Of a stretch of DNA of 64,000 nt, positions 1 to 64,000 are shown piece by piece. The notes under the pieces were generated by a model. The model was not told the DNA's origin. It saw only the letters and a program-made list of their open reading frames with translations, and searched no databases. The stretch lies in assembly GCA_965217585.1 (NCBI GenBank), contig OZ244561.1, forward strand, positions 4,640,001-4,704,000, written 5' to 3'. Within the stretch, counting starts at the first letter, position 1; every line of letters starts with the position of its first letter. The position numbers and the translations under genes are program-made. The stretch comes from Candidatus Latescibacterota bacterium. Its GTDB lineage: Bacteria > Latescibacterota > UBA2968 > UBA8231.

Positions 1-1
1 A

Positions 2-1420
2 CCCGCATTGGGCCGTCTGACAGAGTTGGAGGAGTTGAACCTCGACGGCAACGCGCTGATAGGATGTGCACCGGAGACATTGGCCAGATGGGTCAACGAT
101 CTGCCGACTTGCTCTCAAGTCTCGAAATCATTCGATGCGGCTGTTAGCGCGGTGACGGCCACTGTCCTGGGCGACGCGATCGAGAGCTTAATTGTTGAGT
201 TTGCACGCACCATCCCCGGCCGCCAACCCGACTACGCTTGGATCGGTGTCACCGACGAGTTCGGCCAGCTAGAACTGCTCATCTCCAGTGAGGCTCCGGT
301 GAGCGGCTACTATCAAGCCCGGGCTCGCAACGCCGATGGCGAGGTGGTGGGCCAGTGGCACAGCATTTTCCTCGACCAGGACCGGCACCAGAGCTTGGAG
401 TTGACCTTGGGCGGCGGTGTGCAAGTGGTAGCCAGCCAAGTGCTGGCCAGAGGGGCCGAATTGATTGCCCACTACCCCTTCAATGGCAATGCCCGAGACG
501 CCAGTGGAAATGAGTACCACGGCACCCTGTCGGGGCCCGTGCCCACATGGGATCGCTTCGGCAACGAAGATGGTGCTATTCTCTTCAACGGTACTGACCA
601 TCGCATTGACCTGCCGCACAACGTGCTCGATGGCCGGCTGGATGTGACCATCGCCTTCTGGTTGAAAACCTCTAAGTCTGGAGCTCAAACCATTGTCAGC
701 GGCGCCAACCAGTTCAACGACAACGAATATATTGTCTTTTTCTTGAATGAAGGCCTGATCCGCTTCTATTCGCACGGGAATGTGGGGAGAAATCAGGTCT
801 GGTGTGACGTAGAAATCCAACCGATTGCCGACGGCACTTGGCATCACTTTGCCGTGATTCGCAATGCCTCGCTGGGCCATGCCGACTTTTTCGTCAATGG
901 CGAGGGATATACCAAGCGTTGTGGGCACTTGGTGTACGACACACTCAAGATCGAGGCGGGAGGGCTCATTCTCGGTCAAGATCAGGATACGTTCGGTGGC
1001 GGTTTCGACACGAGTCAGGTTCTCAGGGGCACGTTGGACGATCTCAGAATATACGATGGGATATTGTCGGCCATTGAGGTGCAGGCTCTCATGCGTGAAA
1101 GCGATCCAAACGATCCCGGTGCGGCCAAGGAGGTGCCGTCGGTCGCCAGCGGCCTAGATCCCAATTTCCCCAATCCCTTCAACGCCAGCACCCAGATCGC
1201 CTACCGCTTGGCCACCCCCGGCCCGGTGCGACTGGAGATCTACAATGTGCTGGGACAGCCGGTGCATACACTGGTAGATGGGTTCCAGGCCGCCGGCTTC
1301 CATCAGGTCCACTGGGACGCCCGCGACCAGTGGGGCGTCCCAGTAGCGGCGGGCGTCTATCTCAGCCGTCTGCACTACCCTGGCGGAGTCCAGACCCGAC
1401 GGCTGCTCTTACTCAAGTAG
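2..1420 (+). CDS. Secreted LRR + LamG/pentraxin-like + FlgD-Ig C-terminal domain protein (5' partial)
   Basis: Frame open at window edge with plant-type LRR (PALGRLTELEELNLDGNALIGC); LamG AHYPFNGNARD...; pentraxin-like LILGQDQDTFGGGFD; C-terminal PNFPNPFN...IYNVLGQ...WDARD...AGVY. Confidence 0.8.
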   Translation, partial: PALGRLTELEELNLDGNALIGCAPETLARWVNDLPTCSQVSKSFDAAVSAVTATVLGDAIESLIVEFARTIPGRQPDYAWIGVTDEFGQLELLISSEAPVSGYYQARARNADGEVVGQWHSIFLDQDRHQSLELTLGGGVQVVASQVLARGAELIAHYPFNGNARDASGNEYHGTLSGPVPTWDRFGNEDGAILFNGTDHRIDLPHNVLDGRLDVTIAFWLKTSKSGAQTIVSGANQFNDNEYIVFFLNEGLIRFYSHGNVGRNQVWCDVEIQPIADGTWHHFAVIRNASLGHADFFVNGEGYTKRCGHLVYDTLKIEAGGLILGQDQDTFGGGFDTSQVLRGTLDDLRIYDGILSAIEVQALMRESDPNDPGAAKEVPSVASGLDPNFPNPFNASTQIAYRLATPGPVRLEIYNVLGQPVHTLVDGFQAAGFHQVHWDARDQWGVPVAAGVYLSRLHYPGGVQTRRLLLLK

Positions 1421-1452
1421 CCCGGAGCGTGGGTCGCGGCATAGAGGTCGTT

Positions 1453-2544
1453 TCATTCCCTAGCGGCGTCTCGCTCTTGGGCCGCCTCCACCATTTCCCG
1501 CAGCGTCCGCTCGATATCGTATTCGCATTCCCATTGGGGATAGTGCGCTTGGAATTTGCGCACGTCGCTGATCCACCAGATGTGATCGCCCCTGCGAGCC
1601 TCGTCCGCGAGCGCGTAGTCGAGCGGTCGGCCCGCGAGGTGTTGCGCGGTTGCAATGGCCTCTAGTACGGAGACGTTGGCGCGGCGTCCACCGCCCATAT
1701 TGTACACTTCGCCGGCGCGGGGATTTTGGCAGAAGTGCCAGAAGGCCGAGACGAGATCGCGGCTGTGGATGTTGTCGCGCACCTGTTTGCCCTTGTAGCC
1801 GAAGATGGTGTAGGGCTTCCCCGTAACCACGCATTTGACTAGGTAGCCCAGGAAGCCGTGCAATTCGGCGGCCGAATGGGCTGGGCCGGTTAGGCACCCG
1901 CCGCGGAAGACGGCGGTCTTGAGACCGAAGTAGCGGCCGTATTCTTGGGTCAGGATATCGCCGGCGAGCTTGGATGCGCCGAAGAGGCTATGCTGGCACT
2001 GGTCGATGCGCAGGTTCTCGTCAATGCCGAACTCGTGGTAGGGGTGCGCCGCGTCGAGTTCATAGCGGGTTGCGCATTCCACCAAGGGCAGTTCGTTGGG
2101 CGCATCGCCGTACACTTTGTTGGTGCTGGCGAAGATGAAAACCGCGTCCGGGCAGCAGCGGCGCGTGGCTTCTAACAGGTGGAGGGTGCCGTTGGCATTG
2201 ATCGCAAAGTCCGTAAGCGGCTCGCGGGCCGCCCAGTCGTGCGAGGGCTGCGCCGCCGCGTGGATTACCAGCGCGATGGCCTTGCCGCATTCGGCAAACA
2301 GCGCATTCACGCCGGCCGCATCGCGGATGTCGAGGTCGCAATGTCGGTAGTTGGGCAATCCCTTTTCGAGCTGGGCGCGGTTCCAAGCGGTCGAGCTGTC
2401 CGCGCCGAAAAAGTACTGCCGCATGTTGTTATCCACGCCGACGATGTCAAAGCCGCACTTGTGAAAAAAGCGGGCCGCTTCGCTGCCGACGAGACCTGCC
2501 GAGCCGGTGATTAGGGCGGTGCTCCCTTCCGGTGCGCGTTTCAT
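1453..2544 (-). CDS. NAD-dependent epimerase/dehydratase (CDP-paratose 2-epimerase-like SDR)
   Basis: ITGSAGLVG Rossmann motif, AAQPSHD, STNKVYG, FGASK. Confidence 0.88.
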
Positions 2545-2572
2545 TAGCTAACTGCGAGGTCAGTGCAACGTT

Positions 2573-3643
2573 TCATTCGCTGACCGCATGGTCAGTGAAC
2601 ATCGGGCGGACCAGATCGCCGTTGTCCACCAGCCAAGCGCGGATGTCGCCGACGATGTCCCGCGCGGTCTTTTGTGGGGTCCAGCCAAAGGCCGCCTGTG
2701 CCTTGGCGTTGTCCGTGACGTAATAGGGGATGTCGGTCGGCTGAGTCTCGGGGACCGAGCCGATGGCGAGGGTGCGGCCCGTGGCCTCTTGGCAGAGCTG
2801 GGTGTATTCCATCAGCGAGGTCGAGCTGGCGAGGCCACCGCCGGCGTTGAATACGTCGCCCGTCCAAGCGGCTGGGCAGGCCACTTGCGCCTCTAACAGG
2901 GAGAAGAGATCGTCCGGGTGCAAGAGGTCGCGCACTTGCTTGCCACGTCCGCCGAACCCCGTGTAGCGCAGCCCCAAGCCAAAGTAGTGGCCGGCGACCC
3001 ATAGAGCGTACACGCCTTGATCAGCTCGGCCCCACTGGCTCGGTCCGGCGATGACGCCGCAGCGGTTGATCACAGCCTTCAAATCATAAGCGGCGCAGTG
3101 CTCTTGAACGAATAGTTCGGAGGCCAATTTGGTCGCGCCGTACAGCGAGCGGTGACCGGAAGTGGCAAACGCCTCGCCGATGCCCGCAGCCGACAGCCCC
3201 ACTGGCCACGAGCCTTGTGAGTCGAGGCTAAAGCGCGTCTCCTCCTCGCGCAGGGGCAAGCTCCGCAGTGCGGGCAGCGAATAGACCCGCGAGGTGGAGA
3301 GGAAGAGCAGGGCGCCAGCGCGTCGGCGCGCCCACTCCAAGCAGTTGAGAGTGCCTTGGAGGTTGGTGTCGATTGCGTTGGTAGCCGCGTGGACTGAAGG
3401 CTCGGCCGCCGCGTCGATGAGCAGGTCGAAGGTGCCTGTCAGCGTCTCCAAGTCGCGGGGAAAGCGCACGTCGCCGTGGATGAATTCTATGTTGTGCGCC
3501 CTGAAGTCGGCCAAGTTCAGTTCGGACCCGCGCCGGCTGAGGTTGTCGAAGGCGACAATGCGCCGGCTGGGATAGTGCTGGCGGTAGCGGCGCGCCAAGC
3601 TCGCGCCGACAAAACCCGCGCCGCCGGCAATGCACAAGCTCAC
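2573..3643 (-). CDS. NAD-dependent epimerase/dehydratase (extended SDR)
   Basis: IAGGAGFVG, STSRVY, YGATK, GKQVRD motifs. Confidence 0.88.
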   Translation of the reverse strand: MSLCIAGGAGFVGASLARRYRQHYPSRRIVAFDNLSRRGSELNLADFRAHNIEFIHGDVRFPRDLETLTGTFDLLIDAAAEPSVHAATNAIDTNLQGTLNCLEWARRRAGALLFLSTSRVYSLPALRSLPLREEETRFSLDSQGSWPVGLSAAGIGEAFATSGHRSLYGATKLASELFVQEHCAAYDLKAVINRCGVIAGPSQWGRADQGVYALWVAGHYFGLGLRYTGFGGRGKQVRDLLHPDDLFSLLEAQVACPAAWTGDVFNAGGGLASSTSLMEYTQLCQEATGRTLAIGSVPETQPTDIPYYVTDNAKAQAAFGWTPQKTARDIVGDIRAWLVDNGDLVRPMFTDHAVSE

Positions 3644-4623
3644 GGCAGCGGGGCGTCGTCGCGGACTAAGCCCTCGTCGCGGAGTTCAGCCCAAAACGGC
3701 GGGGGAATTTCCCGAGTGAGCAAGTCGAAATTCTCTTGCACGCGCTCGGGCTGCCGCGTCCCGGGGATGATACAGGTGATGGCCGGATGGGCGAAGACGA
3801 ATTGCGAGGCCGCCGCCCGCAGATCGACTTGGTGGCGCGCGGCCACGGCCTCTAGGGACTTGGCCCTAGCGGCGATTTCGGGTGGAGCTTCTCGGTAGTT
3901 GTAGGTCGCGCCCGGGCGCGCGCCTTTGGCCAAGATGCCGCTGTTATAAGTGCCGCCGGCCATGATGCCGATGTTCTTTTCCACGCACAGCGGCAAGAGG
4001 TCGTCGAGCGCGCCTTGGTCGAGCAAGCTGTAGCGTCCGGCGAGGAGGAAGCAGTCGAAATCGCCTTCGCGGGCGAAGCGGGCCAGCATTTCCCATTGGT
4101 TCATGCCCGCACTGACGGCGTGGATAACGCCCTCGCCGCGCAGCTTGTCGAGCGCGGGGTAAGCACCGTCGATGGCTTCCTGCCAGTGGTTGTCCGGGTC
4201 GTGGATGTGGAGGATATCGATGCGATCTACGCCTAGGCGTTCGAGGCTGTCTTCGAAGGAGCGCATGACGCCGTCGTAGCTGAAATCGAACACGGGTTGG
4301 TACGGGGCCGGGTCGTCGAATGCGCCCACTTGTTGGTCTTGTTCGGTTGGGACTAAGACGCGTCCCACTTTGGAGGCGAGCACATAGCTGTCGCGCGGCA
4401 CGCCCACGAGGGCCTGCCCGAGACGGATTTCGCTTTTGCCCGCCCCGTATAGCGGTGCGGTGTCTAAGAGGTTCAGCCCCAAAGACAGGGCGCGGTGCAC
4501 GACGGAGACGGCTTGGTCGTCTGGTATGTCGCCGTATAGGCCGCCGATAGAGGCGCAGCCCAAGCCGAGGCGGGTGACGCGCAGGCCGCTGCTGCCGAGG
4601 GTGACTTTTTCGAGTGGATTCAT
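3640..4623 (-). CDS. Aldo/keto reductase (D-threo-aldose/L-fucose dehydrogenase-like)
   Basis: LGLGCA, DTAPLYGAGKSE, SKVGR, FDFSYDGV, HIHDPD; RBS GAGGAG upstream. Confidence 0.88.
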   Translation of the reverse strand: MNPLEKVTLGSSGLRVTRLGLGCASIGGLYGDIPDDQAVSVVHRALSLGLNLLDTAPLYGAGKSEIRLGQALVGVPRDSYVLASKVGRVLVPTEQDQQVGAFDDPAPYQPVFDFSYDGVMRSFEDSLERLGVDRIDILHIHDPDNHWQEAIDGAYPALDKLRGEGVIHAVSAGMNQWEMLARFAREGDFDCFLLAGRYSLLDQGALDDLLPLCVEKNIGIMAGGTYNSGILAKGARPGATYNYREAPPEIAARAKSLEAVAARHQVDLRAAASQFVFAHPAITCIIPGTRQPERVQENFDLLTREIPPPFWAELRDEGLVRDDAPLP

Positions 4624-4712
4624 GGCGTGCTCCTCATTAGATGGCTTCTAGTAAAAAAACAAAACATAGGCCAAACCACCCGGCGCAAAAAGTCCGCCCC
4701 CTTGGGACCTGC

Positions 4713-4741
4713 TTGACGCTCACAGGGTCATGCCGTACATT
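4713..4741 (+). promoter_or_regulatory. Putative sigma70 promoter
   Basis: TTGACG (4713-4718), 17 bp, TACATT (4736-4741) in the divergent intergenic region. Confidence 0.5.
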
Positions 4742-4786
4742 AAGTGCCCTTTGTGAATAGTTCGGAACCCATTGAATATAAAAGAG

Positions 4787-6220
4787 ATGTATCAATTTAG
4801 GGCCAAGCTGCTGGCGCTGCTAATGTTGGCCGGGTGCGCCGCCACCGAGGAGCCGCCGCAAGAAGCGGTCCGCAGCGAGCGGCCGGCCTTGGCCGAGTGG
4901 CAGTGGGCCGATGGCGAGATGCCTTGGAACACTTGGGACGAGTCGTTGTTCGCACGCGCCCAACGCGAAGACAATCCCATATTGGTGTATTTGGCCGCCC
5001 CGGGGTGCGAGGGCCTGTTCCCCGCGCCAACGCCGGCGTTGCGCCAACTGGTCGCCGAGAAATTTGTCAGCGTGCAGGTCGATCCATTCAAGCGGCCGGA
5101 CATTGCTCGGCACTACGACAGCGGCGGTTGGCCGGCCCTAGTGGTGGCCCTGCCGGACGGACGGGTTTTCGCGCGGGCCGTGGATATTCCACCATCCAAT
5201 GTCGAGTCTTATTTGCGCCGGTTGCGCACGGCCTACGAGGAAAAGCGCGCGGTACTGGTCGCCAAGGTGCAGCACGCAGCCGCCCGTCCCGAGGCCGAGA
5301 AGCCCTTTGCCATAGATGCTGTTTACCGTGCGTGCGCGGCTGCCTTTGATTCGGCCCACGGCGGCTTCGGCGGCCCGACCAAGTTTCTCGAAACTTCGGT
5401 ATTGCGCTTCCTGCTCGTCTATGCCGAGGCGCGGGACGCAGCGCCAGCGCGGCAGATGGCCTTGGCCAGCTTGGACGCGGTGCTCGCTTCGCCGCTCGGC
5501 GATAGCGGTGGTTTTCGCGCGTACTCGTACGCGCCGGATTGGAGCGCACCCGCCAGCGAGCGGGACGCCCTCGATCAGGCGGCCATGCTGCATCTCTTGC
5601 TGGAGGCCGACCAGCCTCGCTACGCCGAGTCGGCTAGAGCACTACTCGGCTTTGTCGAGGGCACGCTCTTCGACGCAGCCGAGGGTGCGTTCCGCGGCCG
5701 CCAAGTCATGGCCGATACTTGGTGGACTGACCCCACGCTCTACGCCGACCGCCAGGCGGCCCTGATACGAGCCTATCTCGCTGCGGCCGCCGCCCTAGGC
5801 GACGAACGCGCTGCCCAGGTGGCCCTGCAAGCCGGTGACGCACTCATTAACCGCTGTATCGACGGCCGCGGTCGGGTGCGGCACGTCTGCGACTCAGAGA
5901 CCGAGGGCAGTGTTGGCCTGCTCGTCGATCAAGCCTTGGTGGCATTGGCTCTGTGGGAGTTGGGTGAGTGGAGTGGGGAGGCGCGCTTTGCCACGGCTGC
6001 CGAGCAGGTTGTGCGCTTTATGGAGCAATCGTACGACCACCCCGCTGCCCTCAGCCCACTGCCGCATCACGGCAAGGCCCTCGCCCTCCAACTCTATGGG
6101 CGACAGGGCCGTGCCGAGCGGGTGGCCGCCTTGGCCGGCGAGTCGCGCTTGGTGCAGGCACCCAGCCGGGCGCATAGCTCGTGGGCGCGGGCTTTGCTGC
6201 TGTCCGGCCCACCGCTATGA
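4787..6220 (+). CDS. Lipoprotein with DUF255/thioredoxin-like and alpha/alpha-barrel domains (YyaL-like)
   Basis: Lipobox LLMLAGC; PWNTWDESLFARAQRED, RPDIARHY..GGWP, GGFGGPTKF; start may be 4772 or 4787. Confidence 0.72.
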   Translation: MYQFRAKLLALLMLAGCAATEEPPQEAVRSERPALAEWQWADGEMPWNTWDESLFARAQREDNPILVYLAAPGCEGLFPAPTPALRQLVAEKFVSVQVDPFKRPDIARHYDSGGWPALVVALPDGRVFARAVDIPPSNVESYLRRLRTAYEEKRAVLVAKVQHAAARPEAEKPFAIDAVYRACAAAFDSAHGGFGGPTKFLETSVLRFLLVYAEARDAAPARQMALASLDAVLASPLGDSGGFRAYSYAPDWSAPASERDALDQAAMLHLLLEADQPRYAESARALLGFVEGTLFDAAEGAFRGRQVMADTWWTDPTLYADRQAALIRAYLAAAAALGDERAAQVALQAGDALINRCIDGRGRVRHVCDSETEGSVGLLVDQALVALALWELGEWSGEARFATAAEQVVRFMEQSYDHPAALSPLPHHGKALALQLYGRQGRAERVAALAGESRLVQAPSRAHSSWARALLLSGPPL

Positions 6221-7116
6221 GAATTTTGGTGACAGGTGCCACCGGCTTTTTGGGCCGCACTCTGCTCTCTTTGGAAGGGGAAGCCGAGTGGATGGGCTGT
6301 GGTCGCCGTCCCGCTGCCGAGGGCATTCCCTATCGCCAGGTCGATCTTGCCGACCGCCAGACCGTGACCGCACTCGTCGCCGAGTTGGCTCCGGATTGGG
6401 TGATCAACGCTGCGGCGATGACCGATGTCGATGGCTGCGAAAAAGACGCGCGAGCCGCGCGGCAAGCCAATGTCGATATTCCCGAGAACTTGGCAGCGGT
6501 CTGCGACGCGACCGGGGCCGGCTTGGTCCATATTTCCACGGATTACGTCTTCGACGGCAAGCGCGGCCCCTACCGCGAAGGGGATGCAGCCAATCCGCTG
6601 TCTTGCTACGGCCAACTCAAGCTCGAAAGCGAGGGCATATTAAAGAAAATGGAGCGCGTACTAGTCGTGCGGACCCTGTGGCTGTACGGCTATGTCCCGC
6701 AGGCCGGGTCCAACTTCCTCACTTGGGTGCTGCGGGCGCTCGTTGGCGGCCAGCCCCTGCGGGTCTTTGCCGATCAGTGGGGCAACCCGACCTACATCCG
6801 CGATCTGGCTCGCGCCTTGGTGTCTCTGTGCGGCCAAGAGGCGCGGGGTTTGTTTCACGCAGGCGGCGCGACCTTTATGACGCGCTGGGAGATGGCGCGG
6901 GAGATGGCTTGTTTCTTTGGAATCGACGGCGCCTTGATCGAATCCGTGCCGACCCGCGCGGCCGGGCTGTTAGCCGCGCGCCCCCTGCGCTCTGGTCTGC
7001 GCACCGACGCGCTGGAAACCGCGCTCGGCCGCCGGCCCCTGAGCTTTGCCGAGGGGCTGCAACACCTCGCCGCGGACCCGCATTTTCGCCGCGACTTTCC
7101 CCAATTTGCCCGCTAG
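6217..7116 (+). CDS. rfbD: dTDP-4-dehydrorhamnose reductase family
   Basis: ATGA overlap with upstream stop; ILVTGATGFLG, AAMTDVDGCE, HISTDYVFDG, YGQLK. Confidence 0.85.
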   Translation: MRILVTGATGFLGRTLLSLEGEAEWMGCGRRPAAEGIPYRQVDLADRQTVTALVAELAPDWVINAAAMTDVDGCEKDARAARQANVDIPENLAAVCDATGAGLVHISTDYVFDGKRGPYREGDAANPLSCYGQLKLESEGILKKMERVLVVRTLWLYGYVPQAGSNFLTWVLRALVGGQPLRVFADQWGNPTYIRDLARALVSLCGQEARGLFHAGGATFMTRWEMAREMACFFGIDGALIESVPTRAAGLLAARPLRSGLRTDALETALGRRPLSFAEGLQHLAADPHFRRDFPQFAR

Positions 7117-7125
7117 CGTGCTCCC

Positions 7126-7851
7126 GTGGACCCCGTGCAGATTTCGCTGGTGACGCCCACGTATAACGAGCGGGAAAGTTTGCCGCTGTTGGCCGAAGAG
7201 ATCTTCGCGGTCGTCGGCCAAAAGCCGGATATCGACTTGGAGCTCATCGTGGTAGATGACAACTCGCCCGACGGTACCGGCGAAGTGGCCGAGTCGCTGA
7301 AGGCCCGCTATCCCGTCCAGGTGGTACATCGGGAGGGCAAGCTCGGCTTGGGGTCAGCGGTGATGGCGGGTTTCGCGCAGTCGGCGCGACCGCATCTCGG
7401 AGTGATAGACGCCGACTTAAGCCACGACCCGGCGATTCTGCCCGAGCTCATTCGCAGCCTGCGCGAATGCGACATTGCCATGGGCAGCCGCTTTGGAGCG
7501 ACCAGCCGAGTCGAACGGTGGGCTTGGCACCGCAAGCTGATTTCGCAAGTCGGCGTGGGCGCGGCCCGCTTGCTAACCGGGGTCGAGGACCCGCTATCGG
7601 GTTATTTCTGTCTGCGCCGCCAAGTGATACAGGACCTAGTACTCACGTCCTCGGGCTACAAAATTCTGCTCGAAATTTTGGTCAAGGGCCGCTATCGACA
7701 GCATCGCTCCGTGCCTTTTGTCTTCCGCAACCGCCAGTTCAGCTCCAGCAAGCTGGACCTGCGCGAGTACCTGCTCTTTGCCAAACAAATCCTCTACTTC
7801 AGCTGCTACAAGCTCATGGGCCGCCAGCGAGGTGCTAGATCGTGCGACTGA
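7126..7851 (+). CDS. Polyprenol monophosphomannose synthase-like GT2 glycosyltransferase
   Basis: PTYNERE, VVDDNSPDGT, DADLSH, DPLSGYF. Confidence 0.85.
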   Translation: MDPVQISLVTPTYNERESLPLLAEEIFAVVGQKPDIDLELIVVDDNSPDGTGEVAESLKARYPVQVVHREGKLGLGSAVMAGFAQSARPHLGVIDADLSHDPAILPELIRSLRECDIAMGSRFGATSRVERWAWHRKLISQVGVGAARLLTGVEDPLSGYFCLRRQVIQDLVLTSSGYKILLEILVKGRYRQHRSVPFVFRNRQFSSSKLDLREYLLFAKQILYFSCYKLMGRQRGARSCD

Positions 7852-9524
7852 GCGTCGTCTTCCTCAGCTACAATACCCGCGACCTGACCCGCCAGGCCCT
7901 GAGTTCTGTACTCGCCGCAGCCGAGGGCTTAGAGGCGGAGATATTCGTCGTTGACAATGCCTCGGCAGACGGTAGCGCCGACATGATAGCCGAGGAATTC
8001 CCGCAAGTGAAGCTGATCTGCAACGCGGCCAATGTGGGTTTCGCGGCTGGCAACAACGTGGCCCTGCGGCAGGTGACCGGAGAATACGCGCTGCTGATCA
8101 ACACCGATACCATCGTGCGCCGAGACGCACTGTGCACGATGGTAGAGTTCTTGAAGGCACACCCGGAAGCCGGAGCCTGCGGGTGCAAAATCCTCGACCC
8201 GGACGGCACCTTGCAGCTCGACAGCCGCCGCGGCTTTCCCACGCCGTTGGCTGCCTTCTGCAAGATGTCGGGCCTGAGCCGCCTATTTCCCAAGCACCCG
8301 CTCATCGCCCACTATCACATGACGTATCTCGACCCCGAGCAGACGGCCGCGGTCGAGGTGCTGTCTGGTTCCTGCATGATGGTAAGAAAGTCGGCCATGG
8401 ACCAAGTCGGCCTACTCGACGAGGACTACTTCATGTACGGCGAGGACATCGACTGGTGCTATCGCTTCCACCAAGCCGGCTGGAAGATCTACTACGTGCC
8501 GACGACCGAGATTATCCACTTCCGCGGCGAGAGTGGCCGGGGGACGCCCCTGAAAATTCTCTATCGCAAGAGCCAAGCCATGTCGATTTTTGTCAACAAG
8601 CACATGGCGCGGCGCTTTCGCTTCTTCCCGCTGTGGTTCTTGCAGGTGGGCATTGCCCTGCACGGGACGTTCCGCTTCCTCGCCCGGGCGGGTCGCGCCT
8701 TGGCCATGCCTCTGATCGACGCCGGCTTGGTGCTCTGCGGCCTGAAGCTGGGTTTAGTGGTGCGCTACCACCAAGAGCTGGTGCCCTTCATCTATCGCAT
8801 TGAGCAGATCGGCAACCTCTTCGGCCTCGACGTCCAGCCGACGCGCTGGCTGGTTCCGCCTCCGTACTCGGATTTGCAATGGGCTGCTGTGTACGGTGCT
8901 TCGACCTTGGTCTGGCTGTTGGCGTTTTACGTGTCGGGCCTGTACGACCGCCGCCGCTACTCAGTGGCGTGGTCGGTGGTGGGCGTGACGCTGGGGTTTG
9001 CCTTCATCGTGACGTTGGTCTTCTTCTTTAAGGCATACAACTTCTCGCGGCTGGCCGCGGTCGCGGCTTGGTTTTGCAACGCGGTGTTAATCGCCGGTTG
9101 GCGCTTCGTCGCGCGTTGGTTCCTGCACCAGCGTGGCCGCGAGGGCCGGTTGCGCACTCTGCTGGTGGGAACCGATGCGGTTGCAGTGGATTTCGTCGAA
9201 CAGCTAGAGCGGGCGGGCGTGGCCCACTGCAATCTGATCGGCGTGGTGGGAGATGCCCCCCAGCAGCGCGGCCACCCGCTGGCTGGTCGCCCGGTGGTCG
9301 GCCACGTCGGCGAGCTCGAGGAGCTGGTGAACGACTTTGCCATCGACCACCTCGTGTTCACCCCGAGCGCCATGGCGTCGTTCTTGGAGCAGCCAGTGCA
9401 GTCGCGGGGCGCGCGGGATTTGCGCGTTAGTATGGTGCCGATCGCGTTTGCCGAGATGGTTGCCGATCGCGGCGCACACGACTCCGCGTCTTTGCCCCTC
9501 GTAGAAATTAGGAGGGGCAGTTGA
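7842..9524 (+). CDS. GT2 glycosyltransferase fused to membrane and Rossmann-like (sugar-transferase N-terminal type) domains
   Basis: VVDNASADG, NVGFAAGNN, DEDYFMYGEDID; several TM helices then LLVGTD...IGVV domain. Confidence 0.82.
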   Translation: MRLSVVFLSYNTRDLTRQALSSVLAAAEGLEAEIFVVDNASADGSADMIAEEFPQVKLICNAANVGFAAGNNVALRQVTGEYALLINTDTIVRRDALCTMVEFLKAHPEAGACGCKILDPDGTLQLDSRRGFPTPLAAFCKMSGLSRLFPKHPLIAHYHMTYLDPEQTAAVEVLSGSCMMVRKSAMDQVGLLDEDYFMYGEDIDWCYRFHQAGWKIYYVPTTEIIHFRGESGRGTPLKILYRKSQAMSIFVNKHMARRFRFFPLWFLQVGIALHGTFRFLARAGRALAMPLIDAGLVLCGLKLGLVVRYHQELVPFIYRIEQIGNLFGLDVQPTRWLVPPPYSDLQWAAVYGASTLVWLLAFYVSGLYDRRRYSVAWSVVGVTLGFAFIVTLVFFFKAYNFSRLAAVAAWFCNAVLIAGWRFVARWFLHQRGREGRLRTLLVGTDAVAVDFVEQLERAGVAHCNLIGVVGDAPQQRGHPLAGRPVVGHVGELEELVNDFAIDHLVFTPSAMASFLEQPVQSRGARDLRVSMVPIAFAEMVADRGAHDSASLPLVEIRRGS

Positions 9525-9593
9525 GTCGGGTAGTGTTGATTTTTTGCTTTTATTTGCGTATTGTGAACGCGAGCATAAGCTGGGAGAATAACT

Positions 9594-10295
9594 ATGTCTG
9601 AGAGGCGTTTGGCAGGCGGTCGGGAGATCGTGCTGCCGATGAGTAAAGCAGTGGAAATTAGTTTTCGCAGCCTGAAAATTCGCTTTGGCCGCTCGCTGAT
9701 CACCACCAGCGGCGTGATTCTGGCCATCGCCTTTTTAATGTCGGTGTGGAGCAACAACGAAATCGTCAGCAGCCTGCGGAGCGCGGACAAAAGCGAGATC
9801 AACTTGCTGTTGCAAAAAAACGGCATTGAGACCGGCATCACCGAGGCTGGCGACGCTTCCGAAGAGGCTGCGGGCCGCATGCAGGAAGAGAAATCCAAGC
9901 AGACTTGGCTCATCAGTCTCTCGCTCTTGGTCTGCGTCGTCGGCATTGCCAACGCCATGTTGATGTCGGTGACCGAGCGGTTCCGCGAGATCGGCACCAT
10001 GAAGTGCCTCGGGGCCTTGGACAACTTTATCGTCAAGCTCTTCCTCCTCGAATCGACCTTTCAGGGGTTGGCGGGGACTTCGGCGGGGATCATCATCGGC
10101 TTCGCGCTGACGCTGGGCTTGGCCCTGCTCGATTACGGCGGCTACGCGCTCACCTATTTCCCGCTGGGCGGCATCGTCGAATCGGCCGGTTACGCCTTGG
10201 TGGTGGGGACCCTGCTTTCGCTGATCGGCGCCATGTTGCCGGCGTACCGCGCAGCCAAGATGGAGCCGGTCGAGGCCATGCGCTCCGACACTTGA
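9594..10295 (+). CDS. ABC transporter permease, FtsX/MacB-like
   Basis: GIANAMLMSVTERFREIGTMKCLGA, PAYRAAKMEPVEAMR. Confidence 0.85.
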   Translation: MSERRLAGGREIVLPMSKAVEISFRSLKIRFGRSLITTSGVILAIAFLMSVWSNNEIVSSLRSADKSEINLLLQKNGIETGITEAGDASEEAAGRMQEEKSKQTWLISLSLLVCVVGIANAMLMSVTERFREIGTMKCLGALDNFIVKLFLLESTFQGLAGTSAGIIIGFALTLGLALLDYGGYALTYFPLGGIVESAGYALVVGTLLSLIGAMLPAYRAAKMEPVEAMRSDT

Positions 10296-10315
10296 TTCCT
10301 TAGAGGAGATCTGAA

Positions 10316-11089
10316 ATGACCGAAACTGCCCCGGGCGAGGTCGCTGTCCAAGAAGAAGCGGAAAAACGCACTGTAGTACGGACTCAGCAGGTAAAGAAAA
10401 TTTACTTGATGGGCGAGATTGAAGTTCACGCCCTGCGCGGGGTGGACATGGAGATCTACACCGGCGAGTACCTGTCGATCATGGGGCCTTCAGGATCGGG
10501 TAAGAGCACCTTCTTCAACATGGTCGGCGGTCTCGACAAGCCCACGGAGGGCAAGGTGTACATCGACGAGGTGGACGTCGCCCAACTCGACGCGTATGAG
10601 CTGGCTTGGCTGCGCTGCCGCAAGATCGGCTACATTTTCCAGTCATTCAACTTGATCCCGGTGATGACCGCGCTCGAAAACGTCACCTTGCCGATGGTCT
10701 TCGCTGGCCTGACCAGCGACGAGGCCCGCGACAAGGGCATGGAGCTTTTGGTCAAGGTGGGCCTCGGCGAGCGGCACTCGCACAAGCCCTACGAGCTTTC
10801 GGGTGGCCAGCAGCAGCGCGTGGCCGTCGCCCGCGCCTTGGCCAACGACCCGGCTGTCGTCCTCGCCGACGAGCCGACGGGGAATCTGGACCTGCGCACG
10901 GGCACCGAAATCATCGAATTGCTCAAAGAGATGAACGAGAATTCCGGTGTGACAGTCATATCGGCAACCCATGACCACAAGATGCTCAGCGTCTCCGACC
11001 GCGTGGTGTGGGTCAAGGACGGCCAAGTCGATCACGTGCGCAATCGCGAAGAGCTCGATATCGAAGTAACTCAGGTAGAAGGCGAGTAG
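10316..11089 (+). CDS. ABC transporter ATP-binding protein (LolD/MacB-like)
   Basis: GPSGSGKST, LSGGQQQRV, LADEPTGNLD; RBS AGAGGAG. Confidence 0.92.
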   Translation: MTETAPGEVAVQEEAEKRTVVRTQQVKKIYLMGEIEVHALRGVDMEIYTGEYLSIMGPSGSGKSTFFNMVGGLDKPTEGKVYIDEVDVAQLDAYELAWLRCRKIGYIFQSFNLIPVMTALENVTLPMVFAGLTSDEARDKGMELLVKVGLGERHSHKPYELSGGQQQRVAVARALANDPAVVLADEPTGNLDLRTGTEIIELLKEMNENSGVTVISATHDHKMLSVSDRVVWVKDGQVDHVRNREELDIEVTQVEGE

Positions 11090-11874
11090 TGCTGCCGACC
11101 TACCCGCCCGCCTTCTGGGTCTGCGCGGTGGGGGCAGTGTTGTTGATAGGGGTGGCCAAGGCCGGCTTTGGCGGCGGCATCGGGATTTTGGCTACCCCGC
11201 TTTTGGCGCTGATGGTTTCGGTAGCGGACGCGGTGGCTCTGTTGTTGCCGCTGTTGATTGCCTGTGATGTGTTCGCCGTCCGGCACTACCGCCGCACCTT
11301 TGACAAAACGAGCGTCCAACGGCTCCTGCCCGGTTCCGTCTTGGGGATCGGCGCTGGGGCCTTTTTTTTTGGGTACTTCAGCCAACACGAGCGCGTTTTA
11401 GAGATGGGCTTGGGCTGCTTGGCCTTGCTGTTTGTCGCTTTCCAGTTTGGGCGGGCAGCGATTGTCGGGGCTGTGCGGAAGCAGCGTCCGGGGCCACTCG
11501 CCGGCGTGGTGATGGGCGCAATCTCGGGCTTTACCTCGACGATTGCCCACGCCGGGGCACCGCCGGTGGTCATCTACCTGCTGCCGCAGCAGCTACCGCG
11601 CCACGTCTTCGTCGGCACCACGGTCATCTTCTTCGCCGCGCTCAACTTACTCAAGCTGCCGCCTTATTGGGCCTTGGGGCTTTTTCACACCGACATTTTT
11701 AAGACCACTTTGCTGCTGGCACCGCTGGCGTACGCCGGGGTGAAGTTGGGCGTGTTTTTGAATCAGCGATTTAGCGACGTGTGGTTTAATCGAGTGGTGT
11801 ACGGAATGTTGCTGGCGACGGCGGTGCAGTTGATTACTGGCAGCAACCTGCTGGAGGAAATGCTCAATGGATGA
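11089..11874 (+). CDS. Sulfite exporter TauE/SafE family membrane protein
   Basis: GTG start overlapping upstream TAG; KAGFGGG, GFTSTIAHAGAPP; hydrophobic throughout. Confidence 0.8.
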   Translation: MLPTYPPAFWVCAVGAVLLIGVAKAGFGGGIGILATPLLALMVSVADAVALLLPLLIACDVFAVRHYRRTFDKTSVQRLLPGSVLGIGAGAFFFGYFSQHERVLEMGLGCLALLFVAFQFGRAAIVGAVRKQRPGPLAGVVMGAISGFTSTIAHAGAPPVVIYLLPQQLPRHVFVGTTVIFFAALNLLKLPPYWALGLFHTDIFKTTLLLAPLAYAGVKLGVFLNQRFSDVWFNRVVYGMLLATAVQLITGSNLLEEMLNG

Positions 11875-12820
11875 TAGACCCTATTCCCGCCGCACCTTCC
11901 TCAAGCTCTCGACCGCGGCGGCCGCCGGCCTTTCCATAAGTGCCGCTCCGAACCACCGCGACATGCCCTACCGAGTCCTGGGCCGCACCGGCGAAGCCGT
12001 TTCCCTGCTCGGCTTGGGCGGCGCGCACATGTCCGACCACGGCAATATGGAGGAAAAGGCGGCCATCGCCTTGATGCACGCGGCCATCTACGAGGGGATC
12101 AACTTCTTCGACAATGCTTGGGGCTACTCCGACGGCGCGAGTGAAATACGCATGGGCAAGGCGCTGAGCGGCGGCCATCGCGACCGCGTATTTCTAATGA
12201 CCAAGGACGCGAGCCGCCACCCCAAAAGGGCGATTGCCCACCTCGAAGAGAGCTTGAGTCGGCTGCAAACCGACGCGATCGACCTGTGGCAGTTTCACAG
12301 TATCAGACAGCCCGACGACCCTGAGCGGATTTACGAGCAGGGCCTGCTAGAGGCCGCGCTCAAAGCCAAGGAGGAGGGCAAGATCCGCTACATCGGCTTC
12401 ACCGGCCATACCTTGCCCGCTCTGCACGTGGAGATGATTGAGCGCGGCTTTGCTTGGGACGCCACGCAAATGCCGATCAACGTATTCGACCCGCACTACC
12501 TCAGCTTTGTCGAGCAGGTGCTGCCAGTCGCAGTAGAGAAAAACATCGGGGTCATCGCGATGAAGACCTTGGCGGGTTCGCCTGGAGCGATCCTCGCAAC
12601 GGGTGCGGCGACGGCGGTCGAGTGCTTGCGCTACGCCATGAGCCTGCCGGTGACTACCGTGTGTTCCGGGATGGATTCGCTGGAAAAGCTGCGGCAGAAT
12701 GTCGCCGTTGCCCGCAGCTTCACACCCCTCGAAGACGAAGAGCGGCTGGCGCTTTTGTCGCGCACCAAAGAGCAAGGGATGCGGGGCTCACACGAATCGT
12801 ACAAGGCTCGCCAACCCTGA
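11867..12820 (+). CDS. Tat-exported aldo/keto reductase
   Basis: SRRTFLK twin-arginine motif; LGRTGEAVSLLGLGG, FFDNAWGY, IDLWQFH. Confidence 0.85.
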   Translation: MDDRPYSRRTFLKLSTAAAAGLSISAAPNHRDMPYRVLGRTGEAVSLLGLGGAHMSDHGNMEEKAAIALMHAAIYEGINFFDNAWGYSDGASEIRMGKALSGGHRDRVFLMTKDASRHPKRAIAHLEESLSRLQTDAIDLWQFHSIRQPDDPERIYEQGLLEAALKAKEEGKIRYIGFTGHTLPALHVEMIERGFAWDATQMPINVFDPHYLSFVEQVLPVAVEKNIGVIAMKTLAGSPGAILATGAATAVECLRYAMSLPVTTVCSGMDSLEKLRQNVAVARSFTPLEDEERLALLSRTKEQGMRGSHESYKARQP

Positions 12821-12825
12821 TCGTC

Positions 12826-15804
12826 GTGCGCCATATTTTTTTCTTCCTCTTTTTTGCGGTACCCCTGTGGGGGCAAGACCTAGGCTCCGCGCCGGCCAAA
12901 CCCGCTGGTCCTCCCAAGATGGAAAGTGCGCTGTGGGAACTGGCCGCGCCCTCGGCGGCCAAGCCGACCCGCGCCGCAGCCGGCTCAGATGTGGTCGTCA
13001 TTTTGGTGCCCGCGGCGGGCGCGGCGACCACCATTGACACTACGGCTTTAGCCGCCCTCGGCGTCGAGATCTTAGCCCAGTCCAAGAGCCTGATGCGCGT
13101 GTCGGTTCCGACCGCATTGCTGCGGGCGGTATCTGAGTTGCCGAGCGTGGCCTTCGTCCGCAGGCCGTACCGTCCGCACGCGCAACAGACCTTTAGCGAG
13201 GGCTTAGCTCGCATCCGCGCGCTCGAACATCACGCCGCCGGCGCGAAGGGCCAAGGGGTCAAGGTGGCGATTATCGACGGCGGATTTAAGGGAGCCGATA
13301 AGTTGCACGAAGACATGCCGGTGCGTTTGTGGTACCGCGACTATACGGGCGAGGGGATATACGTCGGCACGGACGCCCACGGCACGGCGTGTGCCGAGAT
13401 CATCTACGACGTGGCCCCAGAAGCTGAACTCTATTTGTACAAGGTCGCGGATATAGTGGATATGGAGAATGCCAAAGATCGCTGCATACAAAACGGAGTT
13501 GCCATCGTAAACTACTCGGCGACCTGGGTGGGCGAGGGCTTTGGGGACGGGCGCGGGATCATCTGCGACATCGTAAATGATGCGGCCGACAACGGCATTC
13601 TCTGGGTCAACGCAGTCGGCAATTACGCCCCAAAGCACTACGCGGGTTTTTGGCACGACAGCGATGCCGACAATCGGCACAATTTTGCCGCTGGCGACGA
13701 CGCGGTGAATTTGGTCGCCGAAATCGGCGACGCCATAAGGGTGACGCTGACTTGGGACGATTGGCCCATCACCACTGAAGACTACGATCTATATCTCTAC
13801 TATCAAGACGCGTTCGGCAACATCAAAGAAGTCGACAAAAGCACTGATGTTCAGGGTAGCGGCGGTGCTCCTGTGGAGTGGCTCGAATACTTTGCCGGGC
13901 AAGCGGGGACGTATGGCATTTCCGTCGTCCGCGTCGGCGAGGCCGAGCCCAAGAAGCTGCGAGTGTGGTCTTGGCACCACGACATCGAATATCCGGTTGC
14001 CGCTAGCAGCTTGGGGATTCCGTCGGACGCTCGCGGTGCGCTGAGCGTTGGGGCGATCCACCACGATCAATGGGACTTGGGCATACTGGCAAGCTATAGC
14101 TCGCGCGGCCCCACCGCCGATGGCCGCATCAAGCCCGATCTCGTCGCGCCTGCGGGCGTGACAACGGTTTCTTACGGTGCGGATGGGTTTGTGGGGACCT
14201 CGGCTGCGGCTCCCCACGTGGCCGGCGCAGCCGCCCTGCTCAAATCGGCCAATCCTTCGCTCTCGCGCGACGATCTGTGGAATGCCCTCGTCGAGGCCGC
14301 CGTCGATTTGGGGGCACCGGGAAAGGACGACAGCACGGGATACGGCAAACTCGTGCTGTCGGTTTCAGCGCCGCAAATTGCGGACGTCTCGCCTGCCCGT
14401 GCTCAATACGGACAAACCGTTACCATCGTCGGCGGGGGTTTCGGCGCAGATAGAGGAACGAGCAAAGTGGTTTTTTTTGCGGGAAAGGAACCGAGCGATT
14501 CCGACTATCTCGCTTGGAGCGACGAGCAGATCCAAGTGCGCGTGCCGACCGGCGCTCGCACCGGCAAAGTGCAGGTGATAACTGGCGGCGGCAGCGACAG
14601 TGCGCAGGTGGTCGTCACGTCGCCTTACATTGAGGCGATCACCAATCACACGCGCATGGATGCGCCGGCCAAGACCGACGATCTCATCGACATTGCCGGG
14701 GACAATTTCGGCCTCGCGCGGGACAGCAGTTCTGTGTGGATTGATTCGGTCGCCGTGTCTTCGTTTGAGTCTTGGTCGGATCAGACGATACGGTTCCGCG
14801 TTCCGCTCAACGCGCCTTCGGGAGAAGTAACCGTTGTGACGTCTGAAGGCACCAGCAATGGCGTCCGCATGGAAATCGCCAGCCCGTATCTGGCACAACT
14901 TTCGCCACCGCAAGTACAAGCTGGCGAGTACCTGAAGCTGACCGGCGGCAACTTTGGCCCCGAGCGCGGCACGGGGTACGTTTTGTTTAACCCCAATGTG
15001 CAAGCGGCGGCGGCTGATTATGCACTCTGGTCTAACGGAGTCATCGTCGTCCGAGTTCCGTCCCAGGCCCGCAGTGGTGGGGTGCAGGTTTTTACCGCCG
15101 ATGGGGCCACCGGGGTCGCACAAGTTGAGATTGGCAGCGAATGGATAGAGCCGCTGCCGAGCAGTGGAATTTTCGGCTACAGCCCACCCGTGGTTAGCAA
15201 AAATCCCAAAAGCGTCAAGTTCGGTTTTGCGGGAATCAATCGCGATGTCCTGTGTCAATTTTCGACTAAGGAAATAAGCGATAACGAGGTCGTCATTTTC
15301 CTCAACGAACAAAGGTATGCAGTGCTCATAGCTGGGGAGGACTGGCGGACTTGGTATCTCGTCCTCAATCAAACATACCTCCAGTCCGGTCAAAACGTCA
15401 TCGAGTTCCGCAATATCATCAACCAAGACCGCGCGGCATCTTTCGTCCGCTGGCAGTTGAAGGACGTGGCGTTGTGGAAGCCGTTTAATGCCAAGCTCGC
15501 CGCCGGGACGCGGCTTTTGTCCAAGTTGCCGGATGGTTTGGACGATCCCTTTCCCACGCCGTTCAACGCGGAAGTTACCATTCCCTTTGTTCTGGCCGAG
15601 TCCGGTCCTGTGCGGCTTGTCGTCTATAATTTGATGGGCCAGCAGGTTCGCGTATTGGCCGATGGATGGGTGGCTGCTGGCGCGCACAGTATGCGCTGGG
15701 ATGGTCGCACGGCTACGGGTGTAGAGGCTGCTTCGGGGGTATATTGGGCCGTGTTGTACACCGGCGATGCGGTTCAAACGGCCAAATTGGCGTTGATTCG
15801 CTGA
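12826..15804 (+). CDS. Secreted S8 subtilisin-like peptidase with 3 IPT/TIG domains and FlgD-Ig C-terminal domain (paralog 1)
   Basis: Signal peptide from GTG 12826; triad VAIIDGGF / HGTACA / GTSAAAPHVAG; IPT repeats (G.NFG, W.D..I.V.VP); PFPTPFN C-terminal domain. Confidence 0.88.
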   Translation: MRHIFFFLFFAVPLWGQDLGSAPAKPAGPPKMESALWELAAPSAAKPTRAAAGSDVVVILVPAAGAATTIDTTALAALGVEILAQSKSLMRVSVPTALLRAVSELPSVAFVRRPYRPHAQQTFSEGLARIRALEHHAAGAKGQGVKVAIIDGGFKGADKLHEDMPVRLWYRDYTGEGIYVGTDAHGTACAEIIYDVAPEAELYLYKVADIVDMENAKDRCIQNGVAIVNYSATWVGEGFGDGRGIICDIVNDAADNGILWVNAVGNYAPKHYAGFWHDSDADNRHNFAAGDDAVNLVAEIGDAIRVTLTWDDWPITTEDYDLYLYYQDAFGNIKEVDKSTDVQGSGGAPVEWLEYFAGQAGTYGISVVRVGEAEPKKLRVWSWHHDIEYPVAASSLGIPSDARGALSVGAIHHDQWDLGILASYSSRGPTADGRIKPDLVAPAGVTTVSYGADGFVGTSAAAPHVAGAAALLKSANPSLSRDDLWNALVEAAVDLGAPGKDDSTGYGKLVLSVSAPQIADVSPARAQYGQTVTIVGGGFGADRGTSKVVFFAGKEPSDSDYLAWSDEQIQVRVPTGARTGKVQVITGGGSDSAQVVVTSPYIEAITNHTRMDAPAKTDDLIDIAGDNFGLARDSSSVWIDSVAVSSFESWSDQTIRFRVPLNAPSGEVTVVTSEGTSNGVRMEIASPYLAQLSPPQVQAGEYLKLTGGNFGPERGTGYVLFNPNVQAAAADYALWSNGVIVVRVPSQARSGGVQVFTADGATGVAQVEIGSEWIEPLPSSGIFGYSPPVVSKNPKSVKFGFAGINRDVLCQFSTKEISDNEVVIFLNEQRYAVLIAGEDWRTWYLVLNQTYLQSGQNVIEFRNIINQDRAASFVRWQLKDVALWKPFNAKLAAGTRLLSKLPDGLDDPFPTPFNAEVTIPFVLAESGPVRLVVYNLMGQQVRVLADGWVAAGAHSMRWDGRTATGVEAASGVYWAVLYTGDAVQTAKLALIR

Positions 15805-18800
15805 GTCGAATTACACTCATCTTCAAAGCATGGAACGACGGTGAAACCAATTAATCGTTATAGAATTATGACTGCCCTTTTCTTGGGCATCCTTGGTTAT
15901 GGACCCCTTTGGGGACAGGACTTAGACTCCGCGCCTGACAGACCCGACGGCCCTGCCAAGATACAGAGTGCGTTGTGGGAGCTAGCAACGCCGCGAGCGG
16001 CAAAGTCGATCCGCGATTTACAGGATACTGTCGTCGTCATTTTGGTTCCACATCTTGGCCAAGCGTCGGCTTCGATTGATACTTCGTCGCTGGCTGCACT
16101 TGGAGGGAGGGTTCTGGCGCAGTCTAAGAGTCTGATGCGGGTTTCGGTCCCGGCTTCGTCGTTGCTGGCGGTCTCGGAACTACCGGGGGTCAGATTCGTC
16201 CGCAGGCCGTATCGGCCGCACGCGCAACAGATCGTCCTTAGTGAAGGTGGGGCTCTCATCAAAGCGTATGACAATTACTTCGAGGGCGTGAGAGGCCAAG
16301 GAGTCAAGGTGGCCGTTATTGACGGAGGATTTAAAGGGGCGGACGAACTATCTGGAAACATGCCGGCGAGTTGGTGGTATTTCGACTATACCGGTGAAGG
16401 GATATACGCTGGCGAGATCGTCCACGGCACGGCGTGTGCCGAGATCGTCCACGATGTGGCCCTGGAAGCCGAGATATATCTCTATAAGGTGGGGGATCTG
16501 GTTGACCTTGAAAACGCCAAGGACCGCTCCATACGAGATGGTATTGATGTAATCAATCATTCCATCGGCTGGTTTGGAACAGGCATTGGCGACGGGCGAG
16601 GAGAGGCCTGCGACATTGTAAATGACGCTGCGGATAAAGGCATCCTCTGGGTAAATTCAGCGGGCAATGATGCACAGAGCCATTACTATGGGTTCTGGTC
16701 TGATTACGATTCTGACGATTGGCACAACTTTAGCGACGAAGACGAGGTGCTAGCGTTTGAAGCTGAGGAAGGGGAAGAGATAAGTGTTTTCTTGACTTGG
16801 AATGATTGGCCCGATTCCCGTCAGAATTACGACCTGTACCTCGATTTTGTAAACTCCTCCGGCGATCTCGAAACCGTCGCCGAAAGTACCAACCGTCAAA
16901 ATATTTTCGGTGGCGACCCTGTGGAATGGATAGAAATCAAGGCAGAGAGATCGGGAGAGTATGGAATTTCTGTTCGCAGCGAGGACGATGCCCGACCTAG
17001 AAGGCTGAAAATATGGTCGCTTAATCACGATTTTGAAGAGTATTCGGTCGCGGAGAACAGTATCGGGAGTCCCGCGGACGCCAGAGGGGCTATGAGCGTC
17101 GGAGCGGTTCATTTCGACTACTATGACTTGGGCAGAATTGCAAATTACAGCTCCCGCGGTCCCACCACCGATGGCCGCTTCAAACCCGAACTCGTCGCGC
17201 CTAGTGGAGTATCGACGGTTTCTTATGGAGCGTCGGAGGATTTTTATGGCTATACCGGGACCTCCGCCGCTGCGCCTCACGTCGCCGGCGCGGCGGCCCT
17301 GATCAAGTCGGCCAATCCCTCGTACTCGCGCACTCAATTGTGGAATACACTTATCGCGGCAACGGTTGATATAGGAACTAGGGGAAGGGACAACAACAGT
17401 GGATACGGCAAACTCGTGCTGCCGGTTATGCAAGTTTCCTCCTCTCCTAAAATCACTTCCATATCTCCGAGTCGGGTGCGGTACAATCAAGTCATAACCA
17501 TCCGTGGGACGGCTTTCGGCGCGAATCGGGGCACGAGCCGGGTGATTTTCCACGGGGGCAAGGAACCCAACTCTTCCCAATATGTTAGCTGGAGTGATAC
17601 CCAGATCCAAGTGAGAGTGCCAACTGGAGCGCGCACCGGCAATTTGCAGGTTGTAACCCCGAACGGAAGCGACACAGCACGGCTGACGATTACCTCTCCT
17701 TGGGTCCGTAGCATCTCCCCGCAGACCGGAAGGACCAATACCGTTGTTACCGTGAACGGGGAGAATTTTGGCTCCTCGCGGGGGAGCAGTTCCGTGCGGA
17801 TTGGTTCGGTCACGGTCTCTTCGTTTACCTCTTGGTCGAGTGGAGCGATACGGTTCCGCATTCCCCTCAATACTCCCCCCGGCAACCTGACCGTTAGAAC
17901 GTCAGAAGGCACCAGTAATTCCATCCGCCTAGAAATAACAAGCCCGTATCTGACTAGAATCTCGCCGACCCAAGTAAAAACAGGGGATCGGCTGACGCTA
18001 ACGGGGGGCAATTTTGGCACCAGACGTGGCACCGGATACGTTTTGTTTGTTGCTAATGTACGGCCCTCTGCTGCGGACTATGTGAGTTGGTCCAACAGCA
18101 GAATTGTCGTCGAGGTTCCAGATGGAGCTCAAAGCGGCAGTGTGCGGGTTATTACCTCGAATGGGACGTCGGGGACGAAGCGTCTTGAAATCGAAAGCGA
18201 GCAGCTAGAGCCACTTCCGAGCAGAGGGATCTTCGGCTACAGTCCGCCCACTGTTACCAAAAATCCCAAAAGCGTCAAGTTCGGCTTTGAGGGAATCAAT
18301 CGCGATGTCCTGTGCCAATTTTCGACCAAGGAAATAAGCAACGACGAGGTCGTCATTTTCCTCAACGAACAAAGGTATGCAGAGCTCATAGCCGGGGAGG
18401 ACTGGCGGACTTGGTATCTCGTCCTCGATGAAACATACCTCCAGTCCGGTCAAAACATTATCGAGTTCCGCAATATCATCAACCAGAACCGCACGACATC
18501 CTTCGTCCGCTGGCAGTTGAAGGAGGTGGCGTTGTGGAAGCCGTTTAGTGCCAAGCTCGCCGCAGGGGCGCGGCTTTTGTCCAAGTTGCCGGATGGACTG
18601 GTGTCCGGCCTAGGCGATCCCTTTCCCACGCCGTTCAACGCCGAAGTGACCATTCCCTTTGCTCTGGCCGAGGCCGGTCCTGTGCGGATTTCCGTCTATA
18701 ATTTGATGGGACAGCAGGTTCGCGTGTTGGCCGATGGCTGGGTGGATGCTGGCGCGCACCGCGTGCGCTGGGACGGTCGCACGGCTGCGGGCGCAGAGGC

Positions 18801-18870
18801 TGCTTCGGGGGTCTATTGGGCCGTGCTGCAAGCCGGCGGTGCCGTCCAAACGGCCAAGTTGGCGTTGATT
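15198..18870 (+). repeat. Near-identical 3' segments of the two S8 genes (about 15198-15800 and 18258-18870)
   Basis: Long exact runs shared at offset 3060 (e.g. AAAATCCCAAAAGCGTCAAGTTCGG, GAGGTCGTCATTTTCCTCAACGAACAAAGGTATGCAG). Confidence 0.85.
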
Positions 18871-18876
18871 CACTGA
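15841..18876 (+). CDS. Secreted S8 subtilisin-like peptidase with IPT/TIG and FlgD-Ig domains (paralog 2)
   Basis: Same architecture and catalytic triad as the upstream gene; signal peptide ending PLWG/QD. Confidence 0.88.
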   Translation: MKPINRYRIMTALFLGILGYGPLWGQDLDSAPDRPDGPAKIQSALWELATPRAAKSIRDLQDTVVVILVPHLGQASASIDTSSLAALGGRVLAQSKSLMRVSVPASSLLAVSELPGVRFVRRPYRPHAQQIVLSEGGALIKAYDNYFEGVRGQGVKVAVIDGGFKGADELSGNMPASWWYFDYTGEGIYAGEIVHGTACAEIVHDVALEAEIYLYKVGDLVDLENAKDRSIRDGIDVINHSIGWFGTGIGDGRGEACDIVNDAADKGILWVNSAGNDAQSHYYGFWSDYDSDDWHNFSDEDEVLAFEAEEGEEISVFLTWNDWPDSRQNYDLYLDFVNSSGDLETVAESTNRQNIFGGDPVEWIEIKAERSGEYGISVRSEDDARPRRLKIWSLNHDFEEYSVAENSIGSPADARGAMSVGAVHFDYYDLGRIANYSSRGPTTDGRFKPELVAPSGVSTVSYGASEDFYGYTGTSAAAPHVAGAAALIKSANPSYSRTQLWNTLIAATVDIGTRGRDNNSGYGKLVLPVMQVSSSPKITSISPSRVRYNQVITIRGTAFGANRGTSRVIFHGGKEPNSSQYVSWSDTQIQVRVPTGARTGNLQVVTPNGSDTARLTITSPWVRSISPQTGRTNTVVTVNGENFGSSRGSSSVRIGSVTVSSFTSWSSGAIRFRIPLNTPPGNLTVRTSEGTSNSIRLEITSPYLTRISPTQVKTGDRLTLTGGNFGTRRGTGYVLFVANVRPSAADYVSWSNSRIVVEVPDGAQSGSVRVITSNGTSGTKRLEIESEQLEPLPSRGIFGYSPPTVTKNPKSVKFGFEGINRDVLCQFSTKEISNDEVVIFLNEQRYAELIAGEDWRTWYLVLDETYLQSGQNIIEFRNIINQNRTTSFVRWQLKEVALWKPFSAKLAAGARLLSKLPDGLVSGLGDPFPTPFNAEVTIPFALAEAGPVRISVYNLMGQQVRVLADGWVDAGAHRVRWDGRTAAGAEAASGVYWAVLQAGGAVQTAKLALIH

Positions 18877-18907
18877 GCCTCTTAATTATAGTAAAGAGGA
18901 GATAATC

Positions 18908-19468
18908 ATGTTCAACGAAGAAAAGGCCACTGAACTCGCTGCCTGCATGCTGTCGTGGGGCGGCTCGATGAAGTTCATCAAGTTGCTCAAACTCATCTAC
19001 CTAGCTGATCGCGAGGCGCTGGACCGGGAAGGGCATAGCATCTCCACTGATCGCTGGGTATCGATGAAACACGGCCCGGTGCCCATTCAGACGTACAATC
19101 TGATACACCAAGAAGACGACCCCGATCGCCATTCTGTATGGAACCAGTACATCGAGAACCAAGCAGATTACTGCATCGGCCTAAAGAAAGCGATGGGAAT
19201 AAACCACCTGTCTGAAGCGGAACGGGAAATCGCCGAGGATGTCTGGAAGCAATACGGCCATCTGCCCCCTTGGGGTTCCAATGGTCTCGTCGAGCTTACT
19301 CATCACCTCCCCGAGTGGGAAAATCCCGAAGAAGATCCGCACGGTCCCCAAGCGACACCCATTCCTGTCCGACGCATCCTGCTCGCCTTGAAGAAGAGCG
19401 ACGAAGAAATCCAAGCTATCTTGGATCTGGAACAGACGGACGCTTGGCTGGATAGGATCTTGGCGTGA
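18908..19468 (+). CDS. Panacea (SocA/DUF4065-like) antitoxin domain protein
   Basis: KLLKLIYLADRE..., MKHGPV, LVELTHHLPEW motifs; RBS GAGGAG. Confidence 0.8.
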   Translation: MFNEEKATELAACMLSWGGSMKFIKLLKLIYLADREALDREGHSISTDRWVSMKHGPVPIQTYNLIHQEDDPDRHSVWNQYIENQADYCIGLKKAMGINHLSEAEREIAEDVWKQYGHLPPWGSNGLVELTHHLPEWENPEEDPHGPQATPIPVRRILLALKKSDEEIQAILDLEQTDAWLDRILA

Positions 19469-19555
19469 TACGGGCTGGCACCGTCGTCCAGTCAAAAGTT
19501 GAACCCTACCTTGGATAGACGATCTGCCATAGACGGTGTTGATTCGCTGAACAGC

Positions 19556-19584
19556 TTGACAGGCGCTAGCGGCCCTTTTACTTT
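19556..19584 (+). promoter_or_regulatory. sigma70 promoter of the trp leader
   Basis: Perfect TTGACA (19556-19561), 17 bp, TACTTT (19579-19584). Confidence 0.65.
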
Positions 19585-19593
19585 CTGCTCATT

Positions 19594-19674
19594 ATGAATT
19601 CTTCGCCTCACATTCGTCGCTGGTGGCGCACTTGGTATTCCCCGAGCAGGGAGAAAGGTGCGTCCATCCGCTAG
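19594..19674 (+). CDS. trpL: trp operon leader peptide, MNSSPHIRRWWRTWYSPSREKGASIR
   Basis: 26-codon ORF with three Trp codons (WWRTW) directly before the attenuator hairpin and trpE(G). Confidence 0.85.
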   Translation: MNSSPHIRRWWRTWYSPSREKGASIR

Positions 19675-19700
19675 ACTGCGACGAGATTAATTTTCAATCC

Positions 19701-19734
19701 AACGCGGACGCCCTCGGGTGTCCGCGTTTTTTTT
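19701..19734 (+). terminator. trp attenuator terminator hairpin
   Basis: AACGCGGACGCCC-TC-GGGTGTCCGCGTT followed by T run; alternative pairing of GCGTCC (19660-65) with GGACGC (19706-11). Confidence 0.88.
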
Positions 19735-19750
19735 GTACTTGGAGAACGTT

Positions 19751-21928
19751 ATGACCATTCACACGGAAACCTTTCGCACGGCTGGTGGCGTCGAAGTCAA
19801 ACGCCAGACCGAGGAATTGCCCATAGAAAGGCCACTAAAGTCCCTGCTCGAACGGCTCAATACCCACCGGGGTGCTGTCTTTGCCAGCGGCTACGAGTAT
19901 CCAGGGCGCTATAGCCGCTGGGACATCGGCTTCGTCGATCCGCCGCTGGAACTGGTGGCACGTCAGCGCGCCTTTGCCTTCCGGGCGCTCAACGCACGCG
20001 GCGAGATGCTGCTGGAGACCTTTCGCCGCAGCCTCGCCAAGCACGAGCATGTGACGGAGCTGGCGCTAACCGATGGCCAGCTCAAAGGCGCGGTGGCGCA
20101 GATGCCCGAGTACTTTCCCGAAGAGGAGCGCTCCAAGCAGCCGACGATCTTCAGCGTCCTGCGCGCACTGGTGGCGCAGATGCGAGCTGAAGGCGAAAAT
20201 CACTTGGGATTTTACGGGGCACTGGGCTACGACTTGGTACTCCAGTTTGAGCCGCTTCAACTGCGCCACCCGCGCGGCGAGGCCCGGCCCGATCTGCACC
20301 TCTTTTTGCCAGACGAACTGGTCGTCGTCGATCACCGCAAGGAGCAGGCACGGCGTTACCGCTATGAGTTTGCCGCCGATGGGTTGTCAACCGAGGGCAT
20401 GGAGCGCAGCACGGACGCCGTGTCCTATGTGCGCGGCGCAGCGACCGAGATCACGTGCGACCACGCCCCGGGGGAATACGCCGACAAGGTGCGCGAGGTC
20501 ATCGCCGGGACCGAGCGCGGCGACTTCTTCGAGGTGACGCCGAGCCAGGTGCTCAGCGCTGGCTATGCGGGCAGTCCGCACGCCCTCTTTGAGAATATCC
20601 GCCGCAATAGCCCCAGCCCCTATGAGTTCTTCATCAACCTCGGCGACGAGTATCTGATCGGCGCTTCGCCCGAGATGTTCGTGCGGGTCAACGGGTCATT
20701 CGTCGAGACTTGTCCGATTGCCGGGACCATCGGCCGCGGCAAAACCGTGATGGAAGACGCCGAGCAGATCCGCGACCTGCTCAACTCAAAAAAGGACGAG
20801 GCCGAGCTGAACATGTGTACGGACGTCGATCGCAACGACAAAGCGCGGATTTGCAAGGAAGGCTCGGTGCGGGTGGTCGGGCGGCGGATGATCGAAAGGT
20901 ACTCAAAGGTCTTTCACACTGTGGACCAAGTCGTGGGCGAGCTGAAGGACGACTGCGACGGATTCGACGCTCTGCTTTCGCATATGTGGGCGGTGACGCT
21001 TACCGGCGCGCCCAAGCCGGCGGCCATGCAGAAGATCGAGGAATTGGAAAACTCGGCGCGGCGCTGGTACGGCGGCTGCATCGGCATGTTGCTCTTCAGC
21101 GGCGAGATCAACACCGGGATCACCATCCGCACCGTACACTTGGAGGACGGCATCGCCAAAGTACGGGCCGGTGCCACGCTGCTCTGCGACTCGGACCCCG
21201 ACGCCGAAGAGCGCGAAACTCGGGCCAAGGCCGAGACTTTTATCAACGCGGTGACCGGTGCCGCCGACGCCAAGAAGAAGAGCACCCAAATCGCGACCTC
21301 GGGGCAAGGCAAGCGGGTGCTCTTTGTCGATAATCGCGACTCTTTCGTACATACGCTCGGCGATTACGTGCGGCAGACGGGAGCGGAGGTAGTGACGGTG
21401 CGCGCCGCGAGGTCGCGTGACGGCAGCGACGCGCGGGGCCTGCGCGACTCCCAACGCGTCTTCGCCGACTTTGATCCCAATCTAGTCTTCATCTCGCCGG
21501 GTCCAGGCATGCCCGAGGAGTTCGGAGTGCCGGAGCTGGTCAACGAATGCGTACGGCGCAAGCTACCGGTTTTCGGCGTGTGTCTCGGATTGCAGGGCAT
21601 CGTCGAGGCTCTCGGCGGCGAGTTGGGGATACTTTCCTACCCGATGCACGGCAAGGAATCGACGATCCGCTGTACGCCCGAAGGGATTTTCGACGGATTC
21701 CCCGCGGAATTCGTCGCTGGCCGCTATCACTCGCTCTACGCCGTGCCGGAGAAGTTGCCCGAGTGCTTGCGGGTGTTAGCGCAGACCGACGATGGGGTCA
21801 TCATGGCCGTGGAGCACCGCGATTTGCCGATAGCGGCGGTGCAGTTTCACCCCGAGTCGATCTTGACGCTCGAGGACGATTTGGGCTTGCGGCTGATCGC
21901 CCGAGTAATAGGGAGTTTAGCGCACTGA
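19751..21928 (+). CDS. trpE: Anthranilate synthase, fused components I+II, TrpE(G) type
   Basis: RBS GGAG; YEYPGRYSRWD, SPYEFFINLG, GASPEMFV, TLTGAPK, GATase PGPG/GVCLG/FHPES. Confidence 0.93.
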   Translation: MTIHTETFRTAGGVEVKRQTEELPIERPLKSLLERLNTHRGAVFASGYEYPGRYSRWDIGFVDPPLELVARQRAFAFRALNARGEMLLETFRRSLAKHEHVTELALTDGQLKGAVAQMPEYFPEEERSKQPTIFSVLRALVAQMRAEGENHLGFYGALGYDLVLQFEPLQLRHPRGEARPDLHLFLPDELVVVDHRKEQARRYRYEFAADGLSTEGMERSTDAVSYVRGAATEITCDHAPGEYADKVREVIAGTERGDFFEVTPSQVLSAGYAGSPHALFENIRRNSPSPYEFFINLGDEYLIGASPEMFVRVNGSFVETCPIAGTIGRGKTVMEDAEQIRDLLNSKKDEAELNMCTDVDRNDKARICKEGSVRVVGRRMIERYSKVFHTVDQVVGELKDDCDGFDALLSHMWAVTLTGAPKPAAMQKIEELENSARRWYGGCIGMLLFSGEINTGITIRTVHLEDGIAKVRAGATLLCDSDPDAEERETRAKAETFINAVTGAADAKKKSTQIATSGQGKRVLFVDNRDSFVHTLGDYVRQTGAEVVTVRAARSRDGSDARGLRDSQRVFADFDPNLVFISPGPGMPEEFGVPELVNECVRRKLPVFGVCLGLQGIVEALGGELGILSYPMHGKESTIRCTPEGIFDGFPAEFVAGRYHSLYAVPEKLPECLRVLAQTDDGVIMAVEHRDLPIAAVQFHPESILTLEDDLGLRLIARVIGSLAH

Positions 21929-21932
21929 AACC

Positions 21933-22496
21933 ATGTTGCTGATACTTGATAACTACGACTCCTTTACCTACAATTTGGTGCATTATTTAGAGGAATTAGG
22001 GGCTGCAACCAAGGTCTTGCGCAACGACGAATTGACGGTCGCCGAGGTGGTTGCGCTCGCACCTGAGCACGTCGTTATCTCGCCTGGTCCTGGTGGCCCA
22101 GATCAAGCTGGAATTTCGTGCGCACTCGTCGAGCGGTTGGCCGGTGTGATTCCCATTTTGGGCGTGTGCCTAGGGCACCAAGTCATCGCCCAAGTTTGCG
22201 GCGGGCGCATCGTGCGGGCCGGTGAGATTGTCCACGGCCGCGCGACACCAGTGCAACACGACGGCCGCACGCTCTTTGCCGGGTTGCAAATCCCCTTCGT
22301 CGCCACCCGCTATCACTCGCTGGCCGTGGAGCAGGAGAGTTTGCCTGAGTGCCTCGAAGTATCGGCCACGAGTGAGGATGGGACGATCATGGGGATTCGG
22401 CACCGGCGATGGTCCCTCGAAGGGGTGCAGTTCCACCCCGAATCGATTCTGACGATAGAAGGCAAACAACTGTTGGCCAATTTTCTTTGCTTATGA
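21933..22496 (+). CDS. trpG: Anthranilate/aminodeoxychorismate synthase component II
   Basis: DNYDSFTYNL, SPGPG, GVCLGHQ, RYHSL, QFHPES. Confidence 0.9.
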   Translation: MLLILDNYDSFTYNLVHYLEELGAATKVLRNDELTVAEVVALAPEHVVISPGPGGPDQAGISCALVERLAGVIPILGVCLGHQVIAQVCGGRIVRAGEIVHGRATPVQHDGRTLFAGLQIPFVATRYHSLAVEQESLPECLEVSATSEDGTIMGIRHRRWSLEGVQFHPESILTIEGKQLLANFLCL

Positions 22497-22507
22497 GGAG
22501 CGCAAGC

Positions 22508-23518
22508 ATGATACAAGAAGCTATAAGAGACCTGATCGCCGGAGCAGACCTAGGCCGCGCGAAGATGCGAGCGGTGATGGAGCAGATTATGAGTGGCCAA
22601 GCCACAGATGCTCAAATCGGCGCTTTTCTCGTCGCTCTGCGGATCAAGGGCGAGACTATCGACGAGATCGCCGGTGGTGCCGAAGTGATGCGCGAGAAAG
22701 CTACGCCGATAGTGACGGTGCGCCCCGACCTCATCGACACCTGCGGCACTGGCGGCGATGATTCAGGGACCTTCAATATCTCTACGACGGTAGCCTTTGT
22801 CGCTTGCGGCGCGGGCCTAGCGGTGGCCAAACACGGCACCCGCTCCATATCGAGCCAGTGCGGCTCGTCGGACGTGCTCACCGCGCTAGGGGTCAACATC
22901 GAAGCCACGCCGGAAAAGGTCGGCGAGTGCATCGACGAAGTCGGCATCGGCTTCCTCTTCGCGATAGCCTTGCACGGAGCGATGAAACACGCCATTGGTC
23001 CGCGCAGGGAGTTAGCTACCCGCACGGTTTTTAACATCTTGGGGCCGCTGACCAATCCGGCTGGGGCCAAAAGGCAATTGCTCGGCGTGTTCGACGGCGC
23101 GTTGACCGAGGCGCTCGCTGGAGTGCTGCGCGAGTTGGGATCGGAGCGGGCCTTGGTGGTACACGGCTCGGACGGGCTGGACGAGATCACGCTGACGGGG
23201 CCGACGCAGGTCAGCGAGCTTAGAGACGGTCAGATTAGTACGCGTCAGATCCACCCAGGGGATTTTGGTTTGCAGACAGTCGCAGCCGAGGCGCTCAAAG
23301 GCGGCGATGCGGACTACAATGCGCGCATTCTGCGCGAGGTGCTCGACGGCAAGGAGGGGCCGCAGCGCGATGTGGTGCTGCTCAACGCGGCGGCGGCGAT
23401 GGTCGTTGGCGGGCTGGCCGAGGATGTAACCGCTGGTCTCGAACGGGCCCGAGCGTCCATCGACTCAGGCAAGGCGCGTCAAGCCCTCGATCGGCTGGTC
23501 GAAGTAAGCAACTCCTGA
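22508..23518 (+). CDS. trpD: Anthranilate phosphoribosyltransferase
   Basis: RBS GAGGAG; DTCGTGGD, FNIST, TVFNILGPLTNP, DGLDE. Confidence 0.95.
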   Translation: MIQEAIRDLIAGADLGRAKMRAVMEQIMSGQATDAQIGAFLVALRIKGETIDEIAGGAEVMREKATPIVTVRPDLIDTCGTGGDDSGTFNISTTVAFVACGAGLAVAKHGTRSISSQCGSSDVLTALGVNIEATPEKVGECIDEVGIGFLFAIALHGAMKHAIGPRRELATRTVFNILGPLTNPAGAKRQLLGVFDGALTEALAGVLRELGSERALVVHGSDGLDEITLTGPTQVSELRDGQISTRQIHPGDFGLQTVAAEALKGGDADYNARILREVLDGKEGPQRDVVLLNAAAAMVVGGLAEDVTAGLERARASIDSGKARQALDRLVEVSNS

Positions 23519-23520
23519 AC

Positions 23521-24300
23521 ATGGCCGATATACTAAGCGAAATAGCCGCGTATAAGCGCGAGTTCGTCACCGACCGCCAGCGCCAGCGCAGTTTGGCCGA
23601 TGTGCGCGCGCAGGCTCGCGATACGGCGGTGCCGGCCGATTTCCAAGGTGCGCTGGCTGCGGACGGGATCGCGCTGATCGCCGAGGTGAAAAAAGCCTCG
23701 CCGTCCAAGGGCATCATTCGCGCCGACTTCGACCCGGAACGGATCGCCGATGCGTATGCCGCCAACGGCGCGCGCTGTCTTTCGGTATTGACGGACGAGG
23801 CGTATTTTCAGGGTTGCGACGCGCATTTACAGGCCGCCAAGGCGGTTGCGGGCTTGCCGGTGTTGCGCAAGGACTTCACCATTGACGAGTACCAGCTCTA
23901 CGAGGCCCGCGTCATTGGTGCCGATGCCATTTTGCTGATCGCAGCACTGATGGACTCTAGCCAACTCGACGATTGCCTCGGGCTGGCCGGCGAGTTGGGG
24001 TTGAGTGCGCTGGTGGAAGTTCACGACGACGACGAGCTTTTGCGCGCCAAAGCAGCCGGGGCCGGCTTAGTGGGCATCAACAACCGCGACCTGCGAACTT
24101 TTGCGACCACGCTCGAAACCACGTTCGCTCTCTTGCCCCAAGTACCCAAAGGCACGGTCGTCGTCAGCGAGAGCGGGATTGGGGATCGCCGCGATGTCGA
24201 GCGGCTGGCGGCTGCGGGCGTCGATGCGATCTTGGTCGGCGAATCCCTGATGCGCGAAACCGATATCGGGGCTAAAGTGAGGGAGTTACTAGGCACGTGA
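23521..24300 (+). CDS. trpC: Indole-3-glycerol phosphate synthase
   Basis: IAEVKKASPSKG, LRKDF, GINNRDL, SESGI. Confidence 0.95.
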   Translation: MADILSEIAAYKREFVTDRQRQRSLADVRAQARDTAVPADFQGALAADGIALIAEVKKASPSKGIIRADFDPERIADAYAANGARCLSVLTDEAYFQGCDAHLQAAKAVAGLPVLRKDFTIDEYQLYEARVIGADAILLIAALMDSSQLDDCLGLAGELGLSALVEVHDDDELLRAKAAGAGLVGINNRDLRTFATTLETTFALLPQVPKGTVVVSESGIGDRRDVERLAAAGVDAILVGESLMRETDIGAKVRELLGT

Positions 24301-25280
24301 AAAGACGAGTGTTTTCGGGCATTCAGCCTTCGGGACACATCCACATCGGCAACTACATCGGGGCCGTCCGCAATTGGTTGGCCAACCTAGAGGACCGCGA
24401 CAACATCTTCTGCGTAGTCGATCAGCACGCGATCACCGGGCCCTACGACCCGGAGGCTTTGCGCCGCGGCACGCGCGAGGCCGTGGCCCTGTACATCGCC
24501 TGCGGCCTCGATCCGCAAAAGTGCCACCTCTTCGTGCAGTCGCACATCCCAGCGCACACCGAGTTGGCTTGGCTTTTGACCTGCGTCACGCCCATGGGCT
24601 GGCTGGAGAGGATGACCCAGTTCAAGGATCGGGTGGGTGCGCGGCGTGGGCGCATCGGCACGGGGCTGTTCGTCTATCCGACGTTGATGGCCGCCGACAT
24701 CCTGCTCTATCAGGCGCACGAGGTGCCCGTCGGCGACGACCAAAAACAGCACGTGGAACTGACGCGCGACATTGCCGAGCGCTTCAACCGCCAGTTCGGC
24801 GAGGTATTCACCGTGCCCGAGCCGGTCATTCCCACGGTTGGTGCGCGGATCATGGGGCTCGACGATCCGACCGCGAAAATGTCTAAGTCCGCCGAGGGTC
24901 GGTTCCACAGCATCGGCCTGCTCGATGACCCGGCCACCGTCCGCAAGGCCATCATGCGCGCGGTGACGGATTCGCAGCGGGGCATTGTCTTCGATCCGAA
25001 TCGCTCCGGGCTGTACAATCTCCTGACAATCTATCAGTCGTTGACCGGCCTAGGGCACGCCGAGATTGAGGCGCATTTTGCTGGCAAGGGCTACGGCGAC
25101 TTGAAAAAGGAACTGGTCGAAGTGGTCATCGCCGAGATCGAGCCGATCCAAGCTCGCTATCGGGAGTTGACGGCGGATCCCGCGTATATCGACGAGGTGC
25201 TCAGGCACAGTGTCGAGCAGTTGCGCCCAATCGCGGACGCGACCATGGACGCGGTCCGCCGAGCCATGGGCCATCGATGA
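24297..25280 (+). CDS. trpS: Tryptophan--tRNA ligase
   Basis: FSGIQPSG, HIGNY, VPVGDDQKQH, KMSKS. Confidence 0.95.
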   Translation: MKRRVFSGIQPSGHIHIGNYIGAVRNWLANLEDRDNIFCVVDQHAITGPYDPEALRRGTREAVALYIACGLDPQKCHLFVQSHIPAHTELAWLLTCVTPMGWLERMTQFKDRVGARRGRIGTGLFVYPTLMAADILLYQAHEVPVGDDQKQHVELTRDIAERFNRQFGEVFTVPEPVIPTVGARIMGLDDPTAKMSKSAEGRFHSIGLLDDPATVRKAIMRAVTDSQRGIVFDPNRSGLYNLLTIYQSLTGLGHAEIEAHFAGKGYGDLKKELVEVVIAEIEPIQARYRELTADPAYIDEVLRHSVEQLRPIADATMDAVRRAMGHR

Positions 25281-25290
25281 GAGGATAGCT

Positions 25291-25557
25291 ATGGACCTGA
25301 GTGACTGGCGCGAACGCATAGATAATATCGACCATCAACTGATTGACCTGCTCAACGAGCGCATGCACTGCGCGCAAGAGATTGGGCGAGTTAAAAAGGC
25401 TGCGGGAAGACCAATACGCGATCCCGAGCGCGAGCTCGATGTGATCGCCAAGATCAAAGCCTACAACAACCAAGGGATTATTAAAGACGAGGCCCTAGAG
25501 GCGCTCTACCGACTGCTCATCGATCTGACCACCAACTTCGAGCGCGAGGAGGCTTAG
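25291..25557 (+). CDS. Chorismate mutase (AroQ type)
   Basis: LSDWRERIDNIDHQLIDLLNER, IGRVK, DPERE. Confidence 0.9.
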   Translation: MDLSDWRERIDNIDHQLIDLLNERMHCAQEIGRVKKAAGRPIRDPERELDVIAKIKAYNNQGIIKDEALEALYRLLIDLTTNFEREEA

Positions 25558-26654
25558 TCTTCTTCCGGCGGGCAGTCATCGTCGGCGTGGGCCTGATTGG
25601 CGGCTCGATAGGCTTGGCGCTCAAGCGCACCGGCTTCGGCGGGCGGCTTGTGGGTGTCAGCCGCCCCGCAACCATCGCCCGCGCATTGGAACTGGGCGTG
25701 GTTGACGAGGGTTGGGGCTACGACGAGCTGGATCAAGCCCTCAAAGGGGCCGACCTAGTTTTTATCTGCACCCCAATCAGGCGGATTCTCACGCTGATTG
25801 AGGAAGTGGGTCGGCTCGCCGAGCCGGGGACCCTAGTTACCGATGTGGGGAGCACCAAGCGGCGCATCGTCGCGGTGGCCCAAGCTCATTTCAGCGACGA
25901 GGTGTACTTTGTCGGCGGCCACCCGATGGCCGGCTCCGAAAAGGCGGGCGTGGCTGCGGCCGATCCGTTCCTCTTCCAGAATGCGATCTATATTTTGGTC
26001 CCCGATCAGCAGGTGCCAGCCGACCGCTACCAAGCATTGACCGCGCTCCTACGACAGGTCGGGGCGCGGGTGATGGAACTAGACGCTGCGGCACACGACC
26101 GGGCGGTCGCCGCTATCAGCCACCTGCCGCAGATGTTGGCGACCTCGCTGGTGGGCATGGTCGGGCGGCTAAATGCCGAGCGCGATCACTTCCTGCCGCT
26201 GGCTGCTGGTGGTTTCCGCGACTTGACGCGGATTGCCTCTAGCCCGTTCGCGCCGGTGTGGGAGGATATCTGCGCGACCAATGCCGACGAGATCCGCGCG
26301 ATGATCGACCGCTACATCGCCGCGCTCGCGGATGTGAGAGAGCGGCTGGAAGCAGCGGAGCTAAAGGCGGATTTCGATTTTGCCAACGAGATTCGGGGGT
26401 CCATCCCGAGGGATTCAAAGGGGTTTATCCACGTGCTGCACGAGATCTTGGTGCTAGCCGAGGACCGGCCAGGCGTCATCGCTGAGATCGGGCAGGCGCT
26501 GGGGGCGCAAGGGGTAAACATCAATGATATTGAGGTGATGAAGGTGCGCGAGGGCGAAGGGGGGACGCTGCGGCTGGGATTTGACAGCGCAGAGAGCGCG
26601 GAAAACGCGCTGGGAATTTTGGCGCGGCTCGGGTATGGGGCGCGGAGACCCTAG
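25557..26654 (+). CDS. tyrA: Prephenate dehydrogenase with C-terminal ACT domain (start uncertain)
   Basis: RAVIVGVGLIGGS Rossmann, TDVGSTK, GGHPMAGSE, ISHLPQ, GGFRDLTRIA, DRPGVIA; first canonical start (25587) lies inside the Rossmann motif. Confidence 0.88.
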   Translation, partial: VFFRRAVIVGVGLIGGSIGLALKRTGFGGRLVGVSRPATIARALELGVVDEGWGYDELDQALKGADLVFICTPIRRILTLIEEVGRLAEPGTLVTDVGSTKRRIVAVAQAHFSDEVYFVGGHPMAGSEKAGVAAADPFLFQNAIYILVPDQQVPADRYQALTALLRQVGARVMELDAAAHDRAVAAISHLPQMLATSLVGMVGRLNAERDHFLPLAAGGFRDLTRIASSPFAPVWEDICATNADEIRAMIDRYIAALADVRERLEAAELKADFDFANEIRGSIPRDSKGFIHVLHEILVLAEDRPGVIAEIGQALGAQGVNINDIEVMKVREGEGGTLRLGFDSAESAENALGILARLGYGARRP

Positions 26655-26657
26655 GCG

Positions 26658-27881
26658 ATGGCAGCAATCGTAAGCCCAGCCAAGAAGATTGCGGGGCAGG
26701 TCTCGGTGCCCGGAGAGCGGGAGCCAGCCGAGCGCGCACTCGCGTTGTCCGCGCTGAGCGAAGGAGATAGCGTTGTCCGCAACGCGCCCGTTGCCGCTGG
26801 CCGCGTGGTCGCTTTGTTGCGCGAGTTGGGCGTTGACATTGCCGAGCGCGCAGGCACCCATGAGGTGCGTGGCGTTGGGTTGCGGGGGTTTCAGGGCGCA
26901 GCGGCCCCACTCGACCTAGAGGGGTTGGGCGATACCGCGCTGTTGTTACTCCCCCTGCTCGCTGGGCAAACGTTTCGCTCGCGGGTGAAGTTGGGAATGG
27001 AAGCCGAGCGGTGTCGGCTACTGCTCGACCTGCTGGCTCAGCTCGGGTTCGCCGTCGAACAGGAGTGCGCGGGCACCTTTGTAATCGGGGGTCAGCAGGC
27101 CAAAGGGTTCGTCCTCTCCGAGGCACCGCCGACCGACGCCCTAGCCCTGGGCTCGATGGTGGCCGCGCTCTTTGCCGAGGGGACGACCGCGCTGAAAACC
27201 GGCAGCCGCGTGGAGCGCTTGTTGCGCGGGCGCGGGGTCGCTGTCGAGCGGCGCAAACTGCTGCTGGTAGAGGGCGGGCAGGCGCTGCAGGGCGTTGACG
27301 TAGAGGTGCCCGGGCAACTCGCGTTGACCTATCCGCTCATGGGGGCTGCGCTGTGCCGCAAGGGGTCGGAGCTGACCATCAAGCGCGTGGCCATTCGCCC
27401 TGGGCAGCGGGCCTTCTTGGATTTGCTGCGGCAGATTGGGGCGCAGATCGCTGCGGAAAACCTCGGGGGAAACGAGTGCGATTTGCACGTGAGCGCCAGT
27501 CAGTTAAAGGCCACGCGTGTGGCCGGATCGCGGGCGGCCAGGGTCGCCGATCAGATCGCGTTGCTAGCGGTCTTGACGACCCAGGCGAAGGGGACGACGG
27601 TCATCCGCGATATCGAAGACATGCCGCACGTAGAGCATTTGTGCGCCGCGCTGCGCTCGCTCGATGCGCGGATTGGCCAGTTCCCAGAGGGGCTCGTTAT
27701 CAAAGGCGGCTTTCCGCTCCAAGGCGGCCAGCTCGACGGCAAGGGCGACCCTAATTTAACCATGGCTTTTGCCGTGGCTGGGCTGTTGGCCGAAGGGGAG
27801 TTGACCATCCAAGGCAGCGAGTGCTTGACGTCCATCTGGCCCGATTTTTTTCAGACCGTACACCTTATGCGAGGAGATTAA
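26658..27881 (+). CDS. AroA/EPSP synthase-fold protein with degenerate active site
   Basis: Collinear with class II AroA (GQVSVPG, TQAKGTTVIRD, MAFAVAGL.AEG...I, WPDFF) but catalytic motifs replaced. Confidence 0.8.
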   Translation: MAAIVSPAKKIAGQVSVPGEREPAERALALSALSEGDSVVRNAPVAAGRVVALLRELGVDIAERAGTHEVRGVGLRGFQGAAAPLDLEGLGDTALLLLPLLAGQTFRSRVKLGMEAERCRLLLDLLAQLGFAVEQECAGTFVIGGQQAKGFVLSEAPPTDALALGSMVAALFAEGTTALKTGSRVERLLRGRGVAVERRKLLLVEGGQALQGVDVEVPGQLALTYPLMGAALCRKGSELTIKRVAIRPGQRAFLDLLRQIGAQIAAENLGGNECDLHVSASQLKATRVAGSRAARVADQIALLAVLTTQAKGTTVIRDIEDMPHVEHLCAALRSLDARIGQFPEGLVIKGGFPLQGGQLDGKGDPNLTMAFAVAGLLAEGELTIQGSECLTSIWPDFFQTVHLMRGD

Positions 27882-27883
27882 AT

Positions 27884-28024
27884 ATGCTGGGGCTCTTTCG
27901 GCTCTTTATGTGCGTGGCTGTGCTGTTGAGCGGCGGCCTACTCGCCATCCGCTTGCTCTACGGAGTATCGTGGCGCGAATCCCTGGAAATTGCTAACTGC
28001 TTCATTGAGGATTTGCTCGGGTGA
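27884..28024 (+). CDS. Small hypothetical membrane protein (46 aa)
   Basis: RBS GAGGAG, ATG 27884, one hydrophobic helix, GTGA overlap with aroE. Confidence 0.65.
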   Translation: MLGLFRLFMCVAVLLSGGLLAIRLLYGVSWRESLEIANCFIEDLLG

Positions 28025-28869
28025 TTTCCGGGACGACGCGAGTGCTCGGCGTCATCGGTGACCCGGTCGCGCACACGGCGTCGCCGGCCATGCACAACGC
28101 CGCGCTCAGGGCGCTGAATCTCAACTATGCGTACGCGGCGTTCCGCGTCGCTCCCGCAGCCTTGCCCCAAGCTCTCGCCGGAATGCGCGCCCTCGGCATG
28201 GTTGGGCTGAATGTAACCGTGCCGCACAAGCAGGCCGTCATGGCCCATCTAGACGAAATTTCCGCAGAGGCCCAGAGCATTGGCGCGGTCAATACCATTG
28301 CCAACCGCGATGGTCGGCTCGTGGGGTACAACACCGACGCCTTTGGGATCGTCCAAAGCCTCAAGGTCGATGGCGATTTGGACCCGCTGCCGCCCAAGGT
28401 CGCGCTCCTCGGTGCGGGCGGCGCGGCGCGGGCCGTTCTCTACGCGCTACTGGCACGGGACGAGGTGGAGGAGGTGCTGCTACTCAACCGCACGGTGGAA
28501 AAGGCCATAGCCCTCGCTGGCGACCTCGACAGCGCCGGCAAGGTGCGGGTTGGGTCGCTGGCAGAGACCGGGCCGATTGGGGACGCTGGTTTGCTCATCA
28601 ATGCCACGGCGCTGGGAATGCACCCCCGCGAAGACGTTTCGCCGCTGGCGGACCCATCGTGTCTGCACGAGCACATGCTGGTCGCCGACATTGTGTACAA
28701 CCCGTTGGAGACCACGCTCATGCGGCAGGCTGCAGCCGCTGGTGCATCCGCGATCAACGGCTTGGGGATGCTCGCTTGGCAGGGCGCTCGCTCGTTCGAG
28801 ATATGGACGGGTGTCGAGCCGCCGGTCGAGGCAATGATGGCGGCCGCACTGGAGCATTTTCCTGATTAG
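28021..28869 (+). CDS. aroE: Shikimate dehydrogenase
   Basis: GDPVAHTASPAMHN, NVTVPHK, GAVNT, NTDA.G, GAGGAARA, DIVYNP. Confidence 0.93.
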   Translation: MISGTTRVLGVIGDPVAHTASPAMHNAALRALNLNYAYAAFRVAPAALPQALAGMRALGMVGLNVTVPHKQAVMAHLDEISAEAQSIGAVNTIANRDGRLVGYNTDAFGIVQSLKVDGDLDPLPPKVALLGAGGAARAVLYALLARDEVEEVLLLNRTVEKAIALAGDLDSAGKVRVGSLAETGPIGDAGLLINATALGMHPREDVSPLADPSCLHEHMLVADIVYNPLETTLMRQAAAAGASAINGLGMLAWQGARSFEIWTGVEPPVEAMMAAALEHFPD

Positions 28870-28914
28870 ACCGTTGGTTGGATGGACTAAAAAGAATAAC
28901 AACATAGATAACGC

Positions 28915-30630
28915 ATGATAACCGAATCATTAGAAACGCGCATTAGCGCGGCACTGGCCCGAGCGGGCGCGCCCGCGGATTCCCCGGCCCTCGTCGGCCC
29001 GGCTACTCGCCCGGAGTTCGGCGACTACCAAGCCAACGGCGTGATGGCCGCGGCCAAGAAGCTGAAGACCAACCCCCGCGCGCTCGCCGCCCAGGTCGTG
29101 GAGGAACTGGATCTGGAGGACATGGCCGCGTCCGTAGATATCGCTGGCCCGGGCTTTATCAATATCCAGCTCAAAGGCGAGTGGCTGGCTGCGCAGTTAG
29201 GGAATGTGCTGGCCGATCCGCGACTCGGCGTGCCCAAGGCTGCGCCGCAAAAGGTCGTAATCGACTACTCGCATCCCAATTTGGCCAAGGAAATGCACAT
29301 CGGCCATCTGCGCAGCACAGTCATCGGCGACGCCATCGCCCGCGTCCTCAAATTCTCGGGCCACGAGGTCGTGCGCCACAATCACGTGGGCGACTGGGGG
29401 ACGCAGTTTGGGATGCTCATCGCCCACTTGGACCAGCTCGCGGACCCGGCCACGGAATTGGCCGACCTAGAAATATTCTACCAATCGGCGCGTCAGCGCT
29501 TTGACCAGGACGAGGCCTTCGCCGACCTGTCGCGGGAATACGTGGTCAAATTGCAAGGCGGCGACCCGCACGTGCTGAGGATGTGGCAGCAGTTCATCGA
29601 CGAGTCGCTCGCCCACGGCCAGCGCATATACGCCGCGCTAGGAGTCGGTCTTGAGCCAGCAGATGTGCGGGGCGAGAGCGCGTACAACGACGACTTGCCC
29701 CGCGTGGTCGAGGATTTGCAGGACAAGGGCCTGCTGGTGGAGTCCAACGGTGCGCAGTGCGTTTTCTTGGAGGAATTCAAAAACAAGGACGGTCAGATCA
29801 CGCCGGTGATCGTGCAGAAGTCGGACGGCGGCTATCTCTATGCGACGAGCGACCTCGCGGCCGTGCGCTACCGGGCCGGCGCGCTCGCGGCTGACCGCAT
29901 CCTCTACATCGTCGATGCACGCCAGTCGTTTCACTTGCAGCAGGTCTTCGCGGTGGCGCGGGCGGCTGGGTACGCGCCCGCGACGACCGCTTTGGAGCAC
30001 CACGCGTTTGGCGCGATTCTCGGCGCGGACAACCGGCCGTTTAGGACGCGGGCTGGCGGCACGGTCAAGCTGATGGACGTGCTGGAGGAAGGCGTGGAGC
30101 GGGCCTTTGCCCAAGTGAGTGAGAAAAACCCCGCGATGGATGAGGCCGAGCGGCGGCAGATCGCCCGCGTGATTGGCATTGGCAGCGTCAAGTACATGGA
30201 GTTGTCGTTCAACCGCACCTCGGACTACGTGTTCGACTGGGACAAGATGCTGGCCCTCGATGGCAACACCGCTCCGTACATGCTCTACTCGTATGCCCGC
30301 ATCAAGAGTATGTTCCGTCGCGCCGGTGTGGATGAAGGTGCGCTCAGCGGCGCGATAACGGTCGGCGAAAGGGCCGAGAGTGCGCTTGCCATCAAGCTGT
30401 TGCAGTTTCCCGAGGTGGTCGCGGCCGTGGCCCACCAGTGCTATCCGCACATGCTCTGTAGCTATCTCTACGAGCTGTCCGACGCCTTTATGAAGTTCTA
30501 CGAGCAGTGCCCGGTCCTCCGCGCAGACGAGCCGTTGCGCACGAGCCGGCTGCTGCTGGCGCTGCTGACCGCGCGCATCCTGCGCCAGGGACTCGACCTG
30601 CTAGGCATTGAGACCCTTGAGAGAATGTGA
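28915..30630 (+). CDS. argS: Arginine--tRNA ligase
   Basis: FGDYQ.N, AGPGFIN, MHIGHLRS, GDWGTQFG, GNTAPY..Y.YAR, LERM end. Confidence 0.95.
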   Translation: MITESLETRISAALARAGAPADSPALVGPATRPEFGDYQANGVMAAAKKLKTNPRALAAQVVEELDLEDMAASVDIAGPGFINIQLKGEWLAAQLGNVLADPRLGVPKAAPQKVVIDYSHPNLAKEMHIGHLRSTVIGDAIARVLKFSGHEVVRHNHVGDWGTQFGMLIAHLDQLADPATELADLEIFYQSARQRFDQDEAFADLSREYVVKLQGGDPHVLRMWQQFIDESLAHGQRIYAALGVGLEPADVRGESAYNDDLPRVVEDLQDKGLLVESNGAQCVFLEEFKNKDGQITPVIVQKSDGGYLYATSDLAAVRYRAGALAADRILYIVDARQSFHLQQVFAVARAAGYAPATTALEHHAFGAILGADNRPFRTRAGGTVKLMDVLEEGVERAFAQVSEKNPAMDEAERRQIARVIGIGSVKYMELSFNRTSDYVFDWDKMLALDGNTAPYMLYSYARIKSMFRRAGVDEGALSGAITVGERAESALAIKLLQFPEVVAAVAHQCYPHMLCSYLYELSDAFMKFYEQCPVLRADEPLRTSRLLLALLTARILRQGLDLLGIETLERM

Positions 30631-30640
30631 GGCGTGGGCC

Positions 30641-31174
30641 ATGACGAGGGGGCCGGTATTTCTGGCTGGTTTTATGGGCGTGGGCAAGACCCAGGTCGGG
30701 CGCATTCTGGCGCGGCAGCTAGGGCGTTGCTTTTTGGACACCGACCGGATGATCGAACAGCGCGCCGGCAAGACCATTGCGGAGATTTTCGCCGACGAAG
30801 GCGAGGCGCACTTCCGCCAGCTAGAGCGCGACTGCGTCCTCGAAACCTGTCAGCGCCCGGATGCCGTAGTGGCCTTGGGTGGTGGGGCAGTTACTCGCGC
30901 CGACAACGTCGCGGCCGTGCGCTGTGCTGGCGTCTTGGTGTGCCTCAAGGCGGACGTGGATACGATTTTTGCCCGAATCAGTCGGCGCTCTAACCGGCCT
31001 CTGCTCGCCGGGTTGGACCCGCAGGCGCAGCGCGCCAAGATAGAGACCTTGCTCAGCGAGCGTGCTCCTTACTACGACCAAGCCCATATCGAGCTGTACA
31101 CCACGCAGGCGCAGACGCCTGAGGACACGGCCGGGCAACTCCGCGACTTGCTGGAGAGCTATGCAAAGAATTGA
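30641..31174 (+). CDS. aroK: Shikimate kinase
   Basis: GFMGVGKT, EIFADEGEAHFR, ALGGG, RPLL. Confidence 0.93.
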   Translation: MTRGPVFLAGFMGVGKTQVGRILARQLGRCFLDTDRMIEQRAGKTIAEIFADEGEAHFRQLERDCVLETCQRPDAVVALGGGAVTRADNVAAVRCAGVLVCLKADVDTIFARISRRSNRPLLAGLDPQAQRAKIETLLSERAPYYDQAHIELYTTQAQTPEDTAGQLRDLLESYAKN

Positions 31175-32264
31175 CTTAGACATCCCGGGGGCTGCATACC
31201 CCATTTTCGTCGGCCACGATATCTTAGGGGAACTAGGGCCGCGCTGCCGCGACTTGGCTTTAGGCCGGCAGGTCGCGCTAGTGAGCGACGAGGTCGTGGC
31301 CGCGCGCTACCTGCAACCTGCGGCCGCGAGCTTGCGCGCCGCTGGATTTGAGGTGTTGGAGATTGTCTATGCCGGAGGCGAGGAAGCTAAGAACCTGCAC
31401 GGGGCCGAGGGCATCTTCGCGCAGATGATCGCGGCCGAGTTCGACCGCGGTGCCTGGATTGCGGCCTTGGGTGGGGGCGTAGTCGGCGACATGGCGGGCT
31501 TTGTGGCCTCTACCTATTTGCGCGGTGTGCCCTATGTGCAGGTGCCTACGACCATTGTCGCGCAGGTGGATTCGAGCATCGGCGGCAAGACGGGAGTCAA
31601 CCACGCGCTGGGCAAAAACCTGATCGGCACCTTTCACCAGCCGCGCTTGGTCTTGGCCGACACCAACGCGCTGCACTCGCTGCCGAGGCGGGAGCGGGTC
31701 GCGGGCATGGCCGAGGTGGTCAAACACGGGCTGATCCGCGACGCCGCGCTCTTCGCCTTTTTGGAGGAGCATTTGGAGGAAGTCGTGGATATGGCGTTGG
31801 TACCGGAGACCTTGGACTGGCTCATCGGCCGCAATGTCGAGATCAAGGCCGAGGTGGTGGCCGCCGACGAGAAGGAGCAGGGCTTGCGGGCCATCCTCAA
31901 TTACGGGCACACCATTGGGCACGCGATTGAGGCCGCCACGGACTACGGACGCTACCGGCACGGGGAGGCGATAATTTTGGGCTTGATCGCCGCGGGCGAA
32001 ATCGCCTGCCGCGAGGGGTTTTGGCCCGAAGCAGAGAGGCAGCGGCAGGACGCGTTGCTGGAGCGGTTGGGGGTGCCCGGGGGGTTGGCCGAGGTGGAGG
32101 CGGAGCGGATTTTGACCTGTGCCAAGGCCGACAAGAAGCGAGTGGATGGGCGGCTGCGGTTCGTGTTGGGTCGGCGGATTGGGGAGGTGGAGGTCGTGGA
32201 AGGAATAACCGATGCGACGGTGCGCGCAGCCATTGAATACGCGCAGCGCTTTTGCGAGGAATGA
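31161..32264 (+). CDS. aroB: 3-dehydroquinate synthase
   Basis: LGGGVVGDMAGF, QVDSSIGGKTGVN, KNLIGTFHQP, LNYGHTIGHA. Confidence 0.95.
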   Translation: MQRIDLDIPGAAYPIFVGHDILGELGPRCRDLALGRQVALVSDEVVAARYLQPAAASLRAAGFEVLEIVYAGGEEAKNLHGAEGIFAQMIAAEFDRGAWIAALGGGVVGDMAGFVASTYLRGVPYVQVPTTIVAQVDSSIGGKTGVNHALGKNLIGTFHQPRLVLADTNALHSLPRRERVAGMAEVVKHGLIRDAALFAFLEEHLEEVVDMALVPETLDWLIGRNVEIKAEVVAADEKEQGLRAILNYGHTIGHAIEAATDYGRYRHGEAIILGLIAAGEIACREGFWPEAERQRQDALLERLGVPGGLAEVEAERILTCAKADKKRVDGRLRFVLGRRIGEVEVVEGITDATVRAAIEYAQRFCEE

Positions 32265-32269
32265 GATAA

Positions 32270-33589
32270 ATGAGTGAAAATCAGCCTCACAAAGTTCACC
32301 TAGTCAGCTTAGGATGCCCGAAAAACACGGTCGATTCTGAGCGGATGCAGGGGCTTTTGCAGGGCCATGCCTATCAGATGACGGACGTGCCGGAAGAAGC
32401 GGACGTGGTGGTGGTCAATACCTGCGGCTTTATCGAACCGGCCAAAGAGGAGTCCCTCGCCGCGATTATGGACGCGCATCGGCTCAAACAAGAGGGTCAG
32501 TGCGAGGGAGTGATTGTCACGGGGTGTCTATCGACGCGCTACTACGAGGAGCTAGCGCAGGAGTTGGTGGAGGCCGACAAGCTGTTGACGATCGCCGACG
32601 AGGCCGACATCGTCCACCACGTTGACGACGTGTTGGGCGTCCAGCGGCCCAGGTACTTGGCCAGCTTGCCGCGAACCTCGCTGACGCCCAAGCACTGGGC
32701 GTACCTGCGCATATCGGACGGCTGCGATCATCAATGCGCCTTTTGCGCCATTCCCGCCATCCGCGGGCGGCACGTGAGCGAGCCGGTCGAACAGCTCGTG
32801 GCCGAGGCCGAGCGGCTGGCCGCGGAAGGGGTGCGGGAGCTGGTCTTGGTCTCGCAGGACTCGGTGCGCTACGGGGCCGACCTCTACGGCCGGCCGCAGC
32901 TCGTGCGCCTCTTAAACGCGCTCGCCGAGGTGGAGGGCATTGAGTGGATGCGCTTGATGTACACCTATCCGGCGTTCTGGACCGAGGAACTGATCGACTT
33001 CTACGCCACGTGCGACAAAATGTGCCGGTACATCGACATGCCGCTGCAACACATCTCCGACCCAGTGCTCAAGCGCATGAAGCGGGCGACGACGCGCCAA
33101 AAGACACTCGATTTGTTGGCGCAGCTGCGGGAGCGGCTGCCGGGGGCTGGGCTGCGCTCGACGTTCATCGTCGGCTTCCCCGGCGAGACCGAAGCCGATT
33201 TTGCCGCCTTGCTGGAGTTCGTGGCCGAGACGCGCTTTGACTACGCGACCGGCTTTCTCTACTCACCGGAAGATGAGACTTCGGCGTATGAGCTTGGCGA
33301 TCCGGTCGCCGAGGAGGTCAAGCAGGAGCGCTACAGCCGCCTGACGCAACTACAGGAGCGCGTGGGCACGGAGAAAAGCGACGAGCTCGTCGGCACGCGG
33401 CAGGTGGTCTTGGTCGATGCGCGCGAGGGGGCAGTGTGCTATGGGCGGATGGAGCGCGATGCCCCGGAAATCGACGGCCAAGTCGTCATCGCCGAGGGCA
33501 CGCCTCCGGTGGGTTCTTTCGTCGAAGTGGAGATCACCGCCGCCGCGCCCTACGAGCTGAGTGCTAAGGTAGTGGGAGAGCCGCGTTGA
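32270..33589 (+). CDS. rimO: Ribosomal protein S12 methylthiotransferase
   Basis: SLGCPKN.VDSE, NTCGFI, radical SAM CDHQCAFC, APEIDG TRAM domain. Confidence 0.93.
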   Translation: MSENQPHKVHLVSLGCPKNTVDSERMQGLLQGHAYQMTDVPEEADVVVVNTCGFIEPAKEESLAAIMDAHRLKQEGQCEGVIVTGCLSTRYYEELAQELVEADKLLTIADEADIVHHVDDVLGVQRPRYLASLPRTSLTPKHWAYLRISDGCDHQCAFCAIPAIRGRHVSEPVEQLVAEAERLAAEGVRELVLVSQDSVRYGADLYGRPQLVRLLNALAEVEGIEWMRLMYTYPAFWTEELIDFYATCDKMCRYIDMPLQHISDPVLKRMKRATTRQKTLDLLAQLRERLPGAGLRSTFIVGFPGETEADFAALLEFVAETRFDYATGFLYSPEDETSAYELGDPVAEEVKQERYSRLTQLQERVGTEKSDELVGTRQVVLVDAREGAVCYGRMERDAPEIDGQVVIAEGTPPVGSFVEVEITAAAPYELSAKVVGEPR

Positions 33590-33903
33590 ATAAGGCGAGG
33601 CCGCGCGACATCGCCGTGGATGGCCAGGCCGGCGAGTTGGTCATTGCGTGGAGCGATGGCCGCGAGAGCCGTTACAGCTTGGAGGGGTTGCGGCGCGAGT
33701 GCCCTTGCGCCCACTGCCGGGAACTGCGCGATACGAGCGAAGGGGGGTTGACGCTCTTGCAGCCCGAGGCAGTGTCGGCCACGGCCGAGGTGCGGGGGGT
33801 TAGCTACGTCGGGCGCTACGGCATTCGCATCGAATGGGCCGACGGGCATGATCACGGCATTTATACGTTTGAGTTTTTTCGCGCGATAGACGCGGGCGGA
33901 TGA
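33586..33903 (+). CDS. DUF971/GBBH-like N-terminal domain protein
   Basis: W.DG, LRRECPCAHC, VGRYGI.I.WADGH..GIY. Confidence 0.85.
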   Translation: MNKARPRDIAVDGQAGELVIAWSDGRESRYSLEGLRRECPCAHCRELRDTSEGGLTLLQPEAVSATAEVRGVSYVGRYGIRIEWADGHDHGIYTFEFFRAIDAGG

Positions 33904-33930
33904 GGCAAGGCGGGTTTTGGGAAGCGAGCG

Positions 33931-33957
33931 ACCACCCCTGACAGGGTGGTTTTTTTT
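33931..33957 (+). terminator. Intrinsic terminator ending the aromatic supra-operon
   Basis: ACCACCC-CTGACA-GGGTGGT followed by T run. Confidence 0.75.
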
Positions 33958-36022
33958 ATGCCGCTTGGCGCACCGGAACGTCGCGGGGGGCGCGGGCGAT
34001 CCACTGCTCGGCGAGGAGGAGGGCGAGGGCCAAAATCAGGAATTCGCGCCATAGCTCGCGGCCGTGGCGGTTGCCCAAAACTGCGAGGCGCAGGTCGTCG
34101 CCCGGGCTGAGGAAATGGACTTCTGCGTCTGCGAAAACGCTCCGTACGTACTCGGGTACTACGGGTGCGAGCGCGGATTCGCGGGCGTCGAGGTTGACGG
34201 CGAACGCATCGACCACTGCGCCCGCAGTGCGCAGGTGCCAGATGCCGGCCTCGCCGACTTGGGGAATTTTCCACAAGTATTGGCCGCCGACGCGCTCCGG
34301 CTCCAAGCGCAGGCGCTCGCCCGACGGCGTTTCGGCCTCTACCGCAGCTTCCATTGGCACATCGGCCAAGCGGCGATAGACCGTTTCCCCGACCAAGTAG
34401 GTAGCGCGGCGGTCGGGCGGCAAGCTCAGTTCGCGCACCAAGCGGTGCAGGAGCGGGGCGAACAACCCGCGTTGGTGCAGGTCGTTCCACTGCGGGTCAA
34501 TGGGGAACGCCGCGAGCGCGACGCGCCCCTGCTCCTTCCAAGCTAGCGCCATGGCGAGCTGCCCGCCGTCGAAGCGGGCCAAGGGGAGGAGGTCGGGCGC
34601 GGGGACCATGGCGAAATAGGCGTAGAAGCGCGGTTGATCTCCGTCGTCGGCGAGGAGGTCTGTGAAGAGTCGGTGGTGCGGCTCTTCCTCGTCTAGGACT
34701 TGATAGATGGCCGCGTTGCCGGGCGAGCCGATCCGGTCTTTGAAGCGTCCCGGGGTCAGGCCGGGCAAGAGGTCGCGGTTGTAGTAGCCGAGGTCACTGT
34801 GCGGCGCGGGGAAGAGGACCACGCCCCCGCCACCGGCGACGAATTCGTCCAAGGCTGTCTTTTGCGCCGCGCTCAGCCGCGCGAGGTTGCAGAGCACGAG
34901 CACATCTACTCCGGCGAGGGCGTTGGCGTTGAGGTCGGCAAAGAGACCGGTGCGAATTTTCACGACCGGATCGGAGAGGGCCGCCGCCCCGAGTGCCCGG
35001 CGCGCATAGTACGCGTCCTCGGGTCGCTCGCCCAACAGCAGCACGGTGATGGCGGTGGGCAGGTCGAGCGTGAAGTAGCGGCGGTTGTCGAGCGCGAGGG
35101 CATCGTCGGCGAGCGCGACGTGTCCACTCAGCCGCCCGGGCCGTCGCGGTGAGAAGCTGAGTGCTACTTGGGTCGTGCCCGGCGCTCCGGGATCCACGCC
35201 TTGGCGACGCACGCGCTGACCATCGACAAAAAGGTCGAGCGTTGTGCCCTCACCGCTGTGGGCGATTGCGGCTTGCAAGGCGACCTTGGCGTCGGCAGCG
35301 AGCATCCAACTCGGGGCCGCGACCCGCTTGACGTAGGCATTCGACCGGGTCTGGGCGCGGGGACCAGCGACATAGACGCGCGCGCCAGCAAAGGACGGGG
35401 CCGAGTCGTCGAGTTGATCCCAGTTGTATTGGGCCAAATCGGTAAAAATAAAAAGTTCGTGCGCTAATTCGGATTCTTGGTTTAAGCGTTGGGCCGCCGC
35501 GTGTAAGGCAGCGCGCAAGTCCGTCGCCTCTTGCGTCGGCGCGAGTTCGGCAATGCGCTCGGCCAAGTAGGCGCGGTCGCCCGCTAAAGGGGCGTGGGGC
35601 CGTTGGGCAAAAGGCTGTACGGCCACTTGATCGCGCGGGGGTAAAACAGCCAGCAGGTCGCCGAGTTGGAACTGGAGCTGGTCGAAGAAGGAGCCAGAAG
35701 GCCGTTGGTAGCGGGTGCTGTACGACAGATCCAAGAGCGCGTGAACGGTCACCGGGCGATCTCCGCCTCCCCATCCGCCGCCGGCTTGATACGTCGGGCG
35801 GGCAAAGGCGCAGACGATGAGCGCGACGATGAGGGTGCGCAGCAAGAGAACCAGCCACTGGCGTAGCTGGAGCCGCCGCATGCGGTTTTGCTGTAGCTGG
35901 CGCAGAAAGGCGAAGTCGCTGAAAGGATGGGGCTGGGCACGCCCTCGATGCAGCAGGTGGATGGCTAGAGGGAGGGCTGCCGCTACTAGTCCGAGGAGGA
36001 CCGCGGGATTGAGAAACTGCAA
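33956..36022 (-). CDS. BatA-domain/vWA-like membrane protein
   Basis: MQFLNP..L.GL....P..IHL, LLLRTL....AFARP, LLDLSYS, NLDARES, ELW...LLLAE. Confidence 0.85.
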   Translation of the reverse strand: MQFLNPAVLLGLVAAALPLAIHLLHRGRAQPHPFSDFAFLRQLQQNRMRRLQLRQWLVLLLRTLIVALIVCAFARPTYQAGGGWGGGDRPVTVHALLDLSYSTRYQRPSGSFFDQLQFQLGDLLAVLPPRDQVAVQPFAQRPHAPLAGDRAYLAERIAELAPTQEATDLRAALHAAAQRLNQESELAHELFIFTDLAQYNWDQLDDSAPSFAGARVYVAGPRAQTRSNAYVKRVAAPSWMLAADAKVALQAAIAHSGEGTTLDLFVDGQRVRRQGVDPGAPGTTQVALSFSPRRPGRLSGHVALADDALALDNRRYFTLDLPTAITVLLLGERPEDAYYARRALGAAALSDPVVKIRTGLFADLNANALAGVDVLVLCNLARLSAAQKTALDEFVAGGGGVVLFPAPHSDLGYYNRDLLPGLTPGRFKDRIGSPGNAAIYQVLDEEEPHHRLFTDLLADDGDQPRFYAYFAMVPAPDLLPLARFDGGQLAMALAWKEQGRVALAAFPIDPQWNDLHQRGLFAPLLHRLVRELSLPPDRRATYLVGETVYRRLADVPMEAAVEAETPSGERLRLEPERVGGQYLWKIPQVGEAGIWHLRTAGAVVDAFAVNLDARESALAPVVPEYVRSVFADAEVHFLSPGDDLRLAVLGNRHGRELWREFLILALALLLAEQWIARAPRDVPVRQAA

Positions 36023-36040
36023 GGCGGGGAAGGTGCCGCG

Positions 36041-36514
36041 CTAGCTCGCAGAAGGAATATCGCGCTCTGCAGCTTCGATGGTGGCGATGATTTCCTCGGC
36101 CGAATTCGCTTCGATGAGCTTCTTTTTGAACGCGTCGTTTTTGAGCAAGCGCGAAATCCGCGCCAGCGCCTTGATGTGGGGGCCGGAGACATTGGCCGGG
36201 GAAACCAGCAGGAAGAACACGAAGGCTGGCTCGCCGTCGAGGGCATCGAAATCAACTCCCCGCCGCTGGGTGCCCATGGCCGCGACCAATTTAGTCGCCG
36301 CGGCCGACTTGCCGTGGGGGATGGCGATGCCGTCGCCGATGCCCGTGCTCATGATCTTTTCGCGGTCGAGTACAGCTTGCAATACTTGGTCGCGGTCGGT
36401 GATGGAGTCGCCGACTACGAGCGAGTTGACCAGCTCGGCGATGATATCCTCTTTGGATTCTCCTTTGAGGTCAACTATGGTGGATTCGGGCGACAGAATA
36501 TCCAACAGGTTCAT
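36041..36514 (-). CDS. PTS EIIA (Ntr/fructose family) protein
   Basis: REKIMSTGIGDGIAIPH, FDALDGEP, HIKALARISR. Confidence 0.9.
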   Translation of the reverse strand: MNLLDILSPESTIVDLKGESKEDIIAELVNSLVVGDSITDRDQVLQAVLDREKIMSTGIGDGIAIPHGKSAAATKLVAAMGTQRRGVDFDALDGEPAFVFFLLVSPANVSGPHIKALARISRLLKNDAFKKKLIEANSAEEIIATIEAAERDIPSAS

Positions 36515-36581
36515 GCGCGTTATCTCCGAGTGATTTGTTGAAAAATAAGCCATCCCCGCGACATTCGTCAACCACTCATTG

Positions 36582-37079
36582 TTATTGAGTTATGGCTTTT
36601 ACAAGTCGCGGTACCACGAAGTAGAGCAAGCGCCCGCGACTAATTTCTTCCCAAGAGTGGACGCCCAATTCGACCGCGGCTAGGCCCGCAGTCGGCAGGT
36701 AGATGCGCGCGCCCGTTAGCTCGCAGATCCACTCCTCCAGCCCTGGGTTGTGGGCAATGATGAGTCCGGTCTGCGCGCTGTCTGGCAAGCCAGCCGCCGC
36801 TTGGGCCAAGGTGCTGGGGGACGAGAGGTAGAGCGCGTCGTCCAAGTGCAGGACGCTCGCCGGCAGGCCGAGGGATGCGGCTAGGCCGGTGGCCGTCTGG
36901 TGCGCCCGGAGCGCTGCCGAGGCCAGCACGAGCTCGGGGCGCGGGCCATACACTGCGAGCAGGCGGGCGATGCGGGGCAAATCCGCACGGCCGCGCTTGT
37001 TGAGCGGACGGTCGAAATCGTCGCTTATCCCGGGGGGATAATCCGACTTGGCGTGGCGCATTATTAGCAAGGTCTTCAT
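36582..37079 (-). CDS. sixA: Phosphohistidine phosphatase SixA family
   Basis: MRHAKS, DFDRPLNKRG, A.RA.QT, HNPGL. Confidence 0.85.
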   Translation of the reverse strand: MKTLLIMRHAKSDYPPGISDDFDRPLNKRGRADLPRIARLLAVYGPRPELVLASAALRAHQTATGLAASLGLPASVLHLDDALYLSSPSTLAQAAAGLPDSAQTGLIIAHNPGLEEWICELTGARIYLPTAGLAAVELGVHSWEEISRGRLLYFVVPRLVKAITQ

Positions 37080-37196
37080 GGAAATTAGGAATTGGGAACG
37101 TGTTGGTTGCGTGAGCATTTACTAGAGGGTATTTTTATCAACAGCAAGATAGTGTGTGCCTGCGCTCGATACAAACGCGACTCAGGATTTCTATTC

Positions 37197-38267
37197 ATGG
37201 TTCCGCAACCCGTAGAGCTCAATTTAACCATCCGCCCCCAGCGGCGCTTTGCAATCATCGACATCGCCGAGCTGATCCGCGAGCAAGTCGGCGACGAGCT
37301 GCGCCCCTTTCGCAAAGCCGCGTACTGTTCATTTCACACTACGGCCGGCTATATAGAGCAGGGCATGTGTCGGCGCTTGGGGCACAGCCGCAAGCAGATC
37401 GACCCATTTATCCGCGCCATCAAAAAGATATTTCCCTACAACGCTGGCTATTTCCACGACCGCATGCAGCTACGCGACGAGCTGAGCGAGGGCGAAAAGG
37501 AAAAGGAGCCGGTCAACGCCGACTCGCATCTGACCTTTATCGCCGCGGGTCTCAAAAACTGCGTGACTTATATCCACCGCCCTGAGCAGCCGGTGTACTT
37601 CATTGAGCTAGACGGTATCTACAAGCACTACGTGCGCAACCGGCGCACCGCAGTCATGGCCTACAACCGCGCCGAAATCGTGCATCGCGGTCGGGTGGAG
37701 ATTCCAGTGGCCGACAGCCATGCGATCGACGCCTTCAACCTCAAGGATCCGCGCTACGGTCTCTTTGAAACGCTTGCCGATCGGCTGCGGCAATGCGGCA
37801 TAGACAAAGGCTGCATCGACATTCGCCTCGCCCCGGAGGAAAAGCACGTCGGCATGACCGTCAACGAGTACGAGACCCTGTTGATGCGCAACGACTTGCC
37901 CCAGGCCCTCAGCGATCCGCTGCGCTACGTGCTCCAGCACGGCAAGCGTCTTCTGCGGCATCCCGCCTCCATCCCCGGCAAGATGCACGCCTACGCAGCC
38001 TACGATTCCCTGCGCTTCTACAACGAATTGCTCGATCAAGTTCCGGTGGGGCGGTCGGTCATCGACCGCATATTTTCGGTGTTGTCAACGCCGGCCCAGC
38101 GCATCTTGCGCCTGAAGCGCCACATCCGGCTGCTGGTTTCAGACAGCGCGGGAGCCGGGGCGGATCGCATTCTACAGGGCACGTACCAAAGCCCGATTCT
38201 GGTGCAGCACCAACCGGCTGCGGGCGGCGTGCGCGCGCTCGACGTCACCCTGCGCCGCTTCGTCTGA
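37197..38267 (+). CDS. Hypothetical protein with two YjbQ/UPF0047-like modules
   Basis: HTTAG, NADSHL, FIELDG in first half; MTVNE and QGTYQ in second half. Confidence 0.55.
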   Translation: MVPQPVELNLTIRPQRRFAIIDIAELIREQVGDELRPFRKAAYCSFHTTAGYIEQGMCRRLGHSRKQIDPFIRAIKKIFPYNAGYFHDRMQLRDELSEGEKEKEPVNADSHLTFIAAGLKNCVTYIHRPEQPVYFIELDGIYKHYVRNRRTAVMAYNRAEIVHRGRVEIPVADSHAIDAFNLKDPRYGLFETLADRLRQCGIDKGCIDIRLAPEEKHVGMTVNEYETLLMRNDLPQALSDPLRYVLQHGKRLLRHPASIPGKMHAYAAYDSLRFYNELLDQVPVGRSVIDRIFSVLSTPAQRILRLKRHIRLLVSDSAGAGADRILQGTYQSPILVQHQPAAGGVRALDVTLRRFV

Positions 38268-38269
38268 GC

Positions 38270-39610
38270 ATGCAGGTCGATCCTTCCATTTTCAAAGCCT
38301 ACGATATCCGCGGCATCTATCCCGACCCCCTGAGCGAAGAAGTAGCCTATGCCATAGGCCGTGCCTTGGTGGCGCTGCTAAAGTGCGAGGAGGTCGTCGT
38401 AGGGCGCGACATGCGCCTTTCGAGTCCGGCCATAAAAGAGCACCTCTTGCGCGGCCTCGTCGATCAAGGCGCGGACGTCATCGACATCGGCATGGTCGGC
38501 ACCGATCAGTACTACTATGCCTGCGCCACCTTGGATCGCCCAGGCGCGATGGTGACGGCTTCGCACAACCCGCCCGAATACTGCGGCTTCAAGATGGTGC
38601 GCCAAATGCCCTATTTGCTCAGCGGCGAATCCGGGATCCAAGACCTGCGCCGCCTCGTGGCAGAAGAGAGCTGGGGCACGAGTCAACGGCGGGGTGCGGT
38701 TCGGACCGAGGACGTGGCAGCAGGCTTTATCGACAAGGTGTTGAGCCTGGTGGATCCGGCCCGCATCAAGCCGCTCAAGGTGGTGGCCGACACGGGCAAC
38801 GGCATGGTCGGGCCGATTCTGCAAGACGTGTACGAGCGATTGCCCATTGAGTTTATCGGCATGTACCTAGAGCCGGATGGCCATCTGCCCAACCACGGTC
38901 TCGACCCCATGCAGCCGGAAAACCGCGCCGACTTGGAGCGCCGCGTCCTAGCCGAAGGCGCAGACGTCGGTTTTGCCTTCGACGGCGACGGCGACCGCTT
39001 TTTCATCATTGATGACCGGGGCCGCTTCGTGCCCGGCGACTTTGCGACCGCGCTGATGGCTTGCTACATGCTAGAGCGCCATCCCGGTGCCAAGATCGTG
39101 TACGATGTGCGTTGCTCGTGGGCCGTGCCCGACCTCGTAAAAGCGGTCGGCGGTACCCCGCTGATCGAGCGCGTGGGGCATTCGTTCCTCAAGCCGCGGA
39201 TGTTTGAGGAAGAAGCCGTTTTCGCGGGCGAGCTGAGTGGTCATTACTACTTCCGCGACTTCTTTGGCGCGGATTCGGGCCTCGTGCCGTCGCTGGTGAT
39301 GCTGGAACTGTTGTCGCAGCGCGGGGTTAAGCTCTCCGAACTGCTCGCTCCGCTAGAGCACCAGTACTTCACGTCCTCTGAGATCAACTCCGAGGTCGCG
39401 GACCCCGCCGCCAAAATCGCGGCCCTAGCTGACCGCTACCAAGACGGCCACATCCTGCGCCTCGACGGGATTTCAGTCCGCTACGACGACTGGCACTTCA
39501 ACGTGCGGCCCTCCAATACCGAGCCGCTGTTGCGGCTCAACCTAGAAGCCCTCTCCGCAGAGCGCATGGCCGAGAAGCGAGATGAAGTACTCGCCTTTAT
39601 TCGCGCGTAA
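38270..39610 (+). CDS. Phosphomannomutase/phosphoglucomutase
   Basis: FKAYDIRG, TASHNP, FDGDGDR, GELSGH, RPSNTEP. Confidence 0.93.
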   Translation: MQVDPSIFKAYDIRGIYPDPLSEEVAYAIGRALVALLKCEEVVVGRDMRLSSPAIKEHLLRGLVDQGADVIDIGMVGTDQYYYACATLDRPGAMVTASHNPPEYCGFKMVRQMPYLLSGESGIQDLRRLVAEESWGTSQRRGAVRTEDVAAGFIDKVLSLVDPARIKPLKVVADTGNGMVGPILQDVYERLPIEFIGMYLEPDGHLPNHGLDPMQPENRADLERRVLAEGADVGFAFDGDGDRFFIIDDRGRFVPGDFATALMACYMLERHPGAKIVYDVRCSWAVPDLVKAVGGTPLIERVGHSFLKPRMFEEEAVFAGELSGHYYFRDFFGADSGLVPSLVMLELLSQRGVKLSELLAPLEHQYFTSSEINSEVADPAAKIAALADRYQDGHILRLDGISVRYDDWHFNVRPSNTEPLLRLNLEALSAERMAEKRDEVLAFIRA

Positions 39611-39613
39611 ATT

Positions 39614-41071
39614 ATGACGGCCCCCGCCCCTAAGATCCCGTGGGCTTTCGCCCTCGACCGCCGCTACTTTGCGGCGTTTTTGGTTTTCCAAGGCGCGGTG
39701 GTCGCTGGCAGCATCTTCGTTTCCGAGTTCCTCCCGATCCTCGTCGTCGGCGCGCTCTGCGTCGCGTTCTTTGTCGCGGGCCTGATGCTGAGGCCGTGGA
39801 TCGTCGTCCCAATTTTGTTGCTGACGACGGCCCTCGACAGCACCGGTCGGCTGTTCGGCGAGTCCGGCCCTTCAAAAGACATCTTCTTGCTGACGGGGTT
39901 TCACTTGGCCTTCGGGCTGATGGTCGTCGGCTTGGCCGCCAACATCTGTCTGCGGCAGCGCATGCACTTTCCCGACTTCGAGATTAAGATGCCGCTCTTT
40001 TTGTTCCTCGCGTCTATTGCGGTGTCGCTGACGTACACGCCCAATCAGCCGGCTGCAACCGTCAGCTTCTTGCGGATTTGCGCCCTCGTGCTCTTCACCT
40101 ACATGGTGCAAATCACGCTCGACTCTAGGCGGACCGTGTCCGCGGTCTTATGGTCCCTAGTGGTCTTGACGATAGCGGGCTCAGTGATGGGGGCCTATCA
40201 GGTCATCACCGGCCAATTCCACCTGCCGGCCAAGGTCATCACCGCCTTGGGCGGCAACGTGCCGCGGGCGACGGGGGCCTTTCACAACCCCAACATCTTT
40301 GCCTCGTTTGTAATGAGCGGCGTCCTGCCGCTGTTGGCCGTCTTGCTCAATTATCGACTGCCTAGGGGCCAGCGGGCGCTTTTTGCTTTGTCGATCGTCA
40401 TCGGCATTGGCGGGCTGTTGGCCTCGTTTAGCCGCTCTAGCTGGGTGTCAACGCTGGCCGGCGTGCTCGTCATCCTCTGGTTGAGCGGCAAGCTGCGCTA
40501 TTTTTTTATCGTAGTTTTTGCCTCTATCCTGCTGGTGCTCGGCCTCAAAGAATTCGTGCCTTATGCCGAGTACATCTTCGAGCGCTTCGCCTCCATCTTT
40601 ACCTTGTTTGATGAGTTCGGCTCGACCGGCCGCGCTTCGAGTACGGCGCGCATTTATCTCGTCATGGCCTCGCTCGACATGTTTTTGGACCATCCGTTCT
40701 TGGGCGTTGGTTGGCGGGCCTTCCCGGTCGTATTCTCCGAATACGCGCCGCCCGGATATCCCCACTGGACCCTAGTAAAAGAGCCGCACACTATAGTGAC
40801 TGCGGTCTTGGGCGAACTAGGCATCGTTGGTTTCGCGGCTTTTGTCTGGTTTGTCGGGAAGACGTTCTTTTTGAGCTTGGGGCGCTTGCAGCAGATGCAG
40901 GATTCCTATTTACGCGCCGTAGCCATCGGCTTGATCGCCACGTTTGTCGCCTTCCAGGTCAATCAGTCGTTCAATGGCGACCTGCCCAGCAACATGTTTT
41001 GGTTCTACATCGGCATGCTCTTCGCCGTGCAGCGGCTCGACGCGGACGCGCGTGCGCCGTTAAGGTCTTAG
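39614..41071 (+). CDS. O-antigen ligase/Wzy-family polymerase
   Basis: About 12 TM helices; RATGAF.NPN, SFSRSSW, HP.LGVG, PH...LGELG. Confidence 0.8.
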   Translation: MTAPAPKIPWAFALDRRYFAAFLVFQGAVVAGSIFVSEFLPILVVGALCVAFFVAGLMLRPWIVVPILLLTTALDSTGRLFGESGPSKDIFLLTGFHLAFGLMVVGLAANICLRQRMHFPDFEIKMPLFLFLASIAVSLTYTPNQPAATVSFLRICALVLFTYMVQITLDSRRTVSAVLWSLVVLTIAGSVMGAYQVITGQFHLPAKVITALGGNVPRATGAFHNPNIFASFVMSGVLPLLAVLLNYRLPRGQRALFALSIVIGIGGLLASFSRSSWVSTLAGVLVILWLSGKLRYFFIVVFASILLVLGLKEFVPYAEYIFERFASIFTLFDEFGSTGRASSTARIYLVMASLDMFLDHPFLGVGWRAFPVVFSEYAPPGYPHWTLVKEPHTIVTAVLGELGIVGFAAFVWFVGKTFFLSLGRLQQMQDSYLRAVAIGLIATFVAFQVNQSFNGDLPSNMFWFYIGMLFAVQRLDADARAPLRS

Positions 41072-41117
41072 TCCCCTGTTTGCCGTGCCGGCGCTTTGAA
41101 GAACGCGAGGATCAATC

Positions 41118-42278
41118 GTGAAAGTTTTGCTGCTATCGCACCTCTACCCCAACGTCATATCTAAGCTCTCCGGAAGTTTTGTCCACAATCAGGCGCGTTT
41201 CCTCCAAGATCATTGTCAACTAGAAGTTGTAGCACCCGTGCCTTGGTTTCCCCTGCCGGGATTTGGGTTGTGGAGTGCCTACCGCCATGTCCCACGCTGC
41301 GAAGTGGTGGACGGAATCGAGGTACGACATCCCCGCCGCTTCGCCGTACCGCGGCGGATTTTTTTTACTCAGCAGTGGCGTTTTCACCTCAAGGCTTTGC
41401 GCAACGCTGTTGCGGGTGTGCCGGACATCATCCACGCACACTGCGCCTATCCCGACGGTCGGGCCGCTGTTGAGTACGGTTCACAAACCGGCCGACCCGT
41501 AGTCATCACGGTCCACGGTTCAGACATTAAGATCCTACCCAAGCTCAAGTCCCAATGGCGGCAATTGATCGTTGAGGCCCTAACGCAAGCCGCGGCCGTT
41601 ATTGTCGTCAGCCAAGAACTGCGTCGCGAGGTGATGCAATTGGGCGTCCCGGCCGATAAGGTTCGCTACATTCCCAACGGCGTTGACTGTCGGCTCTTTT
41701 CGGTGGCCGGGTCGCACCAGCCCGATAAAGAAAAGTGGCACCTACTTTATGTGGGCCGATTTGTCGAGGCAAAGGGATTGCACGTCTTGCTAGCGGCATT
41801 GGCTAAAGTGCGCAGTCAGGGCCGCGATGTCTCGTTGACCTTGATCGGCGGCCATCCTGCGACCGGGACCGCCGATCCTTTCCTACCTCAAGTCAAGGCC
41901 TTGAACCTGTCCGAGCATGTGTCGTTTGAGGATGCGGTCCCTTGGGAGGAGCTACCTTCCTATATGGCCGCCGCCGATCTGTTCGTGCTGCCCAGTTTCA
42001 GCGAGGGACTGACCACGTCGCTGATCGAAGCCATGGCCTGTGGCCTGCCCGTGGTCGCCACGCGCTGTGGTGGGCCAGAGGAGGTCGTCAATGAGGAGAT
42101 CGGGCGGCTAGTGGCGGTCGGCGACGCGGAGGACTTGGCGGCGGGCATCCTCGCGGTGCTAGACGAATACGACCGCTACGATCGCGCGGCGATCCGCCGA
42201 CAGGCCGAGGAACGCTACGACTATCGCCGGGTGGCGGCTCGCATTTACGCGCTCTACGAGGAGGTGCTAGCCAGATAA
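41118..42278 (+). CDS. GT4 glycosyltransferase (TuaC-like)
   Basis: HAHCAYPDG, TVHGSD, IPNGVD, EGL...LIEAMACGLPVV. Confidence 0.9.
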   Translation: MKVLLLSHLYPNVISKLSGSFVHNQARFLQDHCQLEVVAPVPWFPLPGFGLWSAYRHVPRCEVVDGIEVRHPRRFAVPRRIFFTQQWRFHLKALRNAVAGVPDIIHAHCAYPDGRAAVEYGSQTGRPVVITVHGSDIKILPKLKSQWRQLIVEALTQAAAVIVVSQELRREVMQLGVPADKVRYIPNGVDCRLFSVAGSHQPDKEKWHLLYVGRFVEAKGLHVLLAALAKVRSQGRDVSLTLIGGHPATGTADPFLPQVKALNLSEHVSFEDAVPWEELPSYMAAADLFVLPSFSEGLTTSLIEAMACGLPVVATRCGGPEEVVNEEIGRLVAVGDAEDLAAGILAVLDEYDRYDRAAIRRQAEERYDYRRVAARIYALYEEVLAR

Positions 42279-42398
42279 TGTCCGCAGATTCCCAACGCTG
42301 GTACCAATCCCGGACAATGCGCGGTACGCGGTTGCATAAATGGATACAAATGACGAAAATATAACGAGATAAGATACACCTTCTACCGCCAGAATCCC

Positions 42399-43538
42399 AT
42401 GTTCATTGCCGTTTTTTGGGCCGCCTTATTCCTCGTCGTCTATACCTATCTAATCTATCCGGTTTTGCTCTGGCTCTTGGCGGCCGGCCGCAAGATGCCC
42501 GAGTACGCGCCGCTGAGCGAATGGCCTACGGCGTCGCTGATCATTGCCGCGCACAACGAAGAAGCCGTATTGCGCGCCAAGCTAGAAAACGCGCTGGCCA
42601 TGGACTATCCAGCCGAGCGGCTCGACATCATCGTCGTCTCAGACGCCTCGACCGATGGCACCGACCGCATTGCCGCCGAATTTGCCGAGCGCGGGGTGCG
42701 GCTGCACCGGCAGGAGATCCGCGGCGGCAAGACCGAGGCGCAAAACGCGGGTGTGCGCTTGGCGCGGGGGCAGTTCCTCGCGTTCTCAGACGCCAACAGC
42801 ATGTACGCGCCCAGTGCGCTCAAGCGGCTGTTGGTGCCTTTTGCCGACGAGCGGATCGGCTGCGTCTGCGGCGAGCTGCAATACGCCAACCCAGACGACC
42901 AAGGCGCTGGCAAGGGCGAAGGTCTGTACTGGCGCTACGAGCAGTTTCTCAAGCGCCGGGAGAGCCTGCTCAGCTCCGCGCTGGGAGCTAATGGGGCGAT
43001 CTACGCGCTCCGGCGCGAGCTGTTCGTCGAGCTGCGCGGCGACATTATCAGCGACTTTGTCGCGCCCCTACACGCATGGCGGCGCGGCTTTCGCATTGCG
43101 TACGAGCCGACGGCCGTTGCCACCGAGTACAGCAGCGTCCGCTTTGGCGACGAGTTTCGCCGCCGCCGCCGCATTGTCTCGCGCTCGCTCTACGGGCTGT
43201 GGACCGAGGCCGGCGTGCTCAACCCGTTCGCGCACTTTTTTTTTGCGTTGCAGATGTTTTCCCACAAGGTGCTCCGCTGGCTCGTGCCGGTGTGGCTGTT
43301 GGTAGTGCTCGCGGTCAATATCCCGTTGGCCGCGAGCGAGTACTACGGCCTCTTGCTCGCGCTGCAAGTGGCTTTCTACGGCTTGGCCGCCTTGGGCCTC
43401 TTGCTGCCGGAGCGGCTTGGGCGATATTGGCTCTTCTACGTGCCGACTTATTTCACCGCCACCAATTTGGGCACCTTGCTGGGGCTGCTGAACTTTCTAA
43501 CGGGTCGCCGCCACCGCGTCTGGCAACCCACGAGGTAG
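42399..43538 (+). CDS. GT2 glycosyltransferase, membrane bound
   Basis: IIAAHNEE, SDASTDGT, FSDANS, GLYWRYE, SHKVLRW. Confidence 0.88.
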   Translation: MFIAVFWAALFLVVYTYLIYPVLLWLLAAGRKMPEYAPLSEWPTASLIIAAHNEEAVLRAKLENALAMDYPAERLDIIVVSDASTDGTDRIAAEFAERGVRLHRQEIRGGKTEAQNAGVRLARGQFLAFSDANSMYAPSALKRLLVPFADERIGCVCGELQYANPDDQGAGKGEGLYWRYEQFLKRRESLLSSALGANGAIYALRRELFVELRGDIISDFVAPLHAWRRGFRIAYEPTAVATEYSSVRFGDEFRRRRRIVSRSLYGLWTEAGVLNPFAHFFFALQMFSHKVLRWLVPVWLLVVLAVNIPLAASEYYGLLLALQVAFYGLAALGLLLPERLGRYWLFYVPTYFTATNLGTLLGLLNFLTGRRHRVWQPTR

Positions 43539-43545
43539 AGCGTTT

Positions 43546-45000
43546 ATGTCGCGCCTGAAACGCGTTGTCCTGCTGCTGTTGAGTGACACAGTCGCCGTCA
43601 GTTTGGCGTCGGTTTTCTTTTTGTGGATGAAGTTGGCCGGCGGCGGGCTGGAGATCGTCCGCCACAACTACGAGCGGCTTTATCCAGACGCGGTGGACGG
43701 GCCGACCTTCTGGTATGCGCTGGGCTATTACTCGGACGTGTTGCCGCTGATAAGCGGCTGCTGGCTGCTGCTGTTTTTGTTCTTTGGCTTCTATCAATCC
43801 TCGCCCTCTAGTTCGCGCTTCGACGAAATTTTCGAGGTCGTCAAGGTCGTCACCTTGGGCATCTTGCTGGCCATGATCGCCACCTTTGACCGCGACATCC
43901 GCCTCACTCGACTGCTGGTCTTGTTCTACTGGCTGGGCATGGTCGCGCTGGTGGCGGGTGGGCGGGTGCTGGTGCGCAGTTTTGAGCGGCAGCTCTTGCT
44001 GCGCGGCATTGGCCTCCGGCGCACGGCCATCGTGGGCGTGGATGCGCGCGGCATCCGGCTGCTGCGCGCGTTGCGCGCGTCGCCGGCTCAGGGGTATGAG
44101 GTCGTGGGCTTTGTGCGGGCGCGCGGAGAGCAAGAGCGCGGGGCCATTGACGGCCTGCCCGTGCTCGGCGAAGTAGGCAATCTGCGAACCATCCTTGCGG
44201 CCGAGGGCATTGAGGCCGTGCTCATTGCCCTGCAATCCAATTCGCACGAAGAGATCATGCAGATCGTCGAGGAGGCCGAAGGGCTGCCGGTCTCCTTCGG
44301 CATCACGCCCGACCTGTACGACATTGTGACCGGCCACGTGCGCACGACGCAGATTTACGGCGTGCCGCTGATGGAACTCAAGCCCGAGCTGATGCCGACT
44401 TGGCAGCGGACGGTCAAGCGGCTCAGCGATGTGGTGGTGGCCGTCGTCGTGCTCGCGGGCTTGGCCCCGTTGTGGCTGTTGGTGGCCGCGGCGATCAAAC
44501 TGACCTCCAAGGGGCCGGTTTTCTTTCGCCAAGAGCGCGTCGGCGAGGGGGGCCGGACCTTTGCAATGCTCAAATTTCGCTCAATGTACGTGGATGCTGA
44601 GGAGAAGACCGGTCCGGTGTGGGCCAAGGGTGCAGACCCACGGGTTACCCCGATTGGCCGGGTGCTGCGCGCCCTGCACTTAGACGAGATTCCCCAGTGC
44701 ATCAACTTCCTGCGCGGCGACATGAGCTTGGTCGGCCCGCGGCCCGAACGACCGTTTTTCGTCGAGCAGTTCAAGAAGCAGATTCCCTTGTACATGCGGC
44801 GTTTTAACGTCAAGCCCGGCCTGTTGGGCTGGGCGCAGTCCAAGCACGAGTTCGACCTCGATTCCAAGGACGTGGTGGGCATTGCCCGCGAGCGGCTAGA
44901 GTACGATTTCTACTACATCGAGAACATGTCACTCAAGCTGGACTTCAAGATCATGCTGCAAACGGTGTGGTTCGTGCTGACGGGCAAGAGCACGCGCTGA
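43546..45000 (+). CDS. Polyprenyl-phosphate sugar phosphotransferase (WcaJ/WbaP family)
   Basis: N-terminal TMs; KFRSM, DPRVTPIGR.LR..LDEIPQ, GDMSLVGPRPE. Confidence 0.92.
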   Translation: MSRLKRVVLLLLSDTVAVSLASVFFLWMKLAGGGLEIVRHNYERLYPDAVDGPTFWYALGYYSDVLPLISGCWLLLFLFFGFYQSSPSSSRFDEIFEVVKVVTLGILLAMIATFDRDIRLTRLLVLFYWLGMVALVAGGRVLVRSFERQLLLRGIGLRRTAIVGVDARGIRLLRALRASPAQGYEVVGFVRARGEQERGAIDGLPVLGEVGNLRTILAAEGIEAVLIALQSNSHEEIMQIVEEAEGLPVSFGITPDLYDIVTGHVRTTQIYGVPLMELKPELMPTWQRTVKRLSDVVVAVVVLAGLAPLWLLVAAAIKLTSKGPVFFRQERVGEGGRTFAMLKFRSMYVDAEEKTGPVWAKGADPRVTPIGRVLRALHLDEIPQCINFLRGDMSLVGPRPERPFFVEQFKKQIPLYMRRFNVKPGLLGWAQSKHEFDLDSKDVVGIARERLEYDFYYIENMSLKLDFKIMLQTVWFVLTGKSTR

Positions 45001-45254
45001 TCTTTCCCCTAGTTTCGATGACGAAAACGACGACGCGACCAACGGCCTATCTCGCCGATCTGCAATAGGTGGGGGACTGAGGAGCGGTCGAGCTTGGCTG
45101 ACGGCGGCGGGCGCTCAGGTGAGCCGCCGAGAAGTCGCGATAGACGTTCAGTGCCAAAATCCGCGTAGTGAAGTCGCCTATCGAAGCCACGTCATTGGAA
45201 ACTGCATGTCATACCTCCAACGTCGCCAAACAGATCAACGATGGAGATTGATAC

Positions 45255-45801
45255 TCAGATAAGCTCTCGAATCTTCTTGTGAAAGTAGCAGAAACTGGGC
45301 GATGCGTTGGTAGCTACGTTCATGTGTGGGGCGATGCGCTCCGCCCATATCGACTTTTCTTGGCCGACTCCTCCCCTCTCTTTCAGTCCGTCCGCGCCGC
45401 CTTGGGATACTGCATCTGCCAAGAGTTCCCATGTGCCGCAAATGGTGTCGTTTTTGTAACGACTTAGGACATTGTCCTTGGCCTTCGGGTAAGCCGCTTT
45501 GATCGCGGGAATGTCACCGAGTAGCCCAGCTTCACCTTCTTCTATGGCAATGCAGAACCGGGTCTCTGGTTTGGGATTGCACGCATTCAGGACGGTGAAG
45601 AGTTCTTGGCGAAATGTTTTCAGACATTTGTCATCTAGGTCGCAAACCAGAATCACCACTGCTGGATAATTCGGGGGGTAGTCGGCAAATGTCTTCCCAT
45701 ACCCTGACCCTGGATGTATGTTGATTGCCGATGATCTTTGGAATCAGAATGTCGAGTATTTTTTTGCCGGACTGATCTTCGACGAGTACCTCAAAGTGCA
45801 T
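45255..45801 (-). pseudogene. DUF4276/TOPRIM-like protein, disrupted near 45701-45712
   Basis: MHFEVLVEDQSGKK from 45801 runs out of frame; GYGKTF...VILVCDLDD...IAIEEGEA resumes in another frame at a CAGGGT tandem microrepeat. Confidence 0.7.
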
Positions 45802-45805
45802 CCAA

Positions 45806-47079
45806 TCACCTTTCGTCGAGGTAGTCGCTGAACCAGAGGCCGCCCAGCGGCAATCCTTCTTCGACCATGTTGTTCACAATAGGATCGTCGCTTGCTCGGC
45901 GAATCGTTGAAAAGCCATCCTCGCCTTTTTCCAAAATCCAGACTTCTTGCGGCTCTAACGCATTGACGAAGTATGGCTGATGCGTCGTGACAAAAACTTG
46001 CGAGTTGCCTCTGCGTCCACTGGCGTGTTCGCGGAATTCGTTGGCGAGGGTCTCCAAAAGCTTGTGATACAGGCCGTTTTCCGGCTCTTCGATGCAGAGG
46101 AACGGAGGGGGTGTCGGGTCTTCGAGTAGCAATAAGTAGGCGAATACCTTGAGCGTCCCATCGGACACTTGCTGAGCATAGAACGGCTCTTGGAAGCCTT
46201 TGTCGTTGAACCTAAGCAGCAACCGACCATCATTGGTTCTTTCCGTGTCGATCTTGTGTATGCCCGGAATTTTCTCGGCGATCTTCTTTAGCATAGCCTG
46301 AAAACGCCGTGGATGTTCGCGCTCCATGAATTGCACGACGTTGCCGAGATTGTCACCATGGATGTTGAGACGGCTCTGTGGACCAGCCAACGGTAGGCTG
46401 CGGGCTGCGTCGGGGGTGAAGTAACTGAGATACCATCCCTCGATGAAGCGGCGAAAAGCGGAAATTCGCGGGTATTGTTTCAAGGCACCGAGCGTGGCAA
46501 TGCCGAGCTTGCGCTGGTCTTCCAATTCGATGAGTTCTGCATCTTTGAATTCTTTTTCTTTTCCTATCGATTGTATCCACTCGGAAATATCGAAACCTTC
46601 TGATGTTTCATCGATTTGCTTACCCGTCTGGTTTCCCTTCCAAACCGTGCCTAAGCCTGCTGTAAGAGAAAGGAAAAAGAGTGATCGGTCATTTCCCAAG
46701 TCTTCTTTCATTGTTTCTTCAGCCACATAAGGACGCCCGAAATTGTTTGCCGCAATGGCGATCTCGTAAGTATAGGCTGGGCATTTTCTTCTTCTTTGTA
46801 ATGTACCTCGAACTCGATAGGACCTGTTTCCCCCTGCGTCCGCATCCTCTCGAACCCACCGCGCCCGCGTGCGTCGCAGGCTTCCTCAACGCCGAGTTTC
46901 AGGGCGTCGGCAAGGAAACCGAACGCATCGAACAGGGCGCTCTTTCCCACGCCGTTTTTGCCGATCACCGCTGTCATGGGAGTAAGCGGTTGGCTATTCG
47001 GTTGGTTCCACAGACGTCCCAGCGTAACGTCCTTGAGCACCTTGAAGTTTTTTATTCGCAAGCCTTCTATCTTAGCCAT
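45806..47079 (-). pseudogene. ABC/AAA_21-type ATPase split by a frameshift near 46770
   Basis: IKNFK and Walker A GKNGVGKS in 46708-47079; VSDGT, IEEPENGLY, TTHQP in 45806-46726; joining frames gives ..PITYEIAI..GRPYV. Confidence 0.78.
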
Positions 47080-47107
47080 TTTACCGTCCTCAATTCACGG
47101 CCCTACC

Positions 47108-47473
47108 TCATGCCTTGAGCGCCAGATGGACGAGTGCCCAGACGCGGCCGCCTTTCACCGTCCCGGCTAGGCGCAGCCAGCCGCCGTAGTGCGACACCCG
47201 CACAAAGGACGGCTTATCGAGCGTATGCTGCTGTACGACTAAGTTCATACGCGATCCTTCGTCGCACCAGTGGATGCCATCAGACGAGATCTGCACCTGT
47301 AGCTCGACGTCGGCCAAAGGCTTGGGGGACGAGTCCGCCGCTTCAGCGCGGAGTATTCGCACGAAGAAAATCGCCTCGTGGCTCCAGCCTGCCTCGTACG
47401 GCTCGGTGACAAACTCGCCCTCCCAGAGCTGATTGCGCTCCACGACGGCGGTGTGGCTCTGTCGCATACTCAT
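47108..47473 (-). CDS. Conserved hypothetical protein
   Basis: Coupled to upstream gene; TEPYEAGW..EA, QISSDG..W.D, VSHYGGWLRL look like a conserved family. Confidence 0.65.
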   Translation of the reverse strand: MSMRQSHTAVVERNQLWEGEFVTEPYEAGWSHEAIFFVRILRAEAADSSPKPLADVELQVQISSDGIHWCDEGSRMNLVVQQHTLDKPSFVRVSHYGGWLRLAGTVKGGRVWALVHLALKA

Positions 47474-48369
47474 CGCGCAAACTCCCCGGATAATAACACG
47501 GAGTCGATATAGAAAAAGGCCCGCTTATCCATGTCGGCTTCGACCCAAAAGGCCGCGTTGAGCATACACCACAGATTGGCCATGGCCGGCAGTTCAATGC
47601 AGTGCATCCCCTCCGGCCCGAAGGTGTGGTCGTTGCACTGAAACCCGGTGAAGGCCCGCCTTTTGAGATCCAAGCCGACGCGCAGATAGTGCCAGTTCAT
47701 TTTGGTGGCGATTTCGTTGTAGCACAAAAGCTGCGGCTCGCCCGGCACATCCTCCCAGCCCTCCGGCCCCAAGTGGAAATGCGACACCGTCTTGCCGCTG
47801 TGGCCAATCGGCTGTACCGACCGGGTGGCGGGCTTAGTCTGCCAGCGTGCCCGGCGCTGGCCGCTCTCGGCGTTGAGGTAGCGCAAGTGGGGCATCCAGC
47901 GCCGCCCTTGGGAATTGCCGTCCTGCACGTCGAAGAGCACACCCCAAGCGCGGACATCCATCTCGCCGAGCTTGAGTTCGGATGCTTCGGGCTTGAACGC
48001 GAAATAGCACTCCAACTGCACTTGGCCCAACGCCCGAAAGGTGTGCCGCTTGATGCCCACGGAGAGGCCGCCGGCCTGCGGGCGGGTGGCCAGCTTGAGG
48101 GCGTAGGTGCCCTCCATCGAGCCAGCCGTGCCAGTGTCCCACATTGTCAGGTTGCTCAACATGGGGGGCCGCAGGTCTTGGTAATCGGGCAGCATGGCGT
48201 CGAGCGAGTCTTCGTAGTTGCCGATCAGTCCGGTCCAGCCGTTCAGTCCCGCGTCGAAATCGTCGTAGCACAGAATGCGCTCGAGGGGGTCAAAGCGGCT
48301 CAACCGAGGATTGGCTAGCAATGATTCCACAGCATACTCCGGTGTTGGGATGTAATGAGCTCTCGCCAA
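47470..48369 (-). CDS. Conserved hypothetical protein
   Basis: 299-aa ORF with genome-like codon use, 4-bp overlap with the next gene; start uncertain. Confidence 0.7.
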   Translation of the reverse strand: MARAHYIPTPEYAVESLLANPRLSRFDPLERILCYDDFDAGLNGWTGLIGNYEDSLDAMLPDYQDLRPPMLSNLTMWDTGTAGSMEGTYALKLATRPQAGGLSVGIKRHTFRALGQVQLECYFAFKPEASELKLGEMDVRAWGVLFDVQDGNSQGRRWMPHLRYLNAESGQRRARWQTKPATRSVQPIGHSGKTVSHFHLGPEGWEDVPGEPQLLCYNEIATKMNWHYLRVGLDLKRRAFTGFQCNDHTFGPEGMHCIELPAMANLWCMLNAAFWVEADMDKRAFFYIDSVLLSGEFAR

Positions 48370-48370
48370 T

Positions 48371-48404
48371 AAAAAACCCCGCCGAACAGTGCGCTCGGCG
48401 GGGT
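48371..48404 (-). terminator. Intrinsic terminator
   Basis: Minus strand ACCCCGCCGA-9nt-TCGGCGGGGT followed by T run. Confidence 0.8.
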
Positions 48405-48429
48405 CAGTACGTCTGACGGGACAGGCGTA

Positions 48430-48933
48430 CTACTCGGCGGCTGTCGCTTTGACTTGACCCCAGCTCACGGCCTCAACAGCCGTGCTTATCTGAGGATCAA
48501 TCCAGCGCGCGGGCACGATCGGCGACGAAACCCAGCGGCCATCGATCTGGGCGTCCGCAGACACGCCGTAAACCCAGGACTCGGGATGCGGCAGTTCTGC
48601 AAAAAATTTCCTACTGTACTGCTCCCGATCGGGCAAGGCTTCCACGCGGTCCCACGGCACGTAGGTGGGCTGTGCTTCGGCGGGCCCAACGAACTCTCCA
48701 CTGCTGGCTTCGATCTCGTCGGCGACGAGAATCTGCAAGTAGATCGTGTAGCGGCTCGCGTCTTCGACCTCCTCCCACTCGACCAGCACGAACTGGGACT
48801 GGGGGCCAGCAACGCTGGCCCTTACGTCGTCCGGTGCCATAAGCTCCATGGCACCGTGAGGGCATCCGCCCTGCGCCCAAGCCGCGCTCGCGAACGCGAG
48901 AGCGACGCCGGCTATTAGCATCCGCTGTTTCAT
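48430..48933 (-). CDS. Secreted hypothetical protein with C-terminal TAVEAVSWGQVK motif
   Basis: RBS AAGGAGG; signal peptide ending AWA/Q; FN3-like VEW..V..A..YTIY. Confidence 0.75.
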   Translation of the reverse strand: MKQRMLIAGVALAFASAAWAQGGCPHGAMELMAPDDVRASVAGPQSQFVLVEWEEVEDASRYTIYLQILVADEIEASSGEFVGPAEAQPTYVPWDRVEALPDREQYSRKFFAELPHPESWVYGVSADAQIDGRWVSSPIVPARWIDPQISTAVEAVSWGQVKATAAE

Positions 48934-49059
48934 AAGGGCACCTCCTTAAAAAAAGAGTGGATACTACTTGTCAAAATACCATTATTCTCGGCAAATTCCA
49001 ATTTTTTTATCTCCACGGCGGCTGCCGCCTTCAAGGACGCCGGCAGTCGCAACCCGCCC

Positions 49060-49836
49060 CTATTTGTCGCCGCGCGGATTGGCGCGCAGGGTTTGGAGGT
49101 GGCTGTCGAGGACTTGCACACCGTAGCGAAGGGCATTGCCGACGTTGAGGTAGCGATACCCCCAGCGAATCTTCTCTTGAATCTGGTCTAGTTCCCCCAG
49201 CGTAGTGCCTGCGGCGATTCCCGTGTCCGCTAGCTGTTGCGGCACGTCGCGCATGATTTCCCGCACTTGCCGCGACTCGGTATCGGTGATTGTCCCCACG
49301 GTCGCCGAGAGGTCCAACGGCCCGACAAAAATCACGTCAATGCCGGGCACGCGCTTGATCTCGTCCAAGTTGTCGTAGGCCCGCTGGCTTTCGAGTTGGA
49401 GGACGACGAGCGTCTCCTCGTTGGCGGTTTTGATGACCTCGTTCCAGTCCGCGCCGGCGATTTGGGTCCACATGGGCGAGAGACCGCGCCGGCCTGCGGG
49501 TGCGTAGCGGGCGGCCTCGACCGCGGCGGCGGCTTCGGCGGCCGTGTCGACTTGGGGCACCATCACGGCTACTGCGCCCGCGTCGTACGCCTTCTTGATC
49601 AGTGCGGGGTCGTTCCACGCGACGCGCACCATGGGCGCGACGCCGCGCATCCGCGCCAGCACCAAGATCGAGTCGAGCGCTTCGGTGGCGTGGGGCATGT
49701 GTTCGGTGTCGGCCCAGAGGAAATCGGGACCGGTGGCGATGACCGACCCAGCCACGTGTGGGGTGGGGGCCGGCAGGCTGGTGCCGAGGATGATTTCGCC
49801 GCTGCGCAGACGCGCTTTGAGGTTGTTGGGATACAT
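49060..49836 (-). CDS. HpcH/HpaI family aldolase
   Basis: DTEH, PMVRV, YAP.G.RG, QLES, FVGPLDLS. Confidence 0.9.
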   Translation of the reverse strand: MYPNNLKARLRSGEIILGTSLPAPTPHVAGSVIATGPDFLWADTEHMPHATEALDSILVLARMRGVAPMVRVAWNDPALIKKAYDAGAVAVMVPQVDTAAEAAAAVEAARYAPAGRRGLSPMWTQIAGADWNEVIKTANEETLVVLQLESQRAYDNLDEIKRVPGIDVIFVGPLDLSATVGTITDTESRQVREIMRDVPQQLADTGIAAGTTLGELDQIQEKIRWGYRYLNVGNALRYGVQVLDSHLQTLRANPRGDK

Positions 49837-49853
49837 GGATCGCTCCGTTGGAA

Positions 49854-50663
49854 TTAGCCGTACAGTGAGTAGAAGATGGCACCGCCGAGCAGGATGCGAT
49901 AGACGGCAAACGAATGGGTACCGTGGCGCTGGAGGAAGCGGAGGAGGAAGCCGATGGACAGGTAGCCGCTAACCGCGGCAGCGAGGATCCCCAGCCCCAA
50001 ACTCAGCAGCCCAGCGCCGCCTAGGCCCCCTTCGAGCAGTGCGAATAGTTGTAGGAGGCCGCTGGCGCCGATGGCCGGCAAGCCGAGCAAAAAGGAGAAG
50101 CGGGCGGCGTCTGCGCGCTGGAGACCCGCAAAAAGCCCGCCCATGATGGTTGAACCAGACCGCGAACACCCGGGAATCAGGGCGAGGGCTTGGCACAGGC
50201 CAATGAACTGGATTGACCAGAAGCCGAGGTCCTGCATGGTGCGCTCGCGTCGCCCCACGCGCTCGGCCAGCATCAAGAACAGCGCGAGGACGATCAGGCT
50301 CGCGGCGATGAGGGGAAGCTGGCGCGCCTCGGTCTCGATAAAGTCGCGTCCCCCGAGGCCGAGTACGGCAATGGGCACGGTGCCCACGGCAATGGACCAC
50401 GCCATGCGGCAGTCTGGGCTGTGGTTGAAGTTGCGGTGCATCACCCCTTGCAGCGCGGCGACGACCAGCCTTTTGATATCGGCTGTGAAGTACGCGAATA
50501 CGGCCGCGAGCGTCCCCAGTTGGATCACCGCGGAAAACGCCGTGCCTGGATCGTCCCAGCCGAGAAAATGGGGCACCACCCGCAGGTGGGCGGTACTACT
50601 GATGGGCAGGAATTCAGTCAGGCCTTGGACTATGCCTAAGATGAGTGCTTGCAGCCAATCCAT
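49854..50663 (-). CDS. uppP: Undecaprenyl-diphosphate phosphatase
   Basis: QGLTEFLPISSTAH, ALIPGCSRSGSTI, AARFSFLL. Confidence 0.93.
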   Translation of the reverse strand: MDWLQALILGIVQGLTEFLPISSTAHLRVVPHFLGWDDPGTAFSAVIQLGTLAAVFAYFTADIKRLVVAALQGVMHRNFNHSPDCRMAWSIAVGTVPIAVLGLGGRDFIETEARQLPLIAASLIVLALFLMLAERVGRRERTMQDLGFWSIQFIGLCQALALIPGCSRSGSTIMGGLFAGLQRADAARFSFLLGLPAIGASGLLQLFALLEGGLGGAGLLSLGLGILAAAVSGYLSIGFLLRFLQRHGTHSFAVYRILLGGAIFYSLYG

Positions 50664-50779
50664 GGGAGGGCTTAAGCTAACCGCCGCCGCCTGCCCGGAC
50701 AAGGACGGCGCACCCTTGACAAAAACGCGGGCCGGTGTGCAGAATACCCACTGATTTTCACCGACAACAAGGAGACCTC

Positions 50780-51979
50780 ATGCCCGTTCTGATTGAAGAC
50801 GTCCAAACTATCCTCACCCAACCGGCCGGCTCCCGCTTGGTCATCGTCAAGATCGTCACCTCGGACGACGGCCTGTACGGACTTGGTTGCGCGACCTTTA
50901 CCCAGCGCTTCCACGCCGTGCATACTGCCATCGAACAGCACCTCAAGCCCTTCCTCATCGGCCGTGACGTGGATCGCATTGAGGAGACTTGGCAGATGGC
51001 CATGGTCAACAGTTATTGGCGCAACGGCCCGGTGCTCAACAACGCCATCTCTGGAGTTGATCAGGCGCTGTGGGACATCAAAGGCAAGCGGGCGGGGATG
51101 CCGGTGTACCAATTGCTGGGCGGCAAGTGCCGCGAAGGGGCGGCTGTGTACGGCCATGCAGGCGGCGAGACGCCCGAGGCCGTCGTCGATAGCATCCTCC
51201 AGTTTGAGGAGCAAGGCTATCGCTACATCCGCTGCCAAATGGGCGGCTACGGCGGCAAGGCATCGACCTTGGTTAAGCCCGAAGGGGCGCCCGAAGGCGC
51301 GTACTACAACCGCAAAGAGTACATGATGAACCACCTGCGGATGTTCGAGCACATTCGCGCAGAACTGGGTTTTGAGGTGGAGCTGCTGCACGACATCCAC
51401 GAGCGGTTGCACCCGATTGAGGCGGTGGGCTTTGCCAAGGACGTGGAGGAGTTCAAGCTGTTTTTCTTGGAGGACGCTCTGGCGCCCGAAGACATCGAGT
51501 GGTTCCGCCACATCCGCCAGCAGTGCGCGACGCCGCAGGCCATGGGCGAGCTATTCAATCACCCGCACGAGTGGACGCCGCTCATCGAGGGACGGCTCAT
51601 TGACTTCATGCGCATGCACGTCAGCCAGATGGGCGGGATCACGCCGGCGCGCAATGTGGCGGCATTCGGGCAGATGTACGGGGTGCGCACGGCTTGGCAC
51701 GGTCCGGGCGATACCTCGCCGGTGGGGCACGCGGCCAACCTACACTTGGACCTGTGGGCACCCAACTTTGGGATCCAAGAGTGGTGTCGGTTCCCGGAAC
51801 ACGTGTACGAGATGTTTCCGGGGCTGCCCGAGGTGCGCAACGGGTACATGTATCCGGGCGACGGCCCTGGGTTGGGGATCGACATCGACGAGGACTTGGC
51901 GGCCAAGTATCCTTGTGCGAACGAGGTCATTGGGTGGACGCAGACGCGCTTGCCCGACGGCAGCCCAGCGCGGCCCTAA
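50780..51979 (+). CDS. Enolase-superfamily sugar-acid dehydratase (RspA/mannonate dehydratase-like)
   Basis: RBS AAGGAG; YWRNGP, DQALWDIKGK, LLHDIHE, FLED, MGE, HGPGD.SPVG. Confidence 0.9.
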   Translation: MPVLIEDVQTILTQPAGSRLVIVKIVTSDDGLYGLGCATFTQRFHAVHTAIEQHLKPFLIGRDVDRIEETWQMAMVNSYWRNGPVLNNAISGVDQALWDIKGKRAGMPVYQLLGGKCREGAAVYGHAGGETPEAVVDSILQFEEQGYRYIRCQMGGYGGKASTLVKPEGAPEGAYYNRKEYMMNHLRMFEHIRAELGFEVELLHDIHERLHPIEAVGFAKDVEEFKLFFLEDALAPEDIEWFRHIRQQCATPQAMGELFNHPHEWTPLIEGRLIDFMRMHVSQMGGITPARNVAAFGQMYGVRTAWHGPGDTSPVGHAANLHLDLWAPNFGIQEWCRFPEHVYEMFPGLPEVRNGYMYPGDGPGLGIDIDEDLAAKYPCANEVIGWTQTRLPDGSPARP

Positions 51980-51980
51980 G

Positions 51981-53165
51981 ATGAAAGTCCTAGTTTCCAA
52001 TCTCGGCAGTACCTCGTTTAAGTACAAGGTCTTTGCCATGCCCGAAGAAGTGGTTTTGGCGCGCGGTGGCATGGATCGGATTGGGGGTCAAGGCTCGGTA
52101 CACACCTTCCAGATCGGCGGGGCCGACGAGGTTGAGCAGGCCGTAGATTTGCCCGACCACGCCAGTGCGATTGACGAGGCCCTCACGCGCTTGGCCGAGG
52201 GCGGGGTGTTGGCGTCGGTGGAGGAGCTGGACGCGGTGGGATTTAAGGCCGTTCACGCGCGCGCGATTTCCGGGGTGGTCGAGCTCGACGAGGATGTGGT
52301 GGGGCGGATGGAGGATTTTTATCCGCTGGCCCCGGCGCACAATCCCGCGTACGTGGCGGCGATTCGGCAGTTTGCGCGGGTGGCCCCCAAGGCGCGGCGG
52401 GTCGGGTGCTTTGAGACGGCCTTTCACGGGGCGATGCCGCAGCGGCGCAAAATGTACGCAGTGCCCTACGCTTGGTATGAGCAATACGGCATCCAGCGCT
52501 ACGGCTTCCACGGGGCCAGCCACCGCTATGCCGCTGAGGAGGTCGTGGAACTGGAAGGGCGCGCCGACCTCAAACACGTCAACATGCACTTGGGCGGGTC
52601 TTCGTCGCTGTGCGCGGTAAAAGATGGAGTCTCACAGGGGGCGTCGCACGGGCTAAGCCCGCAGGGCGGCCTGCCGCAGAACAACCGCATCGGCGACTTG
52701 GACCCGTACGCGCTGGACTTGGTCATGCGCAACGAGGATCGCCCGTGGGCCGAGGTGCTGGAGCAGTGCGCCAGCGAGGGCGGCCTGTTGGGGATATGCG
52801 GGCACAGCGACATGCGCGATATTGAAGCGGGTGCGGAAAATGGCGACGAGCGCTGTGCCTTGGCCATAGCCGTGCTGGCGACGTCGGCGCGCGACTGGCT
52901 GGGGGCTTTTGCGGTGGAGATGGGTGGGCTGGACGCGATCAGTTTTACCGGCGGCATTGGCGAGTACTCGGCTGCCGTGCGCGGCGAAATCCTGCGCGAC
53001 TTGGAATTTTTGGGGGTGGTGATGGATGCGACTAAAAATGAGAGCGTGCAAGGCGAGGGCAGCCTGCACACCGCGGCGAGCCGAGTGCCCATTTACGTGC
53101 TGCGCACCGACGAGGAACTGGTGGTGGCGCGGCAGACTTGTGAATTTTTGAGAGCTATCCCCTAG
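51981..53165 (+). CDS. ackA: Acetate/propionate kinase
   Basis: NLGSTSFKY, APAHNP, FETAFH, RYGFHGASH, HLGGSSS, FTGGIGE, TDEE. Confidence 0.88.
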   Translation: MKVLVSNLGSTSFKYKVFAMPEEVVLARGGMDRIGGQGSVHTFQIGGADEVEQAVDLPDHASAIDEALTRLAEGGVLASVEELDAVGFKAVHARAISGVVELDEDVVGRMEDFYPLAPAHNPAYVAAIRQFARVAPKARRVGCFETAFHGAMPQRRKMYAVPYAWYEQYGIQRYGFHGASHRYAAEEVVELEGRADLKHVNMHLGGSSSLCAVKDGVSQGASHGLSPQGGLPQNNRIGDLDPYALDLVMRNEDRPWAEVLEQCASEGGLLGICGHSDMRDIEAGAENGDERCALAIAVLATSARDWLGAFAVEMGGLDAISFTGGIGEYSAAVRGEILRDLEFLGVVMDATKNESVQGEGSLHTAASRVPIYVLRTDEELVVARQTCEFLRAIP

Positions 53166-53324
53166 CCTCCCTTCTGTGTCTGTGGATGGTGGGAGCGCAG
53201 GTGTGATTAGGGCAGTATTATTAGGGCGGCCTACTGGCTGGGCATGGCCATGCACCGCAAGTATCCGCGCCGGGTACTGACCGCACTACGCTTTTTGCTG
53301 AAGACCCCAATTTGACAAGATCTA

Positions 53325-53382
53325 CTCTTTCCAGCAAATTTGTTGGCAACAGGGTTGTTGGCAACAAATTTGCTGGAAAGAG
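53325..53382. repeat. Perfect 21-bp inverted repeat containing two TGTTG-G-CAACA palindromes
   Basis: CTCTTTCCAGCAAATTTGTTG (53325-45), 16 nt, CAACAAATTTGCTGGAAAGAG (53362-82); TTGACA at 53312-17 just upstream. Confidence 0.9.
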
Positions 53383-53392
53383 AGGTGTGACC

Positions 53393-54670
53393 ATGAGGCT
53401 CAGGAAGGCAGGCGGGAACTGGGTTGATGATGATCGGTTCTTCGACCGGGATGCCGAGCTCGAAGCACTCACCGAGCGGGTAAGGGACGGAACCCATACA
53501 CTGCTGACCGCGCAACGGCGGATGGGCAAGACGAGCTTGGTTAGGGAGTTACTGCGTCGCCTAAAGGACGAGGACAGCTTCGAGACGATCTTCGTTGATC
53601 TGGAGGGTGCCCGCACTCCAGCAGACGCCATCGCCGAGATCGGAGTTCGGTCGAGGTCGGTGCAGGGCGTACAGCGCAAGCTCAAATCTTGGCTCGCCAA
53701 CACTCTACGCGAGGCCGTTGATCGAGTCGATACGCTAGCCGTTTCCGAGGTGCAGGTGAAACTGCGCGCTGGAATCGACGCCGGAAACTGGCGGCAGAAG
53801 GGAGACGAGGTCTTTGCAGCCTTGGCTGAGAACGACCGGCCAGTGGTGCTCGCTATCGACGAGTTGCCGATTCTCGTCAATCGTCTGCTCAAGGGGGACG
53901 ACTACTGCATCACGCCGGAGCGAAGGCAGGCAGTGGATGAGTTCCTGAGTTGGCTACGCAAGAACGGTCAAGAACATCGAGGCCGGGTCTGCCTGATCCT
54001 CTCAGGCAGCGTGAGCTTGGAGCCGATTCTGCAACAGGCTGGGCTCAGCGCCCACGCGAACATCTTTTCTCCCTTCGATCTAAAGCCTTGGGAAGAGGAG
54101 ACTGCCAGTGCCTGCCTCGCCGCGCTGGCAGGCACTTATGACATCGAACTTCCACTCACCGTCCGCCAAGACATGTGCCGCCGGCTGCGGTGTCAGATTC
54201 CCCACCATGTGCAGCAGTTTTTCGATAATCTCCACGAAGATCTGCGCCGGGCCAACCGGCGGGAAGCCTCACTAGAAGATGTAGATCGCGTATACACTAC
54301 CGAGATGCTGGGTGTCCGGGGACAGATGGATCTAGAGCACTACGAGAGCCGGCTGCGGATGGTTCTCGGGGACAAAGGTTATCTGGCCGCCTTGGATATA
54401 TTGACCGAGGCCGCGGTCAACTACGGATTGCTGCATAGCGATGCCATTGACCAATATTATGAGTACTTCCAGGCTGATGCCGTCCCGGTCTCTACCAAGG
54501 ACATTCTTAGTGTGCTCGAACATGACGGCTATTTGGCGAGACAAGGTGACGACTACCGGTTCGTATCGGGCCTACTCGAAGCTTGGTGGCGCGCCCGGCA
54601 CGGCCGGCACTTCGTCCCCATAGCCCGCCGCCAAGCCAAAACGAGGAACAGCGGTAGCCATGACCACTAG
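53393..54670 (+). CDS. STAND-like P-loop ATPase with C-terminal wHTH
   Basis: RBS GAGGTG; RFFDRDAE, Walker A AQRRMGKTS, Walker B VLAIDE, SGS sensor, L..DGYL....YRF. Confidence 0.8.
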   Translation: MRLRKAGGNWVDDDRFFDRDAELEALTERVRDGTHTLLTAQRRMGKTSLVRELLRRLKDEDSFETIFVDLEGARTPADAIAEIGVRSRSVQGVQRKLKSWLANTLREAVDRVDTLAVSEVQVKLRAGIDAGNWRQKGDEVFAALAENDRPVVLAIDELPILVNRLLKGDDYCITPERRQAVDEFLSWLRKNGQEHRGRVCLILSGSVSLEPILQQAGLSAHANIFSPFDLKPWEEETASACLAALAGTYDIELPLTVRQDMCRRLRCQIPHHVQQFFDNLHEDLRRANRREASLEDVDRVYTTEMLGVRGQMDLEHYESRLRMVLGDKGYLAALDILTEAAVNYGLLHSDAIDQYYEYFQADAVPVSTKDILSVLEHDGYLARQGDDYRFVSGLLEAWWRARHGRHFVPIARRQAKTRNSGSHDH

Positions 54671-57191
54671 AAAGTACAACCCGGGGTTTCTCACCGACGA
54701 CGAACTGGTGGTCTCGTTCTGTGTGCGGACGGGCGAGTTTGAATCAATCGTTGACATGCTGCGTGAATGCACTGGAAGCGCCAATCCGCATCAAATTGCG
54801 ATCGGCCCACGCGGCAGCGGGAAAACGAGCCTGCTGCTGCGTGTCGCGGTCGAGGTGAGCCGGGATGCCGAATTGCGATCCGGCTTCTTTCCGATCGTCT
54901 TCGCCGAGGAAAGCTACGAAGTCGCCTCCGCTGGCGAGTTCTGGCTGGAATGTCTGTCCCGCTTGGCCGACCAGATGCCTCGCGGGGAGGATGTTCCCGA
55001 CCTGCACCGAACTTACGAACACTTGCGCACCATTCAGGACGACCAAATTCTTGCTGAACTCTGCCTCGGTACTCTGCTGGACTTCTCGGACCGGGAGGGC
55101 AAGCGGCTCGTGCTGATGGTTGAGAATTTGAACATGATGTTCAGGGACATGGCAGACTCCGAGGCGGGCTGGCGGCTGCGGAAGATTCTCCAGACCGAGC
55201 CGCGTATCATCCTACTGGCGAGTGCGACCAGCCGCTTCGACGAGATCGACAATCCGGACCACGCCCTGTACGACCTGTTCCGGGTACTGCTGCTGCACCC
55301 GCTCGACACCAAGGAATGCGCCGCGCTGTGGGAAGCGGTGTCCGGCAAATGCCCTCCGCCTGAGACCATTCGATCCCTAGAGATTCTCACCGGTGGCAGT
55401 CCGCGTCTGATCGCCATCGTGGCTCGCTTCGGAGCGGGGCGTTCCTTTCCCGAACTCATGGCCGAACTACTCGACCTCGTCGATGACCATACGGAGTACT
55501 TCAAGAGCCATATCGAATCGCTACCACCGCAGGAGCGGCGGGTCTATCTCGCGCTCGCCGACCTGTGGAAGCCGGCGACCACGAAGGAGATCTCGGCCCG
55601 CACCCGGTTGGAGACGAGCAAGTGTAGTGCCCAACTCACCCGCCTCATCGAACGGGGCGTCGTTCAGGTTATGGGGGGTACTGCCCGGCGCAAACAGTAT
55701 TACCTGACCGAGCGCCTCTACAACATCTACTATCTGCTGCGGCGCTCCCGCGGACAGGATTCCCTAATCAAGGCCCTCATCCAATTCATGGAGTCGTACT
55801 ACTCTGGTACTGAACTGAGAGACATCGGTGCTCATATCGCCCGCGAGGCAGGAAGTTTCGGCGGGGAGATGCAATCGCTGGCCCGGATCGCACTTGCACA
55901 GATGATGAAGTTACCGGCACTGGACGGGCATCGCGAAGAACTACTTGCGATGATTCCCGAAGGTTTCACGGAGGTTTTCGAGCGGGATTCGGTACCTTCC
56001 AATGTGGAGAGCAAGACGTCGGTCGGCGTGGAACAGTATCCCCGTCGGGAGGACCAAGGTAGCGAGGATACGAACGAACAGGCTGAGTTTCTGGCCGCGA
56101 AGGAGATCTTCGACGAAGCGGTTGCTCTGACGAATCAGGATCGGACAGAAGAAGCACTGTCCGCCTTCGACGAAGTGGTGCATCGATTCGCCGAGAGCGA
56201 AATGCCGATGGTCTCCCAACTAGTCGCACTGGCTGGACTCACACTCAACTACTTAGATCGTCCAGAGGACGCGCTGACCGCCTATGACGAAGTAGTACGC
56301 CGATTCGGCGATAGTAAGACGCCAGACCTTCTCGGATTAGTTGCGATGGCGCTTCGCGGCAAAGGGTGTGTACTCTATGACTTAGACCGGCTAGAGGATG
56401 CGCTGGCCACCTTCGACGAGGTGGTGCGCCGATTCGGCGATAGCGAGATGCCGGTCTTTCTCGAATCGGTCGCGTTCGCCCTCTTTGGCAAAGGGTGTGC
56501 ACTCGACGATTTAGACCGGTCGGAGGACGCGCTGACCACCTATGGCGAAGTAGTGCGCCGATTCGGCGACAGCGAGATGCCAGCCCTTCTCGAAGCAGTT
56601 GCAAGGTCGCTCGTCAGCAAAGGAGTCATACTTGACAGACTGAATCGTCCAGAGGACGCGCTGGCCACTTGTGACGAGGTAGTGCGCCGATTCGGTGATA
56701 GCGAATCTCCTGCGTTTCGTATGGTGACTGAGTGCGCGCTTCTTATAAAAGCGAATTCTGAGATAGAGTGTCGGCGGTACAAGGCAGCCATCGAGTCGGC
56801 AGGTCGGGTAATTGATATGTGCCACACGGAATCGTCGGAGAACCAATGGCTGGCTTATCTGATCAGGGCAAGGGCGACCCTCGCAAGCGGAGACCTATCC
56901 GCGAGCGAGCGAGACATTGCGGAGATCTTGACGATTCTTCCCGATCTCGACTCCCTTCCGAAGGAGAGCCTTGATGCACTGATGGCGTTCAGCATCGAGA
57001 TCGGGCTGGAGCGCATGGTCGATCTTATTCAGGCGTCGCCGTCGGCAAATCTTCTGTTGCCGCTTACGACGGCTTTGGAACAGGAACTCGGACACGAGCC
57101 CCGGGTGGCGCTTGAGGTCGCGGAAGTTGCCGAGGATATCCGGAAGGATTTGGCGAGGCTGAGGGAAACGCAGAGTGATGGCGTCGAGTAA
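54660..57191 (+). CDS. STAND-like ATPase-wHTH-TPR protein
   Basis: Walker A GPRGSGKTS, atypical Walker B LMVEN, TGGSPR, wHTH PATTKEIS...SAQLTRLIERG, five TPR-like repeats. Confidence 0.82.
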   Translation: MTTRKYNPGFLTDDELVVSFCVRTGEFESIVDMLRECTGSANPHQIAIGPRGSGKTSLLLRVAVEVSRDAELRSGFFPIVFAEESYEVASAGEFWLECLSRLADQMPRGEDVPDLHRTYEHLRTIQDDQILAELCLGTLLDFSDREGKRLVLMVENLNMMFRDMADSEAGWRLRKILQTEPRIILLASATSRFDEIDNPDHALYDLFRVLLLHPLDTKECAALWEAVSGKCPPPETIRSLEILTGGSPRLIAIVARFGAGRSFPELMAELLDLVDDHTEYFKSHIESLPPQERRVYLALADLWKPATTKEISARTRLETSKCSAQLTRLIERGVVQVMGGTARRKQYYLTERLYNIYYLLRRSRGQDSLIKALIQFMESYYSGTELRDIGAHIAREAGSFGGEMQSLARIALAQMMKLPALDGHREELLAMIPEGFTEVFERDSVPSNVESKTSVGVEQYPRREDQGSEDTNEQAEFLAAKEIFDEAVALTNQDRTEEALSAFDEVVHRFAESEMPMVSQLVALAGLTLNYLDRPEDALTAYDEVVRRFGDSKTPDLLGLVAMALRGKGCVLYDLDRLEDALATFDEVVRRFGDSEMPVFLESVAFALFGKGCALDDLDRSEDALTTYGEVVRRFGDSEMPALLEAVARSLVSKGVILDRLNRPEDALATCDEVVRRFGDSESPAFRMVTECALLIKANSEIECRRYKAAIESAGRVIDMCHTESSENQWLAYLIRARATLASGDLSASERDIAEILTILPDLDSLPKESLDALMAFSIEIGLERMVDLIQASPSANLLLPLTTALEQELGHEPRVALEVAEVAEDIRKDLARLRETQSDGVE
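56148..56780 (+). repeat. Intragenic 129-bp tandem repeats encoding 43-aa TPR-like units
   Basis: GAGGAYGCGCTG...CGCCGATTCGGYGA at 56265, 56394, 56523, 56652; shorter degenerate unit at 56148. Confidence 0.9.
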
Positions 57192-57214
57192 CTTAGGACG
57201 AAGGAGGTGTACTT

Positions 57215-58510
57215 GTGAAACTGAAATCTGTGGAGATTGAAAACTATCGCGCCATTGAAAAGCTCAAGCTGCCACTCGATCCGTCGCTGACGGTGTTGCA
57301 CGGCGACAATGGGTACGGCAAGACGAGCGTTCTGAGTGCGATTGCGGTGGGATTGGGGGATGAGGCTATGCTCGGACCGTTTCTCGATGTCTTCATTTAT
57401 TTTTGCGAAGAGGATTGGCGCGAAGGCGCAGGGAATCCGCTGGTATCGCTCACTTCAATGGACGGAAAGGCGTGTGAGCGACCAGGGACTAGGTCGGTGG
57501 TTAAGCGGAAGAAGGCGGAGGAAGAGATGTCGGTCCACCGGGAGAATCTGGAGGAGGCGCTGGTCGAGGATAGCCATGCAGATAACAACGATATGCCGAT
57601 CTGTGTCCTTTATGGTACTGATCGGACGGTCTCAGATGTGCCAGAATCGGTGGTATCTCCGCGCCATTTACCGCGCCGGGTTTCTCGGTTAGATGCGCTG
57701 AAAGGGGCGCTTTCTGCTCGCACGGATTTTGAGGACCTCTTTGCTTGGTTCTATTTCAAGGAGGACGAGGAATTGAGGGAACAGAAGGAACGCCGCGACT
57801 TCGATTATCAGCTAAAAGAGGTATCTGCGGTGCGCCAAGCGATCTCGTCCATGCTTCCGGAAGTGTCCGACCCTCGTACCGAGTCGAATCCTCCCCGTTT
57901 TATAGTGTCCCAGAAATCGGAGCAAGGACAAGTAGAAAAGCTCCCACTCGACCAGCTAAGTGGGGGCTATCGCATTATGCTGGCGCTGGCGGCCGATCTG
58001 GCACGGCGGATGGTGCAGGGCAATCCGCACTTGGACGACCCACTTGAATCCGAGGCGGTTGTCCTGATTGACGAGGTGGAACTGCATCTGCATCCAAAAT
58101 GGCAGCAACGCATCTTGGACGATCTGCAGCGGACGTTCCCGAATGCGCAGTTTATCGTCTCTACTCACAGCCCGCAGGTGCTGACTACGGTCGAGCCGCA
58201 GCGCATTGTGGAACTTGCTCGAGAAGGCGACCGCATTGTTGCGGGGGCACCGGCAGGGGCGACGTATGGGGCCGAGGCGGGGGATGTGCTTTCCGTGGTG
58301 ATGGGCGTAAAAGAACGGCCCGAGAACGAGTTCACAAAAGCACTGGAACAATACCGGTATCTGATCAGGGAGGGACAGTGGGAGTCCGAAGAAGCCTTGG
58401 CTCTGCGAGCGAGTCTGGAGAGCATGTCTCCCTACGATCCGGCCCTCGATCGAGCTGACCTTGAAATCCGACGACGCAAGCTGTTTAAGCAGCGGGCCGA
58501 GTCGCCATGA
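57215..58510 (+). CDS. ABC-type ATPase, Septu PtuA/retron-effector-like
   Basis: RBS AAGGAGG; IENYRAI, GDNGYGKTS, LSGGYR, VLIDEVELHLHPKWQ, STHSPQV. Confidence 0.85.
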   Translation: MKLKSVEIENYRAIEKLKLPLDPSLTVLHGDNGYGKTSVLSAIAVGLGDEAMLGPFLDVFIYFCEEDWREGAGNPLVSLTSMDGKACERPGTRSVVKRKKAEEEMSVHRENLEEALVEDSHADNNDMPICVLYGTDRTVSDVPESVVSPRHLPRRVSRLDALKGALSARTDFEDLFAWFYFKEDEELREQKERRDFDYQLKEVSAVRQAISSMLPEVSDPRTESNPPRFIVSQKSEQGQVEKLPLDQLSGGYRIMLALAADLARRMVQGNPHLDDPLESEAVVLIDEVELHLHPKWQQRILDDLQRTFPNAQFIVSTHSPQVLTTVEPQRIVELAREGDRIVAGAPAGATYGAEAGDVLSVVMGVKERPENEFTKALEQYRYLIREGQWESEEALALRASLESMSPYDPALDRADLEIRRRKLFKQRAESP

Positions 58511-58989
58511 AGAGGGTTCGCGAATTGAGTAACCCGACTCTTGGCCTTGACGAATACCTCGGTTGTATGGGTGAAGACGCGGATTGGGACGAATTTCGCT
58601 CTCACAATTCGGGGGCGTCGTACCGCGAACTTAGAGGTGCCCTAACCCAAAACCAACACGGACTCTGCGCTTACTGCGAGATTGCGATCAGAGGATGGCG
58701 TCGTCAGATTGAGCATGTGATCCCGCAGAGCGACGCCAAACTGGGCAAAGCGAAGGCCCTCGACATAGCCAACATGGTCGCCTGCTGTATGGGTGGAACC
58801 GTGCAGGATGATGAGGATCGTTATCGCAGTCCCGTGGGACATAACACGAGCTGTGGTCAGGCAAAGGGAAGTCAGAACGACGAAAATTTTATTGACCCTC
58901 GGATACTACCCGCGCTGCCCTCGCTTATGAGGGTAATTGACAACGGGCTGATTGAAGCAGACGAAAATGAGTACATAAAAAAACGATAG
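58507..58989 (+). CDS. HNH endonuclease, PtuB/TIGR02646-like, possibly C-terminally truncated
   Basis: ATGA coupling; LCAYCE, IEHVIPQS, NMVACC, SCGQAKG. Confidence 0.8.
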   Translation: MKRVRELSNPTLGLDEYLGCMGEDADWDEFRSHNSGASYRELRGALTQNQHGLCAYCEIAIRGWRRQIEHVIPQSDAKLGKAKALDIANMVACCMGGTVQDDEDRYRSPVGHNTSCGQAKGSQNDENFIDPRILPALPSLMRVIDNGLIEADENEYIKKR

Positions 58990-59012
58990 ATTATCTGTGG
59001 AGGATGAAACTC

Positions 59013-59735
59013 ATGTTCGGAACTATTCGCAACTCGTCCGGCGAAGAGTTGGACTACACTTTTCACGCCGGCACGGAGGGGTCGCGGCACATTGCCGTCT
59101 TGGGGCACGGCGTGACCGGCAACAAGGACCGCCCCTTTGTAGTAGCGCTCGCCGAGGGGCTAGCGGCTGCTGGCATCCACGCGCTGCGCTTTTCCTTTGC
59201 CGGTAACGGCGCGTCCGAAGGCCGCTTTGCCGACTCGACGATCTCCAAAGAGGTCGAAGATCTTGGCGCGGTGCTCAGCGCCTTGGACGGCTACTCGGTC
59301 TGCTATGTCGGCCACAGCATGGGAGGGGCGGTCGGCGTCTTGCGCACCAGCCGCGACGAGCGCATCCGTCTGCTCGTCTCTTTGGCCGGCATGGTGCATA
59401 CTCGCGCCTTTGCCGAGCGCGAGTTCGGCGAGGAGGTGCCCGACGAGGGCTGCATGTGGGACGAGCCAGACTGCCCGCTCTCGCAAGCGTACATGGACGA
59501 CATGGCCCAGATCGACACCGTGGTGGAACGCGGGGCCGAGATTGCGGTACCTTGGCTGTTGATCCACGGCAGCGAGGACGACGTGGTGCCGATTGCCAAC
59601 TCGCATGACATCCTCGCCCAAGCCAGCGACACCGCCGAACTCGTCGTCATCGACGGAGCCGACCACGTCTTTAGCGAGCACGCGCAAGTCATGGTCGAAA
59701 AGATCGTCGGTTGGCTACAAGGGCAGTGGGCATAA
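59013..59735 (+). CDS. Alpha/beta hydrolase
   Basis: RBS GGAGG; HG, GHSMGG nucleophile elbow, HGSEDDVV, GADH. Confidence 0.9.
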   Translation: MFGTIRNSSGEELDYTFHAGTEGSRHIAVLGHGVTGNKDRPFVVALAEGLAAAGIHALRFSFAGNGASEGRFADSTISKEVEDLGAVLSALDGYSVCYVGHSMGGAVGVLRTSRDERIRLLVSLAGMVHTRAFAEREFGEEVPDEGCMWDEPDCPLSQAYMDDMAQIDTVVERGAEIAVPWLLIHGSEDDVVPIANSHDILAQASDTAELVVIDGADHVFSEHAQVMVEKIVGWLQGQWA

Positions 59736-59840
59736 GCATCCCCGCAGGTCGCAGCCTACCAGAGATAGCGCGCAACTCCTATCTTTAAAGGAGTACGCCC
59801 GGCAATCCCGCCGGCCATGTGCGCTCTGCCAAGCTAAGCC

Positions 59841-62699
59841 ATGCAAAAGAAAACCCCGAGTCGCCTGAGTGCTCGCCAGCAACGGACCTTGCTGGCGGTC
59901 GTGGTCCTAGGCGTCTTCATGGTCGCCGATACGCTCTATCTGCTGACCAACCGGCTGGCCGACGTCTTGGACTCGGGTTATTTCGCGGTCACTGACATTT
60001 CCCTGCCCAAGTTTTACCAGGGCATGGTGCTGTCGCATACGGGCGTCGGTCTGGTGCTGGTGGTGTTGGCGATGGGCTTTGTGGCTTGGCACCTACCGGC
60101 CGTGTGGCGCAGAAGCCGCAAGAGGGCCATCCTCACCGGCATCGCCACGCTGACGCTGGGCATCTTACTGGCCATCAGCGGGCTGTTCATCCTCAGCGCG
60201 GCGAGCAACCGCGGCAATCCGGTGGCCTACTGGAGCCACGTGGCCGCGGCGGTTTTAGTCCCTCTCTTTTACTTGGCGCACCGCCGCCTCTCGCTGTGGA
60301 AGCCCTCCGCGCGGAGCTATCGCATAGTGCCCGTAGCGGTGGTTGGGCTGTTGGCGCTAGCCGTGGTGCTACACGGGTTGACCTATAGCGGCGAGCAGTA
60401 CACGCAGGCGGCCGAGCAGGCATTCGCCGCTGGCAAGCACACCGGCCCGGGTTCCAAGGCGCGGCAGGTCGCCGACTTTGCCCCAGACGACTTCGTACCC
60501 GCCAATTTTGTCCCGGCTGAAAGCCCCTTTTTCCCGGCGGCTACTACGACTACGACCGGCGACATTCTGCCCTCGCGGATCATCACTCGCGGCGATCTTT
60601 CGCAGCCGGAGAAACTTGCCGGGGACCTCGACGAGTACGGCTTTGTGGTCAACGAGCCGATTGGCTCGGAGACTTGCGCCCGTTGCCACGCGGCGGTCGT
60701 CGAACAGTGGGCGACATCGGCGCATCGCTTTGCCTCGTTTAACAACCCCTTCTACGAGGCGACGATCAACGACATGCGCAGCAACTCGACCGAGAGCAAC
60801 GCGGAGGTCGCTGCCCATATTGCCTATTACAAGGACTTGGCGGGGGAGGAGGGCAAAATCAAGTCCAAGTGGTGCTCGGGTTGCCACGATCCGGCGCTGA
60901 TGCTGGCGGGTAAAATGACCGAGGAGATCGACCGCGCCTCGCCCCAGGCCCAAGCCGGGCTGACCTGCCTGGGCTGCCACGCCATCGACGAAATTCACGA
61001 TCAGACCGGCAACGGCAACTACAACATCGCCGACGAGCAGGAGGATCCCTATCTGTTCGCCAATGCCAAAGAAGGGGCTGGCCGCTTCGTGCACGACACT
61101 GCGCTGAAGGCGCGGCCCATCGTCCACAAAAAGCAGATGCTCAAGCCCTTTTTCCGCACCTCTGAGTTTTGCGCCACCTGCCACAAGGTCAGCCTCGACT
61201 CGCGCGTCAATGGCTACCGCTGGCTGCGCGGCCAAGACGAATATGACAATTGGCACGACAGCGGCGTGGCGCTCAACGCCTCCAGGACTTTCTACCTGCC
61301 CGGTGTCAAGCGGGTCTGCCAGGACTGCCACATGCCGCTGGAGGAAGCGGTCGCCGGTGACGTGTCGGCGCGGGATGGCTACGTCAAGTCGCACCGCTTT
61401 TTGGCGGTCAACACGGCCCTGCCCTTCATCCGCGGCGACGAGGAGACCATCGCGCGGATCGAGGAATTTCTGCAAGACGAAAAACTCAGCGTCGATGTAT
61501 TCGCGCTGCACCACCAAGAAGAAGCGCACTACGCGCTGGACAAGAGCCAGCCAGCGCTGGTGCCCGGCGGCGAGTACGCATTCGACGTGGTGGTGCGCAA
61601 CAAGGGCGTCGGGCATACCTTCCCGGGCGGAACCAACGATTCCAACGAGGGCTGGCTAGAGGTCTCGGTGGTGGGAGACGACGACGTGGTGCTGGCTTTG
61701 AACGGGGCGGTGCAAGACGACGGGCACGTCGATTTGGGGGCGCATTTTTACAAGGCGCTGATGGTCGATGCAAAAGGCCAAGCCATCCATCGGCGCAACG
61801 CCCAGGACATCGTCACGGCCGTGTACGTGCGCACCATTGGTCCGGGTACGGCGGATGTAGCTCACTACAGCTTCGAGGTGCCCGCAGACTACGCGGGGCG
61901 CAAGCTGACGCTGCGGGCGCGGCTGCTGTGGCGCAAGTTCGACCGCGCCTATACGGAATTTGCCTTCAACAGCAACCGCCAAGGCTTCCGCCGCTTCGAC
62001 CAAGTGCCGGAGTTGCCGGTAACTGAGATCGCCCGCAGCGAAGTGGAGCTAGCGGTGGGAGGGTCGTCCGCGGCGGGTGCGCCGGATGCGGGCGACTGGA
62101 TGCGCTTCAACGACTATGGCATCGGCTTGCTGCTCCAAGACGATACCCAAGGTGCCGCACGGGCCTTTGCGACGGTGGAACAGCTAGCGCCCAAGCGCCT
62201 AGACGGCTGCCGCAACTTGGCTAGGGTTGCGGTGCGCGACGGTCACTTAGAGCGGGCCTACGAGCACTTGGGGGACTGCGAGACGCTGGTCACCGGCGAC
62301 GGGCAGACGGCTTGGGTTTGGGGCGTGGTGTTACAAGAGGACGGTCGCTACGAGGCGGCGGCGCAGGCGTATCGCCGGGTGTTGCGCGACTTTCCCGAGG
62401 ATCGGGCTTCATGGCGCAACTTGGGCCGGGTGCTCTATCTCGACGGCCGCTACGAGGAGGCTTTGGAGGCCCTCGACGGCGTGCTGGCTATTGATCCGGA
62501 AGACCGCGTCGCCCACTACCACCGAATGCTCTGCCTGCGCGCCCTTAGCCGCGAGGACGAGGCCCTCGTCGCCGAGCAGGCTTACCAGTACCACCAGATC
62601 GACGAGTCGGCTCAAGAGCTGACGCGCCGCTACCGGCTAGAGCATCCGCACGACAACCGCGAGGCACTCAAAATCCACGTTCATCCGTTGGGGAATTGA
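59841..62699 (+). CDS. Membrane-anchored multiheme cytochrome c with C-terminal TPR repeats
   Basis: Five N-terminal TM segments; five CxxCH (CARCH, CSGCH, CLGCH, CATCH, CQDCH); GHTFPGG; TPRs. Confidence 0.85.
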   Translation: MQKKTPSRLSARQQRTLLAVVVLGVFMVADTLYLLTNRLADVLDSGYFAVTDISLPKFYQGMVLSHTGVGLVLVVLAMGFVAWHLPAVWRRSRKRAILTGIATLTLGILLAISGLFILSAASNRGNPVAYWSHVAAAVLVPLFYLAHRRLSLWKPSARSYRIVPVAVVGLLALAVVLHGLTYSGEQYTQAAEQAFAAGKHTGPGSKARQVADFAPDDFVPANFVPAESPFFPAATTTTTGDILPSRIITRGDLSQPEKLAGDLDEYGFVVNEPIGSETCARCHAAVVEQWATSAHRFASFNNPFYEATINDMRSNSTESNAEVAAHIAYYKDLAGEEGKIKSKWCSGCHDPALMLAGKMTEEIDRASPQAQAGLTCLGCHAIDEIHDQTGNGNYNIADEQEDPYLFANAKEGAGRFVHDTALKARPIVHKKQMLKPFFRTSEFCATCHKVSLDSRVNGYRWLRGQDEYDNWHDSGVALNASRTFYLPGVKRVCQDCHMPLEEAVAGDVSARDGYVKSHRFLAVNTALPFIRGDEETIARIEEFLQDEKLSVDVFALHHQEEAHYALDKSQPALVPGGEYAFDVVVRNKGVGHTFPGGTNDSNEGWLEVSVVGDDDVVLALNGAVQDDGHVDLGAHFYKALMVDAKGQAIHRRNAQDIVTAVYVRTIGPGTADVAHYSFEVPADYAGRKLTLRARLLWRKFDRAYTEFAFNSNRQGFRRFDQVPELPVTEIARSEVELAVGGSSAAGAPDAGDWMRFNDYGIGLLLQDDTQGAARAFATVEQLAPKRLDGCRNLARVAVRDGHLERAYEHLGDCETLVTGDGQTAWVWGVVLQEDGRYEAAAQAYRRVLRDFPEDRASWRNLGRVLYLDGRYEEALEALDGVLAIDPEDRVAHYHRMLCLRALSREDEALVAEQAYQYHQIDESAQELTRRYRLEHPHDNREALKIHVHPLGN

Positions 62700-62734
62700 A
62701 TAATTGTTCGCCAGGATATAAGGAAACCTTAAGC

Positions 62735-63238
62735 GTGGGAAAATACTCAGGTCCAGAAGATGTCTATCGAGAGTTAGTTGATGAGTCTGAGGAGCATTGG
62801 TTGTATTGCTTGATTGCCTTCGCGATTGTCGAAGAACAAAAAATCGAGTGGATCAAGCACTACGAAGAGCAGTACAATACTCCGCCTAGCCCAGACCAAA
62901 TCCGCGAATGGTACGAGCAGCAGCCGACGGGTGTTCTCCTCCGTGCTAAGGGTACGGCCGAAAACGCCCTTCGGGTCTACTCGGATGAAGTCGTTGAGGC
63001 CATCGGGGACGCTTGGAGGAAGCAAGTCGAAGAGGAGACCATAGTCGGAGAGATCAGGCAGAATAGTCGCTTCTGGCCTCAATTTTGTATAAATTTAGTT
63101 GGAGGCTTCGCTGGTACTGTTCTATTCGCATCATTACTTGCACTGATAGCATTTTTTGTAATAAACGACACTTCGCCAGTTGCTATAGTTACAGACCTCA
63201 AAGCAAATAAGGAGGAGGTTGTAGATGACAAAGAATAG
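62735..63238 (+). CDS. Hypothetical protein with C-terminal TM helix
   Basis: Lower-GC ORF, acidic N-terminal part then hydrophobic segment; start 62696 or 62735. Confidence 0.65.
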   Translation: MGKYSGPEDVYRELVDESEEHWLYCLIAFAIVEEQKIEWIKHYEEQYNTPPSPDQIREWYEQQPTGVLLRAKGTAENALRVYSDEVVEAIGDAWRKQVEEETIVGEIRQNSRFWPQFCINLVGGFAGTVLFASLLALIAFFVINDTSPVAIVTDLKANKEEVVDDKE

Positions 63239-63476
63239 AGAGCAAACAGGCAGGAGGGCGGCTACAGCCGCGTCCAAGGTTATCAGAAGCAAAAGTGCGA
63301 GCAAGTCCGCCAAGTCGGCAGCCGGCTCTGCTCTGTCACAAAGAAAGAGCACAAAAGTCACCTCGAGTCGTGCTGCGTCGGCTGCTTCAAAGGTCCTTCG
63401 TAGCAGCGGTTCGAGCAAATCGGCCAAGACATCTTCCGGCTCTGCTCTGACCCAGAGGCCGAATAGAGAGAAGTAG
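63225..63476 (+). CDS. Small basic Ser/Ala/Lys-rich protein with two internal repeats
   Basis: RBS AAGGAGGAGG; RAAxAASKVxRSxxxSKSAKxxxGSALxQR twice. Confidence 0.75.
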   Translation: MTKNREQTGRRAATAASKVIRSKSASKSAKSAAGSALSQRKSTKVTSSRAASAASKVLRSSGSSKSAKTSSGSALTQRPNREK

Positions 63477-63614
63477 CTCTAAGCCCTATTAGAATGTAAA
63501 CGCTGCATTTTCCCAGCAGCTAAGCGGGTTTCTACGGCTCGACCCATATTTCGTCCTCCTTTTACAGCGATGACAGACGGCATTTTTCTTTTGCCCGGCA
63601 GCTCTAATCTTCCT

Positions 63615-64000
63615 ATGAAGCTTTTATCGAGGAGTATCCAGTTGGTCTGCGCGTTGCTGTGGGCTGCCTGCGGTCCGGAAGAACCTTCAGCCCCGGCTCC
63701 GACGCCCGAGTATACTAAAGCACCGACCGCCGACTACGCGGTGGGGCGCGGGCGGAAAGAGGCCCCTGCGGTGCGCTTTGTCGATGTGACGCGAGAGGCT
63801 GGTCTCGAATTCAGGCACGAGACTGGTGCGCGCGGCGACAAGTGGATGCCGGAAACCATGGGTAGCGGCTGCGCGCTTTTTGATTACGATGGGGACGGCT
63901 GGCTGGATGTGCTTTTGGTCAACAGCGAGGGGTGGCAGGGCGAAAAGGCTCCCGGCAAGCTCTACCGCAATCTCGGCAACGGCACTTTTGCCGACGCAAC
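63615..64000 (+). CDS. CRTAC1/ASPIC-UnbV FG-GAP repeat lipoprotein (3' partial)
   Basis: Manual translation: LLWAAC lipobox, FVDVTREAGLEFRH, PETMGSGCALFDYDGDGWLD, LYRNLGNGTFAD. Confidence 0.85.
   Translation, partial: MKLLSRSIQLVCALLWAACGPEEPSAPAPTPEYTKAPTADYAVGRGRKEAPAVRFVDVTREAGLEFRHETGARGDKWMPETMGSGCALFDYDGDGWLDVLLVNSEGWQGEKAPGKLYRNLGNGTFADA

Follow-up and report, generated by a model that had tools for sequence, protein, structure and literature searches.

Several described systems resemble parts of the locus presented here. Septu combines an ABC-type ATPase, PtuA, with an HNH nuclease, PtuB, whose helical C-terminal domain docks on PtuA by bundling with the PtuA C-terminal extension, according to PMC12819146. 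The pair stands alone in type I Septu, and is accompanied by a reverse transcriptase (RT) and an ncRNA in type I-A retrons (Ec78/Eco7). Septu embedded in Hma has already been described in a preprint that proposes candidates on the basis of "guilt by embedding" (bioRxiv 10.1101/2024.01.29.577857). Avs/AVAST and other NLR-like STAND proteins join an NTPase and a winged helix to a TPR sensor, as do the PH0952-/MalT-type STAND proteins, and archaeal PF01637 ATPases and Orc1/Cdc6 share an AAA+/lid/winged-helix fold.

The window (the whole 64,000-nt stretch of DNA that was analysed) contains four co-directional ORFs on the forward strand (53312/53393-54670, 54660-57191, 57215-58510 and 58507-58989 in the ORF listing), flanked by the acetate kinase gene ackA (PF00871, E 4e-90) and an alpha/beta hydrolase gene. 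The initial annotation described this layout accurately: the four genes are tightly packed, the first two (g1 and g2 hereafter) have an 11-bp overlap, g2 is separated from the third gene by a 23-bp gap with GAAGGAGGTG ahead of the GTG start of PtuA, an ATGA overlap of 4 bp joins PtuA to PtuB, and the flanking genes are as named. Its observation of lower GC content also agrees with our values of 0.52-0.60 over 53000-58999 versus 0.64-0.66 in 51500-52999 and 59000-59499, as does its statement that no RT is present, with no RT domain in the four proteins by Pfam, no other long ORF from ackA to the hydrolase, and no Rfam family in 52000-60000 at E<=0.1. A consensus promoter scan returned 0 sites; terminator-like sites numbered 4 versus 5.6 expected, which is uninformative, and none separates g2 from PtuA. 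The central proposal, of a single four-gene system with the ATPase pair as the guard of PtuAB, is not supported, as either pair can be found without the other at this site in related genomes. We consider the locus, with a probability of roughly 70%, to be a mosaic at a variable ackA-hydrolase defence hotspot, made up of two independent modules, and probably not a single new four-gene system, because the modules are separable, the Septu nuclease is truncated and g1-g2 has its own control site.

The g1-g2 genes and their leader

The g1 gene (53393..54670, + strand) encodes a 425-aa AAA+ ATPase with a lid and a C-terminal winged helix. Its start had been placed near 53325; alignment with 36 homologues puts it at the ATG at 53393, and the TTG at 53312 belongs to a TTGACA box (53312-53317). 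The protein matches PF01637 ATPase_2 in Pfam (38.5 bits, cut-off 33.2), and its AF2 model (pLDDT 86.7) has 2qen as its top Foldseek match (E 1.4e-9, TM 0.54/0.63), followed by archaeal ORC2/Cdc6/Orc1 structures, with the matches to 2qen, 1w5t, 2fna, 2qby and 1fnn ranging from E 1e-9 to 2e-7. At the sequence level, a g1 profile produced weak matches only to PDB sequences (2qen, E 7e-4; 2fna, E 0.04). The Walker A GKT45-47 and Walker B DE156-157 motifs are invariant in 37 sequences. The modelled fold of g1 is nearer to those of archaeal Orc1/Cdc6 and of AAA+ proteins in PF01637 than to the classic STAND NTPase fold, which corrects the earlier "STAND-like" label. This likeness extends to the repeated DNA elements adjoining g1; however, identity to the archaeal proteins is 11-17%, and g1 lies in a bacterial two-gene cassette without sign of origin function. 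No PD-(D/E)XK nuclease fold was found in the g1 AF2 model, and literature tying PF01637 to phage yielded nothing beyond unrelated PD-(D/E)XK nuclease work. BLASTP detected no similarity between g1 and g2, which are therefore not recent paralogues.

The g2 gene (54660..57191, + strand) encodes an 843-aa protein in which a P-loop NTPase and a winged helix are followed by a TPR array and, at the C-terminus, a conserved helical tail, as judged by Pfam and AF2. TPR families are detected by Pfam, with AAA_16 (25.4 bits) and TrmB (24.2 bits) both under their cut-offs; the AF2 model (pLDDT 74.5) is all-helical beyond the NTPase, and the Walker A motif GxGKT52-56 is invariant in 39 sequences. The architecture first assigned to this protein, an ATPase-wHTH-TPR protein without a fused effector, is confirmed by Pfam, PADLOC and the AF2 model. 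Neither g1 nor g2 has an effector domain recognisable by Pfam or PADLOC, and a search for longer forms found only two g1-g2 fusions and no effector fusion. In the ESM Atlas, residues 1-460 of g2 matched only generic "AAA ATPase/HTH" clusters. When g1 was co-folded with the N-terminal 440 residues of g2, the score was 0.29 against a mark of 0.32, a value that is given no weight for or against a complex.

Foldseek ranks the TPR-sensor STAND protein 6mfv first for g2 (E 7e-6, with a low TM of 0.21/0.26) and places Avs3 at rank 21. The NTPase, winged helix and TPR layout shared with PH0952-/MalT-type proteins would make an autoregulatory logic plausible for g2, but the structural similarity is low and g2 lacks their LuxR-type DNA-binding output domain. 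In its NTPase, winged helix and copy-variable, sensor-like TPR array, g2 may likewise resemble Avs/AVAST and other NLR-like STAND proteins. It differs from Avs/AVAST in having no fused effector (nuclease, protease, SIR2 etc.), in the lack of any PADLOC Avs match at E<=0.01, and in having a second, ORC-like ATPase gene as an obligate partner, g2 lying after g1 in 79/80 loci. Within the TPR array is a 129-bp (43-aa) tandem repeat of 3.5 copies (56251..56704, + strand, TRF score 469). The copy number of this repeat differs among relatives, the lengths of g2 homologues span 456-1570 aa over the 74 loci where the end is defined, and one contig of the X8 run skips 513 bases of g2 between 56138 and 56652.

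Upstream of g1, the cassette leader (53166..53392, + strand) carries the TTGACA box, copies of a palindromic core and a GAGAGG RBS. The core, GTTGGCAAC, is present as two exact copies 15 bp apart (53342-53365), together with a third, degenerate one. As a pair, the motif has its sole occurrence in the 7.3-Mb genome here, upstream of g1. With one mismatch or less allowed, at least one core copy is found within 150 nt upstream of g1 in 78/79 loci and at least two in 59/79, compared to 44/1529 and 2/1529 control windows. These GTTGSCAAC repeats are thus a conserved feature, with 2-5 tandem sites per cassette, and are placed between the -35 box and the RBS, in an operator-like position. A sigma-54 site reading of the TGGCAAC-N-TTGC element upstream of g1 was dropped because the element is this same repeated palindromic core, conserved in all of the phyla.

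The Septu pair and the history of its site

The third gene (57215..58510, + strand) was correctly recognised as encoding a PtuA-like ATPase: the 431-aa product matches the PADLOC PtuA profile (PDLC00311, E 4.6e-114) and AAA_15, AAA_21 and SMC_N in Pfam, all above cut-offs. It is seemingly intact, and full-length orthologues of 71-88% identity occupy the same site in 10 further congeners. The adjacent, co-directional fourth gene (58507..58989, + strand) does encode the proposed PtuB-like HNH nuclease (PADLOC E 7.7e-35; TIGR02646 59.1 bits, above the cut-off of 52.15; Pfam HNH 17.1 bits, below 21.4), but in truncated form, at 160 aa versus 253-258 aa in 5/5 congeners examined (G001, G002, G013, G022 and G007). 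Its PADLOC match spans profile positions 1-164 of 260, and the protein stays in register with its relatives to about residue 153, followed by six unrelated residues and a stop. The deletion, read from one assembly with its junction at 58965-59004, removed ~100 C-terminal residues of PtuB and the spacer up to ~30 bp before the hydrolase start. The window PtuB has thereby lost the helical C-terminal domain to which PMC12819146 assigns PtuA docking, and from the loss of this anchor Septu is probably non-functional in this genome.

Genes 3-4 resemble stand-alone (type I) Septu in their PtuA and PtuB matches, ATPase-then-HNH order, stop/start overlap and absence of an RT, and differ in the reduction of PtuB to its HNH half. 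The same kind of effector pair occurs in type I-A retrons: TIGR02646 matches above its cut-off, and the NCBIfam models for PtuA and PtuB of the retron type match with scores under theirs. However, no RT or Rfam RNA accompanies the pair (52000-60000), and the upstream genes are ATPases. PADLOC recognises PtuA and PtuB and assigns g1-g2 to no named system.

A census of the ackA-hydrolase site in 31 genomes of the genus found PtuAB without g1g2 in 9, g1g2 without PtuAB in 4, both pairs in 2 and a remnant of PtuA in 1; of the rest, ackA lies <300 bp from the hydrolase in 7, a gap of 0.6-1.1 kb separates them in 3, and 5 carry an unrelated 3-gene insert. The PtuAB-only genomes, whose close PtuAB orthologues (71-84% identity) exist at the site without g1g2, have the PtuA RBS and start directly behind ackA in all nine, in the order ackA stop, ~15 bp, GACGAAGGAGGTG, N6, GTG. 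In the four-gene genomes, the cassette sits exactly between the ackA stop and this RBS, its left boundary falling directly after the ackA stop and its right junction (57192..57214, + strand) joining the g2 stop to the RBS of the resident PtuA, GACGAAGGAGGTG. In the g1g2-only genomes whose junctions were read (G011; G021 and G020), the g2 stop is still followed by the PtuA RBS and first ~8 nt of PtuA, and the deletion junctions are of two kinds among the three. A quick tree places g1 from five sampled members of the genus in one clade (99% SH-aLRT); in the PtuA tree, the window copy falls among those of PtuAB-only congeners. According to the junctions, g1g2 came in ahead of the resident PtuA RBS as a self-contained cassette with its own promoter/operator region, and PtuAB was lost by deletion at least twice thereafter, with g1g2 kept intact. 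Erosion of PtuAB beside an intact g1g2 is seen in a second lineage as well, where the PtuA of L047 has an internal TAA, that of L053 is reduced to residues 241-430, and L048, which is syntenic, lacks PtuA.

Genes 3-4 would accordingly represent an ordinary stand-alone Septu resident at the site in the genus, and genes 1-2 with their leader (~53166-57191) a transferred cassette placed between the ackA stop and the PtuA RBS. The site provides a natural series of empty site, Septu alone, Septu plus cassette and cassette alone, which makes the hotspot a clean comparison set.

Distribution and possible role of the cassette

The g1-g2 cassette was found in at least nine phyla, with g1 identities of 55-89%. 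No system in PADLOC 2.0.0, including its HEC and PDC models, matched it; the best matches were mad8 (E 7e-6, over 87 residues) and PDC-S01 (E 0.006). It consists of two genes without integrase, partition or transfer genes, and is chromosomal, at differing sites. Two peptide patterns from the g1 alignment found no g1 relative in IMG/VR viral contigs, and a plasmid search with g1 gave just two matching records, at 23-24% identity. What is isolated by this comparison is a compact, seemingly self-contained and widely horizontally transferred module, as yet uncharacterised, in which a conserved repeat operator precedes the genes for an ORC-like AAA+ ATPase and a STAND-like NTPase-TPR protein. Genes of Hma, Menshen, Septu or PDC-M68 are present at only 12/80 g1g2 loci and absent from the other 68, and in Dehalococcoidia the neighbours are a conserved housekeeping set (CoA-transferase, glycosyltransferase, MFS, AlkZ); a defence role for g1g2 is therefore suggested by context in a minority of loci, those in Hma, Septu and Menshen islands.

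In such a role, the variable TPR array of g2 may sense an invader or ligand, leading to a nucleotide-dependent g1-g2 assembly that would act on DNA via the winged helices, with the GTTGSCAAC repeats presumably serving at least as an auto-operator. Should the cassette serve in immunity, it would represent an NLR-like sensor that acts either by binding DNA or through a partner provided in trans, and so would bear on signalling by effector-less STAND proteins.

A non-immune role has a small chance of being correct: g1-g2 could be an autoregulated, MalT-like STAND-type pair for signalling or transcription control, niche-specific and landing in variable regions. The winged helices in both proteins, the conserved operator-like repeat before g1, the lack of an effector domain, the Dehalococcoidia neighbourhood and the 68 loci without the counted defence families are all consistent with such a regulator. 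However, this genome has the paired operator motif before g1 and nowhere else, and thus shows no visible regulon. Transfer across phyla at 55-89% identity fits a conflict system better, and the presence/absence polymorphism at a hotspot otherwise holding Septu, Hma and Menshen, the embedding of the cassette between hma genes and the variation in TPR copy number also argue against a regulatory pair.

Association of the cassette with Septu

PtuAB lies within 10 kb of g1g2 at 10/80 loci, and a PtuA of at least 53% identity is within 10 kb of g1g2 in 9/18 genomes outside the genus that hold both. This adjacency is commoner than chance or simple island stacking would predict. The g1g2/PtuAB neighbourhood thus recurs outside this genome, in more than one order: the adjacent cases involve several g1 clades and at least three gene orders (g1g2-PtuAB, PtuAB-g1g2 and others), and in L061 the PtuA and g1 trees are incongruent, which suggests repeated juxtaposition of the two genes. 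Several of these neighbourhoods include Hma genes. The order is HmaC ... PDC-M68B, PtuAB, g1g2, HmaB, HmaA in L049 and PtuAB, g1g2, HmaC, x, NsnABC in L061, and in G001, at the same site as in the window, Septu is followed by HmaC, DUF7680, NsnA, NsnB, NsnC, HmaB and HmaA. In L049 and L057, g1g2 and Septu lie between hma genes, an arrangement reported for Septu and the HEC candidates in the preprint noted above; the cassette differs from the Hma-embedded candidates in having no PADLOC 2.0.0 HEC/PDC match and, in the window, ackA and the hydrolase instead of hma flanks. The recurrent neighbourhood is best explained if g1g2 and Septu travel as cargo in the same defence islands, those associated with Hma, with no obligate partnership.

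A single four-gene system, in which TPR sensing of phage by g1-g2 would release or activate PtuAB in the place of the type I-A retron, is unlikely. The operon-like packing of the four genes, the lack of an effector domain in g1g2 and the repeated proximity to PtuAB in several orders favour it, and weak support comes from an RNA-library contig of run X17 (56771-57357) that runs from g2 into PtuA in a relative of 90-97% identity, where DNA carry-over is possible and a single transcript is not implied. Against it, either pair occurs alone at the same site in 13/31 congeners, nine of them with PtuAB and no g1g2; after the arrival of g1g2, which stayed intact, PtuAB was lost by deletion at least twice and truncated once; a PtuA-like gene at E<=1e-20 is absent from 48/72 other g1g2-bearing genomes; gene order is variable and g1g2 carries its own promoter region; and the window PtuB lacks the domain reported to dock on PtuA. 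The mosaic reading has to accommodate the operon-like packing of its two modules in the window, which are 23 bp apart.

As g1g2 has no recognisable effector, a borrowed one is a natural idea, and g1-g2 might be an effector-less, NLR-like sensor pair that borrows neighbouring nucleases, with Septu PtuAB its preferred partner. This would explain why the union of g1g2 and PtuAB has recurred across phyla with three or more gene orders; we regard it as improbable, in keeping with our view that functional coupling of g1g2 and PtuAB is unlikely. Least credible, and very improbable, is that g1-g2 and its repeats are the replication/maintenance module of a small mobile element, with ORC-like initiators and iterons: the Orc1/Cdc6-like fold of g1, the 2-5 direct repeats immediately upstream and the movement of the cassette across phyla would fit, but the two genes come without integrase, partition or transfer genes at differing chromosomal sites, have no IMG/VR relative by the two patterns and only two distant plasmid records, and their repeats are positioned as operators are.

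Neither the RNA-library contigs, which cover the stretch piecemeal, nor the X18 run, which has no depth over PtuAB, is a reliable guide to expression or absence.

The four-gene block and its truncated PtuB

The block consists of four co-directional genes on the forward strand, between an acetate kinase gene (ackA; PF00871, E 4e-90) upstream and an alpha/beta hydrolase gene downstream. The first two genes encode a pair of ATPases (g1, longest frame 53312–54670; g2, 54660–57191), and the other two were identified by PADLOC as the Septu genes ptuA (57215–58510; E 4.6e-114) and ptuB (58507–58989; E 7.7e-35). The initial annotation had described the four genes as tightly coupled and low in GC, and both features are present: the genes are joined by an 11-bp overlap, a 23-bp gap holding GAAGGAGGTG and an ATGA overlap, and GC is 0.52–0.60 inside the block versus 0.64–0.66 just outside. 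That description needs correction at two points only. The start of g1, placed near 53325, is moved by alignment with 36 homologues to an ATG at 53393, giving a protein of 425 aa; and the gene read as a PtuB-like HNH nuclease does match PtuB, but it is truncated to 160 residues. The reported lack of a reverse transcriptase holds, as Pfam finds no such domain in the four proteins, and no Rfam family was detected in window positions 52000–60000 at E≤0.1. With neither reverse transcriptase nor ncRNA at the locus, a type I-A retron was ruled out.

Full-length PtuB orthologues in five other genomes of the genus (G001, G002, G013, G022 and G007) measure 253–258 residues. Up to about residue 153 the window PtuB shares 92–97% identity with the alleles of G001, G002 and G013, after which come six unrelated residues and a stop; its PADLOC match ends at profile position 164 of 260, and its stop lies 15 bp from the hydrolase gene, compared to ~390 bp plus 100 codons elsewhere. 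According to PMC12819146, the helical C-terminal domain of PtuB binds two C-terminal extensions of PtuA, forming a bundle of nine helices, an element described there as common to Ec78 and stand-alone Septu. The part absent from the window PtuB is this PtuA-docking domain. The third and fourth genes therefore belong to Septu but fail one of its defining features, and because the docking domain is missing, Septu is probably inactive in the window genome, the PtuB deletion junction (about 58965–59004) being that of one assembly.

Two other features of the window were recorded. On the reverse strand ~7 kb upstream of the block (45806–47079), an ABC ATPase gene resembling HEC-01A is broken into two ORFs, one at 45806–46726 (PADLOC PDLC04182, E 5.6e-129, profile positions 124–402 of 406) and one at 46708–47079 with the Walker A portion (AAA_21, AAA_15); most likely a Hma-embedded-candidate gene has been split here by a frameshift. 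Positions 59841–62699 encode a 952-aa protein that has paired CXXCH motifs of the multihaem cytochrome type, with TPRs at the C terminus, and is 83–99% identical at this site across the genus and unrelated to g1g2 or Septu.

Contents of the site across the genus

The hydrolase gene was found in all 31 genomes of the genus included in the site census (G numbers, G000 being the window genome). Between it and ackA, nine genomes carry PtuAB only (G001, G002, G004, G007, G008, G013, G019, G042 and G046; in G008 the contig starts upstream of ptuA, with ackA outside it), and G045 carries a PtuA remnant of 107 codons. Both g1g2 and PtuAB are present in G000 and G022, and g1g2 without PtuAB in G011, G020, G021 and G041 (in the last, only g2 was seen, abutting the hydrolase gene). 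In seven genomes ackA lies at most 300 bp from the hydrolase gene, in three the gap is 0.6–1.1 kb, and five have an unrelated three-gene insert. This insert is 2.6 kb long with products of ~240, 205 and 365–370 aa (loci L151–L153, L156 and L157, in G012, G044, G003, G006 and G024), and in G046 (L155) it comes after PtuAB. Its first two genes have no match in Pfam or PADLOC and the product of the third folds as a metallo-beta-lactamase and matches LmuA and RTasMBL weakly; the insert is further uncharacterised hotspot cargo. In G001 a 72-bp copy of the 3' end of ackA comes after PtuAB, and beyond it lie HmaC, DUF7680, NsnA, NsnB, NsnC, HmaB and HmaA, an Hma system with Menshen embedded. Because its contents differ between genomes of the genus, this island included, the site is a defence hotspot with interchangeable cargo. 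The G001 duplicate (24 codons, 92% identical; positions 631–702 of L154, G001:C1:3087000-3100700, between PtuB and the island) suggests that the 3' end of ackA serves as an integration site.

The junction sequences indicate the order in which the two gene pairs arrived. In the PtuAB-only genomes ~15 bp separate the ackA stop from the ptuA ribosome-binding site and start, and in G000 and G022 a cassette of ~4 kb (leader, g1 and g2) lies exactly between the ackA stop and that ribosome-binding site. The five sampled members of the genus form one clade in a quick g1 tree (99% SH-aLRT), and in the PtuA tree the window copy groups with those of PtuAB-only congeners. On this combined evidence, Septu was resident first and the cassette entered once. 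Since G011 retains the ribosome-binding site and opening ~8 nt of ptuA after the g2 stop, and G021 and G020 keep the same remnant with a different junction, PtuAB was deleted at least twice after the cassette arrived. Among the six cassette-bearing members of the genus, only G022 has an intact PtuAB.

The Septu alleles themselves are mosaic, since the window PtuA is closest to that of G022 (88% identity, versus 74–78% to G001, G002 and G013), and the PtuB N terminus, at 92–97% identity to those three, is only 54% identical to G022. By sequence comparison, this pattern suggests recombination between the two Septu genes.

The cassette outside the genus and its Septu neighbours

A scan of one genome per species returned 111 g1 relatives, and in a large protein collection at least 2482 of 8000 scored proteins were relatives at E≤0.001. 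The best 80 of the 111 loci have g1 identities of 55–89% and, by MAG titles, come from Latescibacterota, Binatia, Gamma- and Alphaproteobacteria, Acidobacteriota, Gemmatimonadota, Chloroflexota, Spirochaetia, Rhodothermales and Opitutales; such identity across these taxa argues for horizontal transfer. In 79 of the 80 loci g2 follows g1. The cassette also decays in some genomes, as g1 has internal stops in loci L073, L077 and L099 (aligned codons 232, 113 and 86). More distantly related g1-like and g2-like pairs (~40% and 35–45% identity) make up a second family, which occurs in other genomes of the class (L016, L019, L021, L025, L028 and L067) and often includes tandem arrays of two or three g2 paralogues, and the window genome carries another short g2-like gene at a distance of 3.3 Mb (L023, G000:C1:1401591-1402778); no PtuA above 50 bits was found at any of these loci.

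The initial annotation had proposed that the four genes form one new anti-phage system in which the ATPase pair gates PtuAB. A functional link of this kind draws support from the recurrence of the neighbourhood. Of the 80 g1g2 loci, 10 have PtuA or PtuB in their 10-kb flanks, and a search for PtuA (E≤1e-20) in the whole genomes behind the 72 non-genus loci gave no match in 48, distant ATPases only in six, and a close PtuA (≥53% identity) in 18, nine of them within the g1g2 locus and nine elsewhere; adjacency in nine of 18 is far above random placement. It occurs in several arrangements, and the PtuA and g1 trees conflict in the placement of L061. Among these arrangements, g1g2 precedes PtuAB in the genus of the window, PtuAB precedes g1g2 in L047, L049, L056, L057, L058 and L061, and in L051, L054 and L056 a PtuAB lies further downstream, beyond an inverted g2-like gene. 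Against functional dependence, PtuAB and g1g2 each occur alone, and PtuAB erodes beside an intact g1g2 in a second Latescibacterota lineage. PtuA has an internal TAA in L047, is reduced to residues 241–430 in L053, and is absent from the syntenic L048; L051 has a PtuA fragment upstream in addition. Moreover, where g1g2 and Septu are neighbours they share a context, inside or next to Hma systems accompanied by Menshen or PDC-M68. The order is HmaC ... PDC-M68B, PtuAB, g1g2, HmaB, HmaA in L049 and PtuAB, g1g2, HmaC, x, NsnABC in L061, and L046, L054, L056, L057 and L062 contain hma genes as well. According to bioRxiv 10.1101/2024.01.29.577857, Septu is commonly embedded between hma genes, a position that other systems also take. 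Shared status as cargo of mobile Hma islands accounts for the repeated adjacency without a mechanistic link. The two pairs are modules of separate origin, and the block probably represents neighbouring modules, of which one is broken, rather than a single system.

The g1-g2 cassette in its own right

No system-level match to the g1g2 pair with its operator was found in PADLOC 2.0.0, Pfam or NCBIfam, and no description of the pair in the literature searched. PADLOC gave marginal matches only (mad8, E 7e-6 over 87 residues; PDC-S01, E 0.006). Even so, taken by itself, the cassette merits attention as a candidate. A defence role would be drawn from a minority of its contexts, since only 12 of the 80 loci contain any Hma, Menshen, Septu or PDC-M68 family, and the genes around the pair in Dehalococcoidia are housekeeping ones.

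In Pfam, g1 is a member of PF01637 (ATPase_2, above cut-off), with additional AAA_16 and AAA_22 matches. Its model (pLDDT 86.7) is closest to the PF01637 protein 2qen (TM 0.54/0.63), followed by archaeal ORC2, Cdc6 and Orc1, including DNA-bound forms, with CED-4 at rank 29; by these matches g1 is an AAA+, lid and winged-helix protein. g2 matches several TPR families and, below cut-off, AAA_16 and a winged helix of the TrmB type, and its model (pLDDT 74.5) best matches 6mfv, a STAND protein with a TPR sensor, at low TM-scores, with Orc1/Cdc6 and Avs3 ranked lower. The layout of g2 appears similar to that of Avs and other bacterial NLR-like proteins, but it matches no Avs model and, as the initial annotation had noted, has no fused effector; domain searches and models located no effector domain in g1 or g2. 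A search for longer fused forms yielded just two, each apparently a fusion of g1 with g2.

The ATPase motifs are invariant in homologue alignments of both proteins. The N-terminal 390 residues of g2 are 52–79% identical among homologues, and differences in TPR copy number make the protein as short as 456 aa or as long as 1570 aa; the array in the window includes a 129-bp repeat in 3.5 copies, and one public-run contig omits 513 bases of it. Beyond the variable array, a strongly conserved tail (57040–57188, residues ~793–843; consensus SPSAxLLLPLTTALExELGxxPRVAxEVxEVAxDI, model pLDDT above 90) could be a docking or autoinhibitory element.

In every phylum the leader upstream of g1 carries 2–5 tandem copies of the palindromic core GTTGSCAAC with a 15-bp period, mostly just after a TTGACA box. 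With up to one mismatch allowed, 78 of 79 regions upstream of g1 have at least one copy (44 of 1529 controls) and 59 have at least two (2 of 1529 controls), and in the 7.3-Mb genome the paired motif occurs upstream of g1 only. The cassette thus brings its own conserved cis element, most simply read from its sequence as a putative auto-operator.

A heteromeric g1-g2 complex is expected from gene linkage. g2 might use its TPRs to sense a ligand or invader protein and, in a nucleotide-dependent manner, assemble with g1 to act on DNA via the winged helices, with the GTTGSCAAC repeats serving as auto-operator. Contigs 90–97% identical to the window, from two metatranscriptome libraries of different studies (X17 and X18), are compatible with transcription in relatives, though no proof of it or of a single transcript, and may stem from DNA carry-over: both libraries cover parts of g1 and g2, X17 also covers parts of ptuA and ptuB, and one 586-nt X17 contig crosses the g2–ptuA junction.
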